In this document: positions 1 to 64,000 of the stretch, in pieces | Numbering within the stretch: position 1 is the stretch's first letter | Layout: every line of letters begins with the position of its first letter | NCBI RefSeq assembly: GCF_031769215.1 | Contig: NW_026782484.1 | Location: forward strand, 744,001 to 808,000 | DNA length: 64,000 nucleotides | Direction of reading: 5' to 3' | DNA from: Ylistrum balloti | Taxonomy: Eukaryota | The notes under the pieces: generated by a model | What the model saw: only the letters and a program-made list of their open reading frames with translations | What the model was told of the DNA's origin: nothing | Databases searched by the model: none | Program-made: the position numbers and the translations under genes

Positions 1-469
1 CTTAATGGTGTAGATTTAGACTGACAAAACACTGAAGTGCTTGACTGATTAGAGAGAATTAATTATAAACAGAAATAGACAGGGAGGAACTTTCCCACAC
101 TATCTTTACTGTTGTATAAATGTCAGATTCATCATTCATGTGAGGTGTCATTAGGTGACATAGACCTTATCAATCATTGTTACACAAGTTACCTGTTGTT
201 GTTTTACAGGTATATTGTTCTTCTCATTTCTAATAGATGTTTGGCCTCATTATAGTGATGATGGTTGACATCTTTAATTACAACACCTTGTAAGTAAGAT
301 GACTGCAGCCAACGTTTTTGTTTATTCATTCTAATTAAGGCTTTCTGAAGGTGAAGTATATAGAGTGAGATAAAGAGTCTGTTATATCATTCCATCCCTT
401 CACAGCAAAAGTCTGACATCTATTCTTCTGATGTCATTATATAGAGATATCACTAACATTATTAGTCTG

Positions 470-1040
470 GGGTCATTCATCCATATATCACATTTATCAC
501 AAGTGTACATTAAGTTAACATATGTATCACAGGTGTACATCAGGTAAATACATGTGTCACGGGTGAACAACACAGGTAAAGACAGGTATCACAGTGTACA
601 TCAGGTAAATACATGTGTCACGGGTGAACAACACAGGTAAAGACAGGTATCACAGTGTACATCAGGTAAACCCATATCACAGGTGAAGATCACAGGTAAA
701 GACAGGTATCACAGTGTACATCAGGTAAACACATATCACAGGTGAACATCACAGGTAAAGACAGGTATCACAGTGTACATCAGGTAAACACATATCACAG
801 GTGAACATCACAGGTAAAGACAGGTATCAAAGTGTATATCAGGTAAACACATATCACAGGTGAACATCACAGGTAAAGACAGGTATCACAGTGTACATCA
901 GGTAAACACATGTATCATAAGTGTACATCTAAACACAGGTATCACAGGTGTACATCACAGGTAAACACAGGTAACACAATGTACATCAAGTAAACACATA
1001 TCACAGGTGTAACACACGTTTTTGATTGGTGAACATCAGG
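470..1040. repeat. Minisatellite, composite unit of about 59 bp
   Basis: cacaggtaaagacaggtatcacagtgtacatcaggtaaacacatatcacaggtgaacat repeated. Confidence 0.9.
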
Positions 1041-1449
1041 TATGCTGTTTTCTATGATAAAAACACCCAAAACAAATTGATTTCATTGAATTTAATTTCA
1101 CATTTTCTTTTTTTATCTGGTTGACAAATTTATTTTCAATCAGTTTCAGTGGCTTTAATTTGTCTAGTTTGATCTCATATTTATCTGCTAGTTTGTGAAT
1201 CACACTTTAATTTAATGTTCAATTTATCAGACCCTCATTGAAAGCTTATTTGATATTGAAGAATTGGCTGAAATTAATGAGGTGTGGTTTGATGTCTTTT
1301 CCCTGTCTTGACTAGTGATTAGTGAGGAGATAACACATCGCAGGGTTTATTGAGAATGGGAGGTTTCATGTTTTAATCCTCCTTCATTTGTGTCACATTT
1401 TTCAAGAAGACTTGTTACAAATGTTGTATGGTATTGGTCTTTGTTGTAA

Positions 1450-2680
1450 AGGACTGTTATTTATCAATAACTGAATGTAGTAACATCCTGGTCGAAGAGG
1501 ACTGGTGCTTATTGGTAACTTTATGTGGTAACATCCCGGTTGTAGACAACTGGTGCTTATTGGTAACTTTATGTGGTAACATCCTGGTCGTAGACAACTG
1601 GTGCTTATTGGTAACTTTATGTGGTAACATCCCAGTTGTAAACAACTGGTGCTTATTGGTAACTTTATGTGGTAACATCCCGGTCGTAGACAACTGGTGC
1701 TTATTGATAACTTTTTGTGATAACATCCTGGGTGTAGAGGACTGGTGCTTATCGATAATTTTCTGTGGTAACATCCTGGTCGTAGAGGACGGGTGCTTAT
1801 TGATAATTCTTTGTGGTAACATCCTGGTCGTAGAGGACGGGTGCTTATTGATAATTGTTTGTGGTAACATCCTGGTCGTAGAGGACTTGTGCTTATTGGT
1901 AACTTTTTGTGATAACATCCTGGGTGTAGAGGACGGGTGCTTATCGATAATTTTTTGTGGTAACATCCTGGTCGTAGAGGACGGGTGCTTATTGATAGTT
2001 TTTTGTGGTAACATCCTGGTCGTAGAGGATTGGTGCTTATTTTTAACTTTTTGTGGTAACATCCCGGTCGTAGACAACTGGTGCTTATTGATAACTTTTT
2101 GTGATAACATCCTGGGTGTAGAGGACTGGTGCTTATCGATAATTTTTTGTGGTAACATCCTGGTCGTAGAGGACGGGTGCTTATTGATAATTCTTTGTGG
2201 TAACATCCTGGTCGTAGAGGACGGGTGCTTATTGATAATTGTTTGTGGTAACATCCTGGTCGTAGAGGACTTGTGCTTATTGGTAACTTTTTGTGATAAC
2301 ATCCTGGGTGTAGAGGACGGATGCTTATCGATAATTTTTTGTGGTAACATCCTGGTCGTAGAGGACGGGTGCTTATTGATAGTTTTTTGTGGTAACATCC
2401 TGGTCGTAGAGGATTGGTGCTTATTTTTAACTTTTTGTGGTAATATCCCAGTCATAGAAGACTGGTTCTTATTGGTAACTTTATGTGGTAACATCCCGGT
2501 TGTAGAGGATTGGTGCTTATTTCTAACTCTTTGTGGTAACATCCCGGTCATAGACGACTGGTTCTTATTGGTAACTTTTTGTGGTAACATCCTGGTCATA
2601 GAGGACTGGTGATTATTGGTAACTTTTTGTGATTATTACTCAGTCATAGATCACTCATACTTATTGATAACTTTATGTCG
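1450..2680. repeat. Minisatellite, 48-bp unit, with a 384-bp higher-order duplication
   Basis: ggtaacatcctggtcgtagaggacgggtgcttattgataattctttgt; explains ORFs 1428..2612 and 1457..2599. Confidence 0.95.
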
Positions 2681-3829
2681 GAGGTGCTTGGTTGTCTGTA
2701 GTGTGAACTTCTCCGATAAGTTTCTGATGACTACAACATATTAGTGTCATAGTTGAAGTTCTGAACATGAAACAGGAATAAAGGCTTTGTGTGCACATGT
2801 CTTGTCAGATTGTCTATTCCCCTTCCTTTGCAGTTATGCATTTTTGGAAGTTTTTTGTTTTTTATTTTTTTTCATTAGAGGTTAAAATTTGATTTATACC
2901 CATTGATAATAATTGGTTCATCTTTTTTTTTGTTTTACAAACATATTGTACAGAAACAACCTGGAGCAGCTGGTTATTGTAAAATCCTTTGATAATAAAT
3001 GCAAACAGCCAATTTTCATTTATTGCTCCAGCTTTAAAATATTACTTCTGGGTAACTAACTGTTAAATGTATGAATCCTCTTGGGTCTTTGTGAATTTTA
3101 TCAATTTTTTTTTTGGAGGGGAGTTTTTTGTTTTATGAAAAATTGATATCATGGCCTGTGGGCCTGAGGTACTATGCCGGACAGCTGCCATAGCAACACG
3201 GAACAACAAAAGTGCTCTGACCGTCAGCCATAACACCCAGCCTCCTCAGTCTGATGGTGATTACTGATAATGTCTCAAATCTGATTCCATTGCAGGCAGA
3301 TGCAGTTATAGAAAAAAAGATATGAAATAATAATGTCCAATGATATCATTAGATTCAGTTCATCTGGCAATTGAACATGGCCATCAAGAGCAGTGGTTAG
3401 GATTTGTCAGAGGGCGATTTCCGTATTGATGATTATCTTCTCATTGCATTTCGAGTGGTCTGGGCCAATTATTGAAAATATGTTAAACTTGTGTGTTATT
3501 TGATGATGGTCTGATCAGCTGCCACGGCATGTGACAGTAAGGCAGTAATTCAATCGCAAATAACTCATCGTGCCACACAATTTCCTCCGATCTGTAGAAG
3601 CATTATTCATAAAAGTCAAACACAGTGAACAACACCATAAAATTTCTGTTCAATGTCCTGCTCCCAGAGACTGTGGAGATTTATTTGTATTGTTGATACT
3701 TGTATAACATTTGAATTGGAATTGAAACGTTATCTTTGCTTTTCTATCAAAATATCTGCTTTTGATGTTTTAGGTAGCTTGAGTATTAACCTATCAGAAA
3801 ATATTCCATTGAATTGTTCTAGTGCTGAT

Positions 3830-5320
3830 TTAGAGGTTTTACCTCTATTTTTCAGTAGTCCCAACGTTTTACCTCTATTTTTGACTAGTCATAACGTTTT
3901 ACCTCTATTTTTCAGTAGTCCCAATGTTTTACCTCTATTTTTGACTAGTCATAACGTTTTACCTCTGTTTTTAACTAGCCACAATTTTTTCCCTCTGTTT
4001 TGACTAGCTACAACGTTTTATCTCTATTTTTGATTAGCAACAACACTTTAATTCTATTTTTAACTAGCCACAATGTTTTACCTCTATTTTTGATTAGCTC
4101 CAAGGTTTTACCTCTATTTTTGACTAGCCACAACATTTTACCTCTGATTTTGACTAGTCACAATGTTTTACCTCTGTTTTTAACTAGCCACAATGTTTTG
4201 CCTCAATTTTTGACTAGCCACAACATTTTACCTCTGTTTTTGACTAGCCACAACATTTTACCTCTGTTTTTGACTAGCCACAACGTTTTACCTCTATTTT
4301 TGACTGATCACAATGTTTTACCTCTATTTTTGACTAGCCACAACGTTTTACCTCTGTTTTTGACTAGCCACAACATTTTACCTCTGTTTTTGACTAGTCA
4401 CAACATTTTTACCTCTGTTTTTGACTAGTAACAACGTTTTACCTCTGTTTTTGACTAGTCACAACATTTTACCTCTGTTTTTGACTAGTAACAACATTTT
4501 ACCTCTGTTTTTGACTAGCCACAAGGTTTTACCTCTTATTTTGACTAGTAACAACGTTTTACCTCTGTTTTTGGCTAGTCACAACATTTTACCTCTGTTT
4601 TTGACTAGTCACAACGTTTTACCTCTATTTTTGGCTAGTCACAACGTTTTACCTCTATTTTTGACTAGTCAAAATGTTTTACCTCTATTTTTGACTAGTC
4701 ACAATGTTTTACCTCTATTTTTGACTAGCCACAATGTTTTACCTCTATTTTTGACTAGCCACAACGTTTTACCTCTGTTTTTGACTAGTCACAACATTTT
4801 TACCTCTATTTTTGGCTAGTCACAACGTTTTACCTCTATTTTTGGCTAGTCACAACATTTTACCTCTATTTTTGACTAGTCAAAATGTTTTACCTCTGGT
4901 TTTGGCTAGTCACAACGTTTTACCTCTGTTTTTGACTAATCACAACGTTTTACCTCTGTTTTTGGCTGGTCACAACATTTTACCTCTATTTTTGGCCAGT
5001 CACAATGTTTTACCTCTGGTTTTGGCTTGTCACAACATTTTACCTCTATTTTTGGCTAGTCACAACATTTTACCTCTGGTTTTGGCTCGTCACAACATTT
5101 TACCTCTATTTTTGGCTAGTCACAACATTTTACCTCTATTTTTGGCTAGTCACAACGTTTTACCTCTTATTTTGGCCAGTCACAATGTTTTACCTCTGGT
5201 TTTGGCTCGTCACAACGTTTTACCTCTGATTTTGGCTAGTCCCAACATTTTCCCTCTGTTTTTGACTAGCCACAACGTTTTACCTCTATTTTTGAGTAGC
5301 TCCAAGGTTTTACCTCTGTT
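3830..5320. repeat. Minisatellite, 30-bp unit
   Basis: ttttacctctgtttttgactagccacaacg; single-base slips shift the LPLFLTSHNV ORFs between frames. Confidence 0.95.
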
Positions 5321-5511
5321 TATGAATAGACTCAGCCCAAAGGTGTCTCCTGGTATTTGCTTTCACTAATTTTGCCACTGAGTTCAGGAATGCTATTAAA
5401 AAATAGGCATAGGTATAATTCATAACAAGTATATATATGTTTTACATGTATAGTTTATACTAGGTATATGTATAGTATAAAATTGGTATATGTATGATAT
5501 ACAATAAGCCA

Positions 5512-6915
5512 GAGTTTATATCAATGGTAAGACTGACCCTGGTCAGAGTTTATATCAATGGTAAGACTGACCCTGGTCAGAGTTTATATCAATGGTAAGA
5601 CTGACCCTGGCCTGAGTTTATATCAATGGTAAGACTGACCCTGGTCAGAGTTTATATCAATGGTAAGACTGACCCTGGTCAGAGTTTATATCAATGGTAA
5701 GACTGACCCTGGCCTGAGTTTATATCAATGGTAAGACTGACCCTGGTCAGAGTTTATATCAATGGTAAGACTGACCCTGGTCAGAGTTTATATCAATGGT
5801 AAGACTGACCCTGGTCAGAGTTTATATCAATGGTAAGACTGACCCTGGTCAGAGTTTATATCAATGGTAAGACTGACCCTGGTCAGAGTTTATATCAATG
5901 GTAAGACTGACCCTGGTCAGAGTTTATATCAATGGTAAGACTGACCCTGGCCTGAGTTTATATCAATGGTAAGACTGACCCTGGCCTGAGTTTATATCAA
6001 TGGTAAGACTGACCCTGGTCAGAGTTTATATCAATGGTAAGACTGACCCTGGCCTGAGTTTATATCAATGGTAAGACTGACCCTGGCCTGAGTTTATATC
6101 AATGGTAAGACTGACCCTGGCCAGAGTTTATATCAATGGTAAGACTGACCCTGGCCTGAGTTTATATCAATGGTAAGACTGACCCTGGCCAGAGTTTATA
6201 TCAATGGTAAGACTGACCCTGGTCAGAGTTTATATCAATGGTAAGACTGACCCTGGCCTGAGTTTATATCAATGGTAAGACTGACCCTGGCCAGAGTTTA
6301 TATCAATGGTAAGACTGACCCTGGTCAGAGTTTATATCAATGGTAAGACTGACCCTGGCCAGAGTTTATATCAATGGTAAGACTGACCCTGTACAGAGTT
6401 TATATCAATGGTAAGACTGACCCTGGCCTGAGTTTATATCAATGGTAAGACTGACCCTGCCCAGAGTTTATATCAATGGTGAGACTGACCCTGGTCAGAG
6501 TTTATATCAATGGTAAGACTGACCCTGGCCTGAGTTTATATCAATGGTAAGACTGACCCTGGCCTGGGTTTATATCAATGGTAAGACTGACCCTGGCCTG
6601 AGTTTATATCAATGGTAAGACTGACCCTGGTCAGAGTTTATATCAATGGTAAGACTGACCCTGGCCTGAGTTTATATTAATGGTAAGACTGACCCTGGCC
6701 TGAGTTTATATCAATGGTAAGACTGACCCTGGCCTGAGTTTATATCAATGGTAAGACTGACCCTGGCCTGAGTTTATATTAATGGTAAGACTGACCCTGG
6801 TCAGAGTTTATATTAATGGTAAGACTGACCCTGGCCTGAGTTTATATTAATGGTAAAACTGACCCTGGCCTGAGTTTATATCAATGGTAAGACTGACCCT
6901 GCCCAGAGTTTATAT
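5512..6915. repeat. Minisatellite, 34-bp unit, about 41 copies
   Basis: gagtttatatcaatggtaagactgaccctgg(tca/cct/cca). Confidence 0.97.
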
Positions 6916-7299
6916 TTTAATGGTCATGTCATAAAAGATCACTGTGGCTCAAACTTAATCCACTGACACACTTTTCTGGAGTGCATTCTATTTTGCAGTG
7001 AATGAGATTTAATGATTCTGAGATGGTGGTATGAAAAGTGATGTAGGTTACAGTGACTACTTATCTGATATAGGGCTGAGAGGCTATTCCTTCATAACAA
7101 TCAAATCTTTTTAAAAAGGGAATTCATTTGGATCAAAAAACTGATATTATTGTCCTGATTTAACAGTTTAGGGAGATATGATCTGATGGACTATTAAATA
7201 CAACCCAACCCCGTGGGACACCTTACCTGTCAGTGTAGAGATCAGTGATTATCAGTTCTCAGATAAAAAAAATATCTAATATTGAGATTACTGTTCACC

Positions 7300-7870
7300 A
7301 CTGGTCACCTCAGCTAACAGGTAGTGAAGCTGGCAAGTAATGGTCGTGTCACCTGACAGGTAGTGAACTGGAAAATAGTGGTCATGTCACCTGACAGGTA
7401 GTGAACCCGGCAAATAATGGTCTTGTTTCCTGACCGGTAGTGAACCTGGCAAGTAATGGTCATGTCACCTGACAGGTAGTGAACCTGGCAAGTAATGGTC
7501 ATGTCACCTGACAGGTAGCGAAGCTGGCAAGTAATAGTCATGTCACCTGACAGGTAGCGAACCTGGCAAGTAATAGTCATGTCACCTGACAGGTAGTGAA
7601 CCTGGCAAGTAATGGTCATGTCACCTGACCGGTAATGAACCTGGCAAGTAATGGTCATGTCACCTGACAGGTAGCGAACCTGGCAAGTAATGGTCATGTC
7701 ACCTGACCGGTAATGAACCTGGCAAGTAATGGTCATGTCACCTGACAGGTAGTGAACCTGGCAAGTAATGGTCATGTCACCTGACCGGTAATGAACCTGG
7801 CAAGTAATGGTCATGTCACCTGACAGGTAGTGAACCTGGCAAATACTGGTTATGTCACCTGACAAGTATA
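7300..7870. repeat. Minisatellite, 39-bp unit
   Basis: tggcaagtaatggtcatgtcacctgacaggtagtgaacc. Confidence 0.95.
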
Positions 7871-7939
7871 GTGAACAAGTAGTGGTATTGTTGCCTGAGA
7901 AATATCAGTTTATGATTCTGCATGAGATAGTGGCCTTCT

Positions 7940-8560
7940 TTGAGGTTGTTCCTCTGTGAGGTTGTGGTCTTCTATGAGGTTGTGGTCCTTGTGATATTGT
8001 GGTCCTCAATGAAGTTATGGTCCTGTGTAAGATTGTGGTCCTCTATGAGGCTGTGGTCCTCTGTATGGTTGTGGTCCTCATTGAAGTTGTAGTCCTCTGT
8101 GAGATGTGAGTTGTCTGTAAGGTTAAAGTCTTCTTTGAGGTTTTGGTCTCCTTGAGGTTATGGATCTCTGTAAGGTTGTAATCCTCTCTAAGGTTGTGAT
8201 TCTCTTTGAGGTTGTGATTCTCTTTGAGGTTGTGGTTCCCTTTGAGGTCGTAGTTGTCTGTGAGGTTGTAGTCCTCTTTGAGGTTGTGGCCCTTTGTGAG
8301 GTTGTGATCCTCTTTGAGGTTGTGGTCTTCTGTATGGTTGTGACCTTCTTTGAGGTTGTAGTCCTCTATGAGGTTATGGTACCCTGTGAGGTTGAAGTCC
8401 TCTGTAAGGTTGTGATCCTCTTTGAAGTTGTAGTTCTCTGTAAAGCTGTGATCTCCTTTGAGGTTGTAAATGTCTGTAAGGTTGTTGTCATCTTTGAGGT
8501 TGTGGCCCTCTGTGAGGTTGTGATCCTCTTTGAGGTTGTGGTGTTTTTTAAGTATCCTCT
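7940..8560. repeat. Degenerate minisatellite, 18-bp unit
   Basis: gaggttgtg(g/a)tcctcttt; source of the EVVVLF ORF. Confidence 0.9.
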
Positions 8561-11500
8561 ATTGTTAGGTTTTATGACTGTTGTTTCTTACCTGTGTCTG
8601 GCAGATCTTTGATACGTATGTACAGTAATCAGATGTTTACTACATCTGTACTCACCTGTTGTGTACCTGACAATTCATGTCTATTTTAGCTTTACTTCGT
8701 ATTTTAATCTGAAATGTTAATATGTGTTACATTTCCTGATGTCACTTACATGGCTTAGGGAGGGGGCTGTCAAGCTGGTATGCATGTGTGTCGTTCATTT
8801 TTTTCTGGGTGACCTTTTTCACCTGCTAACACAAGGTAAGTAAAAATTAAAGTCACCAGACCCTACCATCTTATCAGGCTTGAGTTTCCCGTGAGAAAAT
8901 TTGCTGGACCGTGTGACAGCAAACGTGCCTGTATGAGGTTGCTGTGGTGTTTATGGAGAGGTAGGGACTGACCTGAGGGCGTTAATGGACTAGTCTTGGG
9001 TCTTTTTCATATTCTGGGTCACTTCTTGCACTACACATCATAATGGTTGGTTCCATTTTGCTGTAGAGTCAATTGTCCAGAAAAGGAGTTGTCGAGAAAT
9101 GGGGTAGTGTGAAACAGGTCACTTTGTATAAGTGACAGTGCCTGTCAGCAATACACTCTATCATCGTAAGGCGATACTACCACTTTCTTCAGGCAACATC
9201 ATTAAATACCACTTATCATGCATTCAAACCATGAAGCAACAGGTAAACTGACTAATTTGGATATTTGGCAGATAAAAAAAAAAAGAAATCTATTTGTGAT
9301 GTTAAAACATTTATTGTGGTATATTAAGATCTGTGCATGAATCTTTTAAACATGTGTTGTGATGTGCACAAGTCATATTTATAACTTGGTGTGTGTAATA
9401 CACATACATCATTACCTCATGTTTTCATTTCAAGGTACATAAATCTTATGTAAGTAATAATTCTCGGCCTGATGACAACGTGGGATAAATTCATATCAAT
9501 TAAAGCTGGTGTCTATAGGTCATCTGACATACAGCAATAGGAAGGAATCTATTTATTATGTATAGACACACATATTGTATCAAGTTCATATTAAACTATA
9601 AACTTTATTTATTACACAACAGTTGCAAAGTGGCCAGTTATTCCAACACATTTTAATCACTTTTGTTGGCCTGGGTTGAAGCGAATTTGAGAAATTGTCG
9701 GGGAAACCAGAGTACCCGATGAAAATCTATGTGGTCAGGTAGGTGACCTCATGATTTTTCACATCAAGACTGAATTATCACTGCACCATCTACCATCTGT
9801 ATATTTTTACAGAGTTTAATTTAATTTTGCTGATCTATTGTCAAGGAAGTCATTTTTTGGTACTTGTGTGTAAAAATGATTCTCATTGCTGTCTTCCTGT
9901 CTGTTTGATGTGGCCCTGCAAAAGTCAGTTCTGATAGGAAGAAGGAACTTGGATGATATTTGATCACACATAAGATGTAACACTGGTGCTAGGTATACAG
10001 CAAATCGCCCAATAAATCATAACAGCATTACACTTTCAGCAAATTAAAATTGCTTTGTGAAATATGCTGTCGCAGCTCCAGTGATAAAACTTATAAAAAA
10101 GTAACATATTTGAAAATGAACATTCACTCTAAAATGTATGTTATTACAGAATGTTAAAGATAGGTTTTTTAGACACATCTATAGGATGCTCGGTGTCTAT
10201 AGCCATCACTGGGATAAGCTGCTGGCTAGCTGAATGCAATTTATAGCCTCGACCAAATTTTACACCAGAAAAAAAACCCAACAACACTCATATACCTCCA
10301 CAGAAAGGATATTAAATGTGTTTTGAAATTAGTTCCTGAAGTAGTTGATGTTGTTATTTTATAAATACATGTATATAAAATGTTGTGTTTTAATGACAAC
10401 TTGAAACTATTTCTTACAGATATTACTATGCTTCTTCTCTGTTTGGAAGAAAAATTACATCATCTACACTGTTCAATTTCTCTCCCTTCATCCATATTTT
10501 GAAGTTTCTTATATGCTAGATATTTTGCGAAAGGTGCTTAATTCCATGACGTAACAAAAAAGATGTTTAAATATTTTCAACTACTCTATGGAAGATATCA
10601 ATGTTGCAAAGATGATCAGACATATCTGAAAGGGTAAATGATTTCCGACATAATTCTAATACAGGAAGTTTGTAATTTAGTTTGATTTTCAGTACCACCA
10701 TAGACTTTCTATCGATATCTAAGCCCATGGGACACAATGTCTACGAGATCATGTTTCTCACATAATTTATCAAATAGACATTTAAAATACTTTTTTTCAC
10801 TTTTGAAAATTATATAAAAACAATTAATTAATTGAAAAGTTTATGAAATCTTTCATATGAAATAACACTGAGAAGTGTAGTTAGCTTTTCATAACAAATT
10901 CTGGCAGTAAGCTTAAACTCAGTTCATAAGGACGAGAAAATGATCAAGAGTGTGAAAGCTATATTGCTTAAAGCAATAAATTGCAGTCAGCAAACTACGT
11001 AGATGTGAACAAAGCAGTCGTTAGATTACATCATCCAATTTGTGCTAATAAAGATTAGTAATTATTTCAATATCGGCAACAGTTCTTATTAAATGTTCTG
11101 TCATAAGCATATACGCCTAATTATGACTTTGCAGCATATTGTGAAGAACATGTTTAAATGCTTGAGCAGCTAATAGGCCTATTTTTCATATTATCATGTT
11201 ATATCAGTCGTGTAAATCGAGTATACTGGTATTCTTTACATCCATGTGATAATTTTACTTGTATAAAATTGTGAGCAAGGATTTATCATCTCTTTCTCCA
11301 TTGAAATGAAACCTATTGTGTAGTTATTGTTGACTGCAGCTGGAAATTACAGATGCAATTGATTTATATTTTGACTGAATGAAAAGGTTTAAATCTTGGA
11401 TTTTGGATTTTGATACATATAATTCATATAAACAGATGTAATTGGAGGGAGTAATAAAAAAAAAACACAACTCCTAGCTACAGGGGTTTGAAAAAAGCTT

Positions 11501-14100
11501 ATAGGTAGAATTCTTCTTCCTAGTTTTCACCAGTACCTCCACTGATACTGATGATTCTGCTGAAGGAATAGTGACCCTTTGGTTTCTAGCCAGACACCCT
11601 ACCATTTACCTAAAGAGTAATTCCCACTTGTCAAAGCCAGAAAAGTGACCAACAGTACCCTTGACTTCTACAACTTCCAGTATCGGTAGAACTCTTTGAT
11701 CTAAAACATACATTTTGTATTTGAGAACTAATGATATGCAGTGCTTAAACAAGCTATGAACTGATGAAATGTTATTGGTCACTGTTGTGTAAAACATTTT
11801 AAAATAATAAAAAAAAGAACTGTCAATTGAATTAACAAGCAAATAAATGATCAGTTGTCTGTTACAATAACTAATCATTGATGTTGAAATCTCAACCCTG
11901 CCCGATGAACACAAGAAAATATTCAAGTTCAATACTTTACACTTTCATTGGCCTATGACCATGCACTTCATTGCCAAAGGTGTAGAGTTCAGAGTCTGCA
12001 CACTTAATTGGGCATGATCAGTTATTAATACCTTTCCAACCATACTCATCCTCCAAAATAATCATATTAAGATCTTAGGACCATGTGTATTGAACCTTCA
12101 TGTATATATATCAATGTGACCAATCACTAAAGATCATATTTAAGATTATATGCCATATTCCATATCGATATGCCACTTCCTGTATTCCTTTATTTCAATA
12201 CGCAGCATCTAAGTGTGTCCTGAACACTTTGATTTATGTTTTTGTTTTTGTTTGAATTATTGCCAAATCTCTATAAACAACATTTCAATTGATATTTCAA
12301 CTTGACAGTTCTTGGCTAGCTGAGTGATAGACCATTTACCAATAACGTTTATTTATGAGTCTGTAGCCTTCTGCCCACCAGGTGTACAAGGTAGTGAGTA
12401 GATTGACATAACAATAAAGTACCCCAGCACCAGATAACCAATGGTGTTTCCTTACTCTCTTTACTGCCTTGGTGTGTTATATTGAAAATGAATAGCAGTA
12501 TTGTCCATTTACACTTCTGACATTTATTTTGAATGAGTTCACAAACCTGTCTTTGATGGATGCTTAAAAAGTCAAGGGTGGAAGTAGGAAATTGTAGGAA
12601 CATCAATATCCTAGGAGTTAAGATTTTAAAGTGTTAACTACCAGTCAGGTGAATCAACAGGAAGAACAGGCCTCCTGAAGGATGCTGGACAAGGAGTACC
12701 CACAAACAGGATAATTATTGACATCATGTATAGAGGTCCTGTCATGTGTTTATCCCTTGGATATCAGTAATCTGTATTTCATCCTGGTCCACACTCTACT
12801 GTCTGTCCCACTGTCCATTTACTATACAGGCTGTGGGCAGGGCCTTGTGCCTCCCCTTGGTCCAGATAGTCTCATAGGGGTCTACTATAATACTCATAGT
12901 CATCCAAGACACTCCGATTTGGTGCTAACAATTCTGTGTAATGGATCAGCGATCAATTGGGTGGATTGATTTGCCAGGAGTTGGAGGAGAACTCATGCTG
13001 GGAGATTTCCTGGGGCACCTAGTTTGTTCTACCCTACAAGGAATTTATTTAATTCTTATATCATTGAAAATCAATATGTCGTACAAGAGAAAAATCCATA
13101 CCGTCCAGCGAATTGTAAAATCTTACCAGCAGGCCATCTTTAAGGACTAAAATCCATTATGGAATTCATACAATTTAACAAAAGAAAAAAAAGAAAGATG
13201 ATAGAAGTCCAGCTGATATCAACACTGCTTCTCTACCTTGTAATATACACATGTTATAAATGTGTAAATAAGTCTTCTTAGTAACAGCCTAAATAGGTAT
13301 CTTTGTACTACTGTATTCGTTTGAGCATAATATCCAAGTAAATATTCAACTCTTTGGTATGAAATTTGAGGCTCTACACTTAGCTGGTCGAAGACCAGAA
13401 AGCTACCTTTGTATTTCATGAAGCATTGTCTGTAATCAGGATCCATCCTTCCTTCTTTAGTCGATTTCTCAATATCACAAATCCTCTAAAATTTCAGATA
13501 GTGGACCTTAACTAGTGAGGTGTACAATCATATCAAGGCGATACTTCCACTATGGAATTGTGTAAGGTCCACAGATAGCCCCAAGTGACATTGTGGCTGT
13601 GCCACAGAGAGTCCCAAGCAAAATTGTGGCTGTGCCACATTTAAAATAGCTGATGTGGCCACACTCAGAAACTTTGTTACTGTTTTTTTTCCTGACCTGA
13701 AATTCATATCAAGACAAGAAGTTCACTTTGATGTTTTGTTTACAGATGGACCTTACTGAAATTTAAGCGTAAACTTGAATTGTTTGTTACCACTATATTG
13801 GCCTCATGAACAAGTGCTGTGGGCCAGTATAGTATGCTGGGATAAAACGTTACTAAATTTGTTCAAATGATTGACCTTAACCCAATCAATGTCACAGGTG
13901 TTAAATTTGTTATATTCTTTAAATGACTTCATTTCAATAAACGAGTGACCCAGGGTCACCTTCCCAATCACCCTCCATTTACTGCCTCTATATCCCCTCA
14001 CAAAATACATTATTTTGTTAATGTATTCAAGGTGTATGTATGGATAGTGGGCCTTCCACTGTGTCCCCACCCTGTTTACTAAGTTTGTTGTATATTTCAG

Positions 14101-28592
<14,492 letters not shown>

Positions 28593-29329
28593 TATACCTT
28601 ACAGAGACATCAGTTATCTCTCTTAAGTAGGTGCTCCGACTTTAAGCATCAGTAATCTCCCTTGAGTAGATGCTCTGACTATGGGCTGTGCCCCTAGTGT
28701 TTGCTAGATTCAGAGACATATGTAGCATCTTTAAGTGTTTTTGGGATCATTCTATCAGTGTTGTTGATTGTCGTATGGTTCATCTATACACTGTGTAGAA
28801 ATATCTACCAAGGAAATGTTACATAACATGCTCAAAATGGAATGAATCTAAAGAAGTGAAACTGTTACAGTTATAGAGGTGAAAGGGATTATTGACAGGA
28901 AAAGAAAAGTTTAACTCAGGAAAATGTCAAATAAACTCTACCAAACTACACCAGGTGTGAACCCTCCCAAAGGGAGGTCACCCTCGCCAGGAACAACATC
29001 CCCAGATACCATCCATCCATTGAACTTTATCATGTTTAATATCTGTCATTAAAAACCAAATGATGAACCTTATGTATATTTTTACAATAAGTCCCAACTT
29101 TTCTACAACAAAAAGTATGTCTATACGCACAGGACAGGAAGGATGTTGTGGTTCATCACCCACATTTTTGTGGTTCATCACTCATAACAACTCACATAGG
29201 TTCATTACCATACTTCAGTGACTATATTTTCAGCAGCACGACTGAGAACTGAAGGTCCATTTTGAATTCATTGACCATACCATTGACTCATTTGATCAAA
29301 GCATTTGTATATTACCCATTGTCATAGAC

Positions 29330-30870
29330 CATACCAACTGTGTGTATCATACCAGCTGTGTATAACTTTACAGTGAGGTCTCGGTATACAATACCAGCTG
29401 TGTATAACTTCACAGTGAGGTCTCAGTATACCATATCAGCTGTATATTTTTAAAACAAGTTATCAGTGTGTCATACCAGATGTATATGTTTCCATTGAGT
29501 GCCCGATGTATCATAACAGCTGAATACAAAATGTAATTTTACATTGAGTTCTCAGTGTATAATACCAGGTGTATAAATTTACAGTGAGTTCTCAGTGTAT
29601 AATACCAGGTGTATAAATTTACAGTGAGTTCTCTGTGTATTATACCAGGTGTATAAATTTACAGTGAGTTCTCTGTGTATAATACCAGGTGTATAAATTT
29701 ACAGTGAGTTCTTTGTGTATTATACCAGGTGTATAAATTTACAGTGAGTTCTCTGTGTATTATACCAGGTGTATAAATTTACAGTGAGTTCTCTGTGTAT
29801 TATACCAGGTGAATACATTTACAGTGAGTTCTTGGTGTATTATACCAGGTGTATAAATTTACGGTGAGTTCTCTGTGTATTATACCAGGTGAATAAATTT
29901 ACAGTGAGTTCTTTGTGTATTATACCAGGTGTATAAATTTACGGTGAGTTCTCTGTGTATTATACCAGGTGTATAAATTTACAGTGAGTTCTCAGTGTAT
30001 AATACCAGGTGTATAAATTTACAGTGAGTTCTTGGTGTATTATACCAGGTGTATAAATTTACAGCGAGTTCTCTGTGTATTATACCAACTGTATAAATTT
30101 ACAGCGAGTTCTTGGTGTATTATACCAGGTGTATAAATTTACAGTGAGTTCTCTGTGTATTATACCAGGTGTATAAATTTACAGTGAGTTCTTGGTGTAT
30201 TATACCAGGTGTATAAATTTACAGTGAGTTCTCTGTGTATTATACCAGCTGTATAAATTTACAGTGAGTTCTCTGTGTATAATACCAGGTGTATAAATTT
30301 ACAGTGAGTTCTCTGTGTATAATACCAGGTGTATAAATTTACAGTGAGTTCTCTGTGTATTATACCAGCTGTATAAATTTACAGTGAGTTCTCTGTGTAT
30401 AATACCAGGTGTATAAATTTACAGTGAGTTCTCTGTGTATAATACCAGGTGTATAAATTTACAGTGAGTTCTCTGTGTATTATACCAGGTGTATAAATTT
30501 ACAGTGAGTTCTTGGTGTATTATACCAGCTGTATAAATTTACAGTGAGTTCTCTGTGTATTATACCAGGTGTATAAATTTACAGTGAGTTCTTGGTGTAT
30601 TATACCAGGTGTATAAATTTACAGTGAGTTCTCTGTGTATAATACCAGGTGTATAAATTTACAGTGAGTTCTCTGTGTATAATACCAGGTGTATAAATTT
30701 ACAGTGAGTTCTTGGTGTATTATACCAGGTGTATAAATTTACAGTGAGTTCTCTGTGTATTATACCAGCTGTATAAATTTACAGTGAGTTCTCTGTGTAT
30801 TATACCAGCTGTATAAATTTACAGTGAGTTCTCTGTGTATTATACCAGGTGTATAAATTTACATTGAGTT
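29330..30870. repeat. Minisatellite, 40-bp unit, downstream of the Jagged stop codon
   Basis: tataccaggtgtataaatttacagtgagttctctgtgtat. Confidence 0.97.
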
Positions 30871-30899
30871 TTCATTGTATCACTGAACTCGCACTAGCA

Positions 30900-31880
30900 G
30901 ATTCACTGTTATAACACTGAATTCTCATTGAAAGTTGTGCTGTTATAACACTGATTTCTTACTGAAAGATATGCTGTTATAACACTGATTTCTCAATGGA
31001 AGTTGTACTGTTATAACACTGATCTCTCACTGACAGATATGCTGTTATAACACTGATTTCTCACTGGAAGTTGTACTGTTATAACACTGATTTCTCACTG
31101 GAAGTTGTACTGCTATAACACTGATATCTCACTGTCAGATATGCTGTTATAACACTGATTTCTCACTGGAAGTTGTACTGTTATAACACTGATCTCTCAC
31201 TGACAGATATGCTGTTGTAACACTGATTTCTCACTGGAAGTTGTACTGTTATAACACTGATCTCTCACTGACAGATATGCTGTTATAACACTGATTTCTC
31301 ACTGACAGATATGCTGTTATAACACTGATTTCTCACTGGAAGTTGTACTGTTATAACACTGATCTCTCACTGACAGATATGCTGTTGTAACACTGATTTC
31401 TCACTGGAAGTTGTACTGTTATAACACTGATTTCTCACTGGAAGTTGTACTGTTATAACACTGATTTCTCACTGGAAGTTGTACTGCTATAACACTGATA
31501 TCTCACTGACAGATATGCTGTTATAACACTGATTTCTCACTGGAAGTTGTACTGTTATAACACTAATTTCTCACTGGAAGCTGTACTGTTATAACACTGA
31601 TATCTCACTGACAGATATGCTGTTATAACACTGATTTCTCACTGGAAGTTGTACTGTTATAACACTGATCTCTCACTGACAGATATGCTGTTGTAACACT
31701 GATTTCTCACTGGAAGTTGTACTGTTATAACACTGATCTCTCACTGACAGATATGCTGTTATGGTGTTGATTTTTAACTTGCATATATGCTATTTTATGC
31801 TGATTTGTCACTGGAAGATTTACTGTTATAACACTGATCTCTCACTGGAAGTTTTACTGTTGTAACGCTGATCTCTCACT
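30900..31880. repeat. Minisatellite, 34-bp unit with two interspersed variants
   Basis: tgttataacactgatttctcactg + gaagttgtac or acagatatgc. Confidence 0.96.
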
Positions 31881-32977
31881 AGAAGATCAGTACCAATTCT
31901 GATTTTCTTACTTGACTTATGCGGAATCAAGGATAAATCTATTAATATGATGTTTTTTGTTATTTATTATTGTATCTGTGTGTTTACATCTACTGACTTG
32001 TGCTGTGAACTGTAACTTGTAATAATTTTGATATGTATATAATTTGTACATATAGTATCTTAATGTGCAGTTATTTAATGCTGTTTCTGTGAGAAAATCT
32101 TAATTTAACTTTTAATTTATGAGAGGATGTTTCTGTCACGAAGAAATGATCCAAACATCATTGATTACAACATATTCCATTATACGATCGGACAGATTCC
32201 TCATGTCATAAATGGTCATGTTTAAATTCATCATTTTGCCACAAAGTGATAAGCCGGCTTAAAAGCTGTGAAGTTATGTTGTGAAGTTTCTATGATTTTG
32301 TCACAAATAGGTATATCAGTAGTTACAAAACACTGTCTCGAGCCCATACCAAATCAAAGTAATCATCTTGTTGTTATGGAAACATTAGTCTGCAGTCAAA
32401 GATTCTATTTTTAAGACCAGTATATATAATCAGTTGGTTGTAGACTTTTAAATGTGTGTATGGATAACTGTTATAAATGATTTCATTTTTAGCATAACAT
32501 TTTTATACATCTACAACAACTAATTATAAATTTATACAGTTTGATTTATGCTGTAATAGGTGGATATAAAAAAAATGTTTTAGATGTTTGTAATACAAGT
32601 GTAGGTGGATATAAAATTTTCAGATGTGCTGCAATAGGTGAAAACATTGCCAATATAATGGAAAGGAAAAACAATGTTGATTCCTTTGTTTGTTTATAGT
32701 CTGTGAAAGTTTGCAAATCTCCAGTAGGTAGCTTCCAGTAACTGCTCAAGGATAATGTTGTGCATCAATACATTAACACATCTGTAAAGGATATAAATTT
32801 ACGATGTGTGGGACAGGACAGCTTCAGATGGTTCACTTATCACAAACTTTGATGCTTAGATTTTTCTGTGAAGTCAATTCCACAACAACATGATCAGTTA
32901 TATTACCTGTAAGTTGGATCTGAATAGGTTTTGTCCATATAAAAAATGTAAACTTCTACCACTTTAAAAACTTTTAG

Positions 32978-33170
32978 ATTGAATACTGGTGTTTGTGAAT
33001 TTTTCTAGCATATCTGTGTTGTTACAGCTACAAGGTCCAGATATTGAATACTGGTGTTTGTGAATTTTTCTAGCATATCTGTGTTGTTACAGCTACAAGG
33101 TCCAGATATTGAATACTGGTGTTTGTGAATTTTTCTAGCACATTTGAGGTGTTTTCAGAGCTACAAGGCC
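32978..33170. repeat. Tandem repeat, about 65 bp x3
   Basis: attgaatactggtgtttgtgaatttttctagcatatctgtgttgttacagctacaaggtccagat. Confidence 0.9.
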
Positions 33171-33704
33171 CCAGATGGATAGAACAGATTACACATTTTG
33201 AGTTTCATTTTATAGAATTATTTCAGAATCCTGTCAATTTTTTTTTTTTCGAGAATGAGATGACATGATTATTCCCCATCATTGGCTACATATAAATAAA
33301 GTCAATTTCACAAATAAAATGAATTTTTTTTTCATTTGTAGTTAAAATGAAGCATTCTGTTTTCCCAGCAATTTGAACTACTATACACTGGCATGGTATT
33401 ATCAGGGATACAGTCAACTGTGTTAGTCTCTGATTGTGTTAGTCTGTTGTAATATGTAGAGAACATTATACCAATACCAGTCATCTTTAAGAGATTTTAC
33501 TGTGAGGGCAAGAGAGAGAGAGATAGATTGAGAGAGAGTGAACAAAAGAATGGATGTTAGTGTACCATTTTTTTGGAATTATATTGTGTATTGTCATTAC
33601 TTAAGCATCCATGTTCCTGTATTAACCAGGAAGTAATGTGTTGGTTGATTGTTTGAGCTCAAAGTCACAGTACCAAAGAGCGTAGATATTGTTTATCATA
33701 AAAC

Positions 33705-33975
33705 ACATCACAGTCCACTGATGGCCTACACACAAACCACAGTCCACTGACACACTACACAGTCACACCCCAGTCCACTGACACACTACACAGTCACACC
33801 ACAGTCCACTGACACACTACACAGTCACATCACAGTCCACTGACACACTACACAGTCACACCACAGTCCACTGACACACAACACAGTCACACCACAGTCC
33901 ACTGTCACACTACACAGTCACACCACAGTCCACTGACACACTACAGTCACACCACAGTCCACTGAAAGACTACAC
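33705..33975. repeat. Minisatellite, 31-bp unit
   Basis: cacagtccactgacacactacacagtcacac. Confidence 0.93.
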
Positions 33976-34186
33976 TGTTTTATCTTAGTACACCGATAGA
34001 CTTAACATAGATACAACATAGTCCTCTGATGGACCACACATTTACAGTACAGTGTACTCGTGGAGTACATCAAAATTACACAGACCAAGGTACGTTACTT
34101 TGAATTTAGACAATGAATTCCCAACGGCCAAAGCAGCTTCATGTTCTGTGTCACAACCTGTCATCAGTGTCATGACAAAAAACTCA

Positions 34187-34240
34187 AATAAAGCGTTTTA
34201 TAAAGAATAATCAGTTGTTTTATTATCATATTTGTTTATT
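34187..34240. terminator. Candidate opposed poly(A) signals of Jagged (+) and ARV1 (-)
   Basis: AATAAA at 34187-34192 (+) followed by T/GT-rich sequence; minus-strand AATAAA at 34219-34224 and 34235-34240. Other + AATAAA at 28930, 33295 and 33313. Confidence 0.35.
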
Positions 34241-34529
34241 ATCATATTTGTGTATATGACAATTATTTTTACAGATGAGTATTGACAACAAATTTTCAAC
34301 AAGGACATAGTCATGATGATCCCCTGCCCTTGTCCATTTGTAAAATACATACATCTCAAGTGAGCAACTAAAGTATTGAAATCATTTATTGTTTATGTTC
34401 AATCTAAAGTCCTGTTGAATACCTGGGCAAATAAATTTCATTGAGGTCTTTATTCAGCTGAGCACCATTGTCTTGGTCAAAACAAAAAAAACATTGCTTT
34501 GGTTTAGTCAAAAAAGAACACCATATTGC

Positions 34530-35400
34530 CTTTATGAAGCAAAGCACCACCTTGCCATGCTCCATCAGAGCCCACTCTTTCCTTGCTTCAACAGAAGGCT
34601 ACATTGCCATGCTCCATGAGAGCACACTCTTTCCTTGCTCCAACAGAGTGCTGCATTGCCATGCTCCATGAGAGCACACTCTTTCCTTGCTCCAACAGAG
34701 TGCTGCATTCTCATGCTCCATCAGAGCACACTCTTTCCTTGCTCCAACAGAGGGCTACATTGCCATGCTCCATGAGAGCACACTCTTTCCTTGCTCCAAC
34801 AGAGTGCTGCATTGCCATGCTCCATGAGAGCACACTCTTTCCTTGCTCCAACAGAGTGCTGCATTGCCATGCTACATGAGAGCACACTGTTTCCTTGCTC
34901 CAACAGAGGGCTACATTGCCATGCTCCATGAGAGCACACTGTTTCCTTGCTCCAACAGAGTGCTGCATTGCCATGCTCCATGAGAGCACACTCTTTCCTT
35001 GCTCCAACAGAGTGCTGCATTGCCATGCTACATGAGAGCACACTCTTTCCTTGCTCCAACAGAGGGCTACATTGCCATGCTCCATGAGAGCACACTCTTT
35101 CCTTGCTCCAACAGAGGGCTACATTGCCATGCTCCATCAGAGCACTACATTGCCATGCTCCATCAGAATTCCATGTTTTCTTGCTCCAACAGAGCGCTAC
35201 ATTGCCATGCACCATGAGAGCACCACCTTTCCTTGCTACGCTGCCACGCTCCATCAGGGTACTACATTGCCATGCTCGATCAGAGCTCTACTTTGCTCTG
35301 TTACATCACAGAGTATCACCTTGCCTTGCTCCTTCAGAACACTTTCTCTTTGCTCTTACACAGTTATACATTACCATGCTTCTTTAGGGCATCACCTTGC
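34530..35400. repeat. Minisatellite, 52-bp unit, downstream of the ARV1 stop codon
   Basis: ttgccatgctccatgagagcacactctttccttgctccaacagag(tgctgca/ggctaca). Confidence 0.95.
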
Positions 35401-35473
35401 CCTGTTCCACCTGAGCACCTTATGTCCTTGATCCATCAGGGCACATTTTTGTCTTTTTGATTGTTTATGATCT

Positions 35474-35589
35474 TCACAATGAGTTTTGGGAAAACAAGGT
35501 TTGTATCCAGATGGATGTCCCCATGGCTACCAAATGTCCAAACACAACAGATAGGATACAAGTGGAAATGTTGCAGCTAGGACTGAGAA
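35474..35589 (-). CDS. ARV1: ARV1 exon 6 (last coding exon)
   Basis: ttcag|VLSPSCNISTCILSVVFGHLVAMGTSIWIQTLFSQNSL*. Confidence 0.85.
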
Positions 35590-38500
35590 CTGAAAACAAG
35601 ATGTATTTCCATTTGAACTCCCATATAATGACATTGAAAAATATGACTTTTCTCAATTTAAAACATGCATATAGAAAATGAAAACAAGACATCACACCTC
35701 ACCTTAAAGTTAATCAACATTTATGCTATTCTATATAAAAGACTCATTTGTATTTAAATCCTAATCTAGATTAATCTATAGAAAGGAGGTCTGATGGAAA
35801 TTAATTAAGTGCTCCAAGAGAATTGCTCAGACAGGATTATCTGGACAAACACCCTAACTTTACTACAAGAGGTATAACTACGACAGCTATTATTTTGGGT
35901 GGACTATAATATTGACCAATATACCTCTGATGACCAGCTGTATCATAGTGTGGATTGTACACTTGACCAATATACCTCTGATGACCAGCTGTATCATAGT
36001 GTGGATTGTACACTTGACCAATATACCTCTGATGACCAGCTGTATCATAGTGTGGATTGTACACTTGACCAATATACCTCTGATGACCAGCTGTATCATA
36101 GTGTGGATTGTACACTTGACCAATATACCTCTGATGACCAGCTGTATCATAGTGTGGATTGTACACTTGACCAACATACCTCTGATGACCAGCTGTATCA
36201 TAGTGTGGATTGTACACTTGACCAATATACCTCTGATGACCAGCTGTATCATAGTGTGGATTGTACACTTGACCAATATACCTCTGATGACCAGCTGTAT
36301 CATAGTGTGGATTGTACACTTGACCAATATACCTCTGATGACCAGCTGTATCATAGTGTGGATTGTACACTTGACCAATATACCTCTGATGACCAGCTGT
36401 ACTGTAGTGTGGACTTTAATATTGACCATACCTCTGACCACTAACTGTACAGTAGGGTAAACTATGATATTGACTCATATACCTCTAATGGCCTGGATGT
36501 TTGCAGCACATACAAACAGATGACTCAGGCGCACATAGATGTGGCTGTAGTTTTTCCCCCACAGTACAGCAGGGATCACAAGGATTTTACCAAAGTTGGA
36601 TAGCAGCACTCCACGCATCAACTCTTCTGACCTGCCAAATATAAAAATGATTCTGTTCAAAGCACCAAGTGGAAACCATTCCGCAAAATCAAATAAGAAA
36701 TGAGTTCTTATACAACATACAAATGTCTATGAAATTGGCTTACCTAAATTCCTCTGTAGAAACCATCCTAATGCATACAATGATTATTGAAACAACAATG
36801 ACCAACTCTGTAATAGAAATAAAATGGTAAACATTTCACTGCCATTTAGTAATGTAAATCATCATAACATCAGAAATAGATATCTGTGTTTCATGTTTCA
36901 CAGCCATCCCTGTTTTTTGCTACTGAATCTAATTTTTTATTTTTTTGCACATTTTCGTCAACAGTTTTATTTGATGATGATTTCCAGCAGTATTAGTAAC
37001 TTCAGGCAAATTCATCACAGACACTACACATCTATTTATACAGACCATGTCAAACATTCTCTCAACATCTAACTGTCTAGGATGATAGCAATCACCATGC
37101 TGTCATTGGTTTTGACAGTGAAATTCATAAAATACACACACATGCATAAAAATATCATAACTTTCACAAAAACTAAGGATGAGATCAGGTGTTTCAGACA
37201 AGTATGCATCTTTCTGGAAGTGATAATTCTGCATTGCTTTAAACCATATTTCTATTTGTTTATTTTCGCTTTTTCATTTTTTTTTCTTCATCCCGCAAAA
37301 AAGTTGGGGGAAGGTATATAGGATTAGAAATCACCAAGTATGTCTGTCTATTCATCCATTATTTTATAAGTGCAACGCTTCCTAAACCATTTGATAGAAT
37401 TTCATTGAAACTTGGCACTTGACATTACAGGAAAAAAATTATTTTAAAAAATCAAACATCATAGATTTTCTGACATGGATTTTGATATTAGACATGACAC
37501 ACAATTCAGAAAAAAACTTTAAATACATACCTGACACATCAGGTATACTCTAATCCTAATCAGCATGCCATACTTAAGATGTAATGTCTTTATTTTAAAA
37601 ATAAAATCCTTTAAAAAAAATCTTTACCTACAAACCCTAATTTTTTAAGAAACAGGAACAGGATTTTTTTCATTAGATGTTGAGTACTTTTACCTTATAA
37701 CTAAGGTGTTACCTGTCAAACTGACACTGAATAGTTACTTACTTATCATATATATTGTTGTTTGATAGCATGACACTAAAGTGTTACCAGTACCTATTAA
37801 TGCAAGACTGAAATTTTGATATAGTCCCCATTCCAACGCTGAATAGATCATGTAATCAGGGCGAAGGTGAGATTCTCCACTGCTCCGATGCTCCAGCAAC
37901 AGTTTTGTAAATGCATCACAGAGAAGTAAGATGGCCACTAACTTCCAGTGTCCCTAAAATAAATAATGGCAGCTAGCTGTGGTCACTTTCAAGTGTCATG
38001 AAAAAAAATTGTGACATTACTGATAGTAAGCCAGTGTCTATACAAGCATACCATTAAAACTGTCATCCTATACTAATATATCTTACAAAGTTATTTCTGG
38101 TGGAAAATAAACAACATTTTGCTTTAAAACACAATTTTCTATAAGAATTATAGTAAAGTTAACCTCTATAGAGAGAAATGTGATATTCATTTTGGTAAAG
38201 CTCCTTAAGACAATTAAGAACATTTGATGCTACCATATCTGGTTGTTGAAAAGATTTTTTAAATTCAAGTCAGTTTGATCCCTTCTGGCCCCACCCATCA
38301 ACCCCTGGGGGATCAGTCATGATCAATATTAGCATACCATCAAGCCATCATCATTTGCTCATAATTCTACCCAAGTTTGAAATATTTCCAATTGAAATTA
38401 AACAAATTTTGCTCATTTGTTTTTCATTTTCTCCTATATAAACTGTAGTAAACTTTACCCCCTCCTTGTGTGGAAATGTTGGACCATTTGGCCATGAAAT

Positions 38501-41037
38501 TCACAATTTTGGTAAGGCACATCAAGATGCTTTTTGAGAAGAAAAAAAAAATAAAAGTTTACAGATTCACAACACACAACCCTGGACATAGGTGATAGCA
38601 CTAGGTCACTCGAGACTTTGTCTCAGGTGACCTAATAATTTTTTCAAAGTGACACCATTGCTGTGAATCCCATTTCTTATACACCTGTAATTTAGTTTGT
38701 GAAAAATAACAAAGCAGAACCTTCAAGATAATACTTGTGACACATGCTGTATTTATATTTCTTTTTTTTTTATTAAAGTACCTCTGTACATAAAAGTAAT
38801 AATATCATTTCTGACAGCTTACCTGTGTTTTCTTGTTGTACAAAACATGTCGAAATGCTTGCTGCTTCAATAGTAAAGCATCCAAACAAACGATAACTGG
38901 CTCTGACTCAATGTATTTATCTACAACCTTTTGACAGTTTTTCTGAAACACAATTTATAGATTGCACATTTTGAAATACAAATGCATATTCAATTATTTA
39001 TAAATGTACTGACAGCAAAATGATCCAAGTTTGTCATATATGTCTCCTCTGATAATAATTCATATATGTGTAACAAGAAGGAGCAATGAAAAACACTCTC
39101 CCCTTAAGTTTCTACAAAGGTACAGACAGCCTGTGGAGTTCCTGCTTGTTATAAAAGTATGTTTTCTGACACATTGACAATTTCCAATTTCTTGATCATC
39201 TATTGACAGAAGAAAGTTGCCTCTTTTCAAAATCAGTTCTATTTTCAATAGCCATGTTCTCTTTCATATTATGGAATAAGGGAACATTTAATGCAAAACA
39301 AAGTAGGCACCTGCTGTGTGCCAAGGAGATACATGTTAATAGTCTGAAAGGTTTTGATTATCTATCCATTACTTTACTTTTGTCTTGCTATTGGTTGTGA
39401 GAGTTAACTTTTTGTTAGGTTTACAAGTGTAACTGTAACAGAGGTCATTATTTATTTCAATGCCTCCGCTAGGAATCGAACCCGGGACCCCTGGCTTACT
39501 AGCCTGACGCTCAACCAATCGAGCTAAAGAGAAGTTCTCTCTAGTCGAGTGGTATATTGCGGCTAGTATTTTAACAGGGTTACATAATCCCCCTCCAGGA
39601 AATAACTCGTTCTGGAGTTTCCAGGGGTTACAGCGATGCTGGTGGGGCATGGCTAAGTACTATTCACGGGTCCCTACATGGGCGCCAATGTAACAGAGGT
39701 CATTATTTATTTCAATGCCTCCGTTAGGAATCGAACCTGGGACCCCTGGCGTACTAGTCTGACGCTCAACCAATCGAGCTTAAGAGAAGTTCTCTCTAGC
39801 CGAGTGGTATATTGCGGCTAGTATTTTAACAAGGTTACATAACCCTTGTAAAATACTAGCCACAAAATACTGCTCGGCTAGAGAAAACTTCTCTTTAGCT
39901 TGATTGGTTGAGCATCAAACTAGTAAGCCAGGGGTCCTGGGTTCCATTCCTAGCGGGGGCATTGAAATAAATAATGACCTCTGTTACATAAGAACAAGAT
40001 TAGCAGGAATCTGTTGTGGCAGCCATTGCAAAAAATTTGGAGAGTTGTTTGGGAAAATGAGTGAAAATACAACATTTCATTACATTGACAAATACTTATG
40101 TTAGTAGATAATTGTTTTATCTTTCTATCCATGTATGATTTATAACTATCATGCTGATGTAAATTAAAAGAAATATTGCCTGATTTCTGGTTATGATAGA
40201 GGAAGCAAAACAAGATGTTGTTTTTATTTCAGGAGGAATCTGACTACCGACCGTACAAAGATAAAAATAAAATCACAGATAAATTGTGAGAACACTTCAG
40301 ACTTGAACATTCGAGCAACAAATCAACCATAGTACTCAAACATTTTATATTTGAGAGACAAGATTTTAGTTCACAGATATAACATGTATTTTTCCTCGTA
40401 AAAAAAATAAACAGGTAATCCACTTGTATTGAACTGTTGAAACACTTTACGACTCACGCAACTAAGTAAGCCATTGAACGACTAGGGATTCTGTTTCAAT
40501 CTGTTAGTCCCTACCAAAATTTAGATTTGGTAAAAGAAATCGTCCTCTGTGGGGACGGAATTCATAATTTATAATGAATGAAGGAAATCTGCATAATCAG
40601 ACTTCATAAAAAATTGATTTGGGACGGATTCAGACAGGTGTAAAATGTCGGGGGTTTCACTTGTAAACTTCCGGTTAATGAGTTCTGAAGGCGATGACAG
40701 TACGAGATGCCATTAAACCTACTAAATTATGTCCTTTGCAGTCTTCGACAAGTATGCTTCTATGAATCTAAACAGTTGTTACTTGTGTCGAAGTTCAAAT
40801 ATTAATGTTTTAGCTTTAATTCTAAGTAATAACATATAGTGACTTATTTATTTGCATGGGTCCTTTACATCGACATTGCACAGTTGCACGTTGCGTTTTA
40901 AGTTTCTATTTCCTTACACAGTGCTCAATTTTGATGATTCCAGATTTAAAATCACGATAGAGTTGGTCAGCAACACTTCCACAGCCAATACATTTGTAAT
41001 CCCGTGTATGTAATGCCAATTCGGTTTGAGTGGTCAT
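35474..41037 (-). CDS. ARV1: ARV1, ER membrane lipid-homeostasis / GPI-biosynthesis factor, complete 242-aa CDS in 6 exons
   Basis: Minus-strand exons 41037-40918, 38942-38823, 37953-37794, 36807-36744, 36631-36483, 35589-35474 (729 nt, phases consistent). Arv1 homology domain CIGC-x20-CKNC QKVVDKYIESEPVIVCLDALLLKQQAFRHVLYN, then WKLVAILLLCDAF, and LLSNFGKILVIPAVLW..ANIQAIRV, all matching known ARV1 motifs. Confidence 0.93.
35890..36445. repeat. Near-perfect minisatellite, 51-bp unit, about 10 copies, in ARV1 intron 5
   Basis: gaccaatatacctctgatgaccagctgtatcatagtgtggattgtacactt; open in four frames because the unit length is a multiple of 3. Confidence 0.97.
36483..36631 (-). CDS. ARV1: ARV1 exon 5
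   Basis: ggcag|SEELMRGVLLSNFGKILVIPAVLWGKNYSHIYVRLSHLFVCAANIQAIR|gtatat. Confidence 0.92.
36744..36807 (-). CDS. ARV1: ARV1 exon 4
   Basis: tacag|ELVIVVSIIIVCIRMVSTEEFR|gtaag; phase 1 in, phase 2 out fits both neighbours. Confidence 0.85.
37794..37953 (-). CDS. ARV1: ARV1 exon 3
   Basis: tttag|GHWKLVAILLLCDAFTKLLLEHR..ALEWGLYQNFSLALI|gtact. Confidence 0.92.
38190..38636 (-). mobile_element. Non-autonomous Helentron/HINE-like (pearl/CvA-like) interspersed repeat in ARV1 intron 2
   Basis: Terminal hairpin AGGTCAC-tc-GAGAC-ttt-GTCTC-ag-GTGACCT (38603-38633); its reverse complement closely resembles the end at 62226-62260. The family assignment is from recalled architecture; boundaries are approximate. 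Confidence 0.5.
38823..38942 (-). CDS. ARV1: ARV1 exon 2
   Basis: ttcag|KNCQKVVDKYIESEPVIVCLDALLLKQQAFRHVLYNKKTQ|gtaag. Confidence 0.94.
39428..39988 (+). mobile_element. Older solo LTR of the same family, opposite orientation, split by the TRIM insertion (39428-39433 + 39844-39988)
   Basis: Removing the TRIM and one TAAC restores a 151-bp TGTAAC..GTTACA unit similar to the TRIM LTRs. Flanks CAAG/TAAG are a possible 4-bp TSD with one mismatch. Confidence 0.85.
39434..39839 (-). mobile_element. TRIM-type non-autonomous miniature LTR retrotransposon (406 bp) with tRNA-derived LTRs
   Basis: Two 151-bp direct repeats (39434-39584, 39689-39839; 7 substitutions by eye), each TGTAAC..GTTACA. 104-bp internal region with PBS TGGCGCCCATGTAGGGAC (39687-39670) and PPT GGAGGGGGA (39596-39588). 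TSD TAAC at 39430-39433 and 39840-39843. Confidence 0.9.
40918..41037 (-). CDS. ARV1: ARV1 exon 1
   Basis: ATG at 41037; MTTQTELALHTRDYKCIGCGSVADQLYRDFKSGIIKIEHC|gtaagg. Confidence 0.92.
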
Positions 41038-41134
41038 ATTCACAACTACAGCTGTTTATACTTTCACTTTCCAAACCGGAAGTTTCTAGTTGAGACCAAC
41101 AGCTGGAACCAGTTCATTCACTTCCGGTTTGACC
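41038..41134. promoter_or_regulatory. Bidirectional ARV1/POP7 promoter with an inverted pair of ETS (GABP-type) motifs
   Basis: 97 bp between divergent ATGs; AAACCGGAAGT (41073-41083) and ACTTCCGGTTT (41120-41130) form a perfect 11-bp inverted repeat. Confidence 0.75.
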
Positions 41135-41172
41135 ATGCAGACTGTCGGCGACAGAGGGAAAACTCATCCGAG
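41135..41172 (+). CDS. POP7: POP7 exon 1
   Basis: accATG after an ETS motif; donor AG|gtatat in the phase required by exon 2. Confidence 0.8.
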
Positions 41173-43908
41173 GTATATTTAAAACTGCTGATGTTGACGT
41201 AACATTTTGGCTCAAAACTTGTTGAAATGATTTGCATACTTATACACCCATGTGTCTGAGTCAAGAGGATTTTGATCCGTTGTAATGAGACGATATGTTG
41301 GCCTAATTGACAATTAATAACTAATGTAACCGTTCCTTGAAATTATAAAAAAATATATATAACATTTACCAAATGTTTGTTTTCACCTTAATTTTATATT
41401 TGTGTCTGAGGTTATATCATATTTGCATCCTTATCAAAAAAGTATGTGGATACTCTTTCTGGCTCTCCTAACATTTTTTTAATTCAAATTGTACATGGGT
41501 AATTTTAGTCACAAAAATAACACCAAGATACCTGTACAGGTGTCATTGTGACTGTAATGTCAATAGTAAGTTAATGACATCATGTCAAGTAGTATTATAA
41601 CAAAAGAGCAGGGATCACACTGGACTGATGGCTTCTGACTAACTATCCGCAATTTTACTTTTGTCTTTGTCTCCGTTGAAAGTCAGAATTCCACCCTATA
41701 TAGATATGCCAGTGACCCCACCAATGTCTTATATAGTGTACATCAGTGCAATAGTTATAAATCTTACATTGATGGAAAGATAAAACATATTTCTACTAAC
41801 TTGCGTATGTGTAACAGGAATTAGATATTTTAGAGTTGTATCTCTTTATTTGAATTCAGATTCAAGTTTTGTAGACATTTTACCTCTGGTGTTGTGGTTA
41901 TATAATTCATTACATAGATGGCAAACTCAACCCCAGGTTGATTTATGTAATATAACAATATTTCAAAGTTGGGTATCATAGTGAAAATCAAACCAATACA
42001 TTATACAGGTAGATTTTTATATAATTACCTGATTTCCGTCTACCATAGTATACATAAAGGCATAAACCAATTGCCACATGAAAAATTGTTTTCTACTCAT
42101 TTTTAATTACATGTACTTCTTTATCTAAAAGTACATTATGTATGGATATTTTAACAAGATATGTACACATGTATATCATGTATATTAGTCTTAATGCCAA
42201 TTATTGATGTTTGGCAGTTCTAAATATATTACTCTAAGATAATTCATTTGTGACAAAAGTACGGAAATAAGATGTGATATATTTGTTTCCAAGTTTGCCT
42301 GAATTATGATAAAATCATACTTGGAAAATCTTTAGATTCGTATACTATTATATGGGTTTATACACGTCTTGTTTGACCATTATATGGTAGAGACAAATTA
42401 AGGAATTAACTTATACTATAAATACTTCTGCACGCAATGAAATGATTATGCTGTATGCCTTATCAACTTCTAGGGTTTAAAGATCAATCCAGTTTAAATT
42501 TGATGTTTAATTTAACTGTATGAACACAAAGTTAATTTGAACATCAAATTTTAAGTAGTTTGGACACATATATGATGGCCATCAGTTATATCAGGTATAA
42601 AGGGATACATATACAACTACCATATAACATCTTGTGTTTTTCATATTCTTACTCAGGACAATGACATATCCCTTTAACTTATTCCCAACTCCCCTGCATC
42701 TCCAATCAAGCATAACTATTAAAGGAATATATATCATGGCAAACATATGATGAAAATGTATCTCATTTTTGTACAGATAAATATTTACCTACAGATAATA
42801 AGCTGCCATGACCTGAAAAAGACAAACACTTAGAATTAGCTATAGCCCCCCCTTGTCACAACCTATCATCTGCTGAAAGACCAGGGAGTATCTGGGTACT
42901 TTAATGTTATAGGAGATAAAATATGATGTGACATCAGTATGACCAAATGTTTCAATAGAAAGTGATTTTAGGTCTGTTTTAGTCACAAACATCATGGGCT
43001 GTCATCCAGTTCATTCATTTGTTCATTGATTTTTCATTAGTGTAACTTTATTTGTAAACCAAATGATATTTAATATGGCTACCATGACAACCATGTAGAA
43101 AAGCTTGTTCTTCATTTCAAGACTGGATAATACTACTGAGACTGGACATTTACTAATGAGTTGGATCTGAGTTATTGTACTAAAATTTGGACCAGTAAAG
43201 CATTTTAAAATGGCTTCCAAAGCTGACATCATGAAAATATTGTTTTTGTAAAAAGGCCATGGGTAGGAGCTTTGGACCATGCACCTCAGATCTTCATCTG
43301 AGATTAAGGTCATTGCTTTGACTGACTGAGCAGGTCTCTTTGGCTTGTATGTATTGTTAAATTCAGTCTTTGATTTTACTAAGCTGATGAAGTGTACATT
43401 TCTATAGCTATTGGATTGTCATGCTGAAATTTAGTACAGGAACAATTCACTGTTTACCTGGTGTGACTATTTGGGTTTCTTTTGTAGGTCAAAGTCAGCA
43501 GAACTTAAGGGCCTCATTGATCAAGAAGAGTTTACCCTTCGTAAACGTCTGCCGCATAAATTACCAAAACGCAAAAATGATGTTTACGTGAGTCGGAAAA
43601 CCAACTATAAAAGTCAGCTTGAAAGATGCAAAAAGATACTGGACTTGGAAAATGAAGTTTATATTCATGGATTAGGTGCTGCGATTACTAGAGCTGCAAA
43701 TCTGGCATTGACAGTTCAGGCAGCAGGACGAGGTAGTATAGCCATTGCTACTCATACATCCACTGTGGAACTGGTGGATGATCTAGAGCCTGACAAGGAT
43801 GACAACGAACCAGACACGTTTTCACGGAACAATTCTGCAATTCATATAAAAGTGTACAAAGTCGAAAGTGCTGGTTTAGAGACCCCAGGTGAAGATCCCC
43901 CACACTGA
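41135..43908 (+). CDS. POP7: RNase P/MRP subunit p20 (POP7/RPP20, Alba fold), 152 aa, 2 coding exons
   Basis: Exon 1 41135-41172 (MQTVGDRGKTHP AG|gtatat) joins exon 2 43488-43908 (tgtag|G) in phase 2. Motifs LRKRLP..KNDVYVSRKTNYKSQLERC..IHGLGAAITRAANLAL..STVELVDDLEP..RNNSAIHIKV are typical of Rpp20. Confidence 0.94.
43488..43908 (+). CDS. POP7: POP7 exon 2 (Alba domain)
   Basis: Bulk of ORF 43471..43908 downstream of the ttttgtag acceptor. Confidence 0.95.
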
Positions 43909-45599
43909 CACACAAAGTGTGTGTGATAATACATCACAGGATTTTAGATATGAACCGACATACTATTTGTTAGTGTAGCAAGCTCAGCTATGATGGGCAA
44001 ATTATGATTTTCATGGTCAATACCTAACAATACAGAATACTGATATACTGCAGTAGGTAGTAATTGAAAAAAGTTATCCCACACATTTATGAAATTTAGT
44101 GACTTTGAACCAATGATTTAATATACTGATGAACTGGAATACAAAACGATTGTGTCTTGATGGTCTAACTATGTATGTTAGATCTACTGATCTGTACTCA
44201 TATAGGTACAGAGATTGTCAAGATGTTGCTTGTCCAGCTATATGTGGAAAAATTCATTTTTGTGTTCATCTCTTCAAAGATGTTAACTGCTTTCTAATGT
44301 TGCGTAAATTTCTAGGACCCTTGTAAAGGTCAGAGTTAAATGAAGGTCATCAGAAGGTTATTTTAAAGAGTTTTGTAATCTAGTCAAATTACCTATTCAA
44401 ATTAATAATTTGTTGCAGTATAGAAATTGTATGAAACTTAATACAATCATGGACTTATACTTAGTTATATCTAAGTCTATGACATTATTTTGGAGTGAAA
44501 TGATGGAAGCCGGATTGTGTAATGTCAGGTTGTTTTGTCATGTGCTCAATATTGATCACAATCAACAGTTGACCATTTGTTATCTGCCAGATAAAAACGT
44601 ATTAAAGATTTATACTCAAAAAACCATATTTAATTTTCGGTTATTTATATATATATTGTAATTTGATATTTTCACTATTTTAAACATCACCTGTAATTTC
44701 CAAATTAGATATAGTTATACATTACCTGAATTTGACAAATAAGGTAGGAACGCACAGGAATATATAATATCGAGGGATTAAAAACTAGCCTCAGTGTTGA
44801 CTTCTCTAGCATTAGCTGTTGTGTTTGTTCATTGATCTGTAAAGTCCCATCTTCTAACTGTTTTTATCTAATCTTATCTACCTGTGCTCTAATCACTTCC
44901 ATGCTGTTGTTAGTGTGGAATTACAAGTGATGGGCCTGACCAGAACCATTTTGTCAGCCAGTCAATCAGAAAGTTACTTAGCTTTTTAATACCATCTATT
45001 AATAGATGATTTTCTTCATATTTTGGACTGAAAATAGTATTCAATGTAAGGCAGTATTTCAGCTGTAAATAGCACAAGCATTTGTTTCATAAAAAGCAAA
45101 AGTTAAGCGAAATTATTTGTCATAATCAATATGAAAATTATAAAGATTTCTACCACTCTTTATTTTGAAATATTCATGCTTTATAAGAAAAATAGTTTAC
45201 AAGTAAGGCTAGTTAACTTGCATTCTTCCATAAAGTTTTGCAAAGAGATATCAGCAGTTTCGAATTCCTATACCTCTGTATTATATATTCCTAGCACACA
45301 TCACCTGGATTTACCCAATCAAATAGGAATATGCCATCGCAAGTTACCAAATAAGATAAAGTTATACATCACCTGGAATTACCAGGCCATAACTGAATTT
45401 TGATAAGGCTCTAAATCTTATGAAAAATTTTCTTGAGGTTTGTAAGTAAACTGTAAATAATGTTTAAATGTATGTGCTATGAAAATGTCTTTTCAGTAAG
45501 ATACCAAATCTATTTTGCACCTTTTAATGTTAGAGGTATTGTAAGAAAATAATTAAATAAGTATTATGATTTGATAGCAAGTTACCTTTATAGAATCAC

Positions 45600-46450
45600 T
45601 TTCAGTGACATTGATGGATCTGTGGGAACAGCATATATACCCAAAGGAAATAAATCTATTTGGGAGGATATTTTGACTATGCCCAGAGGAAAGAGATCTT
45701 TGTGGGAGGAAATTAACTATATATACAAAGGAATCAAATTAATTTTAATGTGGGAGGAAATTGACTACAGATCTATGTCAGAGAAATTGATCATTATACC
45801 CAGATCTATGTCACAGGAAATCGACTATAGCTCTATATCCGAGGAAGCTGGCAACCATACTCAGAGGAAATAGATCTATGTGGCAGGATATAGACTATAC
45901 CCAGAGGAAATCGATCTATGTGAGAGAAAATTGACAGTTATACCAAGACAAAATGGATCTTTATGAAAAGAAATTGACTATACACAGAGAAATTAAATGG
46001 ATCTATGTGAGCAAGCACTTATCCAGGATTTTGGGTTGTTTTAAATAGAAAAATCTCACACTCAAACATCCCCCACACCCCTACTTTTTTTATGGTTTCC
46101 AACTCTGATTCTACCTGGATTTTGTTTGTTTGTATTTCTATTTGCAAAGAAGTCCCATGTATGATGGCAAAAAAAAATCTCTTATTACTTGAAAGAATGA
46201 GAACTAATGAGCATCTTAGGTAATTAAAGTAGAGAAATTTGTCAATGAAATAAGAAAGTAACAAGAACAAATAGTCAGAGTCTGATCTGTGTGGGAGGGA
46301 ATTATGACTAAACTCAGAGAAAACAAGTCGATGTGGGAGGTATCGGAGAGTAATTATAGAGGAAACAGATTCAATCAGGGAAGAAATTGACTTACTAGTG
46401 AAAAGAGATATATACTAGTGAAAAATTTCTGTACCTGGAAGAAATAGATG
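45600..46450. repeat. Degenerate tandem repeat between POP7 and MTIF2
   Basis: gatctatgtgggaggaaattgactatacccagaggaaa-like units. Confidence 0.7.
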
Positions 46451-46639
46451 TATACTTGTTTGAAGGGAAAAGATAGAACCATTTAAAAAAACATGGTCTT
46501 AGAATAGATTTATCCAAGTTAAGTCAATGAAAAAATAAATAAAGACCAAACAATGGTATCTCTGGGATCTCTTTTTTTTTTAATAATACAACTATATGTA
46601 ACTAAGTTAAACTTAAATTACTGGCAGGATTTAATTTGT

Positions 46640-46713
46640 TATATATTTCCGGATTTCATGTTTCATAATTGCTTTTCCGGTTTCGCACTCGCTTTACAAT
46701 TAGAATATTCAAC
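46640..46713 (+). promoter_or_regulatory. Probable MTIF2 promoter
   Basis: Two TTCCGG ETS-like cores and several CpGs directly upstream of aacATGGCG, in an otherwise CpG-poor region. Confidence 0.5.
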
Positions 46714-46748
46714 ATGGCGACATCCATGAGACGACCAACGCTGACAAG
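46714..46748 (+). other. MTIF2: Probable MTIF2 first exon carrying an ATG (MATSMRRPTLTR); coding versus uORF unresolved
   Basis: aacATGGCG downstream of TTCCGG motifs in a CpG-containing patch; donor AG|gttgta. Direct splicing to the 49818 acceptor gives an immediate TAA. Confidence 0.5.
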
Positions 46749-48159
46749 GTTGTATATGATTATGTTGACGATATTGATATTGACGACATAGAATCGTCTG
46801 TTTGATTCCTATCTTTTGTTACAAAGGCAATATGATCTCATTATCAAACAGACAATACATGCTACTGTTAAAGGCCTTGGCTGGCAATTTGTTACATAAG
46901 CCCGGTTATATCAGTATGTTTTGCTGTAGATGTTCAGCTGTTGTAAATCGGACTCCATTAACGTCGATGAATTTCAACCAAATAATTGCATAAATGTCTT
47001 AGAATGTGTACATACCACAGGAATTTGCCATTCTGTATGTAAACATATCTTAAACACTACTAAAATAGCAAGTTTTTTTTCCGTATCTGTATTTATCCTT
47101 GGGGCATTAGTTTATGACCCCTAAGAACCATTTCATGCTAGTTAGGTTTTGTCAACGAATTACCACCAAACAAATACATAAATTAATTCAAATATGTCCA
47201 TATTATAAAATATATTTCTTTGAAAAGTGATTAGTGAGACAACAGTATTTTTCTGAAAAATATCCACAGATCCGACCACAAATTCGCTCACCTGATGTGA
47301 TCGACATCTATGTCGGACATATGACTGCACTTCCGTTTTTGATGACATCACTAATTCTCAGAGACGTTTGAGATAGCTTACATTGACCCAAAAGTACACT
47401 TGTATTACATAAAATCTTCATTTGAATGGCAATGACATACTGATGACAGAAAAAATCAATGGTGCAAAAAAATGGTGTATATCTGTGCATGTGTTGATGT
47501 GTGCACCTTTTCTGAAGGGTGAATAGATTGTTCCGAAGTACATAATAGTCCGGTGCCGATGTCCAGATGATATACGTTATGGATTTCAAGCTGTTCATTT
47601 AGTATTGTTGGTATGTTTCACACATGTATATACAACATTTAATTTTTGTGGTTCAGTCTTATAAGATTTATTCAATAAACTGTTAAGTGAAGTGTCTGTA
47701 TTTATCATGAAAAATCCACATATGACCTCAATTGCTTGCTCACTTGAAATGACAGACGTGCATGCATCACAAGGTAGGTGGAACCTGTGCCACGAGGGAA
47801 TCACTTGTTGGTTGGAAGGGAGGGGGATATTGCTTTACAGAGGATGCATGTTGCACAGTTTGTTGGGAAGATTTAATACTTTTGTTGAGTTTGCCTTGTA
47901 ATAGTAGAAAAACACTGAATGTGGCTTTTATAGGTATGAATTCCCGCAAAGATTTCCAGCTATAGACCAATATCTTTTTACTCAAATCCAGAAACATTTT
48001 GACCCTCTGTGTAGATCAAAGTGTTGATGCTTTAAAACCTATATTTGCAAAATTAGGCAAATTGACTTTCATATCTACTTTTACTTCTAATTACCAGGAC
48101 GGCAATGACAATCAGCAATTATTGTTTCTCTCAGATTAGTCATAGTTTTTAAGTTAAAC

Positions 48160-49000
48160 TTTTAGGTAATTTGACTCAAGTTAAGTTAACCTATTGCTAT
48201 TGTGCCTTGTCCGTCTGCCTGCACCATCTACTTCTGTCAGTAGACTTTTCTTTTAAACACTACTCCTGCTTGATACCTGGACTGATTTCAACCAAATTTT
48301 GACTAAAACATCATTGGGAGTTGGCAGCCATTTCTAAATTCAGAAAGTTGATTCAACCCCTAAAAAGCAAACTATTGGCTGTGGATTATCTGTAAACAAA
48401 CAGTTCTTATGGCTAATAAAATATGTGCAAGGGCAAACATATAAGCATCATGATGTGAAAAAAAGGTAAATGGTCCCATAATGCAGGTATCAGTTTATAA
48501 CCTCTTACAGGAAAACACTGCGCACTGGGTGAAATTAGTGGGATTTTTTTCTTCCATCTATTGGTCTACACTTCACAGAAATAAGTCGTCAAAAGGGATT
48601 GTTTTAAAACCAATGTTTTTCAATGATAAATGTGTATGATTGGACTTCTGTAGCCTGGAAGGTTTGTTATTGTAGAAAAATAAATTACCTTGACCCATAT
48701 TTAAGGTCCCAGGGGTCAAACTTGTTTAAGTGCTCAAATAATTTTTCTCTATAACAAAAGATCATAGAATCGTGATATTTCACTGGAAGGTTCCTGGGAT
48801 GAAGCCTTACAAAATCTGAAAAAGAGAAATGATTTTGACCCATGTTTTGCTGAAACTTTCGATAAACATTTCCCAATTAACCAAGACTTTGAATGCAAAT
48901 GACGTGAAATATAATGCTTTTGAGAAAAGCTTTGAATACCAGGTGAATGATGCCGACCCATTGGACCTCTTGTTTCAGTAATTTATAAGTAAAAAAGTAA
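48160..49000 (+). mobile_element. HINE/pearl-like degenerate repeat(s) in the MTIF2 5' intron
   Basis: TTTAGGTAA..TTAACCTATTGCTATTG end, gtccgtctgcc seed, caaccaaattttg core shared with 58955-59200. Confidence 0.4.
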
Positions 49001-49825
49001 TATTTCAGTTGACTTTCATGGGTCAATTCACTATGCCATCATTCAGCTTTGGTTGTATTATCTACTGATGATCATGATATACAAAGTAAACACTGTCAAA
49101 GAGATGCTTGACAGGGAGAAAAACATGGTTGAAGAAGAGAGCACTTCTGTCTTCGAACTGCACATATTTAAGTTAAATTCACCATATTATTGTTTCTACA
49201 TAAACCACCTCTGTGACATAGTTTCCTAGGCTTGTATAAACATCTCTTCTATGAAAATTCAGAACTCTGGGGCACTTACAGTATAATGTTCCTTATAAAA
49301 AGAAATGACATGCAATGAATGTGATTTTTGTGGAGATAACAGCTGAGATATGGAGAGTTTAAAACATGAAATTTCTTGCCCTACCATCAGAAAATATTGA
49401 TAAAAGGATGCAAGTACCAAAAACTACAATAACAAATTCAACCAACTCACCAGAAATTGTGTCGTTTGAAAAGTTTCATTTCCAAGAACTCATTAGATTT
49501 GTTATCCATTTTCTGATGTGCTGATGATTTTTGCAGTCAGGAGTCACTCATATTTTGACATTTTCCTTAATTACATACAGTGAAATTTGAGTATAAAGCC
49601 AGATTTGCAGGTGCTTTTTACTACTTGATCAAGGGATAATGTTATTGTGTTTTGAAATATGCATCAGTATATCATGATTATACCATCACAAGTTAGTTTA
49701 CTTGCCACACTTGGATTTCAGGCAAAATACCTAGAATTGTTCTTTGAATATGTTTTTACCTTAAATATCTATTTACTAGGGTTTTGACTGGTAGATTCTC
49801 AACATTGTTTTAAACAGATAACACA

Positions 49826-50020
49826 ATGAGGCTAAGTCGGGTGTTCAGAGTACTGCAGCAGCACTGTATACCTTACAGAATGTGTATGGTGTCAGTTTGC
49901 GGTACTTTTGAAGCTGGCTGGATACATAAACATGGGACATTGATGGCCACAAAACACATGATCTCCTGCCAACACCTAACATTGCGGGGAATTCAGTCAT
50001 CATGTGTACATAATACAAAG
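49826..50020 (+). CDS. MTIF2: MTIF2 exon encoding a presequence-like N-terminus
   Basis: Acceptor at 49817; [25 protein letters not shown]|gtaata; Arg-rich with few acidic residues; phase 0 fits the next exon. Confidence 0.7.
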
Positions 50021-51053
50021 GTAATATTTCAAACTATTGTTGATGTTGAGATTCAGCAATAAATTATACTAACACTTAATGATGGTTTTAATTCTATGCC
50101 AGAACTGATATACCAATCTGATGACTACATCAGGGTTTATACAGACTGTTTGTATAAAGAAGGTTTACATATACAGATGGTTTATGTATACCGTGAGTTT
50201 ATGTTTACGTATACTGTGGGTTTATGTATACAGTGGGTTTATGTTTAGGTATACTGTAGGTTTATGTATACAGTGGGTTTATGTTTATGTATACTGTAGG
50301 TTTATGTATACAGTGGGTTTATGTTTATGTATACAGTAGGTTTATGTTTACGTATACTGTAGGTTTATGTATACAGTGGGTTTATGTTTATGTATACAGT
50401 GGGTTTATGTTTAGGTATACTGTGGGTTTATGTATACAGTGGGTTTATGTTTAGGTATACTGTAGGTTTATGTATACAGTGGGTTTATGTTTAGGTATAC
50501 TGTGGGTTTATGTATACAGTGGGTTTATGTTTAGGTATACTGTGGGTTTATGTATACAGTGGGTTTATGTTTACGTATACTGTGGGTTTATGTTTAGGTA
50601 TACTGTGGGTTTATGTTTATGTATACAGTGGGTTTATGTTTACGTATACTGTGGGTTTATGTATACAGTGGGTTTATGTTTAGGTATACTGTGGGTTTAT
50701 GTATACAGTGGGTTTATGTTTAGGTATACTGTGGGTTTATGTATACAGTGGGTTTATGTATACAGTGGGTTTTTATATACAGTGGGTTTATATATATACA
50801 GTGGGTTTTTATATACAGTGGGTTTATATATATACAGTGGGTTTTTATATACAGTGGGTTTATATATATACAGTGGGTTTTTATATACAGTGGGTTTATA
50901 TATATACAGTGGGTTTTTATATACAGTGGGTTTATATATATACAGTGGGTTTATATATTTACAGTGGGTACATGTATACTATGGGTTTATGTTTACAGAT
51001 GATTTTATTTATATATATATATATAATACAGAGGTTTATATATACATATGTTT

Positions 51054-51088
<35 letters not shown>

Positions 51089-54000
51089 GTAAGGGTGTGT
51101 GTGGAGTNNNNNNNNNNNNNNNNNNNNNNNNNNNNNNNNNNNNNNNNNNNNNNNNNNNNNNNNNNNNNNNNNNNNNNNNNNNNNNNNNNNNNNNNNNNNN
51201 NNNNNNNNNNNNNNNNNNNNNNNNNNNNNNNNNNNNNNNNNNNNNNNNNNNNNNNNNNNNNNNNNNNNNNNNNNNNNNNNNNNNNNNNCAGAGTGTTTAT
51301 ATATGCAGAGGATATATATACAAGAAAAATTTAACACTGGATTTCTTTTTTTGCCAATTTTTTGAAAGTTTTGAAAAATGTATGAATTCAGTTGAAGTTT
51401 ATTTAAATGGTGTGCAATGGCACTAAGGTCAGTAGAAAAGTTGGGCCAAGTAAAGTGTCTGAATGTTTTGCTGATGGAAAAAGTCACTTGTCAATTTAGC
51501 AGAGTGTGCACGAGCATTATCCTACAATTTCAACAATATGGTGTGCCAAAAAAATGGTACAGCAGTTGACAGAATCTTGTTAATGTAGCACCGGGCTGTC
51601 AGATTACTATTTATGGTAACCAGCAGGGTTTTGATTTAAAAGAAGTTCCTCTCAATACCATGACACTTTCACCACCCTATTGATCTCACTCATTGTTACA
51701 GTAATTGGGCATACGTTCACCATTGTGTCATCAAACTCTACCATGTCATTGTTACCTGCTGTCTTCCTTGACATGGTCTATCAGATTCCGTCTGAAAATA
51801 GAAGATGTCAAACCATTTCTCCATACAATTTCATGACAGGAAAGCCCACTAGCTAGCATACTCATCACCTCATGTCTTAGGTTATCAGAAAGCCTTGGCA
51901 TTTTTTGGTTTGCAAATGCTTGTTGTTCTAGCAATTTTCAGTATTGGAAATGCCTTTTGTCCTTATAAGAGACTAAGTGTGAAATCTATAGGTTGTTTGC
52001 ACACTGAAAAGCTTGTATCTAGTCAAGTGTAACACTATTTATTTTGAAAACATAAAATATTGCTTTTCCATTGGTCCGGATTGGTATATATAAACAATGT
52101 AATTACAGAGAGTTGATGTATACAGTATGTTTATTTTATAATTATTATTTAAATCCAAGTTTATCTGAACTATTTGGTACTGTGCTTTTGATTATAGTTT
52201 ATTGTTGTGGTTAAATCAATTATTATGCTGTTATTTTGTATTTACATGTATATATTTAATTTGTTTTGTTTTCTTGTTTTTGTTCTTGGTGGTAAAAACA
52301 ATCAGAGAAGAGGACCAAATGTGAAAAGAGCTCCAGTTGTATATGGAAGTAAAAAGTTTGTGCCAGATTCAATATTTGTAAAGGTGCCAATGGGAGTTTC
52401 AGTTGAAAAATTTGCATCACTGCTGAACATAGATGAAGGTATATTTGTTGACAATATAAGTATATGTGTTTGGGGGATTTAGCAAATTTCTTTTTCCCTG
52501 ACACTAGTCTATATCAAAAACAATGTTATACACTTTTTAAACAATGTTTGTACCTTTGATCAATGACAGTTAGCCAAATGAGTACATGTTCTACTTTTAT
52601 AAATGGAAATTCAAATGGCACAGTTGTAAATAAATATTGGCCTGCTGGGTCTGGCAGCAGGAAAGATTGACTCAGCTGTTGGAGTAGCATGAATGATTGA
52701 CTCAGCTGTTGGAGTAGCATGAAAGATTGGCTCAGCTGTTGGAGTAGCATGAAGGATTGGTTCAGCTGTTGGAGTAGCATGAAAGATTGGCTCAGCCAGT
52801 GGGGCAGTAAGAAAACCAAAGATTTGCCTGGTGGATGGGACAGCAGGAAAGATATTCCTGGTGGTTAGGGTGGCAGGAATGATAGGCCAAGGCCCAATGA
52901 GTTGGCCAGCAGGAAAATATGCCCTTCACATTGGTCAGCAGGAAAGACATGCTCAGTAGCTGGACAGCAAGAAAGATATGTCTAGTGGGTTGGGTAGCAT
53001 GAAAGATTGGCTCAGCTAGTGGGGCAGCAAGAAAGATATCCCCAGATGTTTGGGCAACAGATAGGATAAACCTATTAGTTTAGACAGGAGGAAAGATATG
53101 CATAGCAGTAGGGTAAGAAAGATATGCCTAGTGGATGGGGTAGCATGGAAGATTGGCCCAACCAGTGTGACAGCAAGAAAGATATGCCCAATGAATGGGG
53201 TAGAATGAAAGATTGGCTCAGCTAGTGGGGCATCAAGAAAGACTTGTCTGATGGATGGGGCAGCAGGAAAGATATTTCTGGTGGTTGGGGTGGCAGGAAT
53301 GATAGGCCCAGGCCCAATGGGTTGGCCAGCAGGAAGATATGTGCAGCAGCAGATTGGCCAGCAGGAAATGTTGACTTGGAAGATGGGGCAGCAGGAATGA
53401 TTGGTTGGGCAGGTGGGGCAGAAGGAAAGATATGTCCAATGGATGGGGCAGTAGGAAAAATATACCTTGTGGGTGAGGTAGGTGAGGTAGATTGCAGAGT
53501 TTCAAGCTAAGACTGTTTTCCACGGATATACAATAAATACTGCCAAGTAAATATAAGTATCTAAATATTTCTTTGTTTCTTTTTTCAGGTACAATACAAC
53601 AATACTATAAGAAAGCTGTTGGTGGTCATGATTACGAAAAATTCAAATCAAGTATGTATATGTTAGAGTGAATGAATGTAGTATACAATTACTACTAATT
53701 GACAACCATTTAAAACAGGAAAATTGCTAGGAGGAATGGAGATGTTTTTACAAGTTTAAGGGAACATTGTTACAAGGAAGGGAGATTATTATAAAAAATC
53801 AGGGGAAATATTGTTACAAGAAATGGAGATGTTCCCACATGTTTAGAGGAATATTTGTACTGTACATTTAGATGTTCCCATAAGTTTAGAAGAATATTGT
53901 TACAGTATAATTGGATGTCCCTACAAGTTAAATAAAAGTAAACTAAGGAAGACAAAATAGGCCTTGGTGGATTGGATAATTTTCTCCTGGAGATTGTATT

Positions 54001-57000
54001 CTCAAGGGTTGATATCCCTTCATCCACCTGTATTTATAATTCTATTAAGAATTCATTTTCCTGATAAAAACTTGAATACACTATCATCAGAGCATGAAAT
54101 TTATTTTTCATTATATGTCTACACTAAAGAATTCTGTCCTTGGGAAGAATTCTACTGTGAAATAAAATGTTTTTGTGTACTTGACATTTTCTAGAGAAAT
54201 ATTGCCCTAACTTAGGATTCCTGTTATCTGTTATACAGAATTTGAAAACGAACCATCAGCTGGAGTAATGAAATCAATTGGTAAATTTGTCGGAGTGAAA
54301 GTGAATGTAGTAGAGAAAGCGCCAGCTAAGCAGATTACATACATTGAAGAGGAGCAGACCGAAAACAAAGATATATTACCATCGTATGTAAGCAATGTAC
54401 ATATTGTAGTATGTCCTGATCACACACTGACTAGTTCAGTAGGAATGTTAGTAGTCATGTTTGTCTGCTGCTTAGTAGACAGACTTACTCTGTAGGAAAG
54501 TTTTTAGTCATGTTTGTGTGTTTACTTACTTGATGACTAACTTTGATTGAATGTTTTAGTCATGTTTGTCTGTTTACTTACAAGTCAGACTTACTCTGTA
54601 GGAATGTTAGTAGTCCTGTTTGTGTGTGTCTACAGTATGTGTTTAAAGTATTGTTTAAACTTGCTGTGTTTCAGTCCACCCCCAGATCCTAGTGTATTAG
54701 TTGCACGATCTCCTGTTGTCACCATCATGGGCCACGTAGACCATGGTAAAACGTCGCTGCTAGATTCTCTCAGGAAATCCAATGTGGTGGAAAATGAATT
54801 TGGTGGCATAACTCAGCATATTGGAGCATTTTCTGGTTTGTTTCCAATGCTTGTTCTTATTCTCTTAAGCTCATTATTCTTATTTCTCAACACATTTTTA
54901 AGATTAAGCAAATGATCACCCTCCATATTATATGATATTACTATTGAATCTATTGTTTTGAAATATATCCTTCACGGGTCAATAGGTTTGATACTAGTAC
55001 ATTCATCAGATAATGATTAATCAGCAAGATTTTGACAATATTTCTACTACACACAGGGATTGATGTATTTGTGTGTGTGATATTATCTAAATAATGAACC
55101 ACCTGTGTGGTAGAATTGACATTTTAATTTCTGTTTTTTTGCTTTTAGTCAACCTGCCATCAGGAGAATCTATAACATTCCTGGACACTCCTGGACATGC
55201 TGCTTTTGCAGCCATGCGTGAACGAGGAGCAAATGTCACAGACATTGTCGTACTGGTGGTAGCAGCAGATGATGGTGTGATGGAACAGACCAAGCAGTCC
55301 ATTATATTTGCCAAAAATGCTGGAGGTATAACTCTATTCAGCTAAAACATCACTTACTGTGTTTTAAAAGAATATCATAACGAGAAAGGCACCATCAGAA
55401 ACCTCATACCTGAACGAATAATTTACTTACAACACTTTGTGCTAGATGAACAAAAAATTATCTCATAGAGAATTGTTCTTTTTACAATGTGTTTCCTTTT
55501 CTCATTTTCAGTTCCAATTATTGTAGCCATTAACAAGATAGATAAACCTGAAGCTGACATTGTAAGTATCTGCAATATACTATACAGCTGACATTACACA
55601 AATATTGATATCGACCAAATTCAGTTATTTGGAACAATAGAAATTTCACCCTTGTTCTTGAATTCACAAGAAATTTATTTTTCTCTTCATAAAATGGATC
55701 AATCAGATGCTGACAGTTGCACCTTCCAATCATTCTTCTCGAAATTTCAGTGAATTTTATTTTTGCTGACATTGTACCTGTACTGTAGTATACAGATGAC
55801 ATTGTACCTATACTGTAGTATACAGTTGACATTGTACCAGTACTGTAGTATACAGCTGACATTGTACCAGTACTGTAGTATACAGCTGACATTGTACCTA
55901 TACTGTAGTATACAGCTGACATTGTACCTATACTGTAGTATACAGATGACATTGTACCTATACTGTAGTATACAGCTGACATTGTACCAGTACTGTAGTA
56001 TACAGCTGACATTGTACCTATACTGTAGTATACAGCTGACATTGTACCTATACTGTAGTATACAGCTGACATTGTACCTGTACTGTAGTATACAGCTGAC
56101 ATTGTACCAGTACTGTAGTATACAGCTGACATTGTACCTGTACTGAAGTATACAGCTGACATTGTACCAGTACTGTAGTATACAGCTGACATTGTACCAG
56201 TACTGTAGTATACAGCTGACATTGTACCAGTACTGTAGTATACAGATGACATTGTACCAGTACTGTAGTATACAAATGACATTGTACCAGTACTGTAGTA
56301 TACAAATGACATTGTACCTATACTGTAGTATACAGCTGACATTGTACCTGTACTGTAGTATACAGCTGACATTGTACCAGTACTGTAGTATACAGCTGAC
56401 ATTGTACCTATACTGAAGTATACAGCTGACATTATACCAGTACTGTAGTATACAGCTGACATTGTACCAGTACTGTAGTATACAGCTGACATTGTACCAG
56501 TACTGTAGTATACAGATGACATTGTACCAGTACTGTAGTATACAAATAACATTGTACCTATACTGTAGTATACAGCTGACATTGTACCTGTACCGTAGTA
56601 TACAGCTGACATTGTAGCAGTACTGTAGTATACAGCTGATATTGTACCTGTACTGTAGTATACAGATGACATTGTACCTATACTGTAATATACAGCTGAC
56701 ATTGTACCTTTACTGTAGTATACAGCTGACATTGTACCTGTACTGTAGTATACAGCTGACAATGTACCTGTACTGTAGTATACAGCTGACATTGTAGCTG
56801 ACATTGTACCACTACTGTAGTATACAGCTGACATTGTACCAGTACTGTAGTATACAGCTGACATTGTACCTGTACTGTAGTATACAGCTGACATTGTACC
56901 TGTACTGTAGACAGCTGACATTGTACCAGTACTGTAGTATACAGCTGACATTGTACCTGTACTGTAGTATACAGATGACATTGTACCTGTACTGTAGTAT

Positions 57001-60000
57001 ACAGATGACATTGTACCAGTACTGTAGTATACAGCTGACATTGTACCTGTTCTGTAGTATACAGATGACATTGTACCTGTACTGTAGTATACAGATGACA
57101 TTGTACCTGTACTGTAGTATACAGCTGACATTGTACCTGTACTGTAGTATACAGCTGACATTGTACCTATACTGTAGTATACAGCTGACATTGTACCAGT
57201 ACTGTAGTATACAGCTGACATTGTATCTTAACTGTTGAAATAAGAAAATTGAACCTTACAGGAAAATACCAAACAAATGCTGTTACAACATGGAATCACT
57301 GTTGAAGACTACGGAGGAGATACACAAGCAGTTCCAGTGTCTGCTCTTAAGGTAATATTTCAAATACTTTTCTAAGGTACAACCGAGAACACAGGTGCAG
57401 AGGCCCTTTCACTCTGTTAAATATATCAACATACAGTGTTTTTAGCTCATCTGGCCCAAATTGCTATTTGTCATGAATAATTGGGGAGATTTTACAAAGG
57501 TTGGTCAGAAGCATCATTTGGGAAGAGTAACTAACTTTGTGTATACCTGAGCCTCAACCCCCTGGGGCAGAAGTGGCAGGGCCCTGTATAGCATAGATAG
57601 AGCAAATTCTATGAAATCCTACTCCTTCTGTAGGAATGATATGATTTTGCACCAATTCTCAACCTCCAGGGGCAGGACCTGTCAGTAAAAATAGAACATT
57701 TTTTTAATCCTTTTTTCATAAGGAATGGCAGAATTTTGTCTCAATTTGGTCTGAAGCATGAATTGGCTGAACCCCTAGGGAGAGAGTGTGAGGACCCAAT
57801 GAGAAAATAGATATGTTTTGTGTTTTCTGCTTGGATATTTAGAATTTAAAATTTATTCATTTGAGATTTGTATTGTCTGTGACCCTCCATCAGTTTAGCT
57901 GTGTATTGTCTGTTGATCACCCTTTTTTTCAACTTTTCTTTAAGTGAATGATACTTGCCAGAGATGATTTGTACTTGCAAATGGAAATCATTATGACTCA
58001 ACAAATCATCAACAATAAAAAGTGTTTGTGAAAAATACTGCATATTAAGTATACAATATAATATTCAACTCACATCGATGAAAATGATGAGGTTTATAGC
58101 TGTTTTTTATTTATAGCAATGTTAATTTATACAGGTCTGTTTTGGTGGAGATATAAATGAAGCCTTTTCTTCAAGGTAAATATACCATTGCTTTTCTATT
58201 GCAGGGTACAAACCTTGAAAAACTTCAGCAGGCAATACTCACAGAAGCAGAAATCATGGATCTTAAAGCTAGCCCAGCAGGGAAGGTCAGAGGTCGTGTC
58301 ATAGAGGCCAGTACTGATGTTGGTAGAGGGTAAGATTTCAGAAATTATATGTTGGAGAATGAAAAATCAAAGACTTTAATAATATTGAAGGTTACATTGA
58401 CCTTGAATAGTGGAATTGTTCCTGACCTGTACTTGGTGGGACTGTTCCTGACCCGTACTTGGTGGGACAGTTCCTGACCCGTACTTGGTGGGATTGTTCC
58501 TGACCCGTACTTGGTGGTGACCTGTACTTGGTGGGACTGTTCCTGACCCGTACTTGGTGGAACTGTTCCTGACCTGTACTTCGTGGGACTGTTACTGACC
58601 TGTACTTCGTGGGACTGATACATTCCAGACCTGTACAGGCTGTTCATAAATGGTTACATTCTTAGTATTACAATATGTACCCTAAATCACATGGGATGTA
58701 TTCTTTCAGTGTTGGGCAGATTGTTCTGTTTCATCTTGATTTGTTAATTTGCTATTTATAGAATGACAGCAGCATGTTTAAACATTCTAGGAGGTTGGTT
58801 ACTGCCATAATACAGAGTGGCACACTGAGGAAAGGAGACCTGCTGATAGCTGGGACAACCTGGGCCAAGGTCAGTCTCATTACTCTAAGGAATTCATTTC
58901 TTATGGAATTTCACTGAATATTACAAATAGTCAGTTTTTATTATGTTATTAGACCCTGAGGACTAGATCACCTATTGCTGTTATGGTTTGTCTGTTTGTG
59001 TGCTGTCAGTGAACTTTTCTTTGCAATTCTACTTCTACTGAACCTTTAGCAGATTCCAACCAAAATTGCTGTGAAACTTGTTTGGGAGATTGCAATCATT
59101 TCTTAGATAAATTAAAATAAATTTGTTCAACCACTTGGGGGTAGGGTCCAAAAAGGACAACTATTTCTTCAATTAATTATGTGCGTCCCTTTTAAACTTC
59201 ATAGCTTTCTTTCAGAATTTCTGTTATGTTTATACACAGCATTCTTTGTAAATGCAGCTCTTCCTAATGTTTATGTTACATGACAAGGAAACTATGGAAA
59301 AACAATCATTATGAAGTGAAGATTGGCATGTCGTGATTTCTTTGTATTATATAGAGGTTTAGAAAATCACCTTGCCTTCCATAAAAGTTTTTACAAAGAA
59401 ACTTTTCATTCATTTTATGAAAAACTACCACATTACTTTCGTGCACCTTCTTTTGAAAAGTCCTTAGCATAAAAACCAAACTTAGCACAGATGATGATTT
59501 TAAACTGCGGATGTGCATAACATATCATGGAGACATTGCATCTAATATTCTTATAATTATGCATCATTTTCCAAACTTGCGATACCTGTACTTTCAGAAT
59601 GCTTGTTAATTCTGATATAATCTGTGACACTAGGTTCGACAAATGTTTGATGAAAACAGAAAACCTTTAAAGGAAGCTCCGCCAGCAACACCTGTTGAGA
59701 TCACTGGCTGGAAGGAGTTACCATCTGCAGGATGTGAAATACTTCAGGGTTCATCAGAGGTAAGGAATTCATGCTGGTTCATAAGTATAGAAAATTAAGT
59801 CATTAAGATATAGGATAAGTTGCCTCAGACCTTGCTTGATTTACTGACTAATGTAACTTTCTACAATAACAAAGTCAACAACTTTTTATTTCTTCAGGGT
59901 TAACAACAGCTTCTGAGTAGGTTTTCATCAATTTATTCTGTAGTTTTTTACTGTTTCACCAGTTAATCAGCTTCTTCAGGACAAAATGCAATTTTTTTTA

Positions 60001-63000
60001 CCCCTAGGTACATAAAATGCAAGTATACAATTCAATTAATAGCTGATACAATGTTCCATTTTCCTATCTTGATTTTTGCGTTTCTGGATAGCAACTTCTG
60101 CATCCCCAACCTATGGTGTTGCAGTTGATTCCATAATCAAGAGCTTTTTCTAACATCACAGTTTTCCTGCAAGATGAATCATATTAAGAACAAACTCTTA
60201 ACACCAGGTTTTAGGAGATGCAGGTTGATTAGAATTATTACAGTCGTCATAGTGATCTCATTTAGAAATATTTTATTACATAGTGTGATATGAAGGTCGA
60301 TGCATTTGATGCTCATTAGTTTGCCTGTTGGTTCTGTTGTTGTATACCTTGTTCTTATTTGAGAAGGTGACATTACTTAATTGGATTGAGTTTACATGGC
60401 AGGTATTATCGATGAAGCAGAAGACACTTTGTCTTGCAGAACACCTGGTCTTATTCTCTGTGTACACTTGTCAGGAGTTTAAATGTAAATCTTTCTTTTG
60501 TTAATATTTTACGCTAGTTTTATCAAATTTTAGCTAAGTCTATGTTCACATGTCGGTATTTTCTTGGTGTTGTGACATGAGAAGCCTGCTAGGAAGCTGT
60601 TGTGATTGTATACCCTGATTTCACCACACTATGACCCAATCACCCTGCATACCATTGAGTATCCAGCTGAAGAGTAAAGGACATTCGGATTCACTCAAGT
60701 ACAGATTGACTTTGGCTTTATTCCTTGTATTTAACTTTTTATCTATGTAAATCAACTGTGTTTTATCTAATTGGGCAAGCAAAGTGAGCTGTTGTCACAT
60801 AGCCATTTTGTGACATGTATTGTCTATCTGTTGTCCTTCCACTGCCAAATTTGTCTCATTTGTAATGTAAAGTCATGAAAGCAAGACTACAGTTCCAGTA
60901 GTGACAGCCTCAGTTTTTAACCAAACTTGATGTATAGTTTTATCACATAAATTTTACATCCAGTAAGTATGCCGAGAAGCTGGACATAAAAGTTTCTAAA
61001 AAGTTGAAGTGCTTTTCAAAACAAACCAGGATTAGAGTCATATGGTAGTATAAATATATATTTCATGAATTTAATTTTTTTGTGTATACTATTGACAAAA
61101 ACTACAGATTTTGAGAAATGCCTATAAAGTCTTCATTAGTTTATTAAGTTATATTGAAACATTTACTGTAAAGCATCAGAATAGTTTCCCTCTCAGTCCA
61201 TAGGAAGAGTGATGTTTTGGTGTAAAAATGTCTTATTTGTGTGAATTTCAAGAGCTGAAGAATTTTTGAAATTTTCATTTTATGTTTTACTAACAGCATT
61301 TGCTGATCTATCTCCATCCTGCTCTCATGTTTCGTCTGTCACTGTGTGTACACTTTCCATTCAAATGACTTTTCAATAACCAAAAGGCGAAGGGTTCTGA
61401 TATAAGGCCTATAGCCACCTTGGGTGAACGGCTATCAATGTTATTCAAATGAATGACCTTGACCCACTTTCAATGTAACAGGGCTCAAAAGTGTTAAACA
61501 ATTTCTTCTTATCAGCCATAAGGCCCAGAGTGCTGATATAAGCTATCAAATCCTGTTAATTTGACATATCAGATGTTTCCAGGATTGTTATTAGCTCACC
61601 GGGTCTGATGGACCAATGAGCTTATGCCATAGAGCAAGCATCCTTCCATATACTGATATGTCCCTCCATCTGTCCAATTTTTGCTATAAATCGCAACTTG
61701 TTGTTAATGACTCAGTGGATTTTGAACAAATTTTGTCAGAAGCATAAGAAGAGGAGTAAATTTTGTACAAACAATTGGTCACAGCTCCCTGGGCTGGAGG
61801 GGCAGGACCCAATCAGGGAAATAAAACAATTGCTTAAAAATCCTATTCTTCCTGTAGGAATAATTGGATTTTGCCCAAATTTGGTCTGAAATATTAATTG
61901 GTGAATGGGAATCAATTTTGTATAAACGGTGGGTCTTGGGCCCACCATGAGTGTCAGGGGTGGGGCCCTATAGGGGAAAAAGAGCAAATTCTTTTAAATT
62001 TGTATATCTGTGTAGGAACACTAGGATTATGTCCCAATTTATGGTCTGATTCATCCTTGGATGAAGATAATTAATTTCATATAAATGGTGCTTCTCAACT
62101 CCTAGAGATGGGAGGGGCAGGGCCTAATAAGGACAACACAGCAAATTCTTCAAAAATTCTTTGAATGACTGGGTTCTGGTCAAATTGGTCAAGAGCAACC
62201 TCACGTGAAGGGGGGATTCAGTTTTAGGTCACCTGAGACAAAGACTCATCATGCTGACCTATAAAGAGTGATCATCTTTCTCAAGCATCATGCGTCCGTA
62301 AACAATTTAACATTTTAGACTTCTCAAGAACCCCTGAACTAATTTCAGTAAAATATTGCGGAAACCTTCCCTGGCCTAAGTTGAACCAAAAGATTGAACT
62401 ATATGGTCCCCACCCCACACAGGCTTGAGGGGTGGGGCTTGTAGTGTCAAATTAACTCAAATTAATGAAATCTTCTGAACATTCAGATATGATAGTTTGA
62501 AATGCTTCTCATTGATGTACTTTACCAAAATTATGAATTTCATGGCCTCGGGGTGTCACATTTCTCCGTAGGGTTTACTGGCTTACTACAATCAATGTCA
62601 CAATTTCTTTATTCATGACAATTGAAACTACTTACTTATCTGCTAAACATTATATTCAATATTGCTTATCTCAGGTTACCATCAAGGTTGCTAGGCTTCT
62701 TGTTATAAATACTGAGTCTCACCTAGCTTGGAAGGAAGGGCAAATAGATGAAATGAGCAAATTATCTAAAACTGTTCTTATTCAGTAGGATTGATTGAAT
62801 CTTGTCCAAATTTGGATTTGGGTCTGAATCATCCTTTGGTGAAGTGAACTGAATTTTGAATAATTGATGCATCTTACACCTTCATTGGTGGGGAGGAGGT
62901 GGTCTAAAAGAGGGAGTTGTTTTAATGCTTTTTCTATTAGTTTATATGTTGCAATCCTTTAATATCATTTTTATCATATGAAGGTGTCTCTTCTTTCTTT

Positions 63001-64000
63001 AAGTCCCCTCATGTTCCATATATATGTGTCTCATCAAAGCCTTTGTCACCACATGTTCCATATGTAGGTGTCTCATCTCAATCTTTGTCACCACATGTTT
63101 CATATGTAGGTGTCTCATCTCAATTTTTGTCACCACATGTTTCATATGGAGGTGTCTCATCTCAATCTTTGTCACCACATGTTTCATATGTAGGTGTCTC
63201 ATCTCAATCTTTGTCACTACATGTTTCATATGTAGGTGTCTCATCTCAATCTTTGTCACTACATGTTTCATATGTAGGTGTCTCATCTCAATCTTTGTCA
63301 CTACATGTTTCATATGTAGGTGTCTCATCTCAATCTTTGTCACCACATGTTTCATATGGAGGTGTCTCATCTCAATCTTTGTCACTACATGTTTCATATG
63401 TTTCATATGTAGGTGTCTCATCTCAATCTTTGTCACTACATGTTTCATATGTAGGTGTCTCATCTCAATCTTTGTCACCACATGTTTCATATGTAGGTGT
63501 CTCATCTTTTTTGAAGTCACTACATGTTTCATATGTAGGTGTCTCATCTCAATCTTTGTCACCACATGTTTCATATGTAGGTGTCTCATCTCAATCTTTG
63601 TCACCACATGTTTCATATGTAGGTTTCTCATCATTATCCTTGCCACCACATGTTCCATGTGTACATTGAGTGAGTGAAATTTACAGAGCCAAAAGACTCA
63701 CCATTTTAGTGTAGATTTCTCTTACGTTGATTTCCACATTTTTACAGTATCCTACCGATTGCATACAGCTAAGGGCAGATACTGTTAAAATAGTATATTT
63801 TATCTTCACAGTCACAGATCAAAGATGCAATTTCTTGGAGGAAAGATAACCAGTTTAAAGAAAAGGAAGACAAAATATTTGAAGAAATTGAAGAAAAACA
63901 ACAAAAGCTGAGAGAAATTTATCTTGAAAGGAGGAACTCAATCCGTTTAAAAGGATATAGGAGACGATCGATGCAAAAAAAGAAAGAATCTGAAGCAGCA
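49826..64000 (+). CDS. MTIF2: Mitochondrial translation initiation factor IF-2, 3'-partial multi-exon CDS
   Basis: Exons 49826-50020, 52306-52438, 53589-53651, 54239-54383, 54675-54835, 55149-55325, 55512-55561, 57262-57351, 58205-58329, 58791-58869, 59634-59759, 63812-64000+ join in phase. G-domain motifs [54 protein letters not shown]; domain [30 protein letters not shown]. The start exon is less certain. Confidence 0.94.
50160..51090. repeat. Low-complexity gtatacagtgggtttat repeats grading into (TA)n
   Basis: Short variable units ending in a (TA)n run just before the assembly gap. Confidence 0.9.
51108..51288. other. Assembly gap (181 N)
   Basis: Run of N inside an MTIF2 intron; the flanking exons join in phase without it. 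Confidence 0.99.
52306..52438 (+). CDS. MTIF2: MTIF2 exon (N-terminal domain)
   Basis: atcag|[28 protein letters not shown]|gtatat, comparable to IF2-N GMTIEELA-type motif. Confidence 0.8.
52640..53500. repeat. Degenerate tandem repeat, about 38-bp unit
   Basis: gcagcaggaaagattggctcagctgttggagtagcatgaaag-like units. Confidence 0.8.
53589..53651 (+). CDS. MTIF2: MTIF2 exon
   Basis: ttttcag|[21 protein letters not shown]|gtatgt; phase 1/1. Confidence 0.75.
54239..54383 (+). CDS. MTIF2: MTIF2 exon
   Basis: tacag|[26 protein letters not shown]|gtatgt; phase 1/2. Confidence 0.82.
54675..54835 (+). CDS. MTIF2: MTIF2 exon (G1 P-loop, G2)
   Basis: [46 protein letters not shown]. Confidence 0.96.
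55149..55325 (+). CDS. MTIF2: MTIF2 exon (G3 DTPG)
   Basis: [48 protein letters not shown]. Confidence 0.96.
55512..55561 (+). CDS. MTIF2: MTIF2 exon (G4 NKID)
   Basis: ttcag|[17 protein letters not shown]|gtaagt. Confidence 0.95.
55765..57230. repeat. Minisatellite, 30-bp unit, about 48 copies, in the MTIF2 intron after the NKID exon
   Basis: gctgacattgtacc(a/t)gtactgtagtataca; source of the 563-aa [13 protein letters not shown]. Confidence 0.97.
57262..57351 (+). CDS. MTIF2: MTIF2 exon (G5 SAL)
   Basis: tacag|[30 protein letters not shown]|gtaata. Confidence 0.95.
57440..57820 (+). mobile_element. HINE/pearl-like repeat fragment
   Basis: TTTTAGCTCATCTG end; internal cores similar to 61790-62160. 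Confidence 0.45.
58205..58329 (+). CDS. MTIF2: MTIF2 exon
   Basis: tgcag|[33 protein letters not shown]|gtaaga. Confidence 0.95.
58415..58630. repeat. Minisatellite, 26-bp unit
   Basis: cctgacccgtacttggtgggactgtt. Confidence 0.92.
58791..58869 (+). CDS. MTIF2: MTIF2 exon (domain II)
   Basis: tctag|[26 protein letters not shown]|gtcagt. Confidence 0.95.
58955..59200 (+). mobile_element. HINE/pearl-like degenerate repeat fragment
   Basis: TTATTAGACC..TCACCTATTGCTGTTATGG end, gtctgtttgtgtg seed, ttccaaccaaaattg core. Confidence 0.4.
59634..59759 (+). CDS. MTIF2: MTIF2 exon (domain II)
   Basis: actag|[42 protein letters not shown]|gtaagg. Confidence 0.95.
61590..62700 (+). mobile_element. Cluster of HINE/pearl-like non-autonomous repeats in an MTIF2 intron
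   Basis: TTAGCTCACC..TGAGCT (61591) and TTAGGTCACC..TGACCT (62224) hairpin ends, followed by internal degenerate cores of about 150 bp (ggggcagg.cc..aaatcct.ttcttcctgtaggaa..ttggtctga). Confidence 0.5.
62985..63660. repeat. Minisatellite, 42-bp unit
   Basis: gtaggtgtctcatctcaatctttgtcaccacatgtttcatat; source of the [14 protein letters not shown] ORFs. Confidence 0.96.
63812..64000 (+). CDS. MTIF2: MTIF2 exon (helical linker and basic insertion), truncated by the window end
   Basis: cacag|[63 protein letters not shown]. Confidence 0.88.

Follow-up and report, generated by a model that had tools for sequence, protein, structure and literature searches.

Does the short element on the minus strand of the window, the whole 64-kb stretch of DNA analysed here, represent a new kind of LTR retrotransposon carrying a tRNA-derived RNA polymerase III (Pol III) promoter in its LTRs? 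The original prediction had described it as a TRIM with a tRNA-derived A- and B-box module, an analogue of the 5S-bearing Cassandra, and as an undescribed SINE/LTR hybrid. The positions that it gave for the A box, the B boxes and AATAAA were all exact on the minus strand. The features of the locus are as follows.

39689..39839, minus strand: 5' LTR, TGTAAC...TGTTACA, 151 bp, repeated directly as the 3' LTR at 95% identity
39434..39584, minus strand: 3' LTR, 151 bp, direct repeat of the 5' LTR
39585..39688, minus strand: internal region, 104 bp, between both LTRs
39687-39670, minus strand: primer-binding site (PBS) TGGCGCCCATGTAGGGAC, 18 nt, perfect complement of the 3' end of host tRNA-Lys(UUU) plus CCA
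39596-39588, minus strand: polypurine tract (PPT) GGAGGGGGA, lying 2 nt upstream of the 3' LTR
39840..39843, minus strand: upstream 4-bp target site duplication, gtta on the minus strand, matching flank
39430..39433, minus strand: downstream 4-bp target site duplication, gtta, matching flank
39840..39989, plus strand: solo LTR of this family, older and in opposite orientation (inverted repeats 88-89%, LTR match 90%)
39716..39788, minus strand: tRNA-Thr-derived module of the 5' LTR, as judged by sequence and alignment
39461..39533, minus strand: tRNA-Thr-derived module of the 3' LTR (LTR positions 52-124), as judged by collinear alignment to host tRNA-Thr
39526-39515, minus strand: A box TAGCTCGATTGG of the 3' LTR, by motif search
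39482-39472 (3' LTR) and 39737-39727 (5' LTR), minus strand: B box GGTTCGATTCC, by motif search
39502-39496, minus strand: anticodon-loop relic CTAGTAA of the 3' LTR, by motif search
39456-39451 (3' LTR) and 39711-39706 (5' LTR), minus strand: AATAAA, by motif search

The element is a non-autonomous, non-coding LTR retrotransposon and a genuine TRIM. Two 151-bp LTRs with TG...CA ends enclose the 104-bp internal region (151 + 104 + 151 = 406 bp), giving a size within the 311-1263 bp published for Helenus elements, and the 18-nt PBS directly abuts the 5' LTR. The open reading frames of the internal region were mechanical only, with zero Pfam matches. The target duplications, in this copy and at most of the other loci examined, set the LTR boundaries. 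Since the first six bases (TGTAAC) of the older solo LTR were found split off at 39428-39433, as read from the sequence of the junction, the TRIM insertion point lies 6 bp inside that solo LTR, whose own flanks (CAAG versus TAAG) match at three of four bases.

The family to which the element belongs is large and fairly young in this genome. Tiling of eight LTR segments with 19-mers gave about 1,700-2,700 matches genome-wide, and the genome holds more than 1,700 LTR copies of the family. Most of the 30 family loci fetched had TG...CA ends and a matching 4-bp duplication, while LTR pairs within elements showed a median identity of 95.4%, reaching 99.3%. At nine genomic sites the identical 18-nt PBS was followed by non-TRIM sequence. 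Satellites of 63-64 bp, built from the 5' part of the family LTR, were also observed.

Alignment traces LTR positions 52-124 back to a tRNA-Thr gene. The alignment to host tRNA-Thr that had been proposed along with the original prediction showed the 73-nt module to be collinear with tRNA-Thr(AGT/TGT) from end to end (51 of 74 positions identical, z of 13-14 against shuffles), and the match was better than that with tRNA-Lys, tRNA-Arg and tRNA-Gln, the sole other isotypes sampled. Together with the TRIM parts listed above, this alignment upheld the description of the element as a tRNA-bearing analogue of Cassandra. The loop CTAGTAA was identical to the anticodon loop of host tRNA-Thr(AGT), as predicted, and the distance from A to B box was 44 nt in the LTR module and 45 nt in host tRNA-Thr. 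TAGCTCGATTGG fits the Helenus box A, TRGCY...YGG, and GGTTCGATTCC provides box B; TRGCY...YGG and GGTTC are kept in Helenus across three kingdoms (PMC10886601). The canonical A14 of the A box is, however, substituted in the LTR module (GA for AG). Exact A-box and B-box strings were present in 49 and 53, respectively, of 73 family LTRs. The claim that each LTR reads the same motifs held for the B box and AATAAA, which occur in both, but not for the exact A box and CTAGTAA, which occur in the 3' LTR only: the 5' LTR at 39689..39839 has lost the first T of the A box, reads AAGCTCGATTGG at the A-box position and carries CTAGTAC as its loop.

Read from the sequence, the D stem of the module was perfect, in agreement with the prediction, and the T stem retained four of five pairs. 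The anticodon and acceptor stems had both been called broken; the former was indeed broken, whereas the latter, having three Watson-Crick and two G-U pairs of seven, is weakened rather than broken. ARAGORN reported 0 tRNA genes across the 64-kb window, and Rfam, searched up to E = 10, matched neither tRNA (RF00005) nor 5S, its sole matches being spurious microRNA hairpins that result from the inverted LTR pair. The minimum-energy fold of the module was four-arm and cloverleaf-like, but its stability (z = 0.2 against shuffles) makes this shape no evidence of structure. A functional tRNA-Thr gene was thus ruled out by the broken anticodon stem, the ARAGORN and Rfam negatives and the fold z value.

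Since tRNA-bearing TRIMs were described in 2024 under the name Helenus and grouped with Cassandra as TRIMp3 (Kojima 2024, Biology 13:119, PMC10886601), the 406-bp element is real but not new in kind, and the prediction of an undescribed hybrid had to be given up, close scallop relatives being present in the same publication. That survey covers 51 families of pteriomorph bivalves, scallops and oysters included, which duplicate 4 bp of target, use tRNA-Lys as primer and have tRNA-Thr-like LTRs among them; the duplication is 5 bp in plant and fungal Helenus and in Ajax (PMC10886601). The TRIM at 39434-39839 (minus strand) is almost certainly a Helenus-type (TRIMp3) element, as it has in common with this group the architecture, the PBS, the PPT, an LTR tRNA module with its boxes and the 4-bp duplication. 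In by-eye alignment to DataS1 of PMC10886601, identity over LTR positions 1-124 was about 92% with Helenus-1_PeMa (Pecten maximus) and about 89% with Helenus-2_ArIr (Argopecten irradians). Both relatives had the same 19 nt as the 406-bp TRIM at the start of the internal region, a stretch that includes the tRNA-Lys PBS, and, by eye, shared a conserved 50 nt at the 3' end of that region, including the PPT; among DataS1 entries the PBS string occurred in these two only. In contrast, the LTR is 151 bp long here and 159 and 160 bp in Helenus-1_PeMa and Helenus-2_ArIr, and neither the AT-rich LTR tail (125-141) nor the middle of the internal region could be aligned. The family had no exact match to any row of Table S1 and may be an unlisted species-level Helenus family.

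Comparison with other known systems placed the element further. The bivalve biv-TRIM (Satovic et al. 2019, Sci Rep 9:19962, PMC6934838) forms solo repeats and tandem arrays, as the 406-bp family does. Its repeats measure 202-218 bp and its internal domain 77-80 bp; its PPT is GGGGAGA, a TGATCCCAAAGGAC segment is conserved, it has no clear PBS, and a tRNA-like module was not reported for it. Identity with biv-TRIM was ruled out by the 151-bp LTRs, the 104-bp inner region, the PPT GGAGGGGGA and the absence of TGATCCCAAAGGAC from the inner region. Cassandra is likewise a miniature LTR element with a small-RNA gene relic and internal Pol III promoter sequence in its LTRs, it also makes tandem LTR-I-LTR arrays, and its Pol III transcripts and terminators are documented (PMC10886601). 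The Cassandra relic is 5S with a type 1 promoter, whereas that of the 406-bp TRIM, for which Rfam gave no 5S, is of tRNA-Thr type (type 2); moreover, the host here is an animal, unlike that of Cassandra. With tRNA-derived SINEs (SINE2) the element shares a tRNA-derived head that contains both boxes, its non-autonomous nature and a high number of copies. SINE2 elements usually lack an internal terminator, and their transcription is expected to run on into the flanking DNA. They carry neither LTRs nor a PBS or PPT, are mobilised by LINEs, and show variable duplications and a LINE-like or A-rich tail. A SINE2 identity was ruled out by the LTRs, PBS, PPT and fixed 4-bp duplication.

Greater conservation of the A and B boxes than of the rest of the LTR had been named as a check on the predicted promoter, and no clear excess was found in the core family, in six unselected diverged LTRs or in the eight-segment tiling. 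Within the family, conservation was 0.967 for the boxes and 0.968 for the rest of the LTR, values that reflect neutral decay and cannot test constraint. The six unselected diverged LTRs gave 0.72 for the A box, 0.79 for the B box, 0.72 for the 5' part and 0.87 for the tail; a first diverged set was biased, having been retrieved through an anticodon-loop-plus-B-box pattern. The genome-wide 19-mer matches numbered 1,754 for the A-box segment (among the lowest), 2,579 for the B-box segment (modestly higher), 2,692 for the 3' acceptor segment and 1,797 for the anticodon segment, in a tiling where the 63-64-bp satellite inflates segments 1-3, fewer bases are specified in segments 7-8, and segment 8 has a very noisy control. 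Sense-strand runs of four or more T were absent from the element, as had been noted, but the suggestive value attached to this was lost: 49% of shuffles were alike (p about 0.5), and the T-run argument was therefore rejected as evidence.

With regard to expression, we lean slightly towards a Helenus-type TRIM transcribed by Pol III from the A and B boxes of its LTR, a chain of steps read from sequence features, for and against which the chances seem about equal. TFIIIC and TFIIIB would assemble on the boxes, and the conserved ATATA, found in a hairpin loop about 25-30 nt upstream of the A box, may assist this assembly. Pol III would start at about LTR position 45-52 and read from there to the end of that LTR, then on across the PBS, internal region and PPT and through the 3' LTR. 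Since the promoter would lie downstream of the start, it would be copied within the RNA and restored in both LTRs. In the absence of a T4 terminator inside the element, the transcript ends would fall in flanking DNA, and first-strand transfer would occur through LTR homology. As the element has no coding capacity, reverse transcription and integration must be provided in trans by an autonomous LTR retrotransposon; Gypsy has been suggested as the autonomous partner of animal Helenus, in a publication that describes the proposed Pol III promoter of Helenus as being without experimental validation (PMC10886601). Transcription by Pol III is favoured by the tRNA-gene-like spacing of the boxes, by the box motifs kept in Helenus of three kingdoms (PMC10886601), by the short element length, and by a poly(A) signal that is not conserved, AATAAA being present in 21 of 73 family LTRs (29%) and absent from the Helenus-1_PeMa tail. 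On the other side, the TATA-like motif and the AATAAA of this subfamily would suit Pol II equally, no terminator lies inside the element, the module is not called as a tRNA and its fold is no better than shuffles. Four contig-level runs, in which the kind of RNA was guessed, contained related LTRs in other organisms and gave no transcript starts or ends; their contigs led from the start of the LTR into flanks that varied, a pattern expected of genomic DNA or of read-through.

The same TRIM could instead be transcribed by Pol II, the tRNA-Thr relic being a passenger in the R/U5 leader with no promoter role, the remnant of a SINE or tRNA that long ago inserted into an ancestral LTR. We consider this rather unlikely, although it accounts for several observations: the conserved ATATA lies 25-30 nt upstream of the module start, this subfamily has AATAAA some 20 nt short of the LTR end and the Argopecten relative has ATTAAA, and the boxes are not conserved above flanking LTR positions. 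Between species, the 5' 51 nt of the LTR and the tRNA-like part are about 90% and 93% identical (by eye), and the origin proposed for Helenus by Kojima was itself a SINE insertion into a TRIM LTR (PMC10886601). However, the low share of family LTRs with AATAAA and a Pecten relative in which no canonical signal was seen do not sit well with Pol II, and the A-to-B box spacing is preserved. The module is, moreover, estimated to have been present in bivalve Helenus since the ancestor of Pteriomorphia, more than 470 Myr ago (PMC10886601), and is kept in the diverged families of this genome, where a pure passenger would have been expected to erode.

It appears improbable that the module is retained for another role, whether as a chromatin site or insulator bound by TFIIIC, as the source of a short tRNA-like RNA, or as a structure that tRNA-processing enzymes or partner proteins recognise. 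Such a role would agree with the higher match counts of the B-box and 3' acceptor segments over the A-box and anticodon segments, with the four-arm fold, and with the report that seven tRNA-Thr-like families of bivalve Helenus have the potential to encode tRNA-Thr and that regulatory roles like those of SINEs are possible (PMC10886601). The count excess is, however, weak, because the segments differ in control noise and in how many of their bases are specified. Against this role also stand a fold whose stability does not exceed that of shuffles, the broken anticodon stem and the lack of a tRNA call by either ARAGORN or Rfam. That the locus is no LTR retroelement at all, the LTR-internal-LTR order being mimicked by a satellite or tandem repeat of 255 bp or by neighbouring SINE copies, is vanishingly unlikely. 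LTR-I-LTR-I-LTR arrays with a 255-bp period do exist in the family, and the 5' part of the LTR does form satellites; but dispersed copies and three-LTR arrays alike carry precise TG...CA ends with matching 4-bp duplications, a perfect 18-nt tRNA-Lys PBS adjoins the 5' LTR, the PPT lies 2 nt upstream of the 3' LTR, and identical architecture is published for the 51 bivalve families (PMC10886601). The duplications and the tRNA-Lys PBS refute the tandem-repeat reading.

Within the preferred Pol III reading, a further, quite doubtful proposal concerns the T-rich tract CTTCTCTTT, which in this family stands immediately upstream of the A box, in place of the 5' acceptor strand of the tRNA, and might act as a Pol III stop signal. 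The site of this tract was the only place with recurring sense runs of at least four T in the diverged LTRs of this genome. If this were so, transcripts would start a few bases upstream of the tract in the 5' LTR and end at it in the 3' LTR, leaving a very short terminal redundancy, comparable to the 18 nt of Cassandra, a design not described for Helenus.

The locus carries little weight as a discovery, scallop relatives of the family being already in the published data (PMC10886601). The family, with some 1,700 or more LTRs and pairs up to 99% identical, is nevertheless a possible test bed for Pol III transcription of Helenus, and could also help to find its autonomous partner. For annotators, such LTRs scatter thousands of tRNA-Thr-like A- and B-box sites through introns. 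Here, one such LTR lies upstream of an exon of Arv1 and points the same way as that gene.

The element is a compact LTR retrotransposon on the minus strand, and its features in window positions are given below.

39839-39434, minus strand: whole element, a compact LTR element of LTR, internal region and LTR
39839-39689, minus strand: 5' LTR, 151 bp, TGTAAC...TGTTACA
39688-39585, minus strand: internal region, 104 bp
39584-39434, minus strand: 3' LTR, 151 bp, 95% identical to the 5' LTR
38942-38823, minus strand: Arv1-family exon (Pfam PF04161, E = 1.3e-16, profile positions 27-64), the nearest downstream exon on the same strand

The PBS, TGGCGCCCATGTAGGGAC, comprised the 18 nt next to the 5' LTR and was a perfect complement of the 3' end plus CCA of host tRNA-Lys(UUU), the gene for which was recovered from the same genome. 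The PPT, GGAGGGGGA, ended 2 nt upstream of the 3' LTR. The copy was bordered by gtta on each side and had inserted 6 bp into an older solo LTR of its own family, in opposite orientation (39428-39433 and 39840-39989). The structure originally proposed, a TRIM with LTRs, PBS and PPT, was confirmed. No ORF of the element matched Pfam; the ORFs were merely mechanical and one extended into the flank. The element is a real retroelement made by integrase. It is non-autonomous, takes tRNA-Lys(UUU) as its primer and leaves 4-bp duplications on integration, so that an autonomous LTR retrotransposon must mobilise it in trans. Since the nearest same-strand downstream exon encodes an Arv1-family segment, the copy probably lies within an intron of an Arv1-family gene, in the same orientation as the gene.

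The element had been put forward as a SINE/LTR hybrid not recognised as a described family. That novelty is refuted, because close relatives are listed by Kojima 2024 ("Helenus and Ajax...", PMC10886601), where Helenus, Cassandra and Ajax are grouped under the proposed name "TRIMp3"; the element is of an already published kind. [quoted passage not shown] It gives the duplications as 4 bp in animals, names tRNA-Lys as one of the primers and finds an LTR module scoring as tRNA-Thr in seven bivalve families (PMC10886601). The PBS string of the window copy occurred in exactly two entries of its sequence supplement, Helenus-1_PeMa (Pecten maximus) and Helenus-2_ArIr (Argopecten irradians). When aligned by eye, the internal regions of both opened with the same 19 nt as that of the window copy, and their final 50 nt, PPT included, were ~92% identical to its own. 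Over LTR positions 1-124, Helenus-1_PeMa showed ~10 differences (92% identical by eye) and Helenus-2_ArIr ~14 (89% identical by eye); three of these differences were found in the window copy alone. No alignment was possible for the AT-rich tail of the LTR or for the mid internal region; between species, LTR positions 1-124 were conserved as a whole but the tail was not. Related LTRs were also found on contigs of four other organisms, their unaligned ends matching the published Argopecten and Pecten tails. Identity with biv-TRIM was rejected, as its repeats are longer, its PPT is different and it has no PBS.

The tRNA-Thr origin of the LTR module was upheld by alignment. LTR positions 52-124 were collinear over their full length with both host isoacceptors, tRNA-Thr(AGT) and tRNA-Thr(TGT), with 51/74 positions identical (z = 13-14 against shuffles), and tRNA-Thr fitted better than Lys, Arg or Gln among the four isotypes sampled. 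The distance from A-box start to B box was 44 nt, as compared to 45 nt in the host tRNA-Thr gene. All motif coordinates of the original prediction were exact, and the perfect D stem and the CTAGTAA anticodon loop, the same as that of host tRNA-Thr(AGT), were both seen in the sequence. The exact A-box string and CTAGTAA were present only in the 3' LTR, and the 5' LTR carried single-base changes at both. The anticodon stem was broken as described, but the acceptor stem retained 3 Watson-Crick and 2 G-U of 7 pairs; the T stem had 4/5 pairs. Neither ARAGORN nor Rfam called a tRNA gene in the module. Its fold was cloverleaf-shaped, with the stability of shuffled sequences (z = 0.2).

That the tRNA-Thr relic serves as an internal Pol III promoter is plausible, and we give it about an even chance. 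Transcription would begin near LTR position 45-52, so that the RNA would contain the promoter and both LTRs would regain it. As the element has no T4 run inside it, termination would take place in flanking DNA, with strand transfer via LTR homology. In contigs from sequencing runs, whose RNA status was guessed, pieces reached from the start of the LTR into flanks that varied, showing neither starts nor ends of transcripts. According to Kojima 2024, Pol III promoter function could not be concluded without experiments (PMC10886601), and a later literature search found no validation of a Helenus Pol III promoter. The main rival, ordinary Pol II transcription with the tRNA-Thr relic as a passenger, appears rather unlikely to us. 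AATAAA, present in the window copy, was a subfamily trait (21/73 sampled LTRs) and was not found in the Pecten relative, Helenus-1_PeMa, a mild argument against conservation of a Pol II poly(A) signal. Two tail variants occurred in the family at LTR positions 125-140 (window 39445-39460), the GAAATAAATAATGAC type of the window copy with AATAAA and a GAGATGA... type without it.

Conservation did not single out the boxes. Per-column frequencies in the core family, with the window copy as reference, were 0.968 for the module and 0.967 for the rest of the LTR, an equal variability expected for neutrally decaying copies. In six diverged LTRs obtained without motif selection, the A box (0.72) and B box (0.79) compared with 0.72 in the 5' part and 0.87 in the tail, all as identity to the window copy. 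By these values and the genome-wide tiling, neither box exceeded the flanking LTR in conservation, an outcome that the original prediction had named as refuting it, although the test is a weak one.

Genome-wide tiling of the LTR in eight segments (matches minus control; segments 1-3 are inflated by a satellite and segments 7-8 are noisier)
Segment 1, LTR positions 1-19, LTR 5' end: 2,288
Segment 2, 20-38, upstream hairpin: 2,333
Segment 3, 39-57, up to module start: 3,308
Segment 4, 58-76, A box / D arm: 1,754
Segment 5, 77-95, anticodon arm: 1,797
Segment 6, 96-114, T arm / B box: 2,579
Segment 7, 115-133, 3' acceptor and tail start: 2,692
Segment 8, 134-151, LTR 3' end: 1,673

The reported absence of sense-strand TTTT was correct but carried no meaning, being at chance level (49% of shuffles). 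In diverged LTRs of the Y. balloti genome, 5/6 sense-strand runs of ≥4 T fell at LTR positions 50-58, directly 5' of the A box. These might represent a terminator setting a very short R, or might equally be the trivial outcome of a T-rich tract one transition from TTTT. A hairpin, CTAGCCG...CGGCTAG (7-bp stem, ATATA loop), lay 25-30 nt 5' of the A box (LTR positions 21-46; window 39539-39564 and 39794-39819) and was retained in both scallop relatives, Pecten and Argopecten; it could be a TBP site for either polymerase. On the antisense strand at the hairpin, most copies read TAGCCGAGTGG, which fits the A-box consensus TRGCNNAGTGG perfectly and resembles a class II tRNA D arm, with TTTT ~25 nt further and no B box.

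Among 2,368 first-look candidates in the 648 Mb genome (1,372 contigs), dozens were scored full-length copies, 92-95% identical, and LTR 19-mer counts (≤3 mismatches, control subtracted) indicated roughly 1,700-2,700 LTR equivalents. Most of 30 fetched loci, LTR-I-LTR-I-LTR arrays included, ended precisely in TG...CA and had a 4-bp target duplication whose two copies matched. Family activity was fairly recent, since identity between the two LTRs of an element reached 99.3% and had a median of 95.4% (40 pairs). Tandem LTR-I-LTR-I-LTR elements of 255-bp period, a form likewise reported for plant TRIMs and zebrafish LTR-11_DR, occurred at fetched loci L002/L008 (G000, the Y. balloti genome, contig C173:151089-151752), L009/L015 (C181), L019/L026 (C653) and L047/L048 (C19:408725-409335); whole-array duplications matched in at least three (ttgg, taat, tata).

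Head-to-tail arrays of 63-64 bp, made of LTR positions ~3-66 (hairpin, T-rich tract and A-box start) and adjoining a normal LTR, are a small satellite arisen from the LTR. They were located as follows.

L043:1614-1999 (C14:131442-131844)
C70:382326-383415
C109:92704-93426
C738:143803-144124

At L051, two diverged-relative LTRs (103-262 and 1463-1614; 79-80% identical to the window LTR, module present) stood 1.36 kb apart and are possibly a larger non-autonomous member. The anticodon-loop plus B-box pattern also recovered diverged Helenus-like LTRs at L039:~1405-1600 and L041:~1405-1600, followed by other putative primer sites (ATGGCGATGGGA... and TGGGAACCATG...). Because these LTRs precede different putative primer sites, several Helenus families with distinct putative primers appear to share the Y. 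balloti genome. At nine further sites, the same 18-nt tRNA-Lys PBS was followed by sequence unlike the TRIM; these may be a candidate autonomous partner or other non-autonomous relatives.

PBS then ACACACT: C359:968336, C184:5212, C789:225683, C835:11691
PBS then TACAAGG: C569:1140853, C1371:29436
PBS then other non-TRIM sequence: C39:291219, C240:2204339, C578:138132

What the first reader, a model, noticed from the sequence alone, without database searches (positions are those of the whole stretch)
39434..39839. Intact 406-bp TRIM-type miniature LTR retrotransposon in ARV1 intron 1
Seen: two 151-bp LTRs (TGTAAC..GTTACA, about 95% identical, 7 substitutions by eye) around a 104-bp non-coding core. 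On the minus strand, 1 nt after the 5' LTR, is an 18-nt PBS TGGCGCCCATGTAGGGAC. It matches 14/18 to the vertebrate tRNA-Lys(UUU) PBS TGGCGCCCGAACAGGGAC, including the CCA-complementary TGG. A PPT GGAGGGGGA lies 3 nt before the 3' LTR, and a perfect 4-bp TSD (TAAC) flanks the element. Established: this is the TRIM layout; TRIMs are common in plants and rarely reported in animals (some have been reported in bivalves), and a 4-bp TSD fits metazoan Ty3/gypsy integrases. Inference: it is mobilised in trans by an autonomous gypsy element with the same termini and PBS.
Basis: partly seen in the sequence, partly recalled or inferred. Interest (0 to 1): 0.8.

Follow-up and report, generated by a model that had tools for sequence, protein, structure and literature searches.

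The report
Helenus-type miniature LTR retrotransposon, scallop intron
This is a real 406-bp non-coding "miniature" LTR retrotransposon sitting in the first intron of the ARV1 gene, but it belongs to a group (Helenus, TRIMs with a tRNA-like piece in their LTRs) that was already described in scallops and other bivalves in 2024, so it is a well-documented example rather than a discovery.

Summary
There are two 151-bp LTRs (7 mismatches, 95.4%), a 104-bp core, a PBS 1 nt after the 5' LTR, a PPT 3 nt before the 3' LTR, and a TAAC duplication. Sense is the minus strand. The genome holds roughly 200 internal domains and 1,000 LTRs of this family. Of 20 full copies, 18 carry a perfect 4-bp TSD of their own, as do most solo LTRs. 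Mean LTR identity is 97.2% within an element and 95.6% between elements. The PBS matches the host's own tRNA-Lys(UUU) 3' end 18/18. The LTRs carry a degenerate tRNA-like module with A and B boxes. That makes this a Helenus/TRIMp3 element (Kojima 2024), closest to the published scallop families Helenus-1_PeMa, Helenus-2_ArIr and Helenus-1_MiYe. Its dimensions match none of the listed families. It inserted 6 bp inside an older, oppositely oriented solo LTR of its own family. One low-copy Ty3/gypsy family shares a 27-nt LTR-end/PBS junction and is a candidate helper, unproven. Pol III transcription is inferred, not shown. The scan noted a Helenus-like element elsewhere in this genome (s1-254296). 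Interest is low: a new member of a known kind.

The parts
39430..39433 (.). Left copy of the 4-bp target-site duplication (TAAC on +, GTTA on the element's sense strand)
   Evidence: It is identical to 39840-39843. These 4 nt are bases 3-6 of the older solo LTR.
39434..39584 (-). 3' LTR (151 nt, TGTAAC...GTTACA) of the TRIM
   Evidence: 95.4% identical to the other LTR.
39461..39533 (-). Degenerate tRNA-like module in the 3' LTR. Box A reads TAGCTCGATTGG and box B reads GGTTCGATTCC.
   Evidence: the Rfam tRNA model aligns end to end (1-71/71) but scores only 13.5 bits (gathering score 29). ARAGORN calls no tRNA. It is 48/74 identical to the host tRNA-Lys(UUU).
39585..39688 (-). 104-nt non-coding internal domain
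   Evidence: It is conserved at 92-95% in other copies. Its layout matches the internal parts of Helenus-1_PeMa and Helenus-2_ArIr.
39588..39596 (-). Polypurine tract GGAGGGGGA, 3 nt (TTA) before the 3' LTR
39670..39687 (-). Primer-binding site TGGCGCCCATGTAGGGAC, 1 nt (T) after the 5' LTR
   Evidence: a perfect 18/18 complement of the 3' end (+CCA) of the host tRNA-Lys(UUU) genes.
39689..39839 (-). 5' LTR (151 nt)
39716..39788 (-). tRNA-like module of the 5' LTR, placed by the 255-nt register with 39461-39533
   Evidence: The position is inferred from the register. This copy was not scanned separately.
39840..39843 (.). Right copy of the 4-bp TSD (TAAC)
39428..39433 (+). First 6 nt (TGTAAC) of an older solo LTR of the same family, split off by the insertion
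   Evidence: Reading across the element restores TGTAAC|CCTTG..., the normal LTR start.
39844..39988 (+). Remainder (LTR positions 7-151) of the older solo LTR, in the opposite orientation, 89% identical to the element's LTR. Its flanks are CAAG (39424-39427) and TAAG (39989-39992), a 3/4 TSD.
40909..41055 (-). Open stretch that contains ARV1 exon 1 (...YKCIGCGSVADQLYRDFKSGIIKIEHC)
   Evidence: Pfam Arv1 positions 2-27, 21.6 bits (cut-off 20).
38493..38972 (-). Downstream ARV1 exons (Arv1 profile positions 17-147, with introns)
   Evidence: 59.2 bits, the only Arv1 locus in the genome.

Best explanation
The stretch is one copy of a Helenus-type TRIM ('TRIMp3'). It is a 406-bp, non-coding, non-autonomous LTR retrotransposon whose 151-bp LTRs each carry a degenerate tRNA-derived module. 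Shown here: its anatomy, its family, its integrase-type 4-bp TSDs and its primer. Inferred: its RNA is reverse-transcribed from host tRNA-Lys(UUU) annealed to the 18-nt PBS, and plus-strand synthesis starts at the PPT. Also inferred: the cDNA, ending in TG...CA, is inserted by the integrase of an autonomous Ty3/gypsy element acting in trans. The best candidate helper is a low-copy gypsy family with the same ...CTGTTACA-T-PBS junction. The tRNA-like A/B boxes most likely act as an internal RNA polymerase III promoter, as Kojima proposed for Helenus, and the sense strand carries no TTTT terminator. This copy landed in the first coding intron of ARV1, in the gene's orientation. It inserted 6 bp inside an older, oppositely oriented solo LTR of its own family. 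It is a relatively old copy (LTRs 95.4% alike) and was present in all four individuals examined.
For: Structure.
Family: 2,363 first-look candidates, with 40 or more scored copies full-length at 92-95%. About 199 internal and about 1,009 LTR sites lie within 3 mismatches of 28-mers.
TSDs: 18 of 20 full copies have a perfect, independent 4-bp TSD and the other 2 match 3/4. Seven of 11 sampled solo LTRs have a perfect 4-bp TSD.
LTR identity: mean 97.2% within an element (two copies at 100%) against 95.6% between elements, as expected when LTRs are identical at insertion.
Primer: 11 host loci carry GTTCGAGTCCCTACATGGGCG. ARAGORN calls tRNA-Lys(ttt) at 6 of the 10 fetched. Their 3' end plus CCA is the exact 18-nt complement of the PBS.
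tRNA-like module: the tRNA covariance model aligns over its whole length at 13.5 bits. The A box (TAGCT...TGG) and B box (GGTTC) fit the Helenus motifs given in PMC10886601.
Homology: the 18-nt PBS string occurs in the paper's Data S1 only in Helenus-2_ArIr-I and Helenus-1_PeMa-I. By eye, the LTRs and internal parts of those families and of Helenus-1/3_MiYe are colinear with ours.
Candidate helper: an element with a PNMA-like gag and a PR-RT-RNaseH-IN pol. It has TGTAGC...GTTACA LTRs, PPT ...GGGAGGAGTA, and a 27-nt stretch identical to the TRIM across LTR end, T spacer and PBS. One copy's LTRs are 99.7% alike.
No TTTT on the sense strand in 19/20 copies, against 2-4 on the antisense strand.
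Tandem forms: LTR-core-LTR-core-LTR arrays occur, as known for TRIMs.
Against: No RNA data could be obtained, so neither pol III transcription nor current activity is shown. The tRNA-like module scores below every tRNA threshold. The lack of TTTT is close to a single observation, because the copies share ancestry; about 1.5 runs would be expected by chance. The helper assignment rests on only 27 nt, similar termini and TSDs in low-complexity DNA. At least five other LTR families in this genome use the identical PBS, and several also end in GTTACA or GCTACA. That homology rests on exact-string hits and reading by eye.
Confidence: 0.93

Rival explanations
1. It is an ordinary pol II-transcribed TRIM. 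The tRNA-like piece is a passive relic of a SINE or tRNA that once landed in an ancestral LTR and has no promoter role.
For: The module is degenerate: 13.5 bits against a gathering score of 29, no ARAGORN call, and a broken anticodon stem. No transcript data exist. Some other Helenus families in Data S1 carry a TTTT inside the LTR just after the tRNA-like part (read by eye). That sits awkwardly with full-length pol III transcripts.
Against: Boxes A and B and their spacing are kept across the scallop families, while the LTR tail diverges (by eye; PMC10886601 Fig. 2 legend). The sense strand of this family has no TTTT. The element is short, within pol III range.
Confidence: 0.3
2. It is two independently inserted tRNA-derived SINEs that happen to flank a 104-bp spacer.
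For: The 151-bp repeat contains a tRNA-like module, and most genomic copies are solitary: 16 of 20 sampled loci.
Against: The whole 406-bp unit recurs with a conserved core, PBS and PPT, and its TSDs flank the whole unit. Solitary copies have fixed 4-bp TSDs and TG...CA ends with no A-rich tail. That is what LTR-LTR recombination leaves behind.
Confidence: 0.01
3. It is a 255-bp-period tandem repeat (a satellite-like array) rather than a mobile element.
For: Several loci show LTR-core-LTR-core-LTR with 255-bp spacing, and there are sub-repeats of LTR segments.
Against: Most copies are exactly one unit plus one LTR, dispersed on many contigs, each with its own 4-bp TSD. Tandemised TRIMs are a known by-product (PMC6934838; PMC10886601).
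Confidence: 0.02

Closest known systems
Helenus (TRIMp3) families of Pectinidae: Helenus-1_PeMa, Helenus-2_ArIr, Helenus-3_MiYe, Helenus-1_MiYe (Kojima 2024, PMC10886601)
   Same: The layout is LTR-PBS-core-PPT-LTR with a tRNA-like module carrying A/B boxes in each LTR, and a 4-bp TSD. The first 19 nt of the internal part (TTGGCGCCCATGTAGGGAC) are identical to 1_PeMa and 2_ArIr. The LTR start (TGTAACCCTGGTAAA.TACTAGCCGCAATATA) and the end of the internal part (CCTGGAGGGGGA.TA) are the same. The LTR length (151) and LTR tail (GGCATTGAAA..AATAATGACCTCTGTTACA) match Helenus-1_MiYe.
   Different: The dimensions 151/104/406 match none of the 13 listed scallop families: 159/105/423, 160/105/425, 159/107/425 and 151/115/417 for the four closest. 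The sequence is roughly 85-90% alike by eye. It combines the 1_PeMa-type PBS and LTR head with the 1_MiYe-type LTR tail. The paper assigns this PBS group to tRNA-Lys-CTT, using Aplysia with about 9-10 nt of match. Here the host tRNA-Lys(UUU) gives 18/18.
Cassandra (plant TRIM with 5S rRNA-derived LTR module)
   Same: It is a miniature LTR retrotransposon whose LTRs carry a small-RNA-derived pol III promoter, and it also forms tandem arrays.
   Different: Its module derives from 5S rRNA, not tRNA. It occurs in plants, makes 5-bp TSDs, and is longer (565-860 bp). There is no sequence relation.
biv-TRIM (Satovic et al. 2019, PMC6934838)
   Same: It is a TRIM of bivalves with solo repeats and tandemised forms.
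   Different: biv-TRIM has 202-218-bp repeats, a 77-80-bp core, PPT GGGGAGA, a conserved TGATCCCAAAGGAC motif and no canonical PBS. The element here has 151-bp LTRs, a 104-bp core, a perfect PBS and none of that motif (core sequence).
tRNA-derived SINEs (SINE2)
   Same: They are short, non-coding and high-copy, with tRNA-like A/B boxes. Kojima proposes a SINE2 as the source of the LTR module.
   Different: SINEs are mobilised by LINEs and have variable TSDs and 3' tails. This element has LTRs, a PBS, a PPT and fixed 4-bp TSDs.

Membership tests
TRIM (terminal-repeat retrotransposon in miniature) | Two short direct terminal repeats ending TG...CA around a short non-coding core, under 1 kb in total | tested here: met
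   151 + 104 + 151 = 406 bp, with TGTAAC...GTTACA ends. There are no gag or pol genes; 406 bp cannot hold them.
TRIM (terminal-repeat retrotransposon in miniature) | A PBS complementary to a host tRNA 3' end next to the 5' LTR, and a PPT next to the 3' LTR | tested here: met
   18/18 match to the host tRNA-Lys(UUU)+CCA, 1 nt after the LTR. GGAGGGGGA lies 3 nt before the 3' LTR.
TRIM (terminal-repeat retrotransposon in miniature) | Dispersed copies, each with its own fixed-length TSD, plus solo LTRs | tested here: met
   18/20 full copies have a perfect 4-bp TSD. 16/20 sampled LTR loci are solo, and 7/11 of those checked have a perfect 4-bp TSD.
Helenus / TRIMp3 (Kojima 2024) | A tRNA-derived sequence in the LTR, with box A (TRGCY...YGG) and box B (GGTTC) | tested here: met
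   TAGCT..TGG and GGTTCGATTCC are present. The Rfam tRNA model aligns 1-71/71 at 13.5 bits.
Helenus / TRIMp3 (Kojima 2024) | Animal members make 4-bp TSDs | tested here: met
   The paper's Table S1 lists 4 bp for all bivalve families.
Helenus / TRIMp3 (Kojima 2024) | Sequence homology to published bivalve Helenus families | tested here: met
   The exact 18-nt PBS string is found only in Helenus-2_ArIr-I and Helenus-1_PeMa-I of Data S1. Colinearity of the LTR and core was read by eye.
Helenus / TRIMp3 (Kojima 2024) | [quoted passage not shown] | not testable with these tools
   No RNA runs hold the locus. The only indirect sign is the absence of TTTT on the sense strand. The paper also leaves this point untested.
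Cassandra | A 5S rRNA-derived module in the LTR | tested here: not met
   Rfam scans give no 5S hit. The module is tRNA-like.
biv-TRIM | 202-218-bp repeats, a 77-80-bp core with a TGATCCCAAAGGAC motif, and PPT GGGGAGA | tested here: not met
   Neither the lengths nor the motifs are present in the element.
Retrozyme | Hammerhead ribozyme motifs in the repeats | tested here: not met
   There is no hammerhead hit, even at E up to 10.
Mobilised by Ty3/gypsy | An autonomous element that shares the termini, PBS and TSD length | tested here: inconclusive
   A gypsy family (PR-RT-RH-IN) shares a 27-nt junction and the GTTACA end. Its TSDs look 4 bp long, but they lie in low-complexity DNA. Other LTR families share the PBS.

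The most novel reading that the evidence does not exclude
The tRNA-like module is a working internal pol III promoter. The whole TTTT-free genomic RNA of this scallop TRIM would then be made by RNA polymerase III and copied and inserted by a pol II-driven Ty3/gypsy helper that shares only the LTR tip and the tRNA-Lys(UUU) PBS. That would be the first experimentally tractable animal case of a pol III-driven LTR retroelement with an identified helper. As a side effect, the back-to-back inverted LTRs in the ARV1 intron would give a ~150-bp hairpin in the pre-mRNA.
Probability: 0.3. Interest if true: 0.5.

Novelty: new member of a known kind. Interest (0 to 1): 0.2.

Why it matters
The main value is as a clean, fully dissected example of an already described class. 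Helenus/TRIMp3 elements are abundant in this genome, at around a thousand LTRs. They scatter tRNA-like pol III promoter boxes through genes, which inflates tRNA-gene predictions and may affect neighbouring genes much as SINEs do. Two small additions go beyond the 2024 description. First, the primer is the host's own tRNA-Lys(UUU) with a perfect 18-nt match, whereas the paper inferred tRNA-Lys-CTT from a sea slug. Second, there is now a concrete candidate Ty3/gypsy helper sharing a 27-nt junction. Neither changes the picture of how such elements work.

Tried and rejected
ARAGORN on the whole window found no tRNA. Rfam at E up to 1 gave only weak miRNA-model hits (MIR9408 at 42 bits against 90, and mir-240) over 39779-39899. 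These are artefacts of the long hairpin formed by the two back-to-back inverted LTRs, not miRNA genes.

The origin of the tRNA-like module is unresolved. It is 48/74 identical to host tRNA-Lys(UUU), 47/75 to tRNA-Arg(UCU) and 42-43/75 to tRNA-Gln.

I looked for an empty site or insertion polymorphism. Four DNA runs, under two organism labels, were laid on the locus. In all four, flank contigs run 24 nt into the element at 39434-39457, and contigs on the other side start inside the solo LTR. No joint skipping the element was listed. However, the contigs break inside the repeat, and 24 nt falls short of the tool's 31-nt bridging criterion. So this is weak evidence that the insertion is fixed. 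No RNA run holds the locus, so expression is untested.

Several other LTR elements carry the same PBS and are poorer candidates for the helper. The C359 family has TGTGGC...GCTACA LTRs and a TTT spacer. The C492 element has fragmented ORFs on the opposite strand and no TG start. C39, C578, C240 and C511 have AAT, AAA or C spacers. Beyond the 27-nt junction, I found no similarity between the TRIM core or LTR and the candidate gypsy.

I did not type the published Helenus consensus sequences into any tool, because they have no reference. That comparison is by exact-string search and by eye only. I built no consensus of the TRIM or of the gypsy family. The big protein searches and structure tools were not needed.
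Full report
THE OBSERVATION. Window 39434-39584 and 39689-39839 are 151-nt direct repeats with 7 mismatches (95.4%), separated by 104 nt. Read on the minus strand, each repeat starts TGTAAC and ends GTTACA. The core begins with T, then TGGCGCCCATGTAGGGAC, and ends GGAGGGGGA-TTA. TAAC (GTTA in the element's sense) flanks both ends.

IS IT A MOBILE ELEMENT? A search of the window's own 648.5-Mb assembly with the 406-bp unit gave 2,363 first-look candidates. Of the 40 that were scored, nearly all match over the full 406 bp at 92-95%. Blast of the LTR and core separately shows most loci are exactly LTR-core-LTR with sharp ends. A few are LTR-core-LTR-core-LTR with 255-bp spacing, and a few carry short tandem sub-repeats of LTR segments. 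In 20 simple copies the four bases on either side are identical in 18 and match 3/4 in the other 2, and the four bases differ from locus to locus. Pattern counts allowing 3 mismatches give about 199 PBS-plus-core sites and about 1,009 LTR sites. In a sample of 20 LTR loci taken in contig order, 16 are solo LTRs. Seven of the 11 solo LTRs checked have perfect 4-bp TSDs. The two LTRs of one element are on average more alike (97.2%; two copies at 100%, four at 99.3%) than LTRs of different elements (95.6%). These are the signatures of integrase-mediated LTR retrotransposition followed by LTR-LTR recombination. They are not the signatures of LINE-mediated SINE insertion or of a satellite.

THE PRIMER. 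A pattern built from the reverse complement of the PBS plus a T-loop found 11 loci with GTTCGAGTCCCTACATGGGCG. ARAGORN calls tRNA-Lys (anticodon ttt) at 6 of the 10 fetched loci, sitting in tRNA clusters with tRNA-Gln genes. The 3' end of that 73-nt gene plus CCA is the exact 18-nt complement of the PBS.

THE tRNA-LIKE MODULE AND THE FAMILY. Each LTR contains, in the sense orientation, a 73-nt stretch with TAGCTCGATTGG (box A) and GGTTCGATTCC (box B). The Rfam tRNA model aligns to it from end to end but scores only 13.5 bits against a gathering score of 29. ARAGORN does not call it. It is about 65% identical to the host tRNA-Lys(UUU) and about as close to tRNA-Arg(UCU), so it is tRNA-derived and not a working tRNA. 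TRIMs with such a module were named Helenus, and together with Cassandra and Ajax 'TRIMp3', by Kojima (2024, PMC10886601). The paper reports 51 families in five orders of pteriomorph bivalves including Pectinida, all with 4-bp TSDs, and with tRNA-Lys among their primers. Searching the paper's sequence file for the 18-nt PBS string finds it only in Helenus-2_ArIr-I (Argopecten irradians) and Helenus-1_PeMa-I (Pecten maximus). The printed LTRs and internal parts of these families, and of Helenus-3_MiYe and Helenus-1_MiYe (Mizuhopecten yessoensis), are visibly colinear with the element here. They share the LTR head, the tRNA-like block and the CCTGGAGGGGGA.TA end of the core. Helenus-1_MiYe also has the same 151-bp LTR length and the same LTR tail. 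None of the 13 listed scallop families has the dimensions 151/104/406. I therefore read this as a further family of the same scallop lineage, presumably in a species the paper did not cover. An earlier scan note calls this genome 'reportedly scallop', and I did not identify the species. The paper assigns this PBS group to tRNA-Lys-CTT using Aplysia. The host data here point to tRNA-Lys(UUU).

A CANDIDATE HELPER. Patterns that demand the PBS but exclude the TRIM's next bases found 12 loci, belonging to several LTR-element families. One family, on contigs C569, C1371 and C40 among others, gave about 14 LTR hits. It has 829-bp LTRs that start TGTAGC and end CCTGTTACA, then T, then the PBS. That makes 27 consecutive bases identical to the TRIM across the LTR end, spacer and PBS. 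Its PPT region ends GGGAGGAGTA just before the LTR. It encodes a PNMA-like gag and a pol in the order protease, RT, RNase H, integrase, which is the Ty3/gypsy order. One copy's LTRs are 99.7% alike over the 626 nt available. Two insertions show flanks compatible with 4-bp TSDs, but in TA- and TAA-repeat DNA, so this is weak. Beyond the 27 nt there is no similarity, which is what Kojima expects for a pol III-driven TRIM and a pol II-driven helper. Several other families use the same PBS and similar termini, so the assignment is a candidate only.

HOW IT MOST LIKELY WORKS. Shown: the anatomy, the dispersal with 4-bp TSDs, the perfect tRNA-Lys(UUU) PBS, the tRNA-like A/B boxes, and the existence of gypsy elements with matching junctions. 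Inferred from established LTR-retroelement biology: tRNA-primed minus-strand synthesis, PPT-primed plus-strand synthesis, and integration by a helper's integrase acting on the TG...CA ends. Inferred more weakly: transcription by RNA polymerase III from the LTR module. In its favour, the boxes are conserved across the scallop families while the LTR tail diverges (by eye). The sense strand has no TTTT in 19 of 20 copies, although the antisense strand has 2-4. The copies share ancestry, so that is close to one observation, with about 1.5 runs expected by chance. No RNA run was available. The LTR RNA is predicted to fold unusually stably (z = -5.2), though not as a cloverleaf.

THIS COPY IN ITS PLACE. 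Pfam Arv1 matches 38493-38972 on the minus strand, the only Arv1 locus in the genome. An upstream open stretch at 40909-41055(-) carries the N-terminal YKCIGCG...IEHC motif and matches Arv1 positions 2-27. The element therefore lies in the first coding intron of ARV1, in the gene's orientation. The bases TGTAAC at 39428-39433, together with 39844-39988, form a complete older LTR in the opposite orientation, 89% identical, with CAAG/TAAG flanks. The TAAC duplication is bases 3-6 of that LTR. So the 406-bp element inserted 6 bp inside a pre-existing solo LTR of its own family. With 95.4% LTR identity it is among the older full copies. In contigs of four public DNA runs, the left flank runs 24 nt into the element and the right flank starts inside the solo LTR. 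No listed joint skips the element. The insertion looks shared by all four, but the contigs break in the repeat, so the evidence is weak.

VERDICT. The class, and very close relatives in other scallops, were published in 2024. What is added here is a perfect host tRNA-Lys(UUU) primer match, family statistics, the nested insertion and a candidate gypsy helper. The element is a new member of a known kind, and the interest is low. The scan's other notes on this stretch (tRNA-like promoter, nested insertion), and one on a Helenus-like element elsewhere in the genome, agree with this reading.

Noticed in passing
window 39689-39988: The element's 5' LTR and the older solo LTR lie head to head, 4 nt apart (the right-hand TSD copy, 39840-39843). 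They form a ~150-bp inverted repeat, 88% complementary, inside the ARV1 intron. This hairpin explains the weak hits to miRNA models (MIR9408, mir-240). It could give double-stranded RNA in the pre-mRNA.
   Followed up: partly
L034:1449-2146, L035, L038 (G000 C448 and C1175): The host tRNA-Lys(UUU) genes lie in repeated clusters with tRNA-Gln(CUG) and tRNA-Gln(UUG) genes about 300-600 bp away. L033 also shows a tRNA-like gene with a 'tta' (stop) anticodon next to a tRNA-Gln.
   Followed up: no
L030:1181-1500 and L024:163-282: Short tandem arrays built from parts of the LTR sit next to or near full elements. One has five 64-bp units of LTR positions 1-64. The other has two 60-bp units of positions 92-151. 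This looks like the birth of satellite-like repeats from the TRIM.
   Followed up: no
L042 (G000:C271:824716-827738), around position 1330-1640: This is a second, more diverged Helenus-like family in the same genome. Its LTR has the same hairpin and tRNA-like layout, it has the identical PBS, and its PPT is degenerate (GGAGGAGGAGTA).
   Followed up: no
L041, L043, L047, L048, L053 (G000 C184, C359, C789, C835): This is another LTR retrotransposon family, with ~860-bp LTRs (TGTGGC...GCTACA). It uses the identical 18-nt tRNA-Lys(UUU) PBS after a TTT spacer, and its PPT, GCAGGGGGAGTA, is close to that of the published scallop Helenus cores. The C359 copy has ORFs of 381, 450 and 951 aa.
   Followed up: partly
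L050/L046 (G000:C569:1130500-1142377): The candidate gypsy helper also occurs in a tandem form. Internal sequence lies upstream of its 5' LTR and matches the 3' end of its own internal region at 98.7%. This mirrors the LTR-core-LTR-core-LTR arrays of the TRIM.
   Followed up: partly
G000:C351:708626-710295: Two LTRs of the candidate gypsy family lie tail to tail in inverted orientation, 10 bp apart. Each is preceded by a PPT and followed by a PBS-like sequence. This is an unusual rearranged or nested arrangement.
   Followed up: no
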